From: a virus
Taxonomy: Duplodnaviria; Caudoviricetes
Direction: 5' to 3' (one strand)
DNA: 64,000 nucleotides
Virus record (IMG/VR): IMGVR_UViG_3300031994_000020
Of the stretch, positions 1 through 64,000 are shown one piece after another. Numbering within the stretch: position 1 is the first letter of the stretch; each line of letters begins with the position of its first letter. Made by a program: the position numbers and the translations under genes. The notes beneath the pieces were generated by a model. It was not told the origin of the DNA and did no database searches. It saw nothing but the letters and a program-made list of their open reading frames with translations.

Positions 1-1055
1 GCGTGGCACGTTAACGCGTACCCATATGTAATTTGTCTAGGTAATATATCTCCAATTTTATTTATTAATCTACCTATTTGATAAGATACTCTCCAATCTA
101 CACAAGGTTTTTCCTCTAATAAGAAATCTTTATCAAAATTTATAGTACCAAATGAGGACCCTGATTCAGGTGTAAACTCTGCCATTATTGTAGGTATCTG
201 ATGCCGATCATTTTTAATATAATTTGGAATGTTAATAAAACTTTCAAATATATTATCAACAGTTCCAATAGTACCATTAACTAAGGCATCGCCTTCTTCA
301 TTTAAATCTTCCCAATAATTTCTTTTACAAATTACTTTCTCTCCAGATTGGAGTTCTCCAGTATAACCTAATAAATTTCTCATTTGATTATTCATACTGT
401 GTCGAGTTGCATTTGTAGCACATAATATAGTATCCGCCCAAGTTAAATGACCTGTTACTAATTCATTTTTGGGAATTACCATAACTTCATTTCCTTTCAT
501 ATAAGGAATATCTTCTCCATTACGAATCTTCATAGTGAGCTGAATGATTTCTGACTCAGCCGCTTGTCTCATAATCTGATCAAGAAATACATGAGGATGT
601 TCTAAAAGGTCGTGAGCTTCGTTCTTATCTATCATAGGAAGTTGTCCAGGGTCACCTAGAAACAAAATAAAAACTTTATGTCTCATAAGCATATCTATCA
701 TTGACTTAGGAACCATGGAACACTCGTCCACCACTACTATATCATATCCAAGTCTGGGTTTAGGTTTCCTAAAGAACCCTCCGCCAGGGCGCGGAATTGA
801 ATCATAAAGTAGTCTATGAAGAGTCATTGCATTTTTATTTCCTTTTTTACGAAGTACTTCTGCTGCTTTACCTGTAAATGTTGCATATGCGACCTTGTCT
901 TCGTCAACATTAATCGCGCTAATGATAAACCTTACTAAAGTACTTTTTCCAGTTCCTACTTAGGCATAGCCACTAATCACGACATATTTTTCATTATTTC
1001 TATATCGTGATATGGCTATATTAAGTCCTTGTTGCTGTTTTAATGTTAATTCCAT
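1..1055 (-). CDS. Dda/RecD-like SF1 helicase, runs off the window edge; in-frame TAA-GTA insertion inside Walker A
   Basis: Manual translation from ATG 1055: MELTLKQQQGL...VISGYA*VGTGKSTL...ATFTGKAA...VVVDECSMV...FLGDPGQLP...IMRQAAES. TAA at 960-962. Confidence 0.85.
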
Positions 1056-1183
1056 ATTAAATAGCAATCCCTTTCTTTAATTATTTAAATTTAATTCTTC
1101 TATATTCCATAAATTATCATGCAATTGTAAGTTCCATTTTTTGCTCCTTTTAATTTTCTTTATAATATATTATATCATATTTT

Positions 1184-1384
1184 TTATTTTATGTCAATAT
1201 CCATTCCTTTAAACGTCACTATAATAGTATTAGTTGGAGGAAAAGTTTTCTCTAAAATATGAAATACTTCACAAGCAGCATCTATATCCTATTTATCCGT
1301 ATCTATATTTAAAACAATAGTATCATCAGGTTTAACTGGAAATGATTTAAAATCAATTCCATCTAATAATTCTTTAGAAAACAT
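1184..1384 (-). CDS. Small hypothetical protein with one internal TAG
   Basis: MFSKELLDG...DTDK(TAG 1289-1291)DIDAACEVF...DIK-TAA; start overlaps the recJ stop. Confidence 0.6.
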
Positions 1385-3194
1385 AAGCACATTCTCCTAC
1401 TATTTCATAATCTTCAAGAAATAATTGTGGACTAATATTGCCATTCCATTCATTTTTATTACATTTGCAAATAGCATCTATTTCAATATATCCATTTTCA
1501 GATATAAGTTTCTCATATTCTTCATTAGGCATCCTAAATTTTATTAGAGCCACATTATGCGGGAGGGTGATTTTAACTGTATTGGACGCCATCATAGTTA
1601 TCATATCTTTGGTTATCTGTATTCCTTGAATGGCAACCAATGCTTCATCCATATCTTTCCCCCAATATTTATCCATATCTGCTATATCAAGTATTGCTGC
1701 GGGATCTACCTCCTGGGCTCTCCAGACATAGTCTACATAATATATAGGCTCAGATGACATATTTTTTAACATTTCATCAGTTTTATCTATAAACTGATAA
1801 ATATTTTCTCCATATACTTCGCCTTCAAATTCATCTAACTTACCCATTGTAATACCTAAACCAAAGGCTCCTTGATGGCCGACTGTATAATCACAAGCCC
1901 CGGTCGCCGCACATATATCTTTAAATTCAGTTACACCAACTTTATCGCAACCTCGTGCAGAACCTTGATAAGATACAACACCTTCACTATTTATTGTCTT
2001 AGTAAGCATACAGCATGGTCTTTGATACTTTGCCATTAACTTATTTGCAATTAATCCTCTTATTTCTGCCTTAATTGCATTTGGCTCAAGAAGGAATAAT
2101 AGCACTTTGTGATCCATCATATGATTCTCTTCTATAAGGTGTTCAACTAATTCAATACCAGCATCTTCCGCCCTGGTCTGTCTATTCTTTACATTAGTAC
2201 AAGTTCTTATAGCTTGGTCTACAACTCTTTCAGTTTCACCAACTTTATGTCCTCTTTTGTTAGAAGGTATCTGATTAAAAGCATGAAATTTTAACATTGA
2301 ATCAAAAATAAGTTGTTTCTCTTCAATAGTACCAGACCTTGTTATAGCATTAACAAGAGGTACAATATAAAATGTTGCGCCCCATGCGGAAGGTGCATCA
2401 CCTAACTTAAATTTGTTCTTCTGCCACATTTCATATATAAATGGATTAACTATTCTATCAGGGTCAAATCCTTTAAAGATAAGTTGTCTTGTTTCAAAAG
2501 ATTTAAGACTCATCATATCACCATCTAATCCGAGGGCTACTAAATCAAGATAATGGTCAGCATAATTATTATTAGTTACTCTATCTACATATCTACAAAA
2601 TTGATAGACAACTCCCGCACCAGATAAATCTTTATTAGGATATTTTGGAGATTGAGAATTAATTAAATATAAATGCGGGTGATACTCTGTACTCCAGAAA
2701 TCTACTTCCTCTACTTCATGGTGATCTAAGATAATAACATCTATATCATTATCTTCCAAATCTTGCAGCTGTTGTTTGTCATTACTTCCCGCATCTGGTA
2801 TGATTATAAGGTCAGGACCTATATCTTCAAGCCAAGTTGTACAATCCTGAAGTCCATGCTGTTTACCCTCATGCATAAACCAAAATACATGATTATCTAT
2901 CCATTCTTTATCTTTTAAATCAGATAAATAATTAATAAGGATTGCTGCACTTGTATATCCATCACAATCACAGTCTACTATAACTGCAATATGAGAATTT
3001 TTCTCAAGATGATTTAATAGACACTTTGTTGCTGTATCCATTAACTCTTCTCCAAAAGCAGACGGATCATTAATATCTTCATCAGTTAAATTCATATAAT
3101 GCACGAGGTCAGTTTCTTTTAATCCTCTATTAATTAAAATTTGTTGTTTTGCATTATATTTTAAATTGGGCTTATTTATTAATTCATATTTCAT
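1374..3194 (-). CDS. recJ: RecJ-like DHH ssDNA exonuclease
   Basis: DCDCDG, ILDHH, LGLDGDMM, GSARG and GHQGAFG motifs. Confidence 0.9.
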   Translation of the reverse strand: MKYELINKPNLKYNAKQQILINRGLKETDLVHYMNLTDEDINDPSAFGEELMDTATKCLLNHLEKNSHIAVIVDCDCDGYTSAAILINYLSDLKDKEWIDNHVFWFMHEGKQHGLQDCTTWLEDIGPDLIIIPDAGSNDKQQLQDLEDNDIDVIILDHHEVEEVDFWSTEYHPHLYLINSQSPKYPNKDLSGAGVVYQFCRYVDRVTNNNYADHYLDLVALGLDGDMMSLKSFETRQLIFKGFDPDRIVNPFIYEMWQKNKFKLGDAPSAWGATFYIVPLVNAITRSGTIEEKQLIFDSMLKFHAFNQIPSNKRGHKVGETERVVDQAIRTCTNVKNRQTRAEDAGIELVEHLIEENHMMDHKVLLFLLEPNAIKAEIRGLIANKLMAKYQRPCCMLTKTINSEGVVSYQGSARGCDKVGVTEFKDICAATGACDYTVGHQGAFGLGITMGKLDEFEGEVYGENIYQFIDKTDEMLKNMSSEPIYYVDYVWRAQEVDPAAILDIADMDKYWGKDMDEALVAIQGIQITKDMITMMASNTVKITLPHNVALIKFRMPNEEYEKLISENGYIEIDAICKCNKNEWNGNISPQLFLEDYEIVGECAYVF

Positions 3195-3222
3195 TAGTAT
3201 AATCTCCTATTTATTTTTTTAA

Positions 3223-3396
3223 AATGCAGGCAAGGATTTGCACCTTGCATACGGTCTTTATTCTCTATGATTTGAGTATATGTTCTCCAACTGGTTCCGC
3301 TTTTTCGGTGCGTAGTCTCATCTCTCGCATGACCGCCAACCGTCTGCTGAATCCTCACAGATTTGTATTTGCGTCTACCTATTCCGCCACTGCATT
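3223..3396 (-). ncRNA. tRNA-Leu-shell RNA with ~120-nt insert (copy 1)
   Basis: AATGCAG/CTGCATT acceptor stem, GGCGGAATAGGTAGACGC D-arm, GCAAGG-TGCAAAT-CCTTGC T-arm; no canonical anticodon arm. Confidence 0.75.
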
Positions 3397-3400
3397 ATAT

Positions 3401-4513
3401 TTAATATAAGTTGATACGATTTTTATAAAGGTCTAAAAAAATTTCTGGTGTTTTATCAATAGGTGAATCTTTATACCCTAATAAATTATTTTTATCCCAC
3501 ATAAAAGAAATAGTTATATATTTTCCATATTTTTTATGTATATTTTTTAAATTTTTTATAACTCTTTGTGCTTCTGCAGAAGATATATCTGTGAAGTCAT
3601 GATCAAGAGCAATAATAATTTCTTCCGCTCCTTGTTGAATTAAGAGCCAAGTCTGATAATTTATAAAACTAGATCCACATATTGCACAACTAATATCATT
3701 CTCTTCTCCAAAATAACTTCTGTATTTAAGGCAACTTTTTTCTGACTCAAATACAAATGCCTTCTTCATCTTTGCTATATTATTCTTACTATGATTAAGA
3801 TTATAGAGATTAAAACTTAAAGGATGGTTAAACATAGCTCCACCTATGAGTGCAGGACGATATTTGCCATATCTTTCTTCGTTCTCTAAAGCTAAAGCTC
3901 TTTCTCTAATCCCAACTAATCTATTATTTATATCTCTATGAGGAATAACAATCCCGCAGTTTTTCGGGTCAAAGCATATCTCTGCTGCCTTTATAACTTC
4001 TGGAGTAATACCTTCTGCTTCCCAAACTGCGATTCTTGGGTGCGGAAGATTGTTTAAAAACTTTCCATCATATTCTTTAAGTTCAACCTCTTGTGTATTT
4101 ATATTTATATTATTTATTCTATCATATCTATCAAGGAGAGTTAAGTCATCTTTAATATCTATTTCTTCTTCTTTTGTTTGAGTTGGCAAATAACCAAATC
4201 TTCTTGCTATATAATCAATAGCTTCTGGAAGATTCCATGCGGAATCCTCCCTAGGCTTCGGATGTTCTCGGCTCATGACCTTACGAGTTAGTTCAAAGAT
4301 ATCAAAAGTCTCACCACAGTCGGTATAACACTTGAACAAAGTAGTATTGGGATAGTAGTAGAGTTTATGACTCTGACCACAATGACACACAGTTTTAGAT
4401 ACTATTATCTCACCCCTCATCTCAGGCTCTGCATCAAAATCCATGAGAACTTCTTCTATTTGTTCAACTGTTAATTCATTCTTAATTTTATCTTTGTCAT
4501 ATTCGTAATTCAT
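3401..4513 (-). CDS. DNA primase (Zn-finger plus TOPRIM)
   Basis: CHC..H...C.TDCG zinc motif, FESEKS and ALDHD TOPRIM motifs; adjacent to the helicase. Confidence 0.8.
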   Translation of the reverse strand: MNYEYDKDKIKNELTVEQIEEVLMDFDAEPEMRGEIIVSKTVCHCGQSHKLYYYPNTTLFKCYTDCGETFDIFELTRKVMSREHPKPREDSAWNLPEAIDYIARRFGYLPTQTKEEEIDIKDDLTLLDRYDRINNININTQEVELKEYDGKFLNNLPHPRIAVWEAEGITPEVIKAAEICFDPKNCGIVIPHRDINNRLVGIRERALALENEERYGKYRPALIGGAMFNHPLSFNLYNLNHSKNNIAKMKKAFVFESEKSCLKYRSYFGEENDISCAICGSSFINYQTWLLIQQGAEEIIIALDHDFTDISSAEAQRVIKNLKNIHKKYGKYITISFMWDKNNLLGYKDSPIDKTPEIFLDLYKNRINLY

Positions 4514-4555
4514 TTACCATTACAACCTTTCTTGTTAGCTGTAGTTTAATAAAAA

Positions 4556-6103
4556 TTAAAATTGTGATTCATCCTGAATGTGTATTCTAAAATCTTCCAT
4601 TTCTACTAATTCATAATTCCATTTGGTAACGAACATAGGGTTTATTCTACATATACCTCTATCTGCTTTACACCAAAGATAAATACTTTTCCATCTTCCG
4701 CGTCTATTCTTATATACAGATATTTTTATATCCGGCATATCAAATCCGCCTTTAGCTATTATATCTTTTAAAGATTCTTTATCTTTCTGTGTGACTTCAA
4801 GCATTATCATACCCGCATCAATTTTATCTGCAATAGACTTTGCTCCTCTTAAAAGATTCTGATCCGGAGTTTCAGACTCTGTGTAATCTGAATTCAACTG
4901 TGTTGCAGATAAGATAAATACACCATACTGATTACATAAATCTTTTAATCTAATAGACATCATAAAGAGAATATTATCTTCGCGGAGACGCACCCCGCCG
5001 CTTCTTTTAGTTATCTCTTCAAGAATCTTCATACTTGTATGAATGTAATCAAGAAAGATATATTTTGTTCCATGCTCACGGATACCTCTAACAATAGTAT
5101 TCTCAATGTCTTTTAATGAGAAGTCTGGAAGCTGCTGAAAGAAGATAGGACTCTGTTTAATGAGTTGCTTTGCATGGACTACTCTTTCCCATTCTCCTTC
5201 AAAGTAAGTGCCGGTTAAGATATGTTCCTCATCTACCGCACTTAAAAATGCAACCATCATTGTTTGTATCTCTGTTAAATCTTGCTCTGTTGCTATATAC
5301 ATTACAGGTTCTGCTTTACCTGTGCTTATCCATTTCTTTTGTTCTTTATCATACATCTGATAACAACCTATGTAACATACATCTGCGGCGATGGCACGAG
5401 ACTTACCTACACCAGTTGCGGCAGATCTTAAGTAAAACTTCTTAAGACGAGCGCCACGTACCACTGTATTGATGTATGTGCCATAAAGCGGATACCCAAT
5501 CTCCGGAGTCTCCTTCAGTCCATCAATGTTCTCATCTATTCCTGCACCTGCCTGAATCCCGCACTCTACAAAATTGTCAATACACTCTGACTTAATTGAC
5601 ATAATCTTATCATCAATTAGCTGTGCAATATCAACAATAGATGTGTTATCAAGCCATTCTTCTTGCTCCTGTTTCTTCTTTGCATCAAAGATATTATCTG
5701 GATCATATAACCAAGATAAGTCCATTCCTACCACATCTTGATAAGAACGAAAAAATGTCATTTTTTTCATTCTATTGTAATAATAATCAAATGTAGTTAA
5801 TTTTGCATTTTCAGATGCTTTTAAAAGATACTCTACTCCCTTGTTTGTTTCAAATATAGCTTTCTTTTTAGGACGGGAGCTAAGATAATCATCAATCGCA
5901 TTAAGAGTTATTTCTGTTGCTCCTAATTGATGTAAATTAAAAAGACACTCAAAAACTATTTTGTGAAAATTATCCACAAAATCGTTTTCAGTGAAAAAAT
6001 ATTTATCAGTTGCTTCAAGCAACTTTGGATTTTTATATACATTCCCAATTACATTAGTTAATGCTGATATATCTATATATTTACTCATCTTCCACCTCGA
6101 CAT
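4556..6103 (-). CDS. dnaB: DnaB-like replicative helicase
   Basis: SAATGVGKS Walker A, IFLDYIH Walker B, SATQLN, KNRRG. Confidence 0.9.
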   Translation of the reverse strand: MSRWKMSKYIDISALTNVIGNVYKNPKLLEATDKYFFTENDFVDNFHKIVFECLFNLHQLGATEITLNAIDDYLSSRPKKKAIFETNKGVEYLLKASENAKLTTFDYYYNRMKKMTFFRSYQDVVGMDLSWLYDPDNIFDAKKKQEQEEWLDNTSIVDIAQLIDDKIMSIKSECIDNFVECGIQAGAGIDENIDGLKETPEIGYPLYGTYINTVVRGARLKKFYLRSAATGVGKSRAIAADVCYIGCYQMYDKEQKKWISTGKAEPVMYIATEQDLTEIQTMMVAFLSAVDEEHILTGTYFEGEWERVVHAKQLIKQSPIFFQQLPDFSLKDIENTIVRGIREHGTKYIFLDYIHTSMKILEEITKRSGGVRLREDNILFMMSIRLKDLCNQYGVFILSATQLNSDYTESETPDQNLLRGAKSIADKIDAGMIMLEVTQKDKESLKDIIAKGGFDMPDIKISVYKNRRGRWKSIYLWCKADRGICRINPMFVTKWNYELVEMEDFRIHIQDESQF

Positions 6104-6590
6104 TAAAGAATCGTTTTCGTAAAGTTATTTGCGGTATTGGGATGCTGATTTCTTTTACTTTAGAAGTAATCTCTTTAACATCCTTTTCTTGGTTTTGTAA
6201 ATTTGCTATATAAAGACTATAATAATAACGGTATGCGTCTTTATAAACAAAAGGTACAATGCCAATACCCCCATTAGCTTTCTCTCTGGAGTTTCCTTTT
6301 ACTTCATAAAAATATATCAGGCTTTTTAATATACCTGATAAAGTATAACCTTCAGCAACATAGTCTTTTATTTGTTTATTGACTCTTGCTTTGTTATAAT
6401 CTTCTCCTAAAAGCTGTTGGATATAATTTTCTAATTTTACTAAATCTTCATCTTTCTGAGGAAGTGGAACTATTTCTCCTTGCGGGAGACAGGTCTGATG
6501 TGCATAACGTCTAGCTCCAGATTTCACAGCTTGAATTTTGTCACGATCGAACCGAACGCCGCATACACTGCATATACAATAATGTGCCAT
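6081..6590 (-). CDS. Hypothetical Zn-binding protein in replication operon
   Basis: CSVC...HQTC N-terminus; overlaps dnaB start. Confidence 0.6.
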   Translation of the reverse strand: MAHYCICSVCGVRFDRDKIQAVKSGARRYAHQTCLPQGEIVPLPQKDEDLVKLENYIQQLLGEDYNKARVNKQIKDYVAEGYTLSGILKSLIYFYEVKGNSREKANGGIGIVPFVYKDAYRYYYSLYIANLQNQEKDVKEITSKVKEISIPIPQITLRKRFFNVEVEDE

Positions 6591-6683
6591 AGTTTTATCC
6601 TCTTTTTAATATTTTCTATATATATTATATCATATTTTTTTAAATAGCGCAAATGCGGAAGACTTTCGCCTCCCGCACTGTGT

Positions 6684-7712
6684 TTATTCTTTAACTAATT
6701 CTTTTAATTCTTCAAGTATAAGGTCTACTGCCTCAACCTGATCTCTTGTGACATCCTTCATTTTCTTTCCCTTGCCCAGATAACGTTCAATAATCTGAGA
6801 AATACGAGGCTGCCAATATTCTCTAAATTTAATACCATCATCAGTTTCGGCTTTAGCATCTGTAGAACCAGGAATATTAGCTATGATTTCGCTAAATTCT
6901 TTCATCATTTTATCAAAATCTAAATCTTTACTTGTGTCTATATAAAGATTATTTGATTTATCAGTAAAATATTCTGTTCCATCTTCTTTCATCTGCTTAT
7001 CAATAGCATCACTAATAGCTTTAACTAAATCATTATATGTAAAGTCTATATAATCTGGTGTATATTTGAAGCGGGAGCCAGCTACATATCGAGGAGTTCC
7101 ACGCATAAATAACTTGGTAGATGTTGCACCATCCGCAGTTTGCACTGATCTTGAATATGCTATAATATCGCACATACGAGATACTATATTTCTAGGGCGA
7201 GTTCCCAATGTAGGAACTATTTGGTTAAATTCTTTACCAGTTTCATCAGTAAAAGTCTTATCAGTAGCATGGCTTATAAGTACAAGACCATAATTCATTT
7301 GTACTATTGAACGAAGTGCTTCATCGAATTCCTTACCAACGAGAGCATATCCTTTTCCATATCCAATATCACCAATAGCATCAACATTATTATTAGCACA
7401 TATATATTTTTCACAATAATCATAAGCAATATCTGCGGTATCTATAATAATTGTTTCAAACTTAGACTGTACTTCAGGATCTTTTAATTGACGAAGTGCT
7501 CTCCTAAATTCACTCTATGAATTAATAGGTTGAGCCATTGCTCCGGGAATTGCATTGTAGCCTTTTTCAAATGCTAAAAGCAAATGATTAGGGAACTTAG
7601 TTGCAGTTGTTGTCTTTCCAGACTTAGGTTCTCCGTAGAAGAAGACTGAATATCCGCGCATATCACGACTTACTTGATGTGGTTTTATATCTAATAAATT
7701 AAAATCTGCCAT
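6684..7712 (-). CDS. Sak4-like AAA ATPase; one gene read through TAG 7515-7517
   Basis: YGEPKSGKTT...AQPINS(TAG)SEFRRALRQL...IIIDTAD...GYGKGY...LISHA; the two ORF-track fragments are in frame (343 codons). Confidence 0.85.
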
Positions 7713-7884
7713 TTCTATTCTCCTTTTTCGATTTAAAAAAATCCAAACTCATTTTTAATTCCTATGTTGCGGTCGCAAGCCGCCCATTAGACTTGTATTC
7801 CTTTTATTTAAATGAATAGCTCCTTAAAAATAGGTAAAAAATATCGGGGAGTAAATTGCACTCCCCTTTATTTTTATTCATTTA

Positions 7885-8853
7885 TCAGAAGTCAAATCCA
7901 CCCTCTGCAGCAGAAGCTGTTGCTTTTACAGGTTCTCCAAACGGAACACTGTCCGCAGCTGCCTTACTTGCTTTATAATCATCAGCTCTCTTCTTTACAT
8001 CTGCAAGATAAACTTCTCTATCTGCAAGAGCTTTCTTTATTTCATCCTGAGTGATACCGTTTTCACTATCGCCTATCTCATAAATAGACTCTTTCTTTGA
8101 AGTACCCTCAATAACCCATTCTTTTACAGTTCTGCTATACTCTTTTACAATAGGTTCACCAAATGCGGATTCCTCTTCTCTTGTAGTCTTTGTAACTTCA
8201 CTTATAATGTGTCCCCAAACCTTTGTGAATACAAGATTCTTAGGAGATATATCAAGTGATTCAAAATACTTAATTCCACCAGGACTCTTTACTTTGAACT
8301 CTACCGGAAGAATGGCTCCTCTGAAGTCAAATACGGCACCTTTTACAAGGAGATAATCCTTATCAATGTGTTTCTCTTCATCAGCCTCAACATACTGTGT
8401 TCCATTGATAAGCATATCACATTCAAAAGTATTGCGTGTGTTTTCTTCTCCAAGATTAGTCACAATTGATGCAAAACTTCCCGCATTTCTCTTTGCAGAT
8501 ACAAGAGTTTCCTCTCCATTTCTGTCAGTATAAAAATCATTAAGACCGAGTGAAGCATCAATCTTTACGCAAGTTGCATTATCCTTTCCATCATTAAGAA
8601 CTGTCTTTCCATTCTCAATAATATTCTTCAGTACGCCAAAAGTATTATTTTTCTTTCCAGCTTTTGTAGTTTCAGTTACATAAGTAAAATTAACCTGAAC
8701 AATATTTAAACACTCATTATCGGTAGCAATATCTATTGTACCGCCAATATATGTAGTTCCGGGAGCCTTAGATGTCTCTCCTGTTACCTTAATTGCAAGT
8801 GCATGCTCATAAATTTTTCCTGCTATAACTTCTCTGTTTAATGCTTTTCTCAT
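7885..8853 (-). CDS. Probable single-stranded DNA-binding protein
   Basis: Acidic/aromatic C-terminus (AEGGFDF), beta-rich, upstream of the Sak4-like ATPase. Confidence 0.55.
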   Translation of the reverse strand: MRKALNREVIAGKIYEHALAIKVTGETSKAPGTTYIGGTIDIATDNECLNIVQVNFTYVTETTKAGKKNNTFGVLKNIIENGKTVLNDGKDNATCVKIDASLGLNDFYTDRNGEETLVSAKRNAGSFASIVTNLGEENTRNTFECDMLINGTQYVEADEEKHIDKDYLLVKGAVFDFRGAILPVEFKVKSPGGIKYFESLDISPKNLVFTKVWGHIISEVTKTTREEESAFGEPIVKEYSRTVKEWVIEGTSKKESIYEIGDSENGITQDEIKKALADREVYLADVKKRADDYKASKAAADSVPFGEPVKATASAAEGGFDF

Positions 8854-8949
8854 TTATTTTTTCTCCTTATTATTTTTCTTTTTTTCATAAATTATTCTTG
8901 CAATTTATGTCTAATAATATTATAACACAAAATTTTTCAAAGCGCAAGT

Positions 8950-9333
8950 TTATTCTTCATCGAAGTTAGCTTTTTCGCCTTTCTCTGTTAAAATATATAC
9001 AGTAGGACTTCCGCCCACCTTTTCAACATATCCATCTGTTACAAGCTTTCTTAAAGCACCAGATACTGTTCTTGAAGAAACTGCAATTCTTTCACCTATA
9101 TCTTTTGCTTTAAAAAAATTATTAAAATCATCTTCAGAATCAATCATAAACTTCAAAACAAGTTTTCCATTTTCTGTAAACTTAGGTTTATCAGTTTCTC
9201 CTGTTGCTTTAAAAGCGTTCCAATAGTCAATAGCATCTGCCCACTGGGCTTTTAAATTATCATCCCATGCTTCGTAATTTGTTTTTGTTAACAATGTTTC
9301 TACAAGATTAATAAAATTATTTTTCTTTCCCAT
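8950..9333 (-). CDS. MarR-like winged-helix protein
   Basis: AKDIGERIAVSSRTVSGALRKLVTDGYVEK...YILTEKG. Confidence 0.75.
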   Translation of the reverse strand: MGKKNNFINLVETLLTKTNYEAWDDNLKAQWADAIDYWNAFKATGETDKPKFTENGKLVLKFMIDSEDDFNNFFKAKDIGERIAVSSRTVSGALRKLVTDGYVEKVGGSPTVYILTEKGEKANFDEE

Positions 9334-9389
9334 TTTTAACCTCTTTATTTTATTTTCTTTTTCATTATATAATAATTATAACATATTTT

Positions 9390-10184
9390 TTACTCATTGT
9401 CAAATACAATCAACTCATTAGCATACGGTAATGTTTTTATAAAATCACAAAACTGCCGCCATTCTGTAAGTTTATGATTTTTTCTCCATTTATATATATT
9501 GCGGAGCACCGCATAATCCGCAGTCCATGTACGTGTCTGGAGCCAGCTTTCTGGAAGTAAACGAATAAGCTCCTTCCAATATCTTATGTCTTTTGTTTCA
9601 AGATAGCGTTTCCTAAGACATTCACAATGACAAATTATATCATCCCATATATCATCAATATAAGCATCAGGATTATATGGTTCTTGATTATATACTAATA
9701 AAGAACTATCATAATCATCCATTTCAAAGCATTCTCTTGTAATAGGAGTTGATGCTAACTTATGCATGGTTGAAGTTGAATTAGTCGTAGTCCCAACTTT
9801 GTAGGTGTCAGCTTCTTTCTACCAAAATAATGGTGCTGTGATGTCTATACTAACAAAAATCTGGCGGAGGAACTTGTCATTAGGAGAACCAGCTTTAATC
9901 ATACGCTGCGCAAGATCAAGATCATTTTTCCCAATAAAAGCATATTCATTAGCGTATTTACCCCATTGAAGAATTCCTTTATCGTATAACTTATCTCTTT
10001 CTTCAACAATATTTTCAGGGTCTTCATTATAAGAATATATTACTTCATCAGCGACATTTATTAGCCACTCTTCATTTTCCGCAATACCAAATAAACTATC
10101 TGATTTAGCATAACTTTCCATAGGATGTCTTAATCCTCTGAAAGCATTTTCCCAATTACCTGTCCAAGCTTTTTTAAATTTCAT
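9390..10184 (-). CDS. ThyX-like (flavin-dependent thymidylate synthase-like) phage protein; read through TAG 9819-9821
   Basis: KFLRQI..SIDITAPLFW(TAG)KEADTYKVGTTTNSTSTMHKL...RKNHKLTEW; fragments in frame (265 codons). Confidence 0.7.
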
Positions 10185-10807
10185 ATAAATTCTCCTGTTA
10201 TCTCGTCTATAATTTTTTTCTCTAGAGCTTCTTCTGCGTCATACCATATATCTTCACGTTTAATTATTTTATATTCATCTTCATCAATAGCAGTATTTTC
10301 AATAACATGTTTCTTTAATTTCTCAAGAAGTTTCTTATAAAAAGCAGTATAATTTTCAAACTGCCCACTTGTTCCCTGGTTGCCGGTAGCTCCTTCATGG
10401 AAGAGATACGTAGAATGAGGATATCCAATTCTTTTATCGCAAGCTATTAAAATAAAGAAGCCACCTGAATATGCTGCACCCGTACAAATTCCAATAACAG
10501 GAGTCATACTCAATTTAATACTATCAATAATAGTAAATGTATCTGATAAGCTACCTCCACAAGAGTCAATATAAAGTTTAATAGGTTTTCTGTCTTCTGC
10601 TGGAATGTCTCTATCTTGCTGATTCCAATAACGAATATAAGCATCTACAGATGCGCCCAACCCATCAGTAATTTCACCTATAAGCAATTCTCTATTTACC
10701 GAGCCAGAAATATTAATAACATCATCAAAATTTTTTATATCTTCCTTTACATTACTAACCATTACATCTACAAGATCGTCTAAATCAATTTCTCTTATTT
10801 CATCCAT
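10181..10807 (-). CDS. clpP: ClpP-like peptidase subunit
   Basis: PIKLYIDSCGG, GAAYSGG (Ser), YLFHE (His), DIWYDAEEAL. Confidence 0.85.
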   Translation of the reverse strand: MDEIREIDLDDLVDVMVSNVKEDIKNFDDVINISGSVNRELLIGEITDGLGASVDAYIRYWNQQDRDIPAEDRKPIKLYIDSCGGSLSDTFTIIDSIKLSMTPVIGICTGAAYSGGFFILIACDKRIGYPHSTYLFHEGATGNQGTSGQFENYTAFYKKLLEKLKKHVIENTAIDEDEYKIIKREDIWYDAEEALEKKIIDEITGEFI

Positions 10808-11527
10808 TTATATTTCTCCTTTTATATCTTCATATATTTTTTTAATTTCTTCTTCTAAAGAAGTAAATTTATTAAATCTATAAAGAATAATATTATGTTC
10901 TTTACAATATATATTCTTTAAATTATCTATATATTGCAATCTTAAAAAATCATTTTGAGTTAATTTCTAATTTTCTTCATAATTAAAATGCTGTCTTCCA
11001 TCATATTCAATTAAACAATAAATTTTATTATTATGAAAAATTGCAAAATCAAAACGTGGATAACCTCCTTTATTAGTAATTAAATCTTTAAAACTAAATT
11101 CTTTTTTATATTCAATTTTATAAAAATTTAACTAATAAGAGATTTGAGTTTCTCCCTATGACGAAACACATCCACAACTTTTTGAATTTCCGTCTATTAA
11201 ACTACCTCTAAAAACCTCTTTTATTGTACCACAATTTTGACATTCACATATCTAAAAATTAGGTTTTTTAGCTTTATCAATTACTTTCTAAAAACCAAAA
11301 GTCTTTCCTATTAAATTATCTTTAATATGTAATGGTCTATCTTTAGCTGCACAACTTTTACATTTAGTTTTAAGATTATCTACTCTTACTGAACGAATAT
11401 TTCCACATTCTAAACATTTACATTTCTAATATCCGCGATGTTTTTCATTAGTTAAATCATTATCTTTTTCAATAATTTCATTAGTTCCAATAATTTGTCC
11501 TGGAGTAAAAATTAAAGATGCTGGCAT
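10808..11527 (-). CDS. Free-standing homing-type endonuclease (CxCxCG repeats plus PD-(D/E)XK/Vsr-like domain) with 5 internal TAG
   Basis: Missed by the ORF track. GY(TAG)KCKCLECG, GF(TAG)KV, NF(TAG)ICECQNCG, SCGC, RFDFAI, IEYDGRQHF; TAGs at 11426, 11288, 11252, 11156, 10967. Confidence 0.8.
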
Positions 11528-11528
11528 T

Positions 11529-12623
11529 TTATCCTATCCCCTTATTTCCATTTAAACCATAATTATATGTGTCATACAGTTCAATGTAATACTTTTCTTT
11601 TTCATCCAGTAATTTTGCATCACATTCTTCAAGAACTTCAAAAGCAAAATTAGATAAACCGCTTTCTCTCATAGCTTTATATAATTTATTTTCAGTAGTT
11701 ATATTACCTACTCCTAAAGCATTTTTACAATGCTGTTTCTATCTATCACAAATATCAACACTTTGACCTATATATGCAAGTCCTGTATTTAAATCTGTAA
11801 GTTTATATATTCCACAGGCAGTAGCTTTTCCTATAATCTGCGGGAACCGCACTTTCGCAATAGGTTGATAATAATTACTCTAAATTATTTTATCTATAAC
11901 AATAGCATTAGTAATTTGAGATTGAATTGATTTTAATAATTTTATATCTTTAAGATTAACTTCTGACATTTTTAATCTGAAGTTATCATTATTTTCTTTT
12001 ATTTCTTGCTCTCTTAATTGAGCTTTAAGTGCGGCGTCGCGGGTAGAACGAATCTTGTCAAGGACTCCTTGAGCCGCCGCGATTTCTTGATTAATTTTTT
12101 CTTTTTCTTCCTCTAACTATTTATTATTTTCTTCTTTTGTTAATTCTAAATTCTTTATTTCCCGCTCTTGTGCATCTGCATATGATTGATTTAATCTTTC
12201 AAGATTCTCATTATATTCTTTTTCTTTTTCTTCATAACTTTGAATAAGTGCATTACAATAATTTTCAAATGCTACTTGAGATAATTTTTTTTGATTATCA
12301 ACTGTATTTGTTACATTTTTCTGTAAATCTTCTAACTGTTGTTGTTTATTTTTTATATTAGAATCAATATGTTCTAATGTCATTTTTTGTTCATGTATAT
12401 CAAGTTTATATTGTTGAAGAGTCTGCTCATTTTGAGCAATTTCTTCATTTTTTTGTTCTATTAAAGAATCTAATTCATTACTTCGCTCTTGTTTTAAATC
12501 ATTAGCTTTATCTATTTCTGCATTTATTTGGTGAGTTTGCTTTTTAATTCTCCTTATCTAAACAGAACTAGACATAGCTAACATCAGTCCAATAAAAAAC
12601 ATTAATGCAGAAATCTATGTCAT
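11529..12623 (-). CDS. N-terminal TM helix, coiled coil and C-terminal GIY-YIG domain protein with 5 internal TAG
   Basis: MT(TAG)ISALMFFIGLML...KII(TAG)SNYYQP...CGIYKLT...AYIGQSVDICDR(TAG)KQH; 365 codons in frame. Confidence 0.8.
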
Positions 12624-12694
12624 ATAGTACTCCTTTTTATAAAAATAGGGGAGAGTTAATTCTCTCCCCCGATTTATTTTTTAATCAAAACTGA

Positions 12695-12982
12695 TTACTC
12701 AGCCTTAGCGTCCTCGGCCTTAGCTGCTTCATGATCATAAGCATAACCAGCTTCAGTAACCTTGATAAACTTAACAGTCTTATGAGTACCATCCTCAAGC
12801 TCGATTTCTGCGGGGATTCTCTCTGTAAGACCTTTCTTCTGAAGACCAGATGTAACAACACCATCAACTGACTTCTTAGTCATATCAAGTGCCTTTGCAA
12901 TATCCTCAGATGTTACGTTCTCATCGCCAATACCTCTAAGATAATCTAAAACTACTAAACTCTTTTCACTTACTGCTTTCAT
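12695..12982 (-). CDS. Small winged-helix DNA-binding protein
   Basis: VTSEDIAKALDMTKKSVDGVV...KKGLTER; own promoter upstream. Confidence 0.65.
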   Translation of the reverse strand: MKAVSEKSLVVLDYLRGIGDENVTSEDIAKALDMTKKSVDGVVTSGLQKKGLTERIPAEIELEDGTHKTVKFIKVTEAGYAYDHEAAKAEDAKAE

Positions 12983-13331
12983 TGAATTGTTCTCCTTTTT
13001 AATTCTTAATTTATTTTTATTTTTAATAAGTAGATAGACTTTTTATCTTTCACTTATATATAATATTATATCAAAAAATTTTCAAAAAGTCAAGTCTGTG
13101 CAGCTTATCATTTCATCAATTTTTATTAAATCTTCCAATGTTAATTTCTCTGCTATTTGCTCAATTTCTTTTAGATTATTTGATACATTTTCACCTTTTT
13201 GGCATTTTAGTTCCAGACTTTTTATTTGAGAAGCCAGTTTTTTTAATTCTGAATTTCTCATATCTATCTCCTTTATTAATTTCTATATATATTATATCAA
13301 AAATTTTTTCAAACGGCAAGTTAAATTCTTC

Positions 13332-13400
13332 TTATGATTTCATTTTTATATATTCCTCTTCGGTTATTATAGGAATATTTAATTTTGCAGCATCTTTATT
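13332..13400 (-). pseudogene. Orphaned former 3' end of ligA (BRCT tail)
   Basis: Encodes NKDAAKLNIPIITEEEYIKMKS-TAA, parallel to the current LigA end KAKQLKIKIISEEEYLKMKTS. Confidence 0.75.
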
Positions 13401-14289
13401 TTAAAACAAATTCACTTGTTTCTAATAATAAATCTTTAAGTGATATATTGTTTAAATGGATATAAGGTATTCTTATTATAGGTATGTTATGTTCTTTGCA
13501 ATATTGATTTTTAAAGTTGTCTCTTTGCTGTAATTTTTCAAAATTTTCTTTAGTACACCATCCATTATTTGTATAGGTAAAATGTTGTTCTCCATCATAT
13601 TCAATAATATATTTATTATTTATATAAAAATCAAACTTAGCTTTATTTTTTGTTTCTGGAAAAATACAATCTTCAAAACAATGTTGATATTTAAAAGGAA
13701 TATTATTTTCTTTTAAAATAGTAATAATTGTTAATTCTCCAAATGATTTTTGACATCCGCACGATTTTGTTAATCCTTGTATTAAACTAGATTTATTAAT
13801 AATTTTTTTATTACCGCATTTACATTGACATAACCACATAGTCCCATTTTCTGATGGAGCCTGCTCTAATACAGTTAATAGTCCATATTGATTTCCAGTA
13901 ATATCAATTGTTCTTTTTTTTGCACTAACTTTATTACCACAATCTTTACATTGTTTAATATATCCATTTTTTAAATTACTTGTTGTTACATATGTTATAT
14001 TACCACAATTACATTGACACTTCTATTTTCCATCATTAGTTCTTTCTAATACTGTTAATGAATTAAAAGTTTGCCCTAGTAAATTATCACATTTAGATTT
14101 TGCAGTATCATATCTAGAACATCCACAATTAGTAGATCTTCCTCCTTTTAAACTACTTGCTTCTACATATTTCTGAGTCCCGCATTCACATTGACAAAGC
14201 CAATGAATTTTATTCTTAATAGAAATATGTTTATCTAAAACAGTCCATTTACCATATTGTTGACCTGTTAAATCTATAAATTTTCCCAT
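13396..14289 (-). CDS. Homing-type endonuclease (three WxCxCxCG repeats plus PD-(D/E)XK domain); read through TAG 14023-14025
   Basis: HWLCQCECG, GK(TAG)KCQCNCG, MWLCQCKCG, KFDFYI, IEYDGEQHF. Confidence 0.85.
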
Positions 14290-14315
14290 TTTAAATTTCT
14301 CCTTAAAATTAAAAT

Positions 14316-16292
14316 TTAAGAGGTTTTCATTTTTAAATACTCCTCTTCTGATATTATTTTAATTTTAAGCTGTTTTGCTTTAAGTGTTTTACCCGATGTA
14401 GAATTAAAATCATTAGTTATAAGATAGTTTACTTTAGAAGAAATACTTCCTACTACTTTACCACCAAGAGATTCTATCTCTGCTTTTATAGAATCACGAG
14501 TGTAATTTACTAACTTACCTGTTACACAAAATATTTTATCTTTAATTGCGGCGGCCTCGGTCTGTTCTACACTAGGCTGGTCCTCCGCCCAAGTAAATAA
14601 TTTTACAATTTCGTCTGCTGCACTATAATCAAAGTTATTTATAGCTTTGCTTATTTCAGGTCCAAATCCTTCAAATTGACTCCAATCTCCTCCAATTGCT
14701 GTTTTAAAACTTTCCCAGCTTGGGTAGTATTTAACAATTTCTTTGGCAACCGTCCTGCCAACAAGAGGTATTCCAAGAGCAGATATAAATGATGAAAGCT
14801 GTACCCCATGTATCGAGGCATTAATAGCGTTAAGGATTTTTCCGACTGAAGCTGCTCCAAAACCTTCTTTTGAAACCCATTCAGTTTTATGCCCATCAAG
14901 TTTATATATGTCTCCAAGTTCATTTATCCATCCCCAATCTATTAACTTTCCTATTGTTGCTTTAGAAATTCCTTTTACATTAAGTCCCTTTATACCTAGA
15001 TAATGATCTACGCGATTCAAGAGTTTACCTTCACAAGACGGGTTCCCGCATATTATATTATAAACTCCACTTTCACTCTCAACTACTTCAGTAGGCTCGT
15101 TACAAATAGGACAACGAGTACAAAAGCCATTATCAAGAATATGGTCATGAAGAGTATCATTCCTATATTCTGCTCTTGTTATCTGTGGAATTATCATGTT
15201 CATTTTTGCTACCCATATTTTCTGTTTTTGTTCTGGATAGCGGCCAAGAATCTCCCGCATTACACTAAGATTGTGCATGGATGCGCGCTCTATAGTACTA
15301 ACTCCATCATCTACGGGCTTAAATACTGCGACCGGAGTAAGTATTCCTGTTCTTCCCATAGTCCAGTCTATATCTATCAACTCTGTCTCATATTCTTCAT
15401 CGTAGAATTTGAGAGCGATAGCTGAATTGAAGTGATGATCCGTACGACCTAGACTTTCGCCATATTTCTTTGACTCAAATTTAAATACATAACCATCAAT
15501 AGGGTATATTTTATGTTCATCCATTCTATCAAGAATATCAATAGCATCTTCTATTGTTTCTGCATCTCCAATTCTAGGGACTGTGGTAAAGCCCCAATCA
15601 TCAAGTTTCTCTAATCTCCAGAAATTAAAATCTTCATTTATACCTTCAATTAAATCCCAAGCAACAAAAGTAAGATTGCGTGAGGCAGATTCTTCTGAAT
15701 TAAGTAATCTAATACTGCCAGATGCAAAATTTCTAGGGTTTTTATATTCATTTTTAAAAGGCTCAAAATCTGGATAAGTACAAATTATTTCTCCATCAAT
15801 TATAACCCTATCTGCTATATCATAGATATGAGAACCACGATCTTTAGTGGGAATATGAAGAGGAATATTTTTTACTTGACATATATTATGCCAAATGTCT
15901 TCTCCTTCAACCCCATTTCCGCGAGTTTCTGCTCTAACTAACTCACCCTTTTCATAGGTTAAGGAAACGGTAAGCCCATCCATTTTAAACATCCCAAACC
16001 AATCATATCCTTTAACAAAAGAAGATATAATTGAAGGATCTTTAGTTTTATCTAATGATAACATAAGATGATTATGCTCTACTTTATTTAACTTTGAAAC
16101 TTCTTCAAAAAAGACTTTTTGAGTAGGTGAATCAGGATAAATAACGCCTGTTTCTTCCTCCATTTTCTTTAACTTAAAATATAAATCATCCCAAGCCTTA
16201 TCAGAAATCTTAGGTAGACCTTTATTATATGCTTTTGTATAATCATTTAATGTATCTATTAGTTCTCTTATATCTCTTGCTTTTTGATCCAT
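14316..16292 (-). CDS. ligA: NAD-dependent DNA ligase
   Basis: MLSLDK, KMDG adenylation motif, TRGNGVEGED, NPRNFASG, Zn finger, BRCT. Confidence 0.95.
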   Translation of the reverse strand: MDQKARDIRELIDTLNDYTKAYNKGLPKISDKAWDDLYFKLKKMEEETGVIYPDSPTQKVFFEEVSKLNKVEHNHLMLSLDKTKDPSIISSFVKGYDWFGMFKMDGLTVSLTYEKGELVRAETRGNGVEGEDIWHNICQVKNIPLHIPTKDRGSHIYDIADRVIIDGEIICTYPDFEPFKNEYKNPRNFASGSIRLLNSEESASRNLTFVAWDLIEGINEDFNFWRLEKLDDWGFTTVPRIGDAETIEDAIDILDRMDEHKIYPIDGYVFKFESKKYGESLGRTDHHFNSAIALKFYDEEYETELIDIDWTMGRTGILTPVAVFKPVDDGVSTIERASMHNLSVMREILGRYPEQKQKIWVAKMNMIIPQITRAEYRNDTLHDHILDNGFCTRCPICNEPTEVVESESGVYNIICGNPSCEGKLLNRVDHYLGIKGLNVKGISKATIGKLIDWGWINELGDIYKLDGHKTEWVSKEGFGAASVGKILNAINASIHGVQLSSFISALGIPLVGRTVAKEIVKYYPSWESFKTAIGGDWSQFEGFGPEISKAINNFDYSAADEIVKLFTWAEDQPSVEQTEAAAIKDKIFCVTGKLVNYTRDSIKAEIESLGGKVVGSISSKVNYLITNDFNSTSGKTLKAKQLKIKIISEEEYLKMKTS

Positions 16293-16388
16293 TTTATTTA
16301 TCCTTTTTTCATTTATTATATAAATATTATATCATATTTTTTTAAAAATGTCAAATAATAATGAAGAAAGGGACGTTAGCCCCTTTCT

Positions 16389-18755
16389 TCAAATCTTAGT
16401 TACAGATATTACTCTGTTATCTTTTATCATTATATTGCCTTCCGCACTCTTTGATGTGAGTGGAACGTCTGCCGCACCAAAGCATATGGAAGTTTTATTT
16501 CCTGATAATAATATATTATCTTCATCAGAAATCATTGCCGCACCTACAATATCTTTCTTCGAGACTATTGTTCCTTTGCCACCTCTTGTTTGAAGCGGGA
16601 AGTCAGCTAATGCAACTTTCTTTCCATATCCATCTGAAGTAAAGATACCAACATAATCAGTTGTTTTATGAACGGGAAGTGCAGCAACCACTTCATCATC
16701 TTCATTAAGTTTAATTCCTTTGACGCCCATGGTAGTTCTTCCAGTAGCTCCTACATCAGTAGACTTACATCTAATACTCATTCCTTTTTTAGTTATAATG
16801 ATTATATCTTCATTATCTTGGAATATTATATTTGATAATAAATCTCCTTCTTTTATTTTAAGAGCAGCGATTCCCGCATTTCTCTTTACTCCCATATATT
16901 CTGATAAGAAAGTCTTTTTAAACATACCCTGTTTAGTTATAAATATTGCAAACTGCGGAAGTGTCTTTCTATGTAATGAAGTTACTGCAATTACTTTTTC
17001 ATTAGGCTCTAATTGAACTAATGTATTAATTGGCACTCCTTTTGTTGTATTATTTCCATCAGGAATGTTATCTACTATTGTTCTATACATTTTACCTTCA
17101 TTAGTAAAGAACATGAGATAGTCAACTGTGTTTGTCTTAATGGTTGACATTATACAGTCATCCACGGACTTGATGCCCTTCCCGCCTTTCTTCTGCACTT
17201 TGAAGTTCGATACGGGGACTTTCTTTATTAATCCAGACTCTGTTGTTACTACTACAACATCAACAGGAACTACTTCCGCAATTTCCTTTTCCTCTGGCTT
17301 AATATCGATCTGAGTCAACTCAGTTCTTCTTGCGTCACCATACTTCTTGACAAGATTACCAAGTCTTTGTCTTATCACATCTACTTGCAGGCTCTCGTCA
17401 CTAACAATATTTTTCCATTTTGAAAGGTTATTTTCCAGTTCTGCTTTTTCTTTATTAAGCTCCACACCTTCCAATTTTGCAAGTGAAGAAAGTCGCATAG
17501 CCAAGATAGCTTTTGCTTGAGGCTCTGTAAACTCATATTTTTTCATCAGAGATTCTTTGGCGGCGGCTGATGATTCACTACCCTTGATAAGAGCTATAAT
17601 ATCATCAATGTTTGCTAATGCCTTGAGCAAACCGTCAACAATCTCTCTCCTTTCTTCTGCTTCTGCTATATCAAAGTTAAGTTCTTTAACCAAACACTCT
17701 TTATTATGTTTGATATAGATTTTAATACACTGCTCAAGATTTAACTCTGTTGGAGTTTTATCAACAAGAGCAACCTGATTGTACGAGATTGACGTCTGGA
17801 GATTAGTCTTGCTATACAGCTTTGCGGCGATTGAGTCTGGGTTTACGCCCTTCCCGCACTCTATAACAATTCTAATACCTTTCTTATTCGTCTCATCTTT
17901 GATCTCGGTGATACCCTCGATCTCTTTCTTCTCGCAGACCTCACCAATCTCTGTAAGTATTCCTTCTATTGTTTGACCGTACGGAATTTCATAGAAGATA
18001 ATCTTGTTCTTCTCCACTCTGTACTTTCCACGAACTCTTACAGAGCCATGACCTGTTTTCATGATGTTTGGGATGTCATTCTTATTTATGACGTAACCAC
18101 CTGTCGGGAAGTCCGGACCAGGAAGCATCGGCTCTTTGCCGTCCATATAATCGTAGATTGCCTGTGCAACCTCGTTCAAATTATGCGGGAGCCAGTTACA
18201 TGCGATCGCTACGCCAATTCCGCTGTTCGGATTACATAACAAGTTAGGGAAGATTGCTGGAAGTGTTTCTGGCTCTTTCTCTGTTTCATCATAGTTCGGA
18301 ATGAAGTTTACATTCTTCTTTTTGATTCCCGCAAGTAACCCTTCCTCTGCCAACTTTGATAGGCGGGACTCGGTGTAACGCATGGCAGCTGGTCCATCAC
18401 CTGACTGCGTACCATTATTTCCATGCCAGTCAATGAGGGGGTATCTCAAAGTCCAAGACTGAGACAAACGCACCATTGCGCAATATATACTCGTGTCACC
18501 ATGCGGATGGTAGAGACCCATTACATCACCGACAGAACGCGCACACTTCACATGAGGTTTGCTTGAAGAATATCCTTTCTCAAACATACCCCAAAGGATA
18601 CGCTTTGCAACCGGCTTTAAACCTGATGTTGAATCGGGAATAGCTCTGTCCTCATTAACGGCTGCTGCATACTCTATAAAATTTAATCCTAACTCTTGTT
18701 TTATATCATTCTGCATTTTATACCTCTCTATCTGCCCAATCGACTGTATTTTCAT
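16389..18755 (-). CDS. gyrA: Type IIA topoisomerase subunit A
   Basis: GLKPVAKRI, YHPHGD, AAMRYTE, QKKGGKG beta-pinwheel repeats. Confidence 0.95.
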   Translation of the reverse strand: MKIQSIGQIERYKMQNDIKQELGLNFIEYAAAVNEDRAIPDSTSGLKPVAKRILWGMFEKGYSSSKPHVKCARSVGDVMGLYHPHGDTSIYCAMVRLSQSWTLRYPLIDWHGNNGTQSGDGPAAMRYTESRLSKLAEEGLLAGIKKKNVNFIPNYDETEKEPETLPAIFPNLLCNPNSGIGVAIACNWLPHNLNEVAQAIYDYMDGKEPMLPGPDFPTGGYVINKNDIPNIMKTGHGSVRVRGKYRVEKNKIIFYEIPYGQTIEGILTEIGEVCEKKEIEGITEIKDETNKKGIRIVIECGKGVNPDSIAAKLYSKTNLQTSISYNQVALVDKTPTELNLEQCIKIYIKHNKECLVKELNFDIAEAEERREIVDGLLKALANIDDIIALIKGSESSAAAKESLMKKYEFTEPQAKAILAMRLSSLAKLEGVELNKEKAELENNLSKWKNIVSDESLQVDVIRQRLGNLVKKYGDARRTELTQIDIKPEEKEIAEVVPVDVVVVTTESGLIKKVPVSNFKVQKKGGKGIKSVDDCIMSTIKTNTVDYLMFFTNEGKMYRTIVDNIPDGNNTTKGVPINTLVQLEPNEKVIAVTSLHRKTLPQFAIFITKQGMFKKTFLSEYMGVKRNAGIAALKIKEGDLLSNIIFQDNEDIIIITKKGMSIRCKSTDVGATGRTTMGVKGIKLNEDDEVVAALPVHKTTDYVGIFTSDGYGKKVALADFPLQTRGGKGTIVSKKDIVGAAMISDEDNILLSGNKTSICFGAADVPLTSKSAEGNIMIKDNRVISVTKI

Positions 18756-19068
18756 TTATATACGTAAGTTCTTCTTCTGTTACAGGAGTTCTGCACTGTT
18801 CGGTACTAGGCCACTTCCCGGTACGGGTATCAGGCCAAGACATTAAATATATGTAAGTAAGAAAATCTATCCAGCAAGGACCTTCAGGTGTTGCAACAAG
18901 AACTTTATTTGCTTCAGGATCATATGTTAAATAGAGTGACCATTTAGTTTTTCCATATGGATCATAATCTGAAAGGATCCGTATAATTTTATACTTTTTT
19001 CCCCAATGAGGAAAATTACTCTCGTTCTGAACTATATGATGAGGAAAAAGATTCTCATTATTCTGCAT
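18718..19068 (-). CDS. Hypothetical protein between gyrB and gyrA
   Basis: ORF-track frame; start uncertain. Confidence 0.5.
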   Translation of the reverse strand: MQNNENLFPHHIVQNESNFPHWGKKYKIIRILSDYDPYGKTKWSLYLTYDPEANKVLVATPEGPCWIDFLTYIYLMSWPDTRTGKWPSTEQCRTPVTEEELTYINENTVDWADREV

Positions 19069-19251
19069 TGTACATACCTGCTTCCTTTGAATGTTCTTTG
19101 ATGTATGCTTTTCTCGCGGTAACACCTGTTCCCATTAACTGCTCAAAAAGAATATCAGTAGCCTTTGGGTCTTCCACAGTTATTTGTTTTATGATACGGT
19201 TCTCCGGATTTGTCAATGTTTCTTCTGTTTCTTCCACTGACATTTCTCCTA
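19058..19251 (-). CDS. gyrB: GyrB exon 2
   Basis: Spliced junction gives ...RMKG-L-GEMSVEETEETLTNPENR...LMG...RKAYI. Confidence 0.9.
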
Positions 19252-20289
19252 CGTGTTATTCCAATGTTGCCATTGGCACTGACTATTTCTTCTCTCCGGC
19301 TTACGCATTAACTGCCATCATAGAGACCACCTTTTCCAACTACGTATCAATAGTAGTTGTACTCTCCGACAAAGGAGATAGTCGATACAGGTTATACTAT
19401 AATATTTTTCCAATTTTGATATGACCAAATATTAGTAAAAGAACCTTTAGTAAGTTTATCTTTATAATCTTCATAAACGTCTTTTAATTGTTCACCATTT
19501 TTTCTTCTTAAACGAATTTGTTTAACATCTTCTTCTGTTAAACGAGTTCTTCCATTTTGAGAACCTTTATTTCCAGTATCGTGTAAATGGTATTCTTTGT
19601 TTTCTTTAGTATATACTTCAGGCATAACATTTTTCCATGTTTCACCTTTCCATATTTTATTAAAGCCAGACTCTCCAATTCTTTGATTATAAAGTAAATA
19701 AACTTCTTTTTTTCTTTCTAAATTTGCATATCTTGTTCTAATATCAATAACATCTTGCTCTGTTAATTTATGTCCTGGGTGATTATCTCCAAAATTTGTT
19801 TCTCCACCACTTGTGACATTATATCCATTGTTACATGAATTATAATATGTAATCCAATACTGCTCTTTAATATTTAATTGTTCTGGTTCACATTCTTCAA
19901 TTATTTCAAAAGTAAAATTTTCTATCCCATACTTTTGAAAAGCTAAATATAACGGTTTATTTTTTTCTCTTTCCCAATTATATTGAAGTTTATGTTCTTG
20001 CCATCTTTTTTCAATATGAATGCTTTGTCCAATGTAGCAATGATTATTGATATTATTAGTAATTTTATAAATTCCTATCATTTATTTATCTCCTTTATTT
20101 AATAGATTAGGAGATAATCTCATTTATTATAGTATATTCCCACGAGATTATCTTCAATATTATATAATTTTTATTCATTTCAGTCTGTCCTGAAATGTCC
20201 AAAAATTTTTGAAGACTACCTCGTTAGCCGCTTTTATTAGGCGACCCCGCTGATAAGCGGAAAAGTGGTTAAGGGCCAGACTACCTCGT
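19252..20289 (-). mobile_element. Group I intron in gyrB carrying a GIY-YIG endonuclease
   Basis: 5' exon ends AAAGGGT (U) and pairs with guide GCCCTT; intron ends ...AACACG (omega-G); P7-like GACTA/TAGTC; removal restores KGLGEM. Confidence 0.9.
19392..20081 (-). CDS. Intron-encoded GIY-YIG homing endonuclease
   Basis: MIGIYKITN...CYIGQS...RWQEH...GYN. Confidence 0.9.
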   Translation of the reverse strand: MIGIYKITNNINNHCYIGQSIHIEKRWQEHKLQYNWEREKNKPLYLAFQKYGIENFTFEIIEECEPEQLNIKEQYWITYYNSCNNGYNVTSGGETNFGDNHPGHKLTEQDVIDIRTRYANLERKKEVYLLYNQRIGESGFNKIWKGETWKNVMPEVYTKENKEYHLHDTGNKGSQNGRTRLTEEDVKQIRLRRKNGEQLKDVYEDYKDKLTKGSFTNIWSYQNWKNIIV

Positions 20290-22003
20290 ACCCTTTCATG
20301 CGATTAACTGTGTATTTCTTACCAATATTCTTCTGTCTAAACTCTTCAAGAGCTTCATCATTTTTGAGATACTTATATTCTTTTCCTATTGTTACTTTAT
20401 AAAGAGGTGGCACACCTGCGTAGACGTGTCCATCTTTAATCAGCTCCGGACAGAAGTTCCAAATAAACGTGTAGAACAGGTTCTTGATATGCGCGCCATC
20501 GACGTCCGCATCACTCATTATGATAATTTTGCCATATCTCAGGTCATCTTCATCATAAGTTACTTTCATAGATTTCGGATCTATATGCAAACCAAAAGCA
20601 TCGATCATTGTCATAATCTCTGCATTTTTTTGTATTTGCTGAAGAGTTGCTTTCTGCGTATTAAGAATTTTACCTCTTACCGGAAGCACTGCCTGGAACT
20701 CATTGTCACGAGCCAGCTTAATGTTACCCGATGCAGAATCACCCTCTGTGATGTAGATTTCACACTTTGATCTATCTTTTGAGAAACAGTCTGATAATTT
20801 ACTATCAAATTTCAGAACTTTCTCTTTCTTCTTCTTATCAGCTTCGCGGGCTGCGTCCCTAGCTTTCTTTGCTGCTTCTCGTGCCTTCCGCGCACTAATA
20901 GCTTTATCTGCAATTATTTTAACTTCTTTTTCATTAAACTGCAGCCATTGAGTAAATCCTTGAGAGAAAGCTGCTATTTCTGCTTTTGTATCTATTGCAG
21001 TTACTCTTGACTTTACCTGCGCATCATAAGCTACGCTTGGAGCTGTATAGTTAAATACAAGATATAACCCTTCTTGTATATCTTCACCTGTGAGATTCTC
21101 TTCGCTATCCTTAAGCCACTTTTTTTCTCTAAAAAACTTGTTCATTTCTCTTGTTAAACAAGTCTTTAACTGAGTGATATGTGCACCTGTGTCTGTAAGA
21201 CCAGTGTTTACATAAGCTATAATAGATGAAGAATAGTTGTTTGTATATGTCATAACTAAGTTAAGTTTGAACTTATCTTCACTATTGTTGATAATTAATC
21301 TATTATTAAGAATCTCTTTATCGCCTACTGCTTCATCAACAAGATCATTTAATCCATTTTTGGAACTGAACACTTCTTGTGTCCCATTATATGTAAGATT
21401 AATTATAAGACCAGAACATAAGCAGCTTATTGTCTTGAATAAAGAACGAACTTTATTTATTTCAACTTCTGTATGCTTAAAAAATTCTTCTGAAGGCTGC
21501 CATTGAACTAAAGTACCAGAAGATGTTTTATTTGCCATAGTTTTCTCAACTCGACCTTCAAATACACCCTCCTTAAAGCTAATAGCTTCCATCTTTCCAT
21601 CTCGCCATGTTCTAACCCTTAACCAATGACTAAGAAATGTTGTTATCTTACTACCAATACCAAATGAACCTAAACTTGTCCCTTCATAAGTTCCATCTTC
21701 ACGATACTTACCTGAAGTATTAAGCACACTAAATGCTGCCTCAAGGATGGTTTTTCCATCATCTCTAAAACTATTAGGAATGAACCCTTGTCCATGGTCT
21801 TCAACTGTAACAATATCTTTATCTATTGTTATATCAATCTGTGAGCCATGACCTGCATTATATTCATCAACACAGTTAGAGAAAATTTCTATTAAAAGTT
21901 GTGTAGAATAAGTACAATCACCTGCATACACCCCAGGACGAAGTCTAGTAAACTCAAGAGGGGATAATGACTCAATACTATCTTTATCGTATAATTTTCC
22001 CAT
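20290..22003 (-). CDS. gyrB: GyrB exon 1 (GHKL ATPase and TOPRIM)
   Basis: RPGVYAG, EIFSNCVDE, EGDSA, PVRGKILN, DADVDG. Confidence 0.95.
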
Positions 22004-22138
22004 TCTTTGTTCCTTTCTAATTTTTTCTTTTTCTATTTAAGCTCTTATTAATTATATAATAATTATAACATAATTTTTTATAAAGTGCAAGTACGTTGCG
22101 GATTTTCTTGGCTAAAAACTTTACAAAAGGAAAAAAAT

Positions 22139-22163
22139 AAAGGGAAGACCTAAGTCTTCCCTA
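22139..22163 (-). terminator. Intrinsic terminator after the endolysin
   Basis: AGGGAAGAC/GTCTTCCCT hairpin followed by a T-tract on the minus strand. Confidence 0.75.
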
Positions 22164-22170
22164 TAATTAA

Positions 22171-23484
22171 TTATGCTTTTTGAGTATATTTTAAATTAAT
22201 CTATCCAGCTCCTGATTTTAATTTACCCTATCCATTCTGCTCTTCAATTATAGTATATATTCCTTTATCTTTTATTGTTCCATTTACTTTATATCCTGCT
22301 CCAGGACCTTGTCGATAGTTAAGCGCACCCGCAGTTACTTTTACTATATAAGGTTTAAATGCGGGAGTCGCCTTTGGCGGAATAGGAGCTTCTTTCACAG
22401 GCTCTGTCTATGTAGGCTGTTTAATTATTGAAGCAGCAGATTCTCCTAAAGAAGCAGTTACTTTATCGGCTAATTCAGCCATTCTTGCCATCATCCAATC
22501 ACCAGGGCAACTTTTCTTTGCGAACTATCTATGTACAGTTAATTTCATTTCATTCTCTTTTGGATTATATGCAATAGCTTTATCTTTGTCAGCAATCCAA
22601 ATAAGTTTAGTTTTATTATATCGTTTACATATATCAATACATAAATCTATTAATTTATTATATACCTTGCTATTAAAAGCATATGGTGTTGTTTTATCTG
22701 ATGCACATTCAATAGTAATTGCTCTATTATCATTTGCAGCGTTTGATGAACACCATGATCTATTAATCTCGTCTACTATTAAACAAACACGACCTTCAGT
22801 TCCTATACCATAGTTACAAGAAGCTTGTCTCCCCTTCGGGAAACAACGACCTATGGCTTCCGCAGTTAATTGACCTACAACACAATGAGGTGTAATTGTA
22901 TCCACCGCATGATTACGTTTCCCGCTATGGTTAGGACTTTTTACTTCACAATCTATTAAAGGAGAATTTCCGCCGGAAGTGTTTCTTACTTCTACTTTTG
23001 TTGCAGTAGGAGTGGAAGTCGCCTGATCATATTTTGTTAAGTTATATGTTTTTACTACATTATATACATTATCAACATAATCCAAAGAAGTAGCATATTC
23101 TGCATCTTTAATAGCTTTAAGATAATCATAAGGATTATTTGCTTGTTTTACTTTTGCATAATTTGAAATATTTATAAATTGAAAATAACCTTCAACACCT
23201 TTTTCCATATTAGCAAAAGAAAACTAAGATGTAGAGATAGGTATATAATTACCATTAATTGTTTGTTCAGAACCAGTATCAGAAAATGTACCATTACTAC
23301 AAGTAACTCTATTAGGTCTATATTTTAAACCAAAATAATTATGATATGTTGCTTTTTTACTTGTTCCAAAAGCACTCTCTAAACATGCTTGAGCAATTGC
23401 GGCAGATGCTACTTTAAAGCCATATTGTTTTGAATACTTTTGACAATATGGAGCAATTGCTTCAATAAATTCTTGTTTAGTCAT
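22171..23484 (-). CDS. Multidomain endolysin (glucosaminidase, amidase_2, SH3b) with 5 internal TAG
   Basis: AQACLES, HNYFGLK, TPHCVVG, ITIECAS, LTVHR(TAG)FAKKSCPG, NG(TAG)GKLKSGAG(TAG)INLKY; TAGs at 23224, 22525, 22408, 22228, 22201; 438 codons in frame. Confidence 0.9.
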
Positions 23485-23496
23485 TTTGAATCCTCC

Positions 23497-23952
23497 TTAA
23501 CCTACAGTATTATCATCACTATCTATGTTATTAGTAATATTATGTATTGCTATATCATGTATTACTCCGCCTTCTGTATTTTCAGCTTTTGCTTTTAATG
23601 AGTATATACCATAAGATAATGTTTCTCCAATGACTGCTCCTATAAGAGTAATTAATGGAGTAAAATCTGGCATGAGTCCAGTTAAATTAGCAATTATAAG
23701 ACTTTGAACAGTAACCTATCCTGTAAATATTTCTAATACAGTAAAGTTTATAAATAAAAAAATTAGAAATAACTTACTCTATGAAGGAAACTTTATTCGT
23801 CTTTTTTCTAATTTTAATTCTTTTTTTTCTTTAGCAATTTTATTTAATGTCATTAAATGCAAATGAGCCTCATTCTAATAATTATATTTTAAATCAGCTT
23901 TTTTTTCAAGCCTTTTTAATTTAAAATCATAAATCATTTTTCTTATGCTCAT
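23497..23952 (-). CDS. Two-TM membrane protein, holin candidate, with 3 internal TAG
   Basis: Missed by the ORF track. FPS(TAG)SKLFLIFLFINFTVLEIFTG(TAG)VTV...PLITLIGAVIG...KAKAENTEGG; directly upstream of the endolysin. Confidence 0.7.
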
Positions 23953-23993
23953 AATATCTCCTCCCATAAAAAAGACCTTCAAATGAAGGTCTT

Positions 23994-25226
23994 TTAAAGC
24001 TTTTGTGCAAGTTTTGCTATTTCAGAACGATATATATTTTTTAATGCAATCTCTCCATAAAAAGAGGAACCTCTAAAAATTTTACTTACTCGTTTCATAC
24101 CATTATGACTTCCCGCATACATAGATAAATCAACCTGAGTATTATCATCGCCATCTATAATACAAATACTATCCTCGCCAATTCTTTGAAGAGCTAATCT
24201 CATAAGTTCTATATCAAGATTTTGTGCTTCTGATATGTATATTGCAGCATTCATACCAGTTGTATCATAACCTCTAATATCAGATAATGGTAATAACACT
24301 AATTGACCATCTGCTATAAGACGTTCTACCGCAATTTTATCTCCGATCTTACTCTCCAATAAGTTGCCTATTTGACTATCAAGCAATTTTTCGGTGCGGG
24401 AGCCAGGATAAAAGCCCAATTTAGCTGAACCCTTAGTTGCAACAGTATTACAAAAAATAATTATTTTATCTATTTTACCATCTTCAAGTAAAGAGAACAT
24501 ATGACCGAAAGCCAGGTATGACTTACCGGTTCCCGCAGGTCCTCGAAGCATAGTTATTTGATTGCAATTTAAACTATCTAAAGCAATTTGTTGATAAGGG
24601 TCTCCGTCTTTAGCGGTTATTTTCCCAAACATTTTAGACTGAGCTTTATAAAAAGGAACTTGCTCATAATGATCCTCTGCCCATTTATATTTATCAGTTA
24701 TTTTTCCATTAAATTTAATTAATAAATATTGACCAGAGTATAAATTATATTCATTTTTATCTGAATTAACAATAGAATTATAAAAGTTAGCTAATTCTAT
24801 TTCATTAAAATTTTTTTCTATATATCCTGTATATGAATCTTCTTCAATGCTTTTAGAGTAAATGGAATCTACCCCAATACTCTTTGCTATTGAATAGCAA
24901 GCTAAATCAGAAGTATAAAATATTACATCGCCACAATTATAAGCCTCCATAATGATTTTACTATCATTATTTTGAGGTAATGAAAAGTGTTTTATATCAT
25001 CATCTAAAGTAGTATGATATATTTTGCAACAGAATTGTTCAGGGTGTTCATTTAATAAATTTAATAAATGCCTTGCCGCATATTTAATTTCTTCATCTCT
25101 TGTTGAAGAATTTTTTATATCCTCTAACTCTGTTAATGTAATACTTGATATATAAAATGGTTCTTTGTCTTGAAATACTGCATCTTGCAAATCAAGTAAT
25201 GTAGATGTATCATAAAACTTTTTCAT
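23994..25226 (-). CDS. phoH: PIN-PhoH family protein
   Basis: FYDTS PIN N-terminus, GPAGTGKS, LGFYPG, SEAQN. Confidence 0.9.
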   Translation of the reverse strand: MKKFYDTSTLLDLQDAVFQDKEPFYISSITLTELEDIKNSSTRDEEIKYAARHLLNLLNEHPEQFCCKIYHTTLDDDIKHFSLPQNNDSKIIMEAYNCGDVIFYTSDLACYSIAKSIGVDSIYSKSIEEDSYTGYIEKNFNEIELANFYNSIVNSDKNEYNLYSGQYLLIKFNGKITDKYKWAEDHYEQVPFYKAQSKMFGKITAKDGDPYQQIALDSLNCNQITMLRGPAGTGKSYLAFGHMFSLLEDGKIDKIIIFCNTVATKGSAKLGFYPGSRTEKLLDSQIGNLLESKIGDKIAVERLIADGQLVLLPLSDIRGYDTTGMNAAIYISEAQNLDIELMRLALQRIGEDSICIIDGDDNTQVDLSMYAGSHNGMKRVSKIFRGSSFYGEIALKNIYRSEIAKLAQKL

Positions 25227-25282
25227 ATATATTTATTACCTTTCTATATATATTTTATAATATATATAAAAATAATTTAAAA

Positions 25283-25714
25283 TTAATTTTCCTTTTTTGA
25301 CTGTTTTTTATTATATGCTTTAAGTATTATATCTCTTCTTCTAATACTAACATCTAATAGTCTATAAAGGTCATTGATTTCATCAGCAAGATCATTTACT
25401 CTCTTAATTCTTTGATTAAGCTGTCTATACATAGCTTTTGCGGAAGGTGAATCCTTATCGAATTTAGAATATCCTTCGCAAGATTTTACAAAATCGAGAG
25501 CTTCATCAGATTTATTTTTAGCTATTTGACGCTCATATTTGAGAGCTTTAATTGTTGCTCTTATTTCTGCATAGTTGCATCCCGCAAATTCTGATTTTCT
25601 TTCAAATTCATCGGGATGTATTTTTGCAGTACCTTCAAATTTTTTCCCGAGATGCTGCATTACTACAGAAGAAGTTCCTTTCTCAGGATCGTAAGAGCTG
25701 CTTATAAATTTCAT
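25283..25714 (-). CDS. Hypothetical protein
   Basis: 143-aa ORF with RBS and upstream promoter. Confidence 0.6.
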   Translation of the reverse strand: MKFISSSYDPEKGTSSVVMQHLGKKFEGTAKIHPDEFERKSEFAGCNYAEIRATIKALKYERQIAKNKSDEALDFVKSCEGYSKFDKDSPSAKAMYRQLNQRIKRVNDLADEINDLYRLLDVSIRRRDIILKAYNKKQSKKEN

Positions 25715-25803
25715 ATTTTATTTTCCTTTCTTTTTTATTTTATTACTTTTATTATATCATATTTTTTTTGAAAAGTAAAGTCTGAGTAGACTTTACTCAG
25801 ACT

Positions 25804-26367
25804 TTAAAGTTGCTTTATACATTCATTGGCTTCTGTTTTTATATCATTTATAATAGTTTCAATATTTACCGGATAGCAATTATGAGAATCTACACCTACA
25901 TGATACATAAAAGGTATCCCATTATAAAAATTTGTTTGCTGATGTGTGTGAGCAAATAAATTAATTATATGCTGTTTTAAATAAGGTCCTTTTTCTAAAT
26001 TACTTGTCAAAGTAGGATAATGATTAAGATAAAAATGATAACCATTCCATTTAAAAAACTGACCTTCAGTAATTTCAACTATATTGTAACATTGATTATA
26101 TAACTCCATTCGTGTATCAGTATCGTGATTTCCTCTAATAACATGAAGCTGACCTTTGAGCTGTTTGATAGCAGCAATTCCCGCATCATTGTTATTAAGC
26201 ATTAAATCTCCAAGAACATATACATCGTCCTCTGGATTTACTACTTCATTGTAGCGAGTTATAATAGCCTTATTCATATCATATACGTTATCAAAACCAC
26301 GCGGTTTATATACAAATTCTCTATCATGGTAAAAATGCCAATCTGATGTAAACCATATATTTCCCAT
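25804..26367 (-). CDS. Calcineurin-like metallophosphoesterase
   Basis: SDWH, LGD, GNHD, HYP, AHTH, VGVD. Confidence 0.9.
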   Translation of the reverse strand: MGNIWFTSDWHFYHDREFVYKPRGFDNVYDMNKAIITRYNEVVNPEDDVYVLGDLMLNNNDAGIAAIKQLKGQLHVIRGNHDTDTRMELYNQCYNIVEITEGQFFKWNGYHFYLNHYPTLTSNLEKGPYLKQHIINLFAHTHQQTNFYNGIPFMYHVGVDSHNCYPVNIETIINDIKTEANECIKQL

Positions 26368-26879
26368 TATTTTATCTCCTCTCGAATCTTTACTTCTTTT
26401 CCTTCTTTATTGTATTCATAAATATATATCTTATCAAATCCTTCATTAAAAGAAGGAAGTGAAAACTGCGAGTACATATTTCTTATTGCAGTCTCAGGAA
26501 CTATTGATCGACCTTCTCGCAGATTATTTCTTGCTATTGCAAGTTCAACAGGAACCTTAATAACAAGAGCTATAACATTTATATCCTTTAATGAAGTTCC
26601 TAATGCTCTTAACAGCTTCCCGCGGGAACATTCATTTATATGAGTAGCATCAACAAAAGTAACATCATTATCTTTTAAAGATGCTTTTATTTCAGATATA
26701 AATTCATTAAAAACTGCTTTTTCTTTAGAGAAATAAGGCTCGTCTTCTGCAACCATTTTAAAACGAATTTCATCGCGGGAGACCACAGCATAGCTACCTT
26801 TTATTTTATTAATTTTATTTTTTATGAATGTAGATTTACCGGACCCCGGAATCCCCACCATCAGATACATTTTCTTCAT
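26367..26879 (-). CDS. AAA_33 polynucleotide-kinase-like protein
   Basis: VGIPGSGKST, SRDEIR, VDATH, RN..R lid motif. Confidence 0.85.
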   Translation of the reverse strand: MKKMYLMVGIPGSGKSTFIKNKINKIKGSYAVVSRDEIRFKMVAEDEPYFSKEKAVFNEFISEIKASLKDNDVTFVDATHINECSRGKLLRALGTSLKDINVIALVIKVPVELAIARNNLREGRSIVPETAIRNMYSQFSLPSFNEGFDKIYIYEYNKEGKEVKIREEIK

Positions 26880-27144
26880 TTTCTATCACGCTCCTTAATT
26901 GTTTATATGTCATTAATCTTTGCCCATCAGCACTAAAATTTTTATGTTCAAATTCAAAAATAAAATCTTCATAAGTATAATTATTATTACATTCAACATG
27001 ATTTGTTTCTTTTTGACAATTTAAACAAAAAATTTTTTTTAAATGACCTTTTTCGCGGGAGGCGTTCTTTTTTCTCCATATAGGAATTCCCTGGTTCCCG
27101 CACTGCGTACAATAAAAACTATTTAATATTGAGTTACCTTTCAT
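26836..27144 (-). CDS. Small Zn-ribbon protein
   Basis: CTQCG...CLNC. Confidence 0.6.
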   Translation of the reverse strand: MKGNSILNSFYCTQCGNQGIPIWRKKNASREKGHLKKIFCLNCQKETNHVECNNNYTYEDFIFEFEHKNFSADGQRLMTYKQLRSVIENEENVSDGGDSGVR

Positions 27145-27294
27145 TCATATCACTCACTCTTGTTCTTTTTCTCATTAATTATCATCTCCTTTTTATTTAT
27201 TATAAATATATTATATCATATTTTTTTAAAAAAGTCAAATAAATAAAAGGCTACCGCATATGCGATAGCCTTTAAGTAGCATTTAAATGTATTA

Positions 27295-28113
27295 TCAGCC
27301 GAGTAATGAAAGAATACTCTGGTTAGACTGATTGCTCTGTGCGAGCATCGCAGTTCCAGCCTGAATAAGGATCTGGTTGTTGCTATAGCTAACCATTTCT
27401 TTAGCCATATCGGTATCACGAATCTGGCTCTCAGCTGCGGTAGTATTCTCGACTACATTATCAAGATTGCTGATTGTGTGTTCGAGTCTGTTCTGAACAG
27501 CACCAAGATCAGATCTCTGCTCAGATACCTTTGCAAGAGCATCTTTAATCTTTGCGATAGCATCCTGTGCAGCGGTATTATCAGCACCAGCTACAGAAAT
27601 ACCACTTATACCAATACCGCTTGCAGACATTTTATCAATGGATATACCAATGAACTGTCCACTTTCAGCGCCAACCTGGAGATTCTTTGAAGTGAAAGAG
27701 CCATCAAGTAAGTTCTGCTCATTAAAAGTTGTAGTTGAAGCTACACGATTAATTTCGCTCTTGAGGGCCTGGATCTCACTATCGAGATAACCTCTATCAG
27801 TGCTGGTCATAGTATCATTTGAAGCCTGATTTGCGAGAACATTCATTCTCTGAAGCATATCATGTACTTCACCAAGTGCGCCTTCTGCTGTCTGTACACA
27901 TGAAATACCATCCTGTGCATTTGCGGAAGCCTGAGTTAAACCTTTAATCTGTCTACGCATTTTCTCACTTATAGCAAGACCTGCTGCGTCGTCAGCTGCA
28001 CGGTTTACTCTGTAGCCTGAAGATAACTTTTCAGTTGCCTTAGACTGTGTTTTGCTTGTTACACCAAGCATACGGTTGCTGTTCATAGCTCTAAGATTGT
28101 GTTGTACTACCAT
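27295..28113 (-). CDS. fliC: Flagellin (short, D0/D1 domains only)
   Basis: [55 protein letters not shown]. Confidence 0.97.
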
Positions 28114-28119
28114 GATAAA

Positions 28120-28156
28120 TTCCTCCTTGAATTAGATACTACGGCATCCTTGCCGC
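28120..28156 (-). promoter_or_regulatory. CsrA-type operator and RBS of the flagellin leader
   Basis: CGGC-AAGGAT-GCCG hairpin with GGA in the loop, then AAGGAGG, as in Firmicute hag leaders. Confidence 0.7.
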
Positions 28157-28186
28157 GTTTATATTTATACGGGGAACTTCCCCGAT

Positions 28187-28368
28187 AATGTGGGTAGGGA
28201 TTCGAACCCTACATGATGAGACACGAACTCTAAATTATGCGCTCCGATTGCACTGCGGGTTGAGGAGATGCTCCCGTTGCTCATCTTCTTATTTAATTGC
28301 CCCGCTTGTGTGGACTTGAACCACTCATCAATTCTCTTTTAAGCGTCTACCTATTCCGCCACCACATT
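28187..28368 (-). ncRNA. tRNA-Leu-shell RNA with ~130-nt insert (copy 2), upstream of flagellin
   Basis: AATGTGG/CCACATT acceptor, GGCGGAATAGGTAGACGC D-arm, GTAGGG-TTCGAAT-CCCTAC T-arm, internal second T-loop GTGG-TTCAAGT-CCAC. Confidence 0.75.
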
Positions 28369-28386
28369 TTATATTTTATTAAATAT

Positions 28387-28415
28387 ATTATAACATATTT
28401 TTTTTAAGTTGTCAA
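28387..28415 (-). promoter_or_regulatory. Consensus sigma-A promoter, representative of more than 20 similar copies
   Basis: TTGACA-17nt-TATAAT with extended TG; similar copies near 13060, 16325, 27210, 30195, 31295, 36557, 38645, 47090, 48215, 48290, 48740, 50090, 52530, 54775, 55890, 60730, 61990. Confidence 0.85.
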
Positions 28416-28449
28416 ATGCGGGATCCTATGACCGAATCCCGCATTTTTA

Positions 28450-29700
28450 TTACTGATGATATTTGAGGAGGAACTCAGGGTCTACACATTTGAAGCTATC
28501 GGTTCCATCCTGAGAACGGAATACTATACCTTCACGCATACCGCCATCTATCTTAGATTTCTCTCCATGAACAAATGCACGAAGTTCATCTATAGTGTCA
28601 GGAAGTACATACTCTTCTGCAAGTATAGGTACAGAAGGTATATCAACTTCATCGAGCATCTTCTTCATTTCTACAGTTCCAACTCTCCCGGTATCAGAGA
28701 AGATAAGGTTAAAAGCACGAAGTTCGCGGTCTTTCATTCCATAATCTCTTTTCTGAACTCCTGCACCGAAGGTCTCCGCCTGTACAGTTACCCATTCCGC
28801 AGTAGGATGAAGCATAAGGAGCATTTCAAGTTTATCTCTCATGTTATACTTTGCGTTCATTTCTACCCATATGTTTCCTATGGTATTTGTGTAATAGTTA
28901 TTATTTTCTTTCTCAGGAGTATTGAATACTACATTTCTGCTACATACAAAGTACTCAGCCTTATGACCAAATTTTCCTCTACGAAGATGAAAAGTAGAAG
29001 ATGAGCCATCTATTTTTTCAGTCGCAACCCACTTTATAGTCTTATCTTCAAGAGTCCGAGGTCTGTTCTCTATACGCTCTTCGTCAGTTTTACGCACTTC
29101 CGCAGGCCAGTCCTTTACGACATTTCTTCCAAAGAAAGCAAGAAATATCCATCTAAAAAATTTATTTTTCTTTATAAGTTTGCCATATTTCTTTGCTATT
29201 TTAGGATGTCTCTGAAGTGCGGCATTTATTTTCGCATCAGGATTGATTTTTGCTTTTCTCTTGTTATCCTCTTCAACAGAGTAAGTTACACCAAGATATT
29301 CAGTAAGGAAATCTCCTTCTGCAAAATAAGGAAAATTCTTATCTTTAGTTATCATTACAGGACCATCTCCTGCAAACTGACCTACAGGACCGAGTTCCCA
29401 ACCGAAAGCCTCTGCGGGAAGTGCAAGTCCCTGAGATATTACCTTAAACTTACCAAGCTTCATAGTCTTTACTTTATAATGCTTTGCAGCAAGAAACTCA
29501 GACCAATCCCGCTCAGGAAGTTTAGAGTCTATTTCAAAATAGACTGCAAGGTCACCTTCATGGAACTCTCCCTTTTTAGCTATACAAGTCCATCCATTTA
29601 CACCTACAAGCTCTATATTATCAGCGCCTTCAATAGGGCGAACCCACCCTATTTTAGCTACATATGCAAGTTCTCTTTGTCCAGTTTTAGGATTAAGCAT
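28450..29700 (-). CDS. ATP-dependent RNA ligase, DRB0094-like
   Basis: N-terminal PIEGADNIE OB-like domain, TEKIDGSS motif I, REGIVF, SFKCV. Confidence 0.9.
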   Translation of the reverse strand: MLNPKTGQRELAYVAKIGWVRPIEGADNIELVGVNGWTCIAKKGEFHEGDLAVYFEIDSKLPERDWSEFLAAKHYKVKTMKLGKFKVISQGLALPAEAFGWELGPVGQFAGDGPVMITKDKNFPYFAEGDFLTEYLGVTYSVEEDNKRKAKINPDAKINAALQRHPKIAKKYGKLIKKNKFFRWIFLAFFGRNVVKDWPAEVRKTDEERIENRPRTLEDKTIKWVATEKIDGSSSTFHLRRGKFGHKAEYFVCSRNVVFNTPEKENNNYYTNTIGNIWVEMNAKYNMRDKLEMLLMLHPTAEWVTVQAETFGAGVQKRDYGMKDRELRAFNLIFSDTGRVGTVEMKKMLDEVDIPSVPILAEEYVLPDTIDELRAFVHGEKSKIDGGMREGIVFRSQDGTDSFKCVDPEFLLKYHQ

Positions 29701-29724
29701 TTTAATAATCTCCTTTAAAAATTT

Positions 29725-30144
29725 TTAATAACTATCATAAAAGTATATATGAAAATCTTTATCAGTTACATCGTCTTCATTATCTGCACCCTCATCTATA
29801 TCATCATAAAAAAGATAAAGATTTTTTATTGCATTAGCTATACTAGCAACCTCTTCATACCAATTAAATATTAAAGAGGTTCTTCCATTGTATTCCCAAT
29901 GTTCTTTATCGAGAAAATACTCAAGAGTATTTATAATAGCAGGAATATCCTTGATTTTAAAAACTATTTTACATTTTTTTCTATTATAATTAAAATCATC
30001 AATAAATTTCTGACGAATATTCCAGCATTTTCTCCAATATCCGTATTCATATCCATTATCTTCTTTAAGATAATCAAAACGTGCAAGATAATCCATACCT
30101 TTTTTAGTTTTTGGTTCTATAATAATTCCATTATCAAGTCCCAT
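29725..30144 (-). CDS. Hypothetical phage protein (MGLD...YWRK...YDSY type)
   Basis: ORF with RBS and promoter. Confidence 0.6.
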   Translation of the reverse strand: MGLDNGIIIEPKTKKGMDYLARFDYLKEDNGYEYGYWRKCWNIRQKFIDDFNYNRKKCKIVFKIKDIPAIINTLEYFLDKEHWEYNGRTSLIFNWYEEVASIANAIKNLYLFYDDIDEGADNEDDVTDKDFHIYFYDSY

Positions 30145-30245
30145 ATTATTTCACCTCTTTTTCTTTTTTATTTCTTTTCTTATTTTCTAAAAATATTATA
30201 TCATATTTTTTAAAAAAAGTCAAGTGGGTTCAAAGAACCCACTTT

Positions 30246-30515
30246 TTATTTTCCAATAGGGATAATAGCATTTTCGCTATTCTGTGGAACGATATCTTCT
30301 CCTATTTGCCCATTTTCATCACATTCTTTAATGGATATTATAGTATTCTGCTTAAGATTACCAAAACCGCGAATAAATAAATCAAGTGCTTTCTTTGTAT
30401 CTTTGCTTGTGTCGCCTGTGGGTTTAGGTATCGAAATTTTATTAGTTCTTTCAATAAAACCTTTTCCCCAATTAGTAGAATTTTCATACCATTTAAAAAT
30501 ATAATATCTTGTCAT
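30246..30515 (-). CDS. Hypothetical protein
   Basis: Likely start MTRYY just after the phosphatase stop. Confidence 0.55.
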   Translation of the reverse strand: MTRYYIFKWYENSTNWGKGFIERTNKISIPKPTGDTSKDTKKALDLFIRGFGNLKQNTIISIKECDENGQIGEDIVPQNSENAIIPIGK

Positions 30516-30519
30516 TTTA

Positions 30520-31272
30520 TTACTCCTTATCAAAATAAATTTCCTCAAAAGTATCCAAATCAAGTAATGCTACTCTATCAGTTAATATACTACACATATC
30601 TATATCAATTTTATGTCCATTACAATAATGAAGAATAGTAGGTCTATAAACTGAATAGTCATCTACTTCATAGGCTTCTTTTTCTTTAAAATATTCTTCA
30701 TCTATAACTTTATCAACATAATCATAATAAAATCTTAAATATATAACTGGTGTATGTCCATGAACTATATAAACATTTTCTCCATCAGGCTCAAATTTAT
30801 CATTAAAATGATCTCTGTCCCAAAGAGAATCATGGGACCTGAATGGAAGACCCCAAGGGGTGAATCCCGCATGTTCAAGGATAATTTCATTTCCTTCTTT
30901 ATTAATATAACTTATACAAGTAGAAACCATATGTTTATCAAGACTTTCTATATAGTCTTTTATTTCTTCTTTTGTTAATTTCTGTCTCATGGTTTCCCAT
31001 GTGATATCTCCACCATTATGTCCAAGCCATAATGATTTTGACCGACCTCTAATAGCGTCTATCATCATTTGTTCATGATTTCCTTTAAGATAAATAACGC
31101 GGGGGTCATTTTTTAATCTATCCATTAATTCAAATCCATAAGGACCTCGATCTATCGCATCGCCAAGAAAATATAATTTATCATCAGGCTGAAGATAATC
31201 GAGTAATTTAAAAGCTACTTTATTTCCATGAAAATCGCTTGCCGCATATACTTTTCCCATAGTTTTATTCAC
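30520..31272 (-). CDS. PPP-family Ser/Thr phosphatase-like metallophosphoesterase
   Basis: SDFHG, LGDAIDRG, KGNHE, HAG, VHGHTP. Confidence 0.9.
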   Translation of the reverse strand: MNKTMGKVYAASDFHGNKVAFKLLDYLQPDDKLYFLGDAIDRGPYGFELMDRLKNDPRVIYLKGNHEQMMIDAIRGRSKSLWLGHNGGDITWETMRQKLTKEEIKDYIESLDKHMVSTCISYINKEGNEIILEHAGFTPWGLPFRSHDSLWDRDHFNDKFEPDGENVYIVHGHTPVIYLRFYYDYVDKVIDEEYFKEKEAYEVDDYSVYRPTILHYCNGHKIDIDMCSILTDRVALLDLDTFEEIYFDKE

Positions 31273-31446
31273 CCTCTTTCATTTTATTATAAATATATTA
31301 TATCATATTTTTTAAAAAATGTCAAATAAAAAAAAATTTGCATTTTTAAAAATTTTATGGTATAATATAATTAAGGAAGAATAGAAAATTTTAAAATATA
31401 ATAAGAAAAAGGATTTTTCTTAATTTTTTATACAAGGAGGTATAAT

Positions 31447-32820
31447 ATGAGTGTAACAAGAGTTATGGGTATTACATCTGGTATGGATACTGAAAGTATC
31501 ATTAAACAATATTCTTCTCGATATACCGCAAAGAAAGATAAAATTTGGAAACAGAAACAATCTTTGCAATATAAAGAAGATGCTTGGAAAGAATTGAATA
31601 AAGATATTTATAGTCTTTATACAAAACTTTCAACTAATAGGCTTTCCGGAACATATCAGAAATCAGAATTAACTTCTTCAAATGAAAAAGTAGCGATTGT
31701 ATCTGGTAATAAAGAGACTAGCTCTCAAGAATTAACAGTAAATCAAATTGCTACTCAAACTTTTATAACAGGTGGAGAAGTTGACAAGAAAGAGCCTATT
31801 GGCGTTAATGGCAATATAACCGTTGTTGTAGGCGGCCAGCACAAAGATTTAAATATTACTCCGGATATGTCTATGGAACAAGTAGCAAAGAAACTTAGTG
31901 AAGCGGGAATTGCTGCAAGTTTTGATGAAAATAATATGAGATTATTTTTATCTTCACAAAAAACAGGAGAAAATAGTGAATTTGATGTAATTGGTGATGC
32001 GGGAGTTCTTGCTGCATTAGGGTTAGGGTCCGCCGCAACAAAAACTAATGGTCAAGATGCTATGATAACTCTTAATGGAGTTCAATTTAAATCAGACAAT
32101 AATCACTTCGATATAAATGGTTATAGTATTGAGGCTAATTCAGTTGGTAGTACGACTATTAAGACTAAAACTGATGATAAGATTTTCGATACAATTAAAG
32201 ATTTTATTGAAACATATAATACTTTAATTAAGAAAATTGATACAGCTTATAATGCAAGTAATAAGGGCTATAAACCATTAACTGATGAAGAAAAAGAAGT
32301 TTTAAGTGAGAAACAAGTTGATGAATGGGAAAAAGTATTAAAAGATTCTGCTTTGTATAAAGATAGTTCTTTATATGAAATAAGTAACGTATTAAAGAAT
32401 ACTATGAGTACCACATCTATTGATGGAATGAGATTATCTACAATAGGAATTAATCTTGGTAATTATTTTACCACAGATAAAAATGAGCGTGGAGTCTATA
32501 CAATAGACGAAGATAAACTCAAAGAAGTTATTAATAAAGATCCGAATAAAGTAACTAATTTCATTACTAAACTATCAGCTAAATTATATGACAATATAGA
32601 CAAGAAAATGAAGTCTACAAATTATAGCAGTGTTTATACTGTATATAATGATAAACAGATTAAAGCTGATATTGAAGATTATGATAAAAAGATTAAAGAA
32701 TGGGAAAAGAAAATCGAGCAGATTGAGGATAAGTATTATAAGCAATTTGCTAAAATGGAAACACTTCTTTCTTCAAGTCAAAGTAAATCCAATTATTTCG
32801 CAAGTTATTTCGGAATGTAA
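31447..32820 (+). CDS. fliD: Flagellar filament cap protein
   Basis: RVMGITSGMDTESII, GQDAMITLNG, IKDFIETYNTLI, YKPLTDEEK..LSEKQVDEWE, YYKQFAKME. Confidence 0.93.
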   Translation: MSVTRVMGITSGMDTESIIKQYSSRYTAKKDKIWKQKQSLQYKEDAWKELNKDIYSLYTKLSTNRLSGTYQKSELTSSNEKVAIVSGNKETSSQELTVNQIATQTFITGGEVDKKEPIGVNGNITVVVGGQHKDLNITPDMSMEQVAKKLSEAGIAASFDENNMRLFLSSQKTGENSEFDVIGDAGVLAALGLGSAATKTNGQDAMITLNGVQFKSDNNHFDINGYSIEANSVGSTTIKTKTDDKIFDTIKDFIETYNTLIKKIDTAYNASNKGYKPLTDEEKEVLSEKQVDEWEKVLKDSALYKDSSLYEISNVLKNTMSTTSIDGMRLSTIGINLGNYFTTDKNERGVYTIDEDKLKEVINKDPNKVTNFITKLSAKLYDNIDKKMKSTNYSSVYTVYNDKQIKADIEDYDKKIKEWEKKIEQIEDKYYKQFAKMETLLSSSQSKSNYFASYFGM

Positions 32821-32826
32821 AAAAAT

Positions 32827-32861
32827 AAAGCGGGAGATGATTAATTTCATCTCCCGCTTTT
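32827..32861. terminator. Bidirectional terminator between convergent fliD and DUF2828 genes
   Basis: AAAGCGGGAGATGA/TCATCTCCCGCTTT inverted repeat. Confidence 0.85.
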
Positions 32862-32866
32862 CTATG

Positions 32867-34378
32867 TTATGCAGTTATGGCTTCGTATCTCTTACTGAGA
32901 AGTTTCTGAAGACAGAGTTCCCAGCCAGTCACACCAGTTATAACATTTTCAAAGATTACAGGTGAAGCACCACTTACGTAGGTTACACTTTCATCTTCAT
33001 CGAGGATTGTATTTTCTCTCGCCTGTACGTTCCAATAAATGAGCTTAGGCATCTTGTGACCGTGGCGTGCCCACTTCTCACGAACCTTAGCCATTTCTGT
33101 AGCTACAGGACGATTCTTATGTCTCCAACCATATGAGGTTCCCCAATCAGACATAGCATCAATTTCCATGTCAGAAATGACAACTATTTTCTCAGGTATA
33201 TCTTCTTCTTTTGTAGTAGGACGATCTGCTATTTCAAGAAGCATATCAAAAGTTCTTGTAAGGTCAGTATTCTCACAGAGGTTGGTTCTGTAGATACGTT
33301 CAACCTTATCAACGAAATCTGTTCCTCTTATCTCAATAAGCTGAGGTCTTGAGCTGAAGCTAATGTAGTGATTCTTAAAAGGACCTCCTGCTCTCTCAGC
33401 ACAGTACATACCAAGAGAGATAGCTATATTGATAGGAGCAGATGCTTCGTTACCGGTCATAGAACCTGAAGTATCTACAACGCAAAGCATATTGGACTGT
33501 TTTCCATTGAAATAATCCTTCTGATTATCCCAGTATTTCTCTATCATGGCTCTATCGGTTTCAGAAAGAGAAAAACTACTATTCCAATAGTCCATATGGC
33601 TTGTAGCCTTAGCCACGATCTCATAAGGATAGAGAGTAGCAGCATTTACAGTTGTACTTTCGCTCTTTGCAAACTCTTCATACTTCTTTGCTATGATGTC
33701 ACGTCTAGCAAATGCGTTCTTGTATATAAGTCCAGCCTTAGAGGGAATCTTATCAAATTCAATTTCATCCCATCTGTTTTCAGACATAAGTTTCTCTACT
33801 ATATTAATGCGGGCGCGCAGGTCTGAGAGAATTTTTCTATACTGTTTATGTGTAAGACCAAGGTAGTCCCGCACTTTATTACCCATAGCTATTGTTTCCT
33901 TAGAAGATGCGTTCTCTGAAGGAAGCCACTTTGCAAGTAAAGAAGGAGTCTTGCTTTCAAGATCAATAGCAAGCTGTTCCTTGATGAAATCAAGTGCATC
34001 CTTTTCAACCTTTGTGCCAAAGCAAGCATATACTACGTCATCCCAACGTCTATACTCAGGTATCTGCTTTATGAGTTTGCGGGCTACATTAGCGTACTTA
34101 TTAGCAAGCCAATTAAAGCATATTCTAAAATAGCGGCGTTCACCCTGACCACCACGACAGTCACCAAGATAAAAGAGGCACTTAAGAGCGAGATCTGCAT
34201 TTTCCTCATATGCTTCCTTGAAAAGCAGTATACAGTCCTCATTAGTTCTTGAACGATATGCTCCACCAAAAGCAAACATATCATAGACCTTCTTCATTGT
34301 TGAAGAAAGGGCTGTTCCTCCATTCTCAGTGAGCTTGTAATTTGCATCATTCTTCATTTCATTTAAAAAAGCGTTCAT
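32867..34378 (-). CDS. DUF2828-family (TROVE/Ro60-like helical plus vWA) protein
   Basis: LTENG, GQGERR, RWDD, AKWLPSE, VDTSGSM MIDAS, ISDMEID, IYWNV. Confidence 0.85.
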   Translation of the reverse strand: MNAFLNEMKNDANYKLTENGGTALSSTMKKVYDMFAFGGAYRSRTNEDCILLFKEAYEENADLALKCLFYLGDCRGGQGERRYFRICFNWLANKYANVARKLIKQIPEYRRWDDVVYACFGTKVEKDALDFIKEQLAIDLESKTPSLLAKWLPSENASSKETIAMGNKVRDYLGLTHKQYRKILSDLRARINIVEKLMSENRWDEIEFDKIPSKAGLIYKNAFARRDIIAKKYEEFAKSESTTVNAATLYPYEIVAKATSHMDYWNSSFSLSETDRAMIEKYWDNQKDYFNGKQSNMLCVVDTSGSMTGNEASAPINIAISLGMYCAERAGGPFKNHYISFSSRPQLIEIRGTDFVDKVERIYRTNLCENTDLTRTFDMLLEIADRPTTKEEDIPEKIVVISDMEIDAMSDWGTSYGWRHKNRPVATEMAKVREKWARHGHKMPKLIYWNVQARENTILDEDESVTYVSGASPVIFENVITGVTGWELCLQKLLSKRYEAITA

Positions 34379-34418
34379 TCCTTTTTTCTCCTTTTTAATC
34401 TTTATGATTAAGGTTATT

Positions 34419-34628
34419 TTACATAGCCTTTAATTGTCTTAATTTTTTATAATAAACTGTTTCTAATTCAGACCTACTTATAATAATTTTCTGAAGAATA
34501 TTAAAACATTCTCTATCAAATGTGTTATATCCAAAAATTTTAAAATATTTATTTTCAACTCGTTTTAAAATATCAATACTTTTTAAAATTTGATTACATT
34601 CTTCATTTAATATTTTTCTTTTTCTCAT
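34419..34628 (-). CDS. Hypothetical protein
   Basis: ORF track; coupled to the upstream ORF. Confidence 0.5.
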   Translation of the reverse strand: MRKRKILNEECNQILKSIDILKRVENKYFKIFGYNTFDRECFNILQKIIISRSELETVYYKKLRQLKAM

Positions 34629-34891
34629 TATCTATTCCTAATTAATTCATCGTAGGTAATAGTTCCGCAAGTTGTGGTTTCGAGATCCGAAGCCCGCATT
34701 TCATAAACTCCATAGTTACTGCATGCATTTGTTATCTCTATTCCAGCAAAAGGATCTCCTTCTTGCATCTTCCGCGCCATACTATACTCTGCGAATTTCT
34801 GCATAAAGAAATTAATCTCTTCTTTTGAATTAAACAAGATTATTTTTCCTTTATGATGTAAAAATACATTATCAAGAATTACTGCTAACAT
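34628..34891 (-). CDS. Hypothetical protein
   Basis: ORF track with RBS. Confidence 0.55.
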   Translation of the reverse strand: MLAVILDNVFLHHKGKIILFNSKEEINFFMQKFAEYSMARKMQEGDPFAGIEITNACSNYGVYEMRASDLETTTCGTITYDELIRNR

Positions 34892-34908
34892 AGTTTCTTC
34901 CTTTCATA

Positions 34909-34981
34909 AGGGGTAAATAGGATTCGAACCCATGATCCTGGAACTGCAGTCCAGAGCCTTACCAGACTTGGCTACTACCCC
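34909..34981 (-). tRNA. tRNA-Cys(GCA)
   Basis: CTGGA-CTGCAGT-TCCAG anticodon arm, U73. Confidence 0.9.
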
Positions 34982-35100
34982 AAAAATAATGCCCCCGCAA
35001 AAGCGTTATTATAGCAATGTGCGAGGGCGTTTGTTAAGTAAACTATAAATTTAAGCCGGTATATTTGCTTTCCGTTACTTCTCTTTTTCTTATTAGTCTA

Positions 35101-35191
35101 AGGGCAAGAAAAAGATTTTCATAATTTATAGTTTTCTTTACAAAGTTATAATTTTCTTCTTTATAAGACTTGAAAATTTGCTGTTTGCCCT
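35101..35191 (-). ncRNA. ACAGCAA stem RNA 1
   Basis: AGGGCAA-ACAGCAA...TTGCCCT. Confidence 0.65.
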
Positions 35192-35193
35192 AA

Positions 35194-35265
35194 AGCCCGT
35201 AACGGGAATTGAACCCGTATCCTCTGCTTGGAAGGCAGATATACTAGCCATTGTACTACACGGAC
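35194..35265 (-). tRNA. tRNA-Gly(TCC)
   Basis: TCTGC-CTTCCAA-GCAGA. Confidence 0.9.
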
Positions 35266-35478
35266 ATTGATGCCCTGTGGGAACCACCCTACGGCTCGGG
35301 GATCATTAGCCGGTATTTTTTATCTAGTCTTTGCATGACAAGTTGGCTGTTACTGTCGTGTTCAGCAGACGCTAATTCACTTTTGGAATTAGTAATGTCA
35401 CTCATATGACGGTGAGACCGAACAAAAGTTTCTGGTTAATGAGGCTTTGTCAGACCCAATATGCCAGCAACACAGGCA

Positions 35479-36207
35479 AGCCGCCGGAGGGACTTGAACC
35501 CCCAACCCGCTGATTTGATTCTCAACTTAAACAAATCTCCTTTCCCAAATAAATCCATAAGCAGTATGTCTTTCATTTTTTAATACTTGACATATATGAC
35601 TATTATCACCGTTTACGGCTTTTGCTGCTTCAGTGGCAGTATCATATTCTGCTATAAAATTATGATCTTTATCAAATTGATAAATTTTCATTTTTACTTT
35701 AGGCTCAGGTTGATTATTAATTAATCTACTTAAAGTTTTTTCAGCTGTATAATTTTCAATAAAATATACATCAGCTTGATTTATTTTTTGTTCTTTGAAA
35801 GATAATGTTCTATTTGCGCCTTGACAATCTTCAATTTTTATAAGATAACATTGCCCATTCCAAAAAGTAGCAAAATAATCAACTTCATCAATATACTTCT
35901 TAGATTGCAATGCATGAGTTGTGTTACTTCCTTGAGTTGATCTAGTTGCAAATTCTATTCCTGTTTTAGATTGATTTTCATGGCAAGTTTTTATTTGAAT
36001 TCTAATTAATTTACCATTTATATCAGCTATCATATCATAACGACAATCTTCTCCCAAAGGAATAGATACATTATATCCAAGTTGAGTTAAATAAGTTTGA
36101 CATTGTAATTCTGTTACCAAACCTTTTTGTTTTGTTTCGTTCATTTAACATTTTATTGTTATCCATTGAGAAACAAATCAGCCGCTCTACCATTGAGCCA
36201 CGACGGC
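35479..36207 (-). tRNA. tRNA-Thr(TGT) split by a 657-nt insert (35516-36172)
   Basis: 5' half GCCGTCG..GCTGATTTGT; 3' half AATCAGC..GGGGGTTCAAGTCCCTCCGGCGGC. Confidence 0.85.
35527..36144 (-). CDS. PD-(D/E)XK homing endonuclease (I-Ssp6803I-like) with NUMOD1-like tail, inside tRNA-Thr
   Basis: KGLVTE, GYNVSIP..EDCRYDMIAD...RIQIKT, VDYFA; C-terminal AKAVNG..SHICQV...TAYGFIW. Confidence 0.85.
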   Translation of the reverse strand: MNETKQKGLVTELQCQTYLTQLGYNVSIPLGEDCRYDMIADINGKLIRIQIKTCHENQSKTGIEFATRSTQGSNTTHALQSKKYIDEVDYFATFWNGQCYLIKIEDCQGANRTLSFKEQKINQADVYFIENYTAEKTLSRLINNQPEPKVKMKIYQFDKDHNFIAEYDTATEAAKAVNGDNSHICQVLKNERHTAYGFIWERRFV

Positions 36208-36217
36208 ATTTGGCGCC

Positions 36218-36526
36218 TTATGACGCCTGTTCAGTTACTTCAGTCTTTGCTTCCTGCTTCTTTGCAGCAGCTTCTCTATCTTTCTTTATTTTGATAGCCT
36301 GCTTAATAGATGTCTTACTTTTCAAGAGTTTATTGTCAAAAGCCCATAACAAATTCTCTTCTTTAGCAATTTTATCCTCATAAGCTTTATCACTTTCCGC
36401 TTTGAGACTATCAATAGATAAACTTTTTGTATTACGAATTGTGTTTTCAAAATGCTTTGTTACTTTTGTTGGTGTTGAAGGAGTTGTGTCCTTATTTGTG
36501 AAAATTGTTTTCCACCCTTTAGCCAT
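36218..36526 (-). CDS. Basic hypothetical protein
   Basis: ORF track with promoter and RBS. Confidence 0.6.
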   Translation of the reverse strand: MAKGWKTIFTNKDTTPSTPTKVTKHFENTIRNTKSLSIDSLKAESDKAYEDKIAKEENLLWAFDNKLLKSKTSIKQAIKIKKDREAAAKKQEAKTEVTEQAS

Positions 36527-36586
36527 ATATATTTCCTTTCTTTATCTTATATAAATATTATATCATATTTTTTTTAAAATGTCAAA

Positions 36587-36931
36587 TGGACTTGACGGGA
36601 GTCGAACCCGTGTCCGCGATTCCTATTCCAAATCAATTTTTTACGCAATAGTGTTTTAAAGTGTTCACTCACTGAGCCGACAGGTTATACCTGTTTAGTC
36701 CCACCACTTGTTTTTTCTAAAACAAGAAACTATATAGCCTTTCTTATAAGAGTGAGCATTGACTGGCAAAAGTATTACTCACAATTCCTAAACTCAAGCT
36801 GCAAGAGCAACTTTAGTAGGGAAAGAAACAATTTTCTTTGCGTTTATTTTAAATTAGTGATTGCATAACGCGCATATCATTTCGTGCGAATTGATTTTTT
36901 TATTGAACCTCGTCGAATACCTTACAAGCCC
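36587..36931 (-). ncRNA. ssrA: tmRNA
   Basis: GGGCTTG..TTCGAC 5' end, G3-U70 pair, T-arm ACGGG-TTCGACT-CCCGT; tag reading frame AKKIVSFPTKVALAA-TGA at 36794-36841. Confidence 0.93.
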
Positions 36932-37158
36932 TCAGATTCTTTAACAACTAATTGCTTATATATATCATGCAATATTGTTAATCTTTCATCAAATTTAGAT
37001 GTTAAAGTATTAAAATTGTTTCCTATAAGAGGCTCCCATTTAATATCAACATGACATCCAAGAAGTACTGCGGTTCTTATATCATTATATGATATAATCG
37101 CATTATTCAAAGCGTCAATTAATGTTTTTAAATTTTCAACTTCTAATTCTATTTTCAT
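36922..37158 (-). CDS. Hypothetical protein, 3' end overlaps the tmRNA 5' end
   Basis: ORF track. Confidence 0.55.
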   Translation of the reverse strand: MKIELEVENLKTLIDALNNAIISYNDIRTAVLLGCHVDIKWEPLIGNNFNTLTSKFDERLTILHDIYKQLVVKESEGL

Positions 37159-37316
37159 AGAAACTTATTTTAAAAATTACTTGCTAAGATTACGAATTTC
37201 TCTGCGTAGTTTCTGAACCACACCACCGCTCTTAATATTCTTAGGATTTTCCATGAGTTTATTAAGTCTGTCCTTCTTTAATGCAAGTTTCTCTTCTTTA
37301 GTCATATATATCTCCT

Positions 37317-37616
37317 TTATTTTCTTTTAAAATCTTTTTCCCATTCATTTATCTATTCTTCAAAAGCATAATAATCACTAGGAGAATACCATCTTCTGCG
37401 TTTATTATAATTCTCTATCCATTCTTCTTTAGTGCATCTATTTATCCAATCATGTATATCATAAGAACAGAATATTTTTTTATATGCTTTACCTTTTTTG
37501 GGTAATTCTTCAAAATTAGTATTACGAACTTTTTTATTCGCAAACTTTTTCATTTCTTTTGTTGTCCCAGGGCTTCCATCTGTAATTACGGGATTATGCT
37601 TATAACTTCTGCTCAT
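37317..37616 (-). CDS. Hypothetical protein (MSRSYK type), read through TAG 37353-37355
   Basis: ...YAFEE(TAG)INEWEKDFKRK-TAA. Confidence 0.7.
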
Positions 37617-37635
37617 ACTTTTATCCTCCTCTTAG

Positions 37636-37707
37636 CACAGGTACCGGGAATCGAACCCAGATCTAAGCATTAGAAGTGCCTTGTTCTCTCCATTAAACTA
37701 CACCTGC
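37636..37707 (-). tRNA. tRNA-Arg(TCT)
   Basis: AGGCA-CTTCTAA-TGCTT. Confidence 0.9.
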
Positions 37708-37710
37708 ATA

Positions 37711-37782
37711 CACTCCCAGCGGGATTCGAACCCACAATGTCTGGTTCGTAGCCAGATAGTTTCTCCATTAGCTTACAGGAGC
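37711..37782 (-). tRNA. tRNA-Arg(ACG)
   Basis: TCTGG-CTACGAA-CCAGA. Confidence 0.88.
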
Positions 37783-37928
37783 AAATGACAGCTTATCGAG
37801 AACTGTCGACGCTGTAGTGTGGCTATATGCCCAAAGGATCCGGACCCACTCTTTAAATGATGGCGCCTCTCGACCAGAGCTACATCCTACAGAATTTTTC
37901 TCTATGCAGAAATTTCTAACTCCTGCAA

Positions 37929-38047
37929 ATATGCGGGTGGGAATCGAACCCACATGTATTCAGAGAACCAATGGCTTCACGGAATCGAACCGTGTCTGAA
38001 TTCCTTTCATGCCCTTGATAGCGTCTACCCATTTCCGCCACCGCATA
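37929..38047 (-). ncRNA. tRNA-Leu-shell RNA (copy 3)
   Basis: TATGCGG/CCGCATA acceptor, GGCGGAAATGGGTAGACGC D-arm, internal T-loop CACGG-TTCGATT-CCGTG, terminal T-arm. Confidence 0.7.
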
Positions 38048-38049
38048 AA

Positions 38050-38121
38050 CTGAGGTGGCAGGATTCGAACCTGCGAATGACGGGATCAAAACCCGTTGCC
38101 TTACCACTTGGCGACACCCCA
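38050..38121 (-). tRNA. tRNA-Gln(TTG)
   Basis: U1-A72, ACGGG-TTTTGAT-CCCGT. Confidence 0.92.
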
Positions 38122-38473
38122 ATATATCTCAGACTTATTGCTGCACCCAAGGTAGATATTAGGATAAGTCTGAAATATTAACAATTAATAATAATTAATA
38201 ATTAATAATTAATACACAGCTTTTTCTAAATAATATTAAATCTACTATAAATACCAAATCTACCGTTAGTATCATAGCTCATTTAATAGATAATGAAAGA
38301 AAAAGTTTTTAGGCGGGTTATAATTTAATTCTGCTAAACCAGAATAAACTTTTTCTTTTCTATTAAACGAGATTATATTCCCGCACGTTTACAATAGTTG
38401 CCATGAGATTGTATTAAGTTTAGTAATATCAATCTTTTACCTTATCCTTATTTTAAGGAAATACTATGGTAAA

Positions 38474-38547
38474 TTGGAGTGGCGGGATTTGAACCCACGA
38501 TCTCTTGAACCCAAATCAAGCGCCTTACCGAACTAGGCTACACCCCA
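38474..38547 (-). tRNA. tRNA-Pro(TGG)
   Basis: CTTGA-TTTGGGT-TCAAG. Confidence 0.9.
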
Positions 38548-38553
38548 AAATAC

Positions 38554-38626
38554 AAGACACGCTACTATCTTTATCATTCTATAATATTGGCTGAATGTGA
38601 ATTAAAATTTTTGCTGTTTGTGTCTT
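38554..38626 (-). ncRNA. ACAGCAA stem RNA 2
   Basis: AAGACACAA-ACAGCAA...GTGTCTT, directly downstream of a promoter. Confidence 0.7.
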
Positions 38627-38676
38627 TTTTAACTTTCTATAAATATTATACCATATTTTTTTATAAAAGTCAAATA

Positions 38677-38988
38677 TTAAAAATAATCACTGATTTTTTC
38701 ATTACAATATTTTTCTATAAAACCTTGTGGATCTTTATAAATTTCATCATTAAGTTCGTTCAATGATTTAAAAGTTTCTTCTGTAAAAGGATAAACTTCA
38801 TATGCAACGTGTTCTTCGCAATTGTAATCTTCATCTTCATCCTCAAGAGCATAACTTTGCATAACATCATAACTCATTTGCTCTGCTATTATATTAGCAT
38901 CTTCTTCTGTTCCTTCTACAACAGCAAAAGAATTTATCCCATGAAGTCCTCCAAAAGTATCTTCATAAGCACAAATTGCATATAACAT
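38677..38988 (-). CDS. Acidic hypothetical protein
   Basis: ORF track with promoter and RBS. Confidence 0.6.
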   Translation of the reverse strand: MLYAICAYEDTFGGLHGINSFAVVEGTEEDANIIAEQMSYDVMQSYALEDEDEDYNCEEHVAYEVYPFTEETFKSLNELNDEIYKDPQGFIEKYCNEKISDYF

Positions 38989-39101
38989 ATTTATTATTTT
39001 CTCCTTTCTTAACTTTATATAAATATTATATCATAAATTTTTTAAAAAGTCAAGGGGCGGGAACGGACCCAATCCTAAAGATCTCAGAACCGGGTTCCCG
39101 C

Positions 39102-39515
39102 TTAATCAGGTTCACCGCTAGCATAGTCAACTTTCTAAATAAAACCTTTACTCAATCTCTCTGGATCTTTTACTTCAGATTTCTCATCATTAAAAGGTGC
39201 TTGAAAAGCAGTTACATTTATTTTTATATTTTTTTCTTCTGCATCATCATTAATATCTTTAAATACTTCTGGTTGAAATTCAAACATGCCTGTAGACCCT
39301 ATTTTAAATTCTAAATAATTTTTACTATTATTAAATTCTAAAAAAATAGGGTAATTTATTGCTCTATTTTCGCAGCAATAACCAAATTTATACACAGGGG
39401 TAGAAGGAAAAGTATATTGTTTATATGTAACAGCATGTTCTATTCCGTCAATAATAATATGTTCTTTTGTAATTTCCGTTCCTGAATCATAATTAGTTAT
39501 TTGAGATATATCCAT
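39102..39515 (-). CDS. Hypothetical protein, read through TAG 39135-39137
   Basis: ...KGFI(TAG)KVDYASGEPD-TAA. Confidence 0.6.
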
Positions 39516-39570
39516 TCATTATACCTCCTTTTATAGAATAAAAGAAAGGGAGATAAAATTTATCTCCCTA

Positions 39571-39795
39571 TCAGTTCTTACTTGTGTCTATTGTTATATT
39601 AAGAGTTGTGTTATTAACAATTTCAATTTTGGTTACTTCATCATCCTCAAGAAAGTCATCTAAACACTCATATCCTTTAAGAATAAAAGTGATAAGAAGT
39701 AAATCCTGTTCATCAAAAAGATTTACTTTTATATCTTTATCAGACTCTATAACGCTTAATAAACCTTTTAAAGTTATAAGTACATCATTTTCCAT
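39571..39795 (-). CDS. Hypothetical protein
   Basis: ORF track. Confidence 0.55.
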   Translation of the reverse strand: MENDVLITLKGLLSVIESDKDIKVNLFDEQDLLLITFILKGYECLDDFLEDDEVTKIEIVNNTTLNITIDTSKN

Positions 39796-39801
39796 AATTT
39801 A

Positions 39802-40053
39802 TTAACCTCCTTGTGATGTTTTATTAATACCAAAAAGAGTTAATGTGTCATTCTCATAAGTATAAGGTATCGCTTTAATAGCTATTTTTTCATTTCCATT
39901 TATTTCTAATGTATCATCATCAACTAAATCAAAATCAGATGTACTTTTATTTCCACCCAAAGATACATTATTTATTGAAGGTTTATCTTTTAATGCGTTA
40001 TAGCTATCATAGGTTCCTGAATAAGGAATACCATTTTTATAAATTGCTCCCAT
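39802..40053 (-). CDS. Small virion/tail-fibre-like protein
   Basis: YNALKDKPSINNVSLGGNKS motif typical of fibre accessory proteins. Confidence 0.5.
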   Translation of the reverse strand: MGAIYKNGIPYSGTYDSYNALKDKPSINNVSLGGNKSTSDFDLVDDDTLEINGNEKIAIKAIPYTYENDTLTLFGINKTSQGG

Positions 40054-40077
40054 ATGGACCCCTCCGTTTACTTTTTA

Positions 40078-41247
40078 TTATTCCTCTATTAAAGAAAAAT
40101 CTAAATTATTATATACACACACGCCGCAATCAATGTTATTCTGCATTAATTTTCTTGTTTCTGGATTTTCTTTCATTTTAGTCCAAATTTCATATATTTT
40201 ATTTTCATCATATTCTTCTGTATGAAGTTTGTCAAAAAATTCTTTTATTCCCATGCAAGGTATAATACCTATCATACTACCATCCTGATATTTTGCCATA
40301 GAAGCCATAGAAAACATTTCAGCAAGAGCTTCTTCTGAAATACCTTCTTCTATTTTTTTATAGCAAGTATGATAAAATTTCTTTACATATTCCCAGTTCT
40401 GCTCTGCAAATACAGGTTTCTTTGCATAGGTTTCAATCCAATAGTAATAAAGTTGGAGCATTACACTTGCTATTGTTTGCATAACATTCCCATCAAAAGG
40501 ACGTTTCTTTCTTACATTTTCAATAGCATAAATCATATTATCTGTCCAACCGCAGAAGCACTGATCAAGTGCATATTGTCCATCATTAATGCGGGTGATA
40601 GAATTGTTTTTGTTGTGCCATAAATATACTATATCTTGTAAAAATCTTATTTGTTCATTTGCATTAGAACATAATAATTGAACCCATTTATTATATCCAG
40701 TATCTTCATTAGCACGAGTTTCATTAAATTTAATTCCATAATCCTCAATAAATTTTCTACGATATAATTTACCAAACATCCAAACCATATCATTTAAATG
40801 CGGAAGCATCTGCTTAGTTTCTTCTCCAAGCTGCATAAAACCCGCGGAAACGCATTTAATTGAATCTGCGGGGAATTGAGGATTTTCTTGTTTCATGCCC
40901 TCCCGCATTATCTCTAATGACAATGCGGAAGAGAATGTATCATCTGCATCTATACAAGTAAAAAATTGATTTTTTCCTTCTTCAATACCCACCTGCCGCG
41001 CAACACCGGGTCCCGCATTTACTTCAAGTCTTTTAACAACTATATCAAGACCCAGATTTCTAAATTGGCAAGCTATTTTATCATATTCCTCTCTATTGTT
41101 AGGGGTAGCATCATCTACTATAATAACATGTAAATCATCTTTAATAGTTTGCATAAGTATTGATGCTAATGTTCTTCTTAATGTTCCCTGAGCTTTATAA
41201 GCTGGGATTATAATATCAATTTTATTATTTGTATTTTCTTTAGCCAT
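40078..41247 (-). CDS. Family 2 glycosyltransferase
   Basis: IIIPAYK, IIVDDAT, GPGVARQVG, CIDADD, NEDTG. Confidence 0.9.
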   Translation of the reverse strand: MAKENTNNKIDIIIPAYKAQGTLRRTLASILMQTIKDDLHVIIVDDATPNNREEYDKIACQFRNLGLDIVVKRLEVNAGPGVARQVGIEEGKNQFFTCIDADDTFSSALSLEIMREGMKQENPQFPADSIKCVSAGFMQLGEETKQMLPHLNDMVWMFGKLYRRKFIEDYGIKFNETRANEDTGYNKWVQLLCSNANEQIRFLQDIVYLWHNKNNSITRINDGQYALDQCFCGWTDNMIYAIENVRKKRPFDGNVMQTIASVMLQLYYYWIETYAKKPVFAEQNWEYVKKFYHTCYKKIEEGISEEALAEMFSMASMAKYQDGSMIGIIPCMGIKEFFDKLHTEEYDENKIYEIWTKMKENPETRKLMQNNIDCGVCVYNNLDFSLIEE

Positions 41248-41275
41248 AAGTTATTCTCCTTTTATCTCCTTTTGT

Positions 41276-43117
41276 TTATCTATCATTATATAGATATATA
41301 TTCTATGCTTCATTCTAAGCACAAACGTCATTTGTTGTCCATGTAATTGATGAGCTTACAAGTGAATGGCTACCTGAAGTTGACATTGCATTTTTCATAT
41401 TTCCGCCAATACCAAAATGGATCTCTTTTCTTTTTTCACCATTTGTTGATTGAAATAAACCATCCTAAGCATTAACATTCATACCCGTCATATTAGTAAT
41501 TGTAATAATATTTTCAAAATTTTTACAATTAGCAAGCATATATCCTACACTTGGACAATTAACTGGTATTGTTAATGGTTGATTAAAATTATAACAATTT
41601 GAAAAAGTAAATGTTAATCTAACGTTACTATTTGGTAATTTTATAGGTTGGTTAAATGAATGAGCACTATTAAACATACTTGTCATATCATAAACAGTAT
41701 CAGGTATATTAATAGGCTGATTAAATGACTAAGCATTATAAAACATGTTACTTGTATTAGTAATGTTATTAGGTATATTAAAAGGTTGGTTAAATGATCG
41801 AGCATTGTAAAACATCTATGTTACTGAACATCCGTTTCCATTATTATACTATTGTATATTTAATGAAGCATTAAATGGACTATTATCAAACATCCTTTCT
41901 GTATTCTGTGCATTTTCAATATATACAGAAGAATTTAAATTACTTGAACTAAAAATACCTGATAATCTTACTGGTTTATTAGAATAAATATTAACAGAAC
42001 TATTAAAATTGTAACAGTAACCAAATGCAGAAGAACAATCAGCCTATTCAAATTTTGAATTACAATAAAAATTCATGGGTTGATTAAAATTTCTACAATT
42101 CTAAAACATTTGATAAGCATTCATTGTTTCAACATAAACAGGACTATTAAAATTAATACAATTTGTAAAACAGTATTGACTCTAAGTAACATTTTTAATA
42201 TTAACAGGACTATTAAAATTAAAGCAGTTATAAAAACAATTAACTATACTTGAATTTAGATTAATATCATCAATAATTATATCTATAGGTTGATTAAAAT
42301 TATAAGCTTCTCTAAAACAATTTACCATATTAGTTACATTATGTGGTAAATTAAGAGGTTGATTAAAATTAAAACAATTTTGAAACGTCCCCATCATCTG
42401 TAAATAAATATTATTAGTAGCATTTGATAATATAGTTATAGATGAATTAAAATTTCTACAATCATAAAGCATATTTCCTATATTCTTAACATTTTCAGGT
42501 ATTGTAATAGGCTGATTAAAATTATTACAATATCCAAATGCAGCAAATAATGATGTGCAAGTTTCTGGAAAATTTACTCTTTGATTAAAACTTTCATATT
42601 GCTACATTAAATAATCCAAATTTGTAGCGTCTTCAGCTATTGTAATAGGCATATTATAAGCATTTTGAAAACGATTCATAGGGAATGTTCCACCTATAAT
42701 AGTATTATTAGTAAAAGATATTGAAAAATCTACACTTTCACTATAAATCTAAGATTTAATATATCCTGCACTGTGTTCTATATTACTTTTTAGCTAGGTG
42801 ACCCTCTAGGAAGTACCATAATAATCTATATTAAAAAAATTATCATAATTCACAGGATTATTTTTTAAATTTGAATAAAGATAATCCATAGATGATATTA
42901 AATTTTCATTAATATACTTTTCTACTGTTATACTAGCATCAGTACCACCTGTTGTTTTTGTTAATATATGATAACGATATACAGTAGAAGATCCACCGCC
43001 AGTATTTATGTTATTAATGGCGGCCGCCATTTCAGAAGGCTTATAAGTTGTTGCAACTCCCGCCTTGCTTCTTATACTATTTGCTATATCTAAAAAGATA
43101 TTTGTTAATGTACTCAT
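41276..43117 (-). CDS. BspA/DUF285-like repeat surface or fibre protein with 13 internal TAG
   Basis: One 614-codon frame joining three ORF-track fragments; repeats of MFxNCxxFNQPIxIP. Confidence 0.8.
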
Positions 43118-43135
43118 ATTAAATACCTCCCTTCA

Positions 43136-43891
43136 TCAGAAATAAGTATCTAATACTTGAGTTATTGCTATATTTATTTGCTGATCGGTATAATCATTTG
43201 CCGCATCAATTTGTGTATCAACATAACTCTTACTTACTTTATTTCCTAATTCTGTATTGACTTTAGAACTTGACCATACTTTACTAACATCAACAGAAGT
43301 ATCATCTATTTCTGCTGCAACAGCTACTGCATCTGTTATATAATATGTTGTTCCATTAAGTTTCTCTGATGCGGGAAGTGCGTCGTACTGAGCTTTGGTC
43401 AACTCCATTGAAGGATCTTGACGTTGAGGTACCCATTGAGTACCATCCCATAAATAAAAAATCCCATCTGCAATACAATAATACATTTTTCTATCAGCAG
43501 AAGTGAATCTAGGTGGAAGATCCTCTTCAGTAGCGACTATATCATAGTTACCATCGGGACTACCTATTTCATTCCATTTTGTATCATCAAAAACCATATC
43601 TTGGTTTTCTCTTATACAACGATAAAAACAAGAAGCATATATAGCCAAATCACCATACTTATAAGTATCTCCCGCAGTCCATTCATAAATAGGAGTACCA
43701 TCATTTACAAAAGCTTGACTTTCTCTTGTTTCCCCTTCATCATTCTTCTACTCGAATGTAATTATTGATTGACCATCTTGTTTAGTTATGGATTTTACTT
43801 TACATGGTGCGCCTTTAAGACCGCCAAATTGAGCCGCAGTTTCATCTGTGTACTTTTTGGCAAGCGCATAAGCTGTAACTGATAATCCCAT
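43136..43891 (-). CDS. Tail-fibre-like protein, read through TAG 43748-43750
   Basis: MGLSVTAYALAKKYTD...ITFE(TAG)KNDEG...FYLWDGTQW...LTKAQYDAL...KVWSSSKV. Confidence 0.7.
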
Positions 43892-43905
43892 GATTCAATC
43901 CCTCC

Positions 43906-44076
43906 TTATAATAAATGATACTCTTCATCATTTCCAAGCATCTATACTGAGCTATCTTCTAATACAATAGCAGTACTACCAACGCCAACATTGGTAGGGA
44001 GATCTTCTATATCTTCAAGGGAATCAGCGACTATTTCAACAGTTCCTGACTGTCCATTTGAAATTATTTTGAACAT
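43906..44076 (-). CDS. Small structural-type protein with one TAG
   Basis: ...DIEDLPT..GVGSTAIVLEDSSV(TAG)MLGND... Confidence 0.6.
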
Positions 44077-44295
44077 AGTTTTGCCCTCCTTTATAGTTCT
44101 ACAATATATAAAAAAATGCGGGAAATGAATATCCTATTTTGCCCTAAAAAAATTCCAAACACCTATTTTGTTCCCGGTAGCCCGATCGCTTGCCGCCCAG
44201 CAGATTATTTTTCCTTAAACTAAATAAACGCCGAAGATATAAAATCTTCGGCAAATAAAAAAGCCCCAATGAACTTAATCATCAAAGCTCCCCTA

Positions 44296-44383
44296 CGCGG
44301 ATCCAGGGACTCGAACCCCGATCGCCCTTTCGAGCTACAGCGGTTTTCAGGACCGCCCTCTTAGCCAATTAGAGTAAATCCGC
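44296..44383 (-). tRNA. tRNA-Ser(TGA)
   Basis: GCGGT-CCTGAAA-ACCGC, long variable arm, G73. Confidence 0.85.
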
Positions 44384-44390
44384 AAATTAC

Positions 44391-44498
44391 AAGACTTCCA
44401 TATTTGAGCCGGGGACTGGATTCGAACCAGTATCTTCTAATTTTGTTAGATGCACTACCTTTATACTACCCTGGAAATTATTTTGCTGATGAAGTCTT
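44391..44498 (-). ncRNA. ACAGCAA-type stem RNA 3 enclosing a tRNA-like cloverleaf with a 5-nt anticodon loop
   Basis: AAGACTTCA-TCAGCAA...GAAGTCTT; cargo TCTAA-CAAAA-TTAGA and ACTGG-TTCGAAT-CCAGT. Confidence 0.7.
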
Positions 44499-44501
44499 TA
44501 A

Positions 44502-44588
44502 CGTTCGGAGCAAGATTCGAACTTGCGGACCCCGAAAGGTCCCCACATTAGCAGTGTGGTGGTTTAAACCAGGCTCACCCATCCGAAC
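44502..44588 (-). tRNA. tRNA-Ser(GCT)
   Basis: CCACA-CTGCTAA-TGTGG, long variable arm. Confidence 0.9.
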
Positions 44589-44596
44589 AGTATTAC

Positions 44597-44662
44597 TAAG
44601 CACATTATTAGGTATATTGATTAAAAGTCAATGCCATATTTAAAATTTGCTGTATGTGCTTA
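44597..44662 (-). ncRNA. ACAGCAA stem RNA 4 displaying a tRNA-Lys(UUU) anticodon stem-loop
   Basis: TAAGCACAT-ACAGCAA...ATTGA-CTTTTAA-TCAAT...ATGTGCTTA. Confidence 0.75.
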
Positions 44663-44665
44663 AAG

Positions 44666-44747
44666 TGGGCAGGGCTGGACTCGAACCAGCGAAGGCTTGC
44701 GCCAATGGGTTTACAGCCCACCGCAATTGCCACTATGCGACCTACCC
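44666..44747 (-). tRNA. tRNA-Tyr(GTA)
   Basis: GTGGG-CTGTAAA-CCCAT, long variable arm. Confidence 0.92.
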
Positions 44748-44873
44748 ATATGCCGTGCGGAACGGAAGCTAAGTCGACTCGAACAGACCACGGCTATCTT
44801 ATATTATTGAGGTTTTTATATAAGACTTAAGTCGATTTTACTAGAGTTAACCTCAATACCTCTAGAGCGATAG

Positions 44874-44991
44874 ACGGAAGGACGAGACTCGAACTCGTAT
44901 CATCAGGCCCCCTAAGCATTATAATAATTGCTGTACAAGAATATATCTAATCTCTTTTATATACTGCGCTCTACCATTAAGCTACCTTCCG
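44874..44991 (-). ncRNA. tRNA body whose anticodon loop is replaced by an ACAGCAA module (RNA 5)
   Basis: CGGAAGG/CCTTCCG acceptor, normal D and T arms, insert ...AAGAGATTAGATATATTCTTGT-ACAGCAA... Confidence 0.7.
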
Positions 44992-44993
44992 CG

Positions 44994-45085
44994 CAGGAGC
45001 TGTAGGACTCGAACCCACACCCGAGGCTTTGGACACCTCTGTCCCGGTTTTAGAGACCGGTGTGCTGCCATTACACCAAGCTCCC
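44994..45085 (-). tRNA. Amber suppressor tRNA(CUA) derived from tRNA-Trp, with a 25-nt variable arm
   Basis: CCGGT-CTCTAAA-ACCGG (anticodon at 45051-45053); acceptor GGGAGCT/AGCTCCT-G73; T-arm identical to the neighbouring tRNA-Trp. Confidence 0.93.
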
Positions 45086-45094
45086 AATTAATAG

Positions 45095-45165
45095 CAGGAG
45101 TTGTAGGACTCGAACCCACCTCTCTGGTTTTGGAGACCAGGGCACAACCCCTATACCAAACTCCC
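45095..45165 (-). tRNA. tRNA-Trp(CCA)
   Basis: CTGGT-CTCCAAA-ACCAG; acceptor GGGAGTT/AACTCCT-G73. Confidence 0.92.
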
Positions 45166-45171
45166 ATAATC

Positions 45172-45281
45172 AAGACACTATATAAGTTTGGATTCGAACC
45201 AAAATCTTTAAACTTTTACATCTAATATTCTACCTTTAAACTACTCTCCCTTTGCGGAAGCAACATCGCTGTTAGTGTCTT
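45172..45281 (-). ncRNA. ACAGCAA-type stem RNA 6 enclosing a degenerate tRNA
   Basis: AAGACACTA-ACAGCGA...TAGTGTCTT; cargo with D-like arm and TTTGG-TTCGAAT-CCAAA. Confidence 0.7.
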
Positions 45282-45445
45282 AATAATAACGGCTCAACCC
45301 GTTTTGCAGAGGATCCCCTCTGGAGTTCCCCGGCTTCTGATTTTCACAAGTACCAGGTGGTGGACCAGGAATCATAGCTACTCAAGAACTAGGCTCCGCG
45401 CGCGGTTGTTTTACTAATTCAATTTTACTATGTTCAGCCACTTTA

Positions 45446-45516
45446 GGTGCCTAGTGGGAATTGAACCCACATATGCGGTACCACAAACCGCTGTTCTACC
45501 ATTAAACTATAGACAC
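45446..45516 (-). tRNA. tRNA-His(GTG)
   Basis: GCGGT-TTGTGGT-ACCGC, C73. Confidence 0.9.
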
Positions 45517-45518
45517 AG

Positions 45519-45591
45519 TACCCAAAGTAGGATTCGAACCTACAAAAACTACGTCCTTAGCGCAGTGCGTATGCCATTCCGCCATTTGGGC
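45519..45591 (-). tRNA. tRNA-Leu(AAG), short variable loop
   Basis: CTGCG-CTAAGGA-CGTAG, Leu-type D-arm, A73. Confidence 0.8.
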
Positions 45592-45672
45592 TTATCAGCG
45601 CCTTTCTTAACCTGTCCGAAAACAGAGGTTCCTTCACTGGCAGTCCGAAAACTTCAGAGGGCTTATTTTTAG

Positions 45673-45755
45673 TGCGGGAGGCGGGATTCGAACCCGCACG
45701 GAGTCACCTCCGGGGGATTTTAAGTCCCCTGCGGCTACCTTTACGCCACTCCCGC
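45673..45755 (-). tRNA. tRNA-Leu(TAA)
   Basis: GGGGA-CTTAAAA-TCCCC, long variable arm. Confidence 0.92.
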
Positions 45756-46002
45756 ATATATCTTAACTAGACCACTCGCATCCCACCATCTTGTTTTAAA
45801 ATCAATTAGAGGTATAACGATTAAAATCTCCCTCTCTTATCATTTAATCATATGCCTAAGCCTTGTCCGTCTGTTAAGAAATAGTAAGTGCGGAAGATTA
45901 ACCGCCTCCCGCCGCGGATCCATGTATTATTTCTCCCCAGGACATTTGGGATACTGTGAATTGATTATATAGAAACCCCGAAAGGAGGACTATATTCATT
46001 TC

Positions 46003-46116
46003 AAAGCACCTTTTTTCTTTGCCCTACCTACTAGGCGATCTGCGCTAAAGTGGCGCGCGGAGCTGGACTCGAACCAGCGAAACGAGAATTAATCTCCAAT
46101 TTGCTGTAGGTGCTTT
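46003..46116 (-). ncRNA. ACAGCAA stem RNA 7 enclosing a circularly permuted tRNA (YrlA-like topology)
   Basis: AAAGCACCT-ACAGCAA...T-arm GCTGG-TTCGAGT-CCAGC, TCCGCGC-GCCA, loop, GCGCAGA, D-arm...AGGTGCTTT. Confidence 0.8.
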
Positions 46117-46118
46117 AA

Positions 46119-46189
46119 TAGCGGATGCGGGATTCGAACCCGCGTCTTCTGCGTATGAGGCAGACAAGGAACCGCTCCTCTAATCCGCG
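46119..46189 (-). tRNA. tRNA-Met(CAT), initiator-like C1 mismatch
   Basis: TCTGC-CTCATAC-GCAGA; C1 opposite U72. Confidence 0.8.
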
Positions 46190-46262
46190 ATAATATGGGC
46201 GTTTGTTTCAAGGCGGACACCCAGCCGCCAGAAAAGAGGGGAAACGAATATTGACAAACTAA

Positions 46263-46335
46263 CAGCGAGTACGGGGATCGAACCCATATCTAGTCCTTGA
46301 AAGGGACTTATCCTTGCCGATTAGAAGAACTCGCC
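46263..46335 (-). tRNA. tRNA-Glu(TTC)
   Basis: AGTCC-CTTTCAA-GGACT. Confidence 0.88.
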
Positions 46336-46657
46336 AAAATACTAGTTTTTACCTAGGGAAACTAGCAAACCTTCCACCCCACCTATACGCTCTGGGTAAG
46401 CGGTTATTTGTTATGATTTATATACCGGTCGCAAACAGGTTTTCTCCGCAATACCCGGTTAAAAATCCACGATAGCCTGCCAAGGTGGGACGCCTAAATC
46501 CCCACTATCTCACTGATGCATCAATGCGAGATTCAACTATGACGATTTTTCTCTACTTGGTTATCTACCCTTTGTGGATAAATGGGGAGATAAACTTGAC
46601 GAAAACTAGTATTCATAGGACGTTTTTCGCCCATGTCGTCGTTTATCCCTATCCCAA

Positions 46658-46730
46658 TGACGGATATTGGATTCGAACCAATGTCGCCTGGCTGAGAACC
46701 AAGCATCCTAAACCGCTAGACGAATCCGCC
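46658..46730 (-). tRNA. tRNA-Glu(CTC)
   Basis: CTTGG-TTCTCAG-CCAGG. Confidence 0.88.
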
Positions 46731-46865
46731 ATAATTTTCATTTATATTCTTTAGACTCCCAAAAGAAACCCGTGCCCGTAAAACAAAATGGAGTTGCCGG
46801 CGGTTTTTGTGCGCTGAGGAAAAACCTTTAAAAACCTCATTTTTTATAATAAACTAGCCTTAACT

Positions 46866-46961
46866 TGCGTCCAACAAGGATTCGAACCTTGACCCCCTCT
46901 TACGCTATTCCGCAGCCCGCGGCCGTAAAGGTATGCTTGTGCCACTCACACTCTCGAACAC
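46866..46961 (-). ncRNA. tRNA-like RNA with an elongated, branched anticodon arm
   Basis: Acceptor GTGTTCGA/TTGGACGC, T-arm CAAGG-TTCGAAT-CCTTG, ~35-nt arm with no 7-nt loop. Confidence 0.6.
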
Positions 46962-47133
46962 CAACTAGTTATTATCATTCAGGTGGTAGGTATTTCAGAC
47001 TCTCACCGTTATTGATTAGCCTACTCTTTTATTTATCGGATTTCTGTCAACCCTATTATTTTTTATTGCTTTCTTAACTTTCTATAAATATTATATCATA
47101 TTTTTTTATAAAAGTCAAATATGATTTTTAAAC

Positions 47134-47197
47134 TAAGCACAGTGTTTTGCATTTATAATCCCAAATTATACGCTAAAAAGATTGCTGTATGTGCTTA
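47134..47197 (-). ncRNA. ACAGCAA stem RNA 8 displaying a tRNA-Pro(UGG) anticodon stem-loop
   Basis: TAAGCACAT-ACAGCAA...TATAA-TTTGGGA-TTATA...TGTGCTTA. Confidence 0.72.
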
Positions 47198-47198
47198 A

Positions 47199-47272
47199 CG
47201 GCGATGGAGGGAATTGAACCCTCGACCTCCAGGTTGACAGCCTGGCACTCTAACCATCTGAGCTACACCGTC
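47199..47272 (-). tRNA. tRNA-Asp(GTC)
   Basis: CCAGG-CTGTCAA-CCTGG, G73. Confidence 0.9.
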
Positions 47273-47482
47273 AAATATAAGAGTTAAAGACTAGGTGGGT
47301 GGTCATATTTCAGCCACACGCTTATACTACTCAAATTCGTAAACATTCACTTCCAAATGTTCAGGCGTAGACATTTTATACCCATTTGAACCATAGTCGA
47401 ACTAACATGATGTGGGAAACCAACCTCACTCTACCTCGCCTACCTAGTCGGACGATTGGACCTGATCCGTTTCAACTCTTAA

Positions 47483-47555
47483 TTCTCATTCTGGGAATCG
47501 AACCCAGTCTCCAACCCTCTTTAGGGTCGGGTGCTTCCCATCACACTCAATGAGA
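47483..47555 (-). ncRNA. tRNA-like RNA with an 8-bp anticodon arm capped by a tetraloop
   Basis: TCTCATT/AATGAGA acceptor, CCGACCCT-AAAG-AGGGTTGG, CTGGG-TTCGATT-CCCAG. Confidence 0.65.
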
Positions 47556-48001
47556 CCGTAACTTTGCTTTTGAAAGCTACCAAAGTCAAATCGCGTTTAA
47601 TGTCTGTGGACTCTCGACAACCGCTACATTTTAGGTCTGCAACTCGACCACCATCAGCAGTTCTTTAGTGGCGCTCAACCGGAAACTGCTTATCCGACCA
47701 CCTAGCCCCGTGTTGCCCTCGAGTACTCCACTTATGAGCCGTATGTTAGTCGCTAACCACATAGCCTACTTTGACAGATTTCCTCTCTGGGAAAAGTATC
47801 ATTTCGACTTCCCAATCTGTTTATAAAGCGAGGATTAGGCTACAACCGCTTCGCTTGCAAACTAGCTTACTTTTTTTGTTGCTTCCACAGCGACCGCAAC
47901 TGGACAAACATAGCTTAATTAAACCAACTGGCATTTCAGAGACTCTTTTTGAGTTCTTCGTACTCGGGTGAGGATCTGCAATGCTCTGCCGTCTCCCAAA
48001 C

Positions 48002-48074
48002 CGCTTACTCTATCTTTTACGTCCTAGTAAGAATGGACGCTTACTCTATCTTTTATGTCCCGGCAAGAATGGAC
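48002..48074 (-). repeat. Tandem 36-nt repeat, each copy a possible H-type pseudoknot
   Basis: GTCCATTCTTRCYRGGACRTAAAAGATAGAGTAAGC, two copies. Confidence 0.75.
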
Positions 48075-48103
48075 TTAAAATATATAATAAAACTTCCTTA
48101 TAT

Positions 48104-48181
48104 TGAGCCGTCAAGGACTCGAACCTTATCTCCCGATTAGCCCACAGGTGTCTTTTTACCGCAATTAGACGATCCAACCCC
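48104..48181 (-). pseudogene. Degenerate tRNA
   Basis: D-arm GTCT..AGAC and T-arm AAGG-TTCGAGT-CCTT; poor acceptor and anticodon arms. Confidence 0.5.
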
Positions 48182-48343
48182 AGAAGTCTTATTAACTTTT
48201 TATCTTATATAAATATTATATCATATTTTTTTAAGAAAGTCAAATTTTTTATTTTCTTTATTTTATTTTCCTTTCTTAACTTTCTATAAATATTATATCA
48301 TATTTTTTTATAAAAGTCAAATATGATTTTTTAATAAAGAATA

Positions 48344-48429
48344 CGGGTGCGATAGGATTCGAACCTACATGGAGTTTCCTCGCACTGACGGGTTAACAGC
48401 CCGCTGCCAAGCCTTTTGGCGACACACCC
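48344..48429 (-). tRNA. tRNA-Asn(GTT) with an unusual long variable arm
   Basis: GCGGG-CTGTTAA-CCCGT, 19-nt variable region, G73. Confidence 0.85.
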
Positions 48430-48557
48430 AATTAATAATGCAGACGTTACCACCGCTGCCACCAAAGAATAACTTTCCCAACCTCGTGCACAGGTTGCTC
48501 TGGCCCCCAACTATTAGTTGTTCAGAAAGTTTTTCATGCTACACTTACAAAAGCAAG

Positions 48558-48628
48558 TACGGGATGGTAGAATTGAACTACCTCAGCCACCTTATCAGAG
48601 TGGAAAGCTACCATTACATCAATCCCGC
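48558..48628 (-). tRNA. tRNA-Ile(GAT)
   Basis: CCACT-CTGATAA-GGTGG, A73. Confidence 0.85.
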
Positions 48629-48778
48629 AGATGCTGCGTTAGTTTAACGACCAACCCCGCAGCTAGTTGTCCAATCTACCGCGAAAATATAAGATAAATG
48701 AAAATATTTTATTTTCTTCTTTCTTTATCTTATATAAATATTATATCATATTTTTTTATAAAAGTCAAATAAAATCTT

Positions 48779-49384
48779 TTATTTAAAATAATGATCTTGT
48801 ATCTGCTTTTTAGGGTTCTTTACTGTCGTATTAAAATACAAATAAGAACTCATTTCAATATTTTCACCCTTATAAAACACACTTGTATTTCCATCCAAAA
48901 CATATTTTGCGGCATTTATGGCATCTTCAGGCAAGGTTCCCGCATCATACATTTTCAATGCCTTTGATAAACGCCCATTTGATGCAGGTCCAAATTGTCC
49001 TTTTTCATAAATCACATCTTTTATAGTGTCAGCAAAGTAAGTTTCGTGATTCACTCTGTTCAAAACTACAATCCCCACAGCTTGTTGACCAGCCTCACAC
49101 TGGTTTCCCGCCTCACTCTAAATGATAGAAGATAAATACCTTAAATCTTCTTCATCATAAATTTTCTCCATTTCAATAATTTCTTCTATTATTTCTTCCT
49201 CTTGTTCAACAATAGAACAATCTGAAACAGATACGGTATTAGTAGATACACCCTAATTCAAAATGATAGGGCTGCCATCATGCACTCCCTGATAATATCC
49301 TCTGTAATAAGACTCTCTTAAAACTATAATTGAAAGTGCTAAAATAGCTGTAATTACTAATACTGTTAAAATTTTCTTCTACAT
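48779..49384 (-). CDS. SleB/Hydrolase_2 cell wall hydrolase with N-terminal TM and 3 internal TAG
   Basis: M(TAG)KKILTVLVITAIL...YLSSII(TAG)SEAGNQ...VVLNRV...VIYEKGQF...HYF; 202 codons. Confidence 0.85.
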
Positions 49385-49475
49385 TATATAATTTCTCCCT
49401 TCTTGTATTATGGGAAGTACAAGTGATTATTTTATTTTATTTTTATCAAAGAGAAATTGTATTTTTCTGACCAAA

Positions 49476-49760
49476 TTATATTTGATAATTTGCTTTGCGA
49501 GCTTCCGCATTTATCCAATTTTTATAAAGTCTCATTTTGCTCTGATCATTCCACGACCATGTACAAAAACAAGTATCTTTACTATACATAAAATGGTCAG
49601 GCTTATATTTAGTTAACAAAAGCTCGATAAATTGCGCGGGAGATATTCCTAAAATGCGGGCGGGATGCCACCATGCACCAGAGCCTTTAGCTAAGTTATC
49701 CACACAATTAGCGTGCCATCCGCTTGTAGTTTCCCATTCAGTTGCTTTCCAAATAGCCAT
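49476..49760 (-). CDS. Hypothetical Trp-rich protein
   Basis: ORF track; all Trp encoded by TGG. Confidence 0.6.
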   Translation of the reverse strand: MAIWKATEWETTSGWHANCVDNLAKGSGAWWHPARILGISPAQFIELLLTKYKPDHFMYSKDTCFCTWSWNDQSKMRLYKNWINAEARKANYQI

Positions 49761-49775
49761 CTCCCGCGTTTCTCC

Positions 49776-50057
49776 TTATAGATTAAGTCTTTCCATTAAT
49801 GATGCAACTTCTTCTTTCTCTTCTTTTGTTATTTCTGTTGATGTAGTGTCTACTTTAGCTGTGCTTGTAGTCTGACTAGGAGCAACCCCTCCCGCATCTA
49901 CATTCACTTTCGCGCAAGTACAAGCTATTTTTATTTGTACTTCTTCCCCATTCTCTATGAAGGGAATCCTTACTTCTTTATCGTACTTAAAACTTCCTTC
50001 AAATGTATCAAGTATCTTCTTTATAATTTCTTCTTTAGCGATAGCGCCTTTAGCCAT
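49776..50057 (-). CDS. Hypothetical protein
   Basis: ORF track with promoter. Confidence 0.6.
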   Translation of the reverse strand: MAKGAIAKEEIIKKILDTFEGSFKYDKEVRIPFIENGEEVQIKIACTCAKVNVDAGGVAPSQTTSTAKVDTTSTEITKEEKEEVASLMERLNL

Positions 50058-50126
50058 TATTCTTCTTCCTTTCTTTATCTTATATAAATATTATATCATA
50101 AAATTTTTAAAAAGTCAAATGTTCCC

Positions 50127-51053
50127 TTAAAATGGCGGCGCCGGGGCCTGCTCTCCGCACATCTGTATTACACTACTATTAGTAGTAGCTGGATCATAAT
50201 ATGCTTTAAAACACTCATCGCATACACCATAATCGCCTATATCATTCTGCTCTCTAATTATTCTATCTCCTGTTTTTAACTGTTTTCCACATAGTAAACA
50301 AATATTATCAGAGAAAGAAAAACCCCAAGTATAATTTTGATTAGGTTTTGACCATGGAATATAAGTATAAGATTTCATTGTAGAACTTGCATCTAAAATC
50401 TTCCGCACTTTATCTAATGTAGCGTCTGTCCATTTACAATAAAGTCTTTCACATGGAGTATGTTCACACTTATAACCAACAGAAAGATTAACTGCCGCAA
50501 TTTTCCATGCGGGAGCTATAATACTTATATCAGAAAAAGTCCCATAATTAAACTCAAATCCAAAATCGCAGATATATTTTTCAAAATCATTATTATCACA
50601 TTCATAAAATACTGCATCATTATCATATGCTCTATCTAATTGTATAATAGCTCTACAATCAGCAAACGGACAATCTGGATAATCTGCAACTAAATGATGA
50701 GCGCCAACTCCGCCTACTTCTTCTCCTCTTGTAAAAATAATATTTGGAAAATAACCTTCTTTTAAAAGTTCCAAAATAATATAAACTCCCGCACGATCAT
50801 CAAAACCCGCACCTGAAGGACTCCATAATATTTCTTTCTCTGAGTCATAAAAAAACTCATGGGGTAACTGAGTAAAAACAGTATCAAGATGTGCTATCAA
50901 ACAGACAGGAAGGGCATTTTCATGTTCAGCTATTATATAATCTTCACTATATATAATTGTTGAATATCCTATCTCTTGTAATAATTTAATTAAATGTTCA
51001 TATAAAGTTTGTTCATTCGTTTTGCACAGCGTCTTTATCAGATTTAAATTCAT
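50127..51053 (-). CDS. M28/M20-like zinc peptidase
   Basis: AHLDTV, GFDDRAG, GEEVGG, QLDR, FSDI, GYKCEH. Confidence 0.8.
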   Translation of the reverse strand: MNLNLIKTLCKTNEQTLYEHLIKLLQEIGYSTIIYSEDYIIAEHENALPVCLIAHLDTVFTQLPHEFFYDSEKEILWSPSGAGFDDRAGVYIILELLKEGYFPNIIFTRGEEVGGVGAHHLVADYPDCPFADCRAIIQLDRAYDNDAVFYECDNNDFEKYICDFGFEFNYGTFSDISIIAPAWKIAAVNLSVGYKCEHTPCERLYCKWTDATLDKVRKILDASSTMKSYTYIPWSKPNQNYTWGFSFSDNICLLCGKQLKTGDRIIREQNDIGDYGVCDECFKAYYDPATTNSSVIQMCGEQAPAPPF

Positions 51054-51927
51054 TTACTCTATCCTTTAATTTTTTTAATATTTCTTCCGCTTCTTTAGGT
51101 GTTACTTCTGTTTTTTCTGAGAATTTATCTTTTAAAATTGAAAAATGTGCTTCTTTAAATTTCTTTGCAAATTTTTCTACCTCTGGACAATAGAAGCATT
51201 CTCCTATCATGCATCGCTTTCCACAATTTATTCTTCTTTGTCCAAAATGTGGATCAATGGCATCATTAGCTAAATCTAAATCATCTGCGGAAGATAATAA
51301 ATTTTTTAAATCGCCAAGCCATAATCTATCTTTATATACCTCATATACTACTGATTGTTGATCTGTTAAGTTAAATATCTCAAATATATCAACATATGGC
51401 TCATATTCTTCAGTATCTTCTGGTCTAATCCAAAATTTCTGAATTGCGGGGATCTCTTGACTAGTTCCGCGAGATGATTGACAAACATCAGGGAAGCATC
51501 GAACCTTGATTCCCGCATCTTTAAGAAACTGTAATGTTTTTAATTTAAAACCAAGTTCTTCAATAATATATACATCAGTAGGATTATATTTAAGTAATGT
51601 ATATAATAAATCATAATTATTTACAAAATTACTAAACATAATAGGTATATCATTATCTTTTAATATTTGTATCCAATCCTTTTGCATAAAGAAATCAAGC
51701 TGCACTACTATATTAGGGTGTTTTTCTTTTAAAGCATTTAGGTATGGAATAATATTTTCAATATATTCTATTTTTTCTATATTTATAACTGCTCTCTGCT
51801 CTTGTCTCTTTAACACTTGAGGTATAAATTCTACAATTTTATCAGAGCCAGTTTCATAATCAAAAATTACTTCGTCTATATCTTGAAAATGACGAAAGTC
51901 TCTTCTGTATTTTACCGCATATTTCAT
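51013..51927 (-). CDS. U32-peptidase-like protein
   Basis: FWIRPED motif and C-terminal RINCGKRC...CFYC cluster. Confidence 0.55.
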   Translation of the reverse strand: MKYAVKYRRDFRHFQDIDEVIFDYETGSDKIVEFIPQVLKRQEQRAVINIEKIEYIENIIPYLNALKEKHPNIVVQLDFFMQKDWIQILKDNDIPIMFSNFVNNYDLLYTLLKYNPTDVYIIEELGFKLKTLQFLKDAGIKVRCFPDVCQSSRGTSQEIPAIQKFWIRPEDTEEYEPYVDIFEIFNLTDQQSVVYEVYKDRLWLGDLKNLLSSADDLDLANDAIDPHFGQRRINCGKRCMIGECFYCPEVEKFAKKFKEAHFSILKDKFSEKTEVTPKEAEEILKKLKDRVNEFKSDKDAVQNE

Positions 51928-52034
51928 TTTATAATTCCTCCTTTATATAATTATAACATAATTTTTTTTATAACGCAAGAAAGACTCCTTTTTAAGGAGC
52001 CTTTCAAATAATCTACATTTTACTTTTATATGTA

Positions 52035-52469
52035 TTACTCTGCGTCTTCAGTCTCGGGAGCGGGACCTGCCGCATATGCTACAATCTTGCGACCTTCCTC
52101 AGTCTTAACGAATGTCTTATGAGCCTTACCAGCCTTAATGAGCTGAGCGATACGAGCTGTTACCTTACCGCGAGTAACATCCTCTCCCTCGATAGCATCA
52201 ACGATGTCAGCCACGGTCTGATACTCATCTGTAAGAGCTTCCTCTATAACCTTTGTAAGTTCATCGCCATCAGCTTTCTTCTTAGCCGCAGCTTCCTTAG
52301 CCTTTGTAGCCTTAGCATTGAGCTGCTCGATAGCGGTGTTTGCATACTCAAGGATGTCATCTGCGGTGATTTCTATACCATCAACCTCGATAGCTGCATC
52401 CTGCTCTGCAAAATAGTTAGTAATTGCTGTAAGTACCATTTTCTTTGTTTTCTTGATTTCAGTTGTCAT
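52035..52469 (-). CDS. Winged-helix-like protein, probably abundant
   Basis: QTVADIV...VTRGKVTARIAQLIKAG; biased codon usage, tandem promoters. Confidence 0.55.
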   Translation of the reverse strand: MTTEIKKTKKMVLTAITNYFAEQDAAIEVDGIEITADDILEYANTAIEQLNAKATKAKEAAAKKKADGDELTKVIEEALTDEYQTVADIVDAIEGEDVTRGKVTARIAQLIKAGKAHKTFVKTEEGRKIVAYAAGPAPETEDAE

Positions 52470-52622
52470 AATAATTTTCTCCTTTAATATTGTGTTTTAG
52501 TTTTTTATTTACTTTACTTTATGTATTTATTATATCATATTTTTTTAGGAAAGTCAAATTTTTTATTTTCCTTATTTTATTTTCCTTTCCTTACTTTCTA
52601 TAAATATTATAGCATAATTTTT

Positions 52623-54500
52623 TTAATATGTCAAAAATTTTATTTCATCAATTATTTTAGATGATTGACTTCTATTGAGCTTATATACATCTTCTGATGC
52701 ATATAATGATGTAAACATGTCTTTATTACTATTCTTCAAATTTATATATCTAAATTTCTCAACGTCATTAAATGACTTTGCACCTGGATTAAAAAATTCT
52801 ATTTTTATCTTTCTTTGAGTACCGAATTCATCTTTTTCAACAGTGCCAATTTGAAGAGCACCTTCTTCTTTTAGATGCTTTCCACATTCTTTACATATAT
52901 AAAGAGACTCTGCATTATCTTTATATAATTTTTCTGCTTTTTCTTGTCTTATTTCAACTCCGGATACACACCTAAAAAAATTATTTAAAGATAGCATTTC
53001 TGAATCTTTAATTAAATAAGGCGCGGTTCTAGTAATATATACATTATCAAAATCTTCTACCCATATAGAAGCTCCACAACAAGGGCAGATTTTAGCATAT
53101 CTTTCATAGCATTTTGAACATACTCTTATTTTTTTATCATCTACTATAATGTATTTATAATCTCGTAAAGGAGTTCCAGTGGAACAGCAGTGGCAAGTAA
53201 AATCCCTTGCACAAGATTCGCAAACTACAGATCCTGTATTTGCAAATCTATCATTATAATTAGGATAATCATAATCACAATCCCAAGTAATAATTTCTCC
53301 ATTGCATCTTACGCAATTACATTTTCCACTTACAGAGATAACTTTATTGCCTGTTACCTTATTTCTAACACACCAATATTCATAATCATTGTCATTAAGC
53401 ATATCATTATACATACCTTTAGTATCCCATATAATATTATGCTTATTTCCACCAAATCTAGCCCAATTTTTATTACGATCCATTCTATTAAAAGAGTTTA
53501 TATGGATCATATCCTTGTATCTCTCAATACCATATTTATATTCCCAATTTAAATTTTCTTTTGCCAGCTCCCGCGCAAAAGTAAGCAGTTCTTTACTAAC
53601 TTTTTCATTATAATAAGGATATGATTTACCTGTCATAATAATGTTTTTATTGGTATAAACTAACTGCCGCCATTTTTTATTATTCCAAGTTCTTTCTGCG
53701 GGATCTGATATATTTATGTTTTCACCTGAAGTACGATTTGCCTTGGTTATAAAATCCCATTCATCATTACCTTTTGAAGACATAATATATCCGCAAAGGA
53801 CATTATTAGAGTTCATCATTTCGACGGTCCCTACATGGTAGCATCCTTTTTCAATCCAAGACATACAAGAGGTCCAAGAGAGACCATTATCACTCATTGT
53901 CATATAATCAAGAGGATGTATAGAAAGACATAATTTCCCCTTAATTATTTTATCATTGAGAACTCTTGAATGAGCAAGTCTAAATTCTTCAAAATATTCA
54001 GGATGCCAATCCCATTCCTTATCAAAATAATTGATAATTTTCTGAAGTGCTTTCATAGGTTTCGTCCCTATAGGGATCTGAAGCATCTTTGCGAAAGGAT
54101 TTTTTCTATATTTTATTCCATAAGCTATCTTATCAGTAACAAAATTTTCTACGTCTGTTAAATGATTAAAGAAACGAACATCTTCATCAGAAAAAGACTT
54201 GGACTCTTTTACAAAATTCCAATAAAAACTCTTATAATCACTTCTAAAAGCACTTTCAAAATAGAGGTTATACATTTCCTGCTTAATAGCATCTAAAGGC
54301 TTTTCATAAAGATAGTCTTTTTCTGCAATTAATTTGTTACCAAGTAACTTATATAACTTCTGATTAGAATGACTCCACTGTTCAAGCCACTTCTCTAATC
54401 CAATAAAATTCTTCTTATTAATACTTGTAGTAAAAATATAGTTTTCTATTTTCTTCTTATCAACATCAGATAACTTGTCTATTAAATTAATATAAGCCAT
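52623..54500 (-). CDS. Large hypothetical protein with C-terminal Zn ribbons
   Basis: LSIHPLDYMTMSDN..SWTSCM motif, multiple CxxC. Confidence 0.7.
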   Translation of the reverse strand: MAYINLIDKLSDVDKKKIENYIFTTSINKKNFIGLEKWLEQWSHSNQKLYKLLGNKLIAEKDYLYEKPLDAIKQEMYNLYFESAFRSDYKSFYWNFVKESKSFSDEDVRFFNHLTDVENFVTDKIAYGIKYRKNPFAKMLQIPIGTKPMKALQKIINYFDKEWDWHPEYFEEFRLAHSRVLNDKIIKGKLCLSIHPLDYMTMSDNGLSWTSCMSWIEKGCYHVGTVEMMNSNNVLCGYIMSSKGNDEWDFITKANRTSGENINISDPAERTWNNKKWRQLVYTNKNIIMTGKSYPYYNEKVSKELLTFARELAKENLNWEYKYGIERYKDMIHINSFNRMDRNKNWARFGGNKHNIIWDTKGMYNDMLNDNDYEYWCVRNKVTGNKVISVSGKCNCVRCNGEIITWDCDYDYPNYNDRFANTGSVVCESCARDFTCHCCSTGTPLRDYKYIIVDDKKIRVCSKCYERYAKICPCCGASIWVEDFDNVYITRTAPYLIKDSEMLSLNNFFRCVSGVEIRQEKAEKLYKDNAESLYICKECGKHLKEEGALQIGTVEKDEFGTQRKIKIEFFNPGAKSFNDVEKFRYINLKNSNKDMFTSLYASEDVYKLNRSQSSKIIDEIKFLTY

Positions 54501-54744
54501 TATGTTTCCTCCGATAATAGTCTTCAATATTTTTATTTAGTATTCTTACATCTTCATCAAGTAAATCATCTTCATTTATATCAAGTTCCCGCAATACTTT
54601 AGATATAACAACATTAGGATCATATCCTTTATCTATATATTTGCGGAATTCCTTTATTAATCTGTCCCTGGCTGCCGCGGACGAAATCGCCATTGACTGG
54701 AAACCATTGCCAGGGTCCAAATTCATAAAATCTACATTAAACAT
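54487..54744 (-). CDS. Hypothetical protein
   Basis: Likely start MFNVDF after RBS. Confidence 0.55.
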   Translation of the reverse strand: MFNVDFMNLDPGNGFQSMAISSAAARDRLIKEFRKYIDKGYDPNVVISKVLRELDINEDDLLDEDVRILNKNIEDYYRRKHNGLY

Positions 54745-54824
54745 AATATTTCCCCTTTTTTCATTTTCTATAAATATTATATCATATTTTTTTATAAAAG
54801 TCAAAGTGGCTTAGCAAAGCCACT

Positions 54825-55700
54825 TTAAACTCTCTTTACTCTTGTTATTATTGTTACTTTTTCATCGTTATAGGTGTCATGAGATTTAATTGAAGCATCA
54901 ATATCTATCTCTTCACCCTCTTCCGCGGGAAATATTGAAGTTGTGAACCATGTAAGTTTATTTCCTTCAGGGGTCTCAAATTTGTATATATTGGTATAAC
55001 CCCATCTACCTTCAAACCCGCCTTTTCCTTTGACTATAACATGAGTAGGACCAAGTTTCTTTCCCTCATTTCCTATCCATTCGGAATTAGAAGGCTCTTC
55101 TTTCTCTTTAAGTAATGACTGGATAATATTATATGCGCCTTCTTTATATACACCCTTACCCCAAGCGGTAAATGTGAATATCTGGTCAACATGGACTTTA
55201 ATAACTCTATCTTCATAACCTGCGGGATCCGCCTTGTGCCACAAAAGGATTGTATCAAATTTCCAACCGGCATGCTTCAGTTCCTCTCTAATCGAATAAG
55301 AGTCACCTGTGATGATATAAGTAAATCCATCCTCATTAAACTCGTTTTTGTTGAGCCAATCTTCTTTATTCTTTGCAAAACTTGCTTCTATTTCTTCCTG
55401 ACGCTTTGCCTCTCTTCTTTCTCTGGCTCTTTTATTGGCTCTATCCATTTTTTCTCTTTCTTCGGGAGTATAGAGTCTTACTTCGTCATAAAGCCATCCC
55501 GCACCCATGCATTTAAGACATACTCCACCATATGCGGGATGTGGTTTTATCTGTCCATTCTCAACGCCGCATGCGAATACGCCATTCACGCATCTATCAC
55601 ACTTCTCTTTAATGCGGACATAGAGCTTGCCTTCCCGCTCGAAAGGTTTACTTATTCTTTCAGCATTTTCATATTTCTTTGCTGTTACATATTTATCCAT
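54825..55700 (-). CDS. Hypothetical protein with Zn finger and C-terminal OB-like domain
   Basis: CDRC...CLKCMGAG; C-terminal WFTTS...IKSH..Y...TIITR. Confidence 0.65.
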   Translation of the reverse strand: MDKYVTAKKYENAERISKPFEREGKLYVRIKEKCDRCVNGVFACGVENGQIKPHPAYGGVCLKCMGAGWLYDEVRLYTPEEREKMDRANKRARERREAKRQEEIEASFAKNKEDWLNKNEFNEDGFTYIITGDSYSIREELKHAGWKFDTILLWHKADPAGYEDRVIKVHVDQIFTFTAWGKGVYKEGAYNIIQSLLKEKEEPSNSEWIGNEGKKLGPTHVIVKGKGGFEGRWGYTNIYKFETPEGNKLTWFTTSIFPAEEGEEIDIDASIKSHDTYNDEKVTIITRVKRV

Positions 55701-55931
55701 TATTATACCTCTCTCCACTCCTCTGCATAATCTACAATCATCCAATTACCATTGCAAGTTCCTATTTCACCGAATTTCACATCATCTGTAATAATCATTT
55801 TTTTCTCTCCTGTTAAGAGATTTCTCAAGAAGTAGTACCGTATATATATCATTTCTACAACACCTTCTTTCTTTATCTTATATAAATATTATATCATAAA
55901 ATTTTTAATAAGTCAAAAAAGAAGGATGGTA

Positions 55932-58900
55932 TCAGAATAGATACCATCCTTTCTTATTTAATGCCTTTATTATAAGTACGCTTACGATAATTAATAATAT
56001 AAGTCCAAACTGAATGATTATAGGTGATAATACCCAAAACCATGACCAACTTATAACACCGGTAAGTTTAAGTATAACAAAAAGCATTGATAATACTACA
56101 CCAAATGAAAAATCAATCTTTATATTCATAATTTTCTCCTTTAACTTAATTTTTTTCCACAATTAGGACAATAGTTACTCCTTTGAGACCACTTCATTTT
56201 AGAAATACAGTATGGACAAACTGCATTATCTTCTACATCACCATCTCCCGCACTATGCTCCCTTAACCATAAACTATTAGGCGTGCGATAATCTCTCTGC
56301 ATCCATGCGAGCATTTTATCAGGAGATAAAAATACTTCTCCTATGTCAAAACCAAAAAGTTCTTTAAATTTTTCCCTATTTGTCATTCTTACTCTCCATT
56401 ATTCATTTTTCTACTCTTCGTTACTTTCTCTATCTCTTTTTTCTTTGCGTACTTCATAAATGAGATACTTAATACCCTCATTGCAGAAAGCTTCCTCTAT
56501 AATATCTAATTCTTCATTTGTAAAATCACTAAATCTTGTCATTTTTTTACATCCACTTCATTAACACTTTCGTCTTTTATAATAGGTGAAATGATAGAAT
56601 ATAGTTGTTTTTCATAACATTCCTCTGTGCAAAGAATATGAGGTATTTGATCTACATAGACCTTAATTGGCCTGTCATTGAATAGACTCCAAGCTTCTGC
56701 GCTACTTAAAACAATAAACTTAGTCATTCTTCTACCTCACATATTTTCAGCCCCTATCGGGCTTGTATTGTATGGCTCTGGTAATGGCATCCATGCTACT
56801 ACTTTTTCTTCAACAGCGCCATCTTTAAATGCATCAAAATCATTTGTTCCATATAATCCATAATAGTCATCTGTGACGTATTTGTCATCAAGACTTACTA
56901 ATACATGAGACTCTAGTTCTGGCGGATGCTCTGATATCGGAATCCAGCTTGTCTGCTCCCTCAATCGCTTGTAGTCTTTCAACCATTCGGCAAGCTGTCT
57001 ATATTCTTCGGCACATTTTCTACATTGTATGCTTTCAAGGCAGTTTTTATCAAACCATTCATTCTTTTCCGCAACTTCCTCTGCGTATTTAATTGCTTCA
57101 TCAAGTGTCATCTTTTTACCTCCTGCATCTTTGCACCACAGTGTGGACAGTATTTGCATAATGGGATGCTATCCTTTTTATCTTTGCTAACGCACTCCAC
57201 AATAACGCTCTTGCACTCTGAGCAACACCAGTCTCCCAATAATCTAGTATTAGGGTTATACGGTACCCATTCCCAATGTCCCATCATTTCATTCCTCACT
57301 TTCTGCTTTACTGCCCTCCACCCTATACCTGTCGATAATTTCAAACACATCATCGGGATCAAGACGTGGTATTCTTACTTCATCTGTCCCATCACAACTA
57401 ACAATAGCATCTTCCCAAACAGCCTGTTCTATCTCGGCTCTTATTTTGTCAAGTACATCTACGCTTATCAATTTACCAACTATTTTTTTTGGTTGAATAA
57501 AATCTATTTCCTTCATTCCTTTCCTCACTTTCGGCCTGTCCCCTAATATAGCGGGCAATCTGCGCCGCCGCCATCTGTAAACCTTCAATTCTCCCATTTT
57601 CCTTTGCTATTTTTATCCTGCAATCGGTTACATCATTATTAGTCTGTTCTGTCAGATATATCAACAGCTTATCTCTATCTTCTTTTGTCATTATTTATCC
57701 CTCGCTTTCCATCTTTGCTCCACAGTTAGGGCAATAATTTCTGAAACTGTCATATCCGTATTGTATCTCGCCACATTCAGAACATTCTTGACCACTTCCT
57801 GTGTCTCGCCAATGCCCTATCTTCTGCTCTATTGCATCTTGCTCTATTGTTTCAATGATCTTTTTTATTAACGGTTTGTAATAAAACGGTATATTCTCAG
57901 CCTTTAACAGATTATTCAAGTCGCTAATTGCACCACCTAATGTCATTCAATTACCCTCTTTCAGCGTTTTATTGCATTTTCAATCTCTGTTAAACGGATT
58001 CTTATATCCCATAACTTATCCATAATAGAAAAGCCTGCCATTAAAATTGCGTATGCAATTATAACCCCATCTGACACATTTGCTCTTTTTAAGACAAATA
58101 TTGATATAAAACCTATAACTATTATCGTCATTCAATTACCCTCTTTCTCTATACTATTTTCTGATACTGCTATTTTTTCATATCCAAACTCATGTGGTAC
58201 AGTTATGAAAAGAGCTATTATAACGCTCAAGAACACAAGTACACATATGAAACCAAGATGATATTCTTCATCTCTCCAAACTACACTGAGCATAAGTGAA
58301 GTTCCAATAAGGATAAGAGATATAAAAATAGCTAAACCGAAAACTGTAAAAACTGTCATTCTTCTTCCTCCATTTTTGCTCCACAGCTAGGGCAATATCT
58401 GAACAACATATACCGATTATCTTCAAAACCACATTCTGAACAACGCACCACTGATGTTACCCCATTTTCACCAATAGTTTTAATCCACCGCCCTGTCTTC
58501 GGCTCTTGCTTGATGGATGGTAATCTATCTATGCGGTCATATAAGTATTTCGTAGCGTTGCTATACTTGTATTCGCCATAAGTTATCCACTTTTCCAATT
58601 CAATGTGCATTGCCTGTCTGCTGATAGCATCCTCACAAGGCTCTTGCTCTTTGTTTGTCATACTTCCTCACTCTCCTTATCTGCTTCTATGATTGGCTCA
58701 ATAACAGATAAATCATATTTAGTAATCTCCATTGAATTACCATCCCAAAACATATCAATCAATGTTTCTATATCCACAATATCCCCGTGTCCTTTTGGAA
58801 GTGGTGTGCCGTTTAAAATTGCATTATACGATCCGTCTTTGTTATGTGATTTAAGATACTCATAATCTTCTTCGGGTATCTTAATAACTAACTCTATATC

Positions 58901-59421
58901 TGCCATATCATCCCTCACTTTCTTTATCTGCTTCTATGATTGGCAGCGCTGTATCTAGACACATACTTAATCTGTCCAGAAGTTCTTTATATGTTGGCTT
59001 ATTGGAATAAGACTCTAATTCTTTCCAAATACCATAAAATCTGTCGTTTATTTTATCCCTATCCACTAAATCTCCGTGTCCTTTAGGAAGCTGCTTGCCA
59101 CTCTCTATGTATCCTCTTAATTTGAATATATCAATATAAACAAGTCTTTTATATTCTTCTTTCGGTATATCAATTACTATCTGCATCTTTTCTTCCATTT
59201 TATTTATTCTTTTCTGCTATTGTTTCTATCTGTTTAAATGCATTCTTCAGCATTTTTATTCTTTCTTCGAGTTTTCTGTATTCACGTAACGGAACACAAA
59301 TGTCATAACCATCTTCGTCACTGTTATCTAATCCAAATTTCTCAGCCACTATTAAATCAGATGACTGTTTCCATTTTCTGATTTCATCATTTTTATCTAC
59401 ATAAATAACCGTATATATCAT
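55932..59421 (-). other. Array of about 14 small, translationally coupled early-type genes (Zn-ribbon, DUF551-like and membrane proteins)
   Basis: Repeated CSECG...YCPxCGAKM and IPxExY...LPKGHGD modules; WIPISEHPP...VVAWMPLPEPY. Confidence 0.75.
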
Positions 59422-59452
59422 TTTATTTTTATCTTCCTTAAAATATTATTTT

Positions 59453-59998
59453 TTATTTTATTGACTTTATCTTCGCATAGATATCACAGTATGTTCTATC
59501 GAAGCAATCATCTACTTTTTCAATAAACCACGGTTTATCTACTATTTCACGAAAATAATAAGACCAATTAGGACCGCCTATTCGAGAATGGATATATAAT
59601 ATATCATCTCGTCCAACATATTTATTCCATGTTTCATACTGTGAAGCTATACGCTTCTTTCTATTGTGAATAGCAAGCTTTAATCTTTTTCTCTTCCACC
59701 CATGTATGCGTTCCCATCTTACTTTTATTGGATCATGATCTTTATATTCCATAAAGAAATGTTTAAGATATTTAGTGTAATCATCGCTAATCCAATATTC
59801 AGGATGATTAGACCAAAATGGTGTAGCTTCGCATAAATCTTCGACACATTCTATATCTATATCCGTAAACATACCCGAATAGTCTATATGCTCTTCATTT
59901 TTCATAAGTCTATATCCACGCAAACGTGGAACTTCTATATTATTTTCCTTTGCGATTTCATCCAAATCATTAATTTGTATATAAGCTTCTAAATCCAT
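59453..59998 (-). CDS. Hypothetical phage protein
   Basis: ORF track (PRLRGYRLM, HSRIGG, TYCDIYAKI). Confidence 0.65.
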   Translation of the reverse strand: MDLEAYIQINDLDEIAKENNIEVPRLRGYRLMKNEEHIDYSGMFTDIDIECVEDLCEATPFWSNHPEYWISDDYTKYLKHFFMEYKDHDPIKVRWERIHGWKRKRLKLAIHNRKKRIASQYETWNKYVGRDDILYIHSRIGGPNWSYYFREIVDKPWFIEKVDDCFDRTYCDIYAKIKSIK

Positions 59999-60193
59999 AT
60001 TTTTATCCTATTTTACTTATTTATATAATTTTACTTTTTTACACTTGCATCTGCCGCATTATGATAAACTTTCTTTGAATGCCCGCATCTTGTGCAAATC
60101 TCAATATAATAAAGTCTATTATTTTCTACTCTAAAATATTTATGCCCAAATAATTTACATATAGGATTATCTTTTACAAACATAATTTTCTCC

Positions 60194-60694
60194 TTAATAA
60201 TTCTGAGCCACTTTAAGCGCAGCTCCGCAACATTTGCTACGATACATTTGAGGGTATTTAACAACATTTCCTGCCTTATAATAACAAGTTGCTATTTTTC
60301 CACATTCCGCACAACTTACTACATATTTATACTGGTTAGGAGTATCTGCTCTTTTACCCGAAGCACAACGGTTTCCCGCAATTCCCAACTTCTGACATTT
60401 CGCTTTGAAATAAGAGTCATGACCATGTTTCTGAAGTGTATCAATAGCAACAAGAGCATGAGCACATTCGTGAATTATTGTTTCGTCTATTTCCTTTTCG
60501 TCTCCTGACTCAAGCAATGCGCGGGAGATCTCTATCTTTGTAGGAGCTACCATTGTACCAACCGATACATAGTGGCATCTCCCAAGGGTCGCCCGCAAAC
60601 GACCATTAATTTTAACTTCAATATTTTTAAATTCCTTGCCATCTGCCGCGAATATCTCTCTGCATCTATCATATATCTGTTTTTCAGTCATCAT
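60194..60694 (-). CDS. SprT-like zinc metalloprotein
   Basis: GRLRATLG, IIHECAH, HGH..F, CAECG. Confidence 0.85.
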   Translation of the reverse strand: MMTEKQIYDRCREIFAADGKEFKNIEVKINGRLRATLGRCHYVSVGTMVAPTKIEISRALLESGDEKEIDETIIHECAHALVAIDTLQKHGHDSYFKAKCQKLGIAGNRCASGKRADTPNQYKYVVSCAECGKIATCYYKAGNVVKYPQMYRSKCCGAALKVAQNY

Positions 60695-60783
60695 ACTTTA
60701 TAACACCCTCTTTCTTTATCTTATATAATAATTATATCATAAAATTTTTAATAAGTCAAAAAGACTTCCTAAAAAGGAAGCCT

Positions 60784-61107
60784 TTATTTTTTATCAGGTA
60801 ATTCAGAGAGGAGTATTAAAACCATACCCGGAGAGTGTTTAAATTCTTCTCCCAAATCTTCTCGTATCATAATACATCCATCGACGGGAGCCTTATCATC
60901 ATATCCAAGATAATAATCAAGATAATACCAAGGAAGGTCGTATAAGGAACCGCTCCAAGAAGGACCATCTCCCGCATCCTCATCTTCTTCTTCTGTCCAT
61001 ACTACCACATTAACAATAGGATCGAATAAGCCTATGATATCTTTAAGCTGTAATCTCTTGGGATTATACTTTTTCATCTGTTTTACTTCTACATTTTTCA
61101 TATCCAT
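60784..61107 (-). CDS. Hypothetical protein
   Basis: ORF track with RBS. Confidence 0.55.
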   Translation of the reverse strand: MDMKNVEVKQMKKYNPKRLQLKDIIGLFDPIVNVVVWTEEEDEDAGDGPSWSGSLYDLPWYYLDYYLGYDDKAPVDGCIMIREDLGEEFKHSPGMVLILLSELPDKK

Positions 61108-61252
61108 TTCCTCCTTAATTAAAAGTTAAAGTCTTTGAATATATAAGTTTTTCCGCATCTTCGACAATAAAAACATTCTTTTTTATATATATTTTTATGT
61201 CCAAATATGCTGCAAATTAATCTACCTATTGTTTTCTGGAATATCTTTTTCA

Positions 61253-61966
61253 TTAATATGCCTCCTCTCCAAAATCTCCCCAGTCAAAAATCACGGGGGA
61301 ACCATCTTCACGGTAACCGAAGTTACCCCAATGCCAATCATAGAGTCTTTTTTCTTTGAGAAAAGCGAGAAAGTTCTCTACAAATTCTTCTCCATAACAT
61401 TCAACTGCGGAAGCCAGCCAATCTTCTTCAAAGTGCCTCCACATAAAGTCACCTTGGAACTCGCAGCGCTGCTTATGAACATAAGTATTAGACTTCTTGG
61501 AAGTTTTGATTTTTCCTCTTAATTCTTCACTAACGTCATCATAAGTTGCGGCGATCCTTTCCTGCAGGTAGGCATAGTGATTATGTCCGATGCTGCCTAA
61601 GACCTCCATTCCCGCAAAAATATCAGCAACTCCCGCTTCTTTTGCTTCTTCATAAATATCATAGCTTTTTTCTGCATAGTCAACAATATAATTCTGAAAT
61701 TCCGTAGTGCAATTATAATTACGATCACATTTATCGACAAACCAACCGAAAAATGGAACTTTAATTACCTTATCCCACTTATTGTTGATTATAACGAACT
61801 GAGAAATACCCCATTTTGTTTCGAGGGTATAGTCAAGTTGGTCGAAAACTTTTTCGATAGAGCTAGATACCACAGATTCGTCTTCCTCAAAGGGTCCGAA
61901 ATCCGCAGGAAATTCTATGTCTAAAATATCTTTATATTCATTAAAATGTCCCATATTTATATTCAC
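61253..61966 (-). CDS. Protein-kinase-like fold protein
   Basis: VIKVP, YLQE, LYDWHWGNFG catalytic loop, VIFDW. Confidence 0.7.
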   Translation of the reverse strand: MNINMGHFNEYKDILDIEFPADFGPFEEDESVVSSSIEKVFDQLDYTLETKWGISQFVIINNKWDKVIKVPFFGWFVDKCDRNYNCTTEFQNYIVDYAEKSYDIYEEAKEAGVADIFAGMEVLGSIGHNHYAYLQERIAATYDDVSEELRGKIKTSKKSNTYVHKQRCEFQGDFMWRHFEEDWLASAVECYGEEFVENFLAFLKEKRLYDWHWGNFGYREDGSPVIFDWGDFGEEAY

Positions 61967-62203
61967 CCTCTTCCTTTATCTTATATAAATATTATATCAT
62001 AAAAATTTAAAAAAGTCAAATGCGGGAAACGGATTAATTAAGAAGAGAAAAAGTGAGGCTTTTTTGTATATTTTTAATAAAAACCGTTTTGTCGACTTTT
62101 GCGATTTTTTACGAATTGCGGAAGATAAATATCTGCCGCATTTACTTGCTTTTGTTGAAAAAATATGTTATAATAATTATATAAAATATTAGGAGGTATA
62201 GAT

Positions 62204-62419
62204 ATGAGTATTTTAATAGATGTTTTATTTTTACTTTATGTAGGTGGAATGTCTGGATGGTGCGGTTATCTGTTAGGCAAAATGAGAGCTATGAACTTTT
62301 GGGAACAAAAGCAGATTGCAGAGTTCTATAAAGAGTATAAAGAGATGCCCGCAGAGCAGAAAAAGGCGTTTATGGAATGGTATATTGATGTAAAGAATAG
62401 AGAGGCGGGAAATGAGTAA
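62204..62419 (+). CDS. Small membrane protein
   Basis: N-terminal hydrophobic helix, RBS AGGAGG, divergent promoter. Confidence 0.6.
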   Translation: MSILIDVLFLLYVGGMSGWCGYLLGKMRAMNFWEQKQIAEFYKEYKEMPAEQKKAFMEWYIDVKNREAGNE

Positions 62420-62632
62420 ATGGATATAAAGTATATGTTTATTGAGACGCAGATCCAGAATATTGAGGATGAAATTACGCGGGCGGTGAAAGAAATGGAA
62501 TATAGTTCTTTGCCGGAAGAAGAGAAAGATAAATTTTTGAATAGGCTTTTTTATGTTTTAGAGGGACGGCTGATGAAATATACATGATGCGGCGAAGCTT
62601 GCTCTAATGATGCAGAGGAGCAAGGGTTCCCG

Positions 62633-62960
62633 CGTTAAAATTTTGTACGCCTAGAAAAATGTTAAAAAATTGTGTTAAAAATTTGTACATACAGCAAAAA
62701 TGTTAAAAAATTGTGTTAATTTTTTGTACGCATAGAATTTTGTTTATGATTTTTATATTTATAGATGAAAATGTTAAGATTACAGGCAGCATCAAAGCAA
62801 GGTTCCCGCATTAAATGATTTGTTCAAAAATTTCTATAGTTTTGTTCAAAAATTTCTAGTAAAATGTTTAAAAATTGTGTTTAAAAATTTCTATAGTTTT
62901 GTTTAAAAATTTCTAATGAAGTGTTTAAAAATTTCTATAGTTTTGTTTAAGATTTACAGG
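62633..62960. repeat. Iteron-like AT-rich direct repeats, origin candidate
   Basis: TGTTYAAAAATTTCTA five times, mostly at 22-nt spacing, plus AAAAATGTTAAAAAATTGTGTTAA twice. Confidence 0.75.
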
Positions 62961-62998
62961 ACAAGAATTGTAAATCGTGAACAGATTATTTTAATATA

Positions 62999-63655
62999 TT
63001 GATGAAAAGGAGGAGTGAAAATATGTTAAAAATACAATCTGATTCACGACAAGTGCCTAGTATAGAAAAATATACGGCAGATAAAAAATATCATGACCTT
63101 TTATATGGGGTATTGCAAGAAATGTCTTATGGTGAAAAACTTCCAAATGAAGATATCACAAATAGATATGTAAATAAAAAAGATTTTAGTTTTGAGACTT
63201 TAGGGGCTAAGATAGGATTAGCGAGGGTTACAACTTCAAAGTATTTTAAGAATTTAATTTCTCTTGGACTTATTGAAGAAGATAAAGAAAATAAGAGATA
63301 TAAATTAACTTATCTTGATAAAAGTATTGCTACTTTAATACCTTTTGAAACTTTAAGGAAGATTAATAACTCATTAAATCATAATTCAATATCCATTTAT
63401 GTTTATTTATTGAAAAGATATGTGGCGGCAGGAGAACAAGAGTTTATTTATACAAGAAGGCAATTAAAAAGTTTTTGTGGATTAGCTCCAGATACTAATG
63501 CAAATGATAATGTTATTTCTGATATACTTGAAGTTTTAGAATTATTGGGGCTAATTGAAAGAAGATATGTACAGGCGGAAGATAATAAAACGTTAACTTA
63601 TATAACGAAGGTAAGAAATCAAATTAAGGAACTTGGAGTTAAGCCGGGGATCTGA
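62999..63655 (+). CDS. Tandem winged-helix protein, replication initiator candidate
   Basis: LGAKIGLARVTTSKYFKNLISLGLIEE and a second wHTH; flanked by repeats; likely start MLKIQ. Confidence 0.6.
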   Translation: MMKRRSENMLKIQSDSRQVPSIEKYTADKKYHDLLYGVLQEMSYGEKLPNEDITNRYVNKKDFSFETLGAKIGLARVTTSKYFKNLISLGLIEEDKENKRYKLTYLDKSIATLIPFETLRKINNSLNHNSISIYVYLLKRYVAAGEQEFIYTRRQLKSFCGLAPDTNANDNVISDILEVLELLGLIERRYVQAEDNKTLTYITKVRNQIKELGVKPGI

Positions 63656-63663
63656 CAAACGAC

Positions 63664-63755
63664 AATTTTGTTCAAAAATTTCTAATGAAGTGTTTAAAAA
63701 TTTCGGCGGGCTTGTAAATAGTTTGTTCAAAAATTTCTATAGTTTTGTCTAAAAA
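63664..63755. repeat. Second block of the same iteron-like repeats
   Basis: TTGTTCAAAAATTTCTA twice plus variants. Confidence 0.7.
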
Positions 63756-64000
63756 ATAGGTATCTATTAAATAGAAATAGAGGGCATTGAATAGAAATAG
63801 TATAGACGAGATTAATGAAATGTCGCTTCGCTCCATTTCATTAATCTCTTAAAGAGTTGATGAGGGGGTAGGATCTAGTATTAGGGGCCTTCCCGCATAT
63901 TAGAGGGTATATTTTTGGTTAGGGGGTATAAAATATGGAAGATAATCGAGTTTTTAGAATGGATTGTGAAATTTTGGAACGGATGTTAAAAGAATGGGAA

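Follow-up and report, generated by a model that had tools for sequence, protein, structure and literature searches.

Among phages, Borges et al. (10.1101/2021.08.26.457843) reported codon reassignments only from TAG to Gln and from TGA to Trp. In the code-15 phages, comprising crAss-like phages, Lak phages and phAss-1 (10.1101/2021.08.26.457843; PMC10607447), a tRNA(CUA) is located within a cluster of tRNA genes, and the genes in which TAG stands for an amino acid are mostly those for lysis and late functions. For phAss-1, the change from TAG to Gln was concluded from the authors' own alignments, and an arm of the tRNA was not mentioned (PMC10607447). The term 'variable arm' is absent from both of these studies, and neither of them comments on such an arm. 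Borges et al. (10.1101/2021.08.26.457843) acknowledge as an open question how phage suppressor tRNAs are correctly charged by synthetases for which the anticodon is a recognition element. Losses of Gln determinants cost up to 10^5-fold (PMC9976931).

In plastids of Balanophora, UAG encodes Trp and is decoded by a duplicated tRNA-Trp with a CUA anticodon. To our knowledge, no other natural case of UAG encoding Trp has been described. The E. coli amber suppressor Su+7, a tRNA-Trp(CUA) that arose by a C35 to U exchange, is charged with Gln by GlnRS (PMC9976931). Bacterial TrpRS recognizes the anticodon (C34, C35, A36), G73 and the first pair and top of the acceptor stem, and the identity set of B. 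subtilis tRNA-Trp includes A1-U72, G2-C71, G3-C70, G4-C69, G5-C68 and G73 (PMC9976931). Because both TrpRS and GlnRS depend on the anticodon, a plain CUA mutant of tRNA-Trp would be expected to be badly charged or mischarged, as is the case for Su+7. Two further groups of RNAs are relevant here, the class II tRNAs (Leu, Ser, Tyr, Sec), which carry a hairpin of a size accepted by the ribosome between the anticodon and T stems, and the anticodon mimics in the E. coli thrS operator and in yeast mRNAs for aminoacyl-tRNA synthetases, to which the synthetase is recruited by a stem-loop that imitates the anticodon arm of its cognate tRNA (PMC9976931; PMC6542539).

The phage locus described here resembles the code-15 phages in the position of its tRNA(CUA) and in the genes that use TAG, but the amino acid is Trp instead of Gln, the tRNA has the body of a tRNA-Trp, and the loop of its arm carries CCA instead of CUG or UUG. 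With the Balanophora plastid it has in common that UAG stands for Trp and that the decoding tRNA is derived from a tRNA-Trp gene with a changed anticodon. However, the plastid tRNA is an anticodon mutant only, with no added arm reported, and pRF1 has been lost, whereas the phage is a virus presumed to live in a standard-code host and has a second anticodon hairpin. Su+7 is likewise an amber suppressor made from tRNA-Trp, but the phage proteins need Trp at TAG and the phage tRNA adds an intact CCA loop. In contrast to class II tRNAs, the arms of which showed loops of 3-6 nt in 80 of 81 cases and no motif, the phage arm has a 5-bp stem and a 7-nt loop and belongs to a tRNA of the Trp isotype. 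Finally, the thrS and yeast mimics reside in mRNAs and regulate translation, while the phage mimic lies inside the decoding tRNA and would serve aminoacylation. In the literature, we found neither a phage reassignment from TAG to Trp nor a suppressor tRNA described as having an additional anticodon arm, be it a second one or a decoy; this coverage was incomplete and an earlier description is possible.

The stretch of DNA analysed (64,000 nucleotides, referred to as the window) belongs to a rumen phage genome of about 147 kb, the contig of which comprises 146,601 bp (ENA ERZ27256871). The window is phage-like and has a G+C content of 33%, and almost every gene is located on the minus strand. 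In the region from 34.9 to 48.6 kb, ARAGORN and Rfam identified 22 genes for tRNAs and one for a tmRNA. The features discussed in the following are listed in Table 1.

Table 1. Features of the window with their positions, strands and main characteristics.
Feature	Position	Strand	Remarks
AAA_24/Sak4-like gene	6684-7712	(-)	1 in-frame TAG
Two homing-endonuclease genes	10808-12623	(-)	HNH-like, 7 TAG; GIY-YIG, 5 TAG; 0 TGG in both
HNH endonuclease	13396-14289	(-)	TAG opposite Trp of two internal repeats; 1 TAG, 4 TGG
Endolysin (Glucosaminidase + Amidase_2 + SH3)	22171-23484	(-)	5 in-frame TAG; Pfam, PHROGs
Flagellin (Flagellin_N + Flagellin_C)	27295-28113	(-)	
Flagellar cap protein FliD	31447-32820	(+)	
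DUF2828/DUF7788 protein	32867-34378	(-)	Ro60/TROVE-like
tmRNA	36584-36931	(-)	80.8 bits; within the tRNA cluster
DUF285 repeat protein	41276-43117	(-)	13 TAG, 1 TGG
tRNA(CUA)	44994-45085	(-)	92 nt; ARAGORN; Rfam RF00005
Variable region of tRNA(CUA)	45019-45043	(-)	25 nt: 4-nt linker, hairpin 2, 4 nt, then T stem
Hairpin 2	45023-45039	(-)	stem GAGGU/GCCUC; 7-nt loop GUCCAAA 45028-45034; CCA 45030-45032
Hairpin 1	45044-45060	(-)	canonical anticodon-arm position; 5-bp stem, loop CUCUAAA; anticodon CUA 45051-45053
tRNA-Trp(CCA)	45095-45165	(-)	71 nt; ARAGORN; Rfam 49.2 bits
tRNA-like element	45179-45250	(-)	directly upstream of tRNA-Trp; Rfam 36 bits, no ARAGORN call
tRNA-Leu(AAG)	45518-45591	(-)	74 nt, without long arm
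tRNA-like gene heading the cluster	47483-47555	(-)	irregular anticodon loop
tRNA-Asn(GUU)	48343-48430	(-)	21-nt arm, GAAA-type loop, not anticodon-like
SleB/CwlJ-like cell-wall hydrolase	48779-49384	(-)	3 TAG, 0 TGG

Two relatives with the same type of tRNA(CUA) were obtained. One of them, L087, was reached by walking along a 143-kb cattle-rumen scaffold, the proteins of which are about 90% identical to those of the window and which also contains in-frame TAG; the other, L107, stems from a 144.6-kb metagenome contig found in a second metagenome scan. In total, three Trp-type members with two distinct arms are thus available. No further Trp-type member was found among viral contigs with the exact arm, a pattern of T arm and acceptor stem or two loop-based patterns, nor in the first metagenome scan, and the pattern search of bacterial genomes returned none apart from one chance match that is not a tRNA. 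Relatives identified through the GT2 gene lacked synteny in the region of the tRNA cluster, and no relative of the M28 peptidase was present in IMG/VR. In two of the contigs reached through the GT2 gene (L071 and L072), in-frame TAG was mostly found opposite Glu in other loci (20/48 and 26/44), which could be an artefact of near-identical contigs; the stretch fetched from these two contained no CUA tRNA.

The tRNA(CUA) matched Rfam family RF00005 over the full model (positions 1-71) with 54.2 bits at a gathering score of 29 (E 1.8e-9), and tRNA-Trp(CCA) is located 9 nt upstream of it. Both tRNAs have the acceptor sequence GGGAG[C/T]T, G73 and the anticodon-arm flanks in common, their T arms are identical, and their acceptor stems differ by a single compensated pair. 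After removal of the 25-nt variable region, tRNA(CUA) was 82% identical to tRNA-Trp (alignment score 36), compared to 76% (score 13) for the next-best tRNA of the window and 66% for tRNA-Gln. An initial annotation of this region had described the gene as a tandem paralogue of tRNA-Trp that does not resemble the phage tRNA-Gln and that has gained a 25-nt arm with a GAGGU/GCCUC stem, and the coordinates, common features and identity values agree with this description. In the relatives, the tRNA-Trp beside the CUA tRNA is much less similar (L087) or absent (L107), indicating that the tandem pair is not a simple recent duplication in every member.

With respect to the known identity elements, the acceptor stem of the window tRNA(CUA) consists of G1.U72, G2-C71, G3-C70, A4-U69 and G5-C68. 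L087 has A1-U72 but A4-U69, and in L107 the complete B. subtilis set is present, including A1-U72 and G4-C69. The discriminator G73 occurs in all three. Positions 34-36 are CUA and not the C34, C35 and A36 of the Trp identity, and within tRNA(CUA) a CCA triplet occurs only in the loop of the second hairpin. A body derived from tRNA-Trp is supported by the identity to the neighbouring tRNA-Trp and by the acceptor set of L107. No other CUA tRNA was found, and this one is the only candidate for the amber decoder that the genome requires.

Hairpin 1 is the regular anticodon arm, for which ARAGORN sets the anticodon at position 33. The second hairpin, within the variable region, likewise has the size and shape of an anticodon arm, and its loop differs from the tRNA-Trp anticodon loop CUCCAAA by one change at the first position. 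This sequence was present in nine of 11 genuine tRNA-Trp anticodon loops from the fetched loci, including that of the neighbouring tRNA-Trp. Against a reading as a copy or as an anticodon in cis, the window loop begins with G and not C, and the closing pair is U.G. In L087, the same tandem arrangement occurs with an identical arm and a compensatory change in the T stem. The arm of L107 is homologous, its stem has diverged to GACGGG/CCCGUC, and its loop is exactly CUCCAAA. Between the stems of the window and L107, two double-compensatory pairs and one change from a wobble to a Watson-Crick pair were observed while UCCAAA remained invariant; with only two distinct arms, a single comparison underlies this covariation. 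The 81 distinct Leu, Ser and Tyr tRNAs from the same loci, which served as a control, carried neither a Trp nor a Gln motif in the arm, and a single one had a 7-nt arm loop. Single-sequence folding of tRNA(CUA) for minimum free energy yielded no cloverleaf and was uninformative. Judged by these comparisons, the arm copies the anticodon stem-loop of tRNA-Trp, including its CCA. As hairpins 1 and 2 are identical at 13 of 17 positions in L107 (10 of 17 in the window), the two-hairpin tRNA most likely originated from a tRNA-Trp gene in which the anticodon arm was duplicated in tandem, after which one of the copies would have changed from CCA to CUA.

Comparison with homologous proteins showed that TAG encodes Trp, and the phage uses it as such in a subset of its genes, namely the lysis genes, the gene for the DUF285 protein and the homing-endonuclease genes. 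When TAG was read as a sense codon, fragments were joined to full-length genes on the minus strand. The minus-strand ORFs obtained in this way, which by construction end at TAA or TGA, contain 69 in-frame TAG, and no gene that must end at TAG was seen in the window. One apparent TAG stop, at 9819, lies at the junction of two ORFs that both correspond to one and the same gene in the locus L083. Ten TAG sites were checked, seven of which fell on columns dominated by Trp in the homologues and three in unconserved stretches. Among 120 homologues of the endolysin, four of the TAG columns held W in 118, 120, 74 (with F in a further 42) and 112 sequences, and the fifth TAG is situated in a linker. 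The TAG column of the AAA_24/Sak4-like gene held W in 116 of 120, the four 'Q' being code-15 translations of TAG, and the conserved column of the SleB/CwlJ-like hydrolase held W 76, F 22 and Y 17 times. A code of the NCBI table 32 type fits these data, with TAG opposite Trp and both TAA and TGA remaining stops. Code 15, with TAG as Gln, was rejected, since the TAG columns hold W and the few Q are the database's own code-15 translations.

The use of the two Trp codons differed between genes (Table 1). Genes rich in TAG were nearly devoid of TGG, and replication genes contained TGG only. The three homing-endonuclease genes between 10808 and 14289 write Trp wholly or partly as TAG, suggesting that they are adapted to, or gated by, the code of the phage. 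In L084, a relative with 85% identity, TAG does not occur in frame, and one gene ends with TAG; at six of 13 aligned sites, a TAG of the window corresponds to TGG in this relative. As such a close relative uses the standard code, the comparison suggests that the host of the phage uses it as well. The public proteins P0126 and P0246, which belong to the window's contig and the cattle-rumen relative, were translated with TAG as Gln. The Q residues in Trp columns stem from code 15; gene calls published for the clade thus assume Gln and place an incorrect residue wherever TAG occurs.

When contigs were scanned by pattern for long-armed CUA tRNAs, many large phage contigs were identified. In this family (loci L001-L061 and L088-L126, and phAss-1), the tRNA(CUA) is 85-98 nt long. 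In the 49 distinct sequences that were analysed, phAss-1 included, a short stem closes a 7-nt loop within the arm, and this hairpin was independently predicted by RNAalifold, with all three predicted pairs covarying. The arm loop contained CUG or UUG, both of which are Gln anticodons, in 49 of 49 sequences and in register in 45 of them. The most frequent loop was CUCUGAA (24), next to UUCUGAA/UUCUGAG (7), CUUUGAA (5), CUCUGAC (3) and others; genuine tRNA-Gln loops in the same loci were CUUUGAC, CUCUGAA and similar. After filtering against near-identical contigs, TAG in the Gln-arm loci was found opposite Q at 112 of 322 conserved sites, followed by K (34) and E (30), and in the Trp-arm loci opposite W at 16 of 33. 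These counts showed that, on the level of sequence, the arm anticodon and the meaning of TAG go together in two families. An enrichment of W at TAG in the Gln-arm loci, seen in a first pass, was due to near-identical contigs and ORFs in the wrong frame and disappeared with stricter filters. In phAss-1 (OQ749652.1, 62445-62532; L246:1552-1639), a tRNA with a CUG arm adjoins an arm-less CUA tRNA, and several other loci also have the armed tRNA(CUA) in tandem with an arm-less, Gln-like CUA tRNA. Since phAss-1 and others carry such a short tRNA as well, the arm is not obligatory for amber suppression.

Three further over-long tRNAs were noted, a tRNA-Ile(UAU) with GAUAA in its arm (L015:7718-7813), a tRNA(CAU) with an arm that repeats CUCAUAA (L213:11325-11411) and a CUA tRNA of 99 nt with a 6-bp arm closing GUCUGCU (L003:3481-3579). 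These may be further cases of the same relation between arm and anticodon.

On balance, we favour the explanation that TAG is read as Trp by means of a two-hairpin derivative of tRNA-Trp, in which the CCA of the arm would supply the anticodon for TrpRS in cis while CUA decodes. The CCA loop would thereby restore the determinant of TrpRS that is missing from the anticodon. With G73 and most of the acceptor pairs kept and the CCA loop offered on the arm, the host TrpRS would still charge tRNA(CUA) with Trp, and no phage synthetase would be needed. On the ribosome, hairpin 1 would read UAG, and hairpin 2 would be tolerated in the same way as the long arm of tRNA-Ser, tRNA-Leu or tRNA-Tyr. A cost in fidelity is not expected, because decoding by hairpin 2 would read UGG, which is also Trp; an arm of the Gln type, if it were to decode, would read CAG or CAA and hence be harmless as well. 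Alternatively, the equal-sized hairpins might take turns in stacking on the D stem, one during charging and the other during decoding. TyrRS, which is related to TrpRS, contacts the long arm and the anticodon stem of tRNA-Tyr together; this precedent makes it geometrically conceivable that TrpRS reaches the loop of a variable arm, and proves nothing. In many TAG-to-Gln phages, an arm with CUG or UUG in its loop may serve the same purpose. We consider it about as likely as not that this is a general and hitherto undescribed architecture, in which the synthetase reads a second anticodon stem-loop on the variable arm while the true anticodon reads the stop codon. The triplet on the arm would be the cognate one, CCA for Trp in this phage and either CUG or UUG for Gln in no fewer than 49 other phage tRNAs.

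The initial annotation had proposed an amber tRNA for Trp, the arm of which may block GlnRS or recruit a dedicated TrpRS of the phage, resulting in an orthogonal pair. The amber-Trp part is upheld by TAG opposite W in the database alignments, by the HNH repeats and by TGG in L084. The proposed role of the arm was not borne out, as the arm turned out to copy the tRNA-Trp anticodon stem-loop with its CCA. That the arm acts as an anti-determinant against GlnRS, LysRS or a non-discriminating GluRS, or as a handle for a phage TrpRS, is in our view unlikely, although in E. coli Gln is attached to tRNA-Trp(CUA) (PMC9976931) and two TGA-recoded Jade phages encode a TrpRS (Borges et al., 10.1101/2021.08.26.457843). 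No gene for TrpRS or a release factor, both of which the initial annotation had suggested to look for, was detected among window ORFs of at least 300 aa, and 48 kb from a relative with 91% identity likewise contained none; in the phage itself this search covered the window, with about 56% of the genome outside. In addition, an anti-determinant would need neither the invariant UCCAAA of the Trp-type loop nor CUG or UUG in the Gln family. The CCA arm rather points to the ordinary TrpRS of the host than to an orthogonal pair. We similarly doubt that the arm is a tolerated relic of the duplication or a generic stabiliser and that the host TrpRS accepts CUA unaided. Such a reading would be in line with the duplication origin visible in L107, with the arm-less CUA tRNAs that occur beside armed ones, and with the plain tRNA-Trp(CUA) used by Balanophora. 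However, the loop is kept while the stem turns over by compensation, in the Trp type as well as in the Gln type with its 49 members, the arm loops interchange CUG and UUG as two anticodons for Gln, and in each family the anticodon on the arm agrees with the amino acid that TAG is inferred to encode.

It appears quite improbable that the CCA hairpin addresses a different partner, such as the T-box leader of trpS or trp genes in the host, an enzyme that modifies tRNAs or the Ro60-like protein of the phage, or that the tRNA exists in two states, one for charging and one for decoding or with dual reading of UGG and UAG. The adjacent hairpins are of equal size, and either could therefore stack on the D stem, and the phage encodes a Ro60/TROVE-like protein as well as tRNA-like RNAs. 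Yet the molecule has a complete cloverleaf with a canonical CUA loop and is the only amber decoder found, and the link between arm anticodon and amino acid is most simply explained by a synthetase. A non-decoding mimic of the YrlA type as partner of Ro60 was rejected on account of the full cloverleaf, the canonical CUCUAAA loop and the lack of the extra closing stem. Hardly tenable, finally, is a class II tRNA charged by SerRS, LeuRS or TyrRS, or TAG as Gln according to code 15 and the public annotation. G73 together with a long arm does resemble tRNA-Ser, and the database translated the contig with TAG as Q, but both identities are contradicted by the alignments, in which the TAG columns hold W and not S, L, Y or Q, any Q there being code-15 TAG. 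The 7-nt, anticodon-like loop is likewise unlike 80 of 81 class II arms, and an identity as Ser, Leu or Tyr conferred through the long arm was rejected on these grounds.

With UAG as Trp in a virus and the CCA arm as the probable means of charging, the two-hairpin architecture offers a concrete hypothesis for how suppressor tRNAs are charged, which is open to simple aminoacylation assays. If true, it would represent a general and portable uncoupling of decoding from aminoacylation identity. An arm working as proposed would be a natural modular device that moves amino-acid identity onto any anticodon and that would be useful for genetic-code expansion. Through duplication of the anticodon arm, codons could also be reassigned without any intermediate tRNA that lacks its identity element.

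Several other features of the tRNA cluster and its surroundings were observed. The tmRNA is kept in L087. The tRNA-like element upstream of tRNA-Trp may be a Y-RNA-type partner. The tRNA-like genes that head the cluster occur in the window, in L087 (31-103) and in L107 (5829-5899), and their irregular anticodon loops are read by ARAGORN as a 4-base 'aaag' or as 'tca'. The long arm of tRNA-Asn(GUU) and the short tRNA-Leu(AAG) are included in Table 1. In addition, the phage encodes a flagellin and the flagellar cap protein FliD, and both genes are kept in the cattle-rumen relative.
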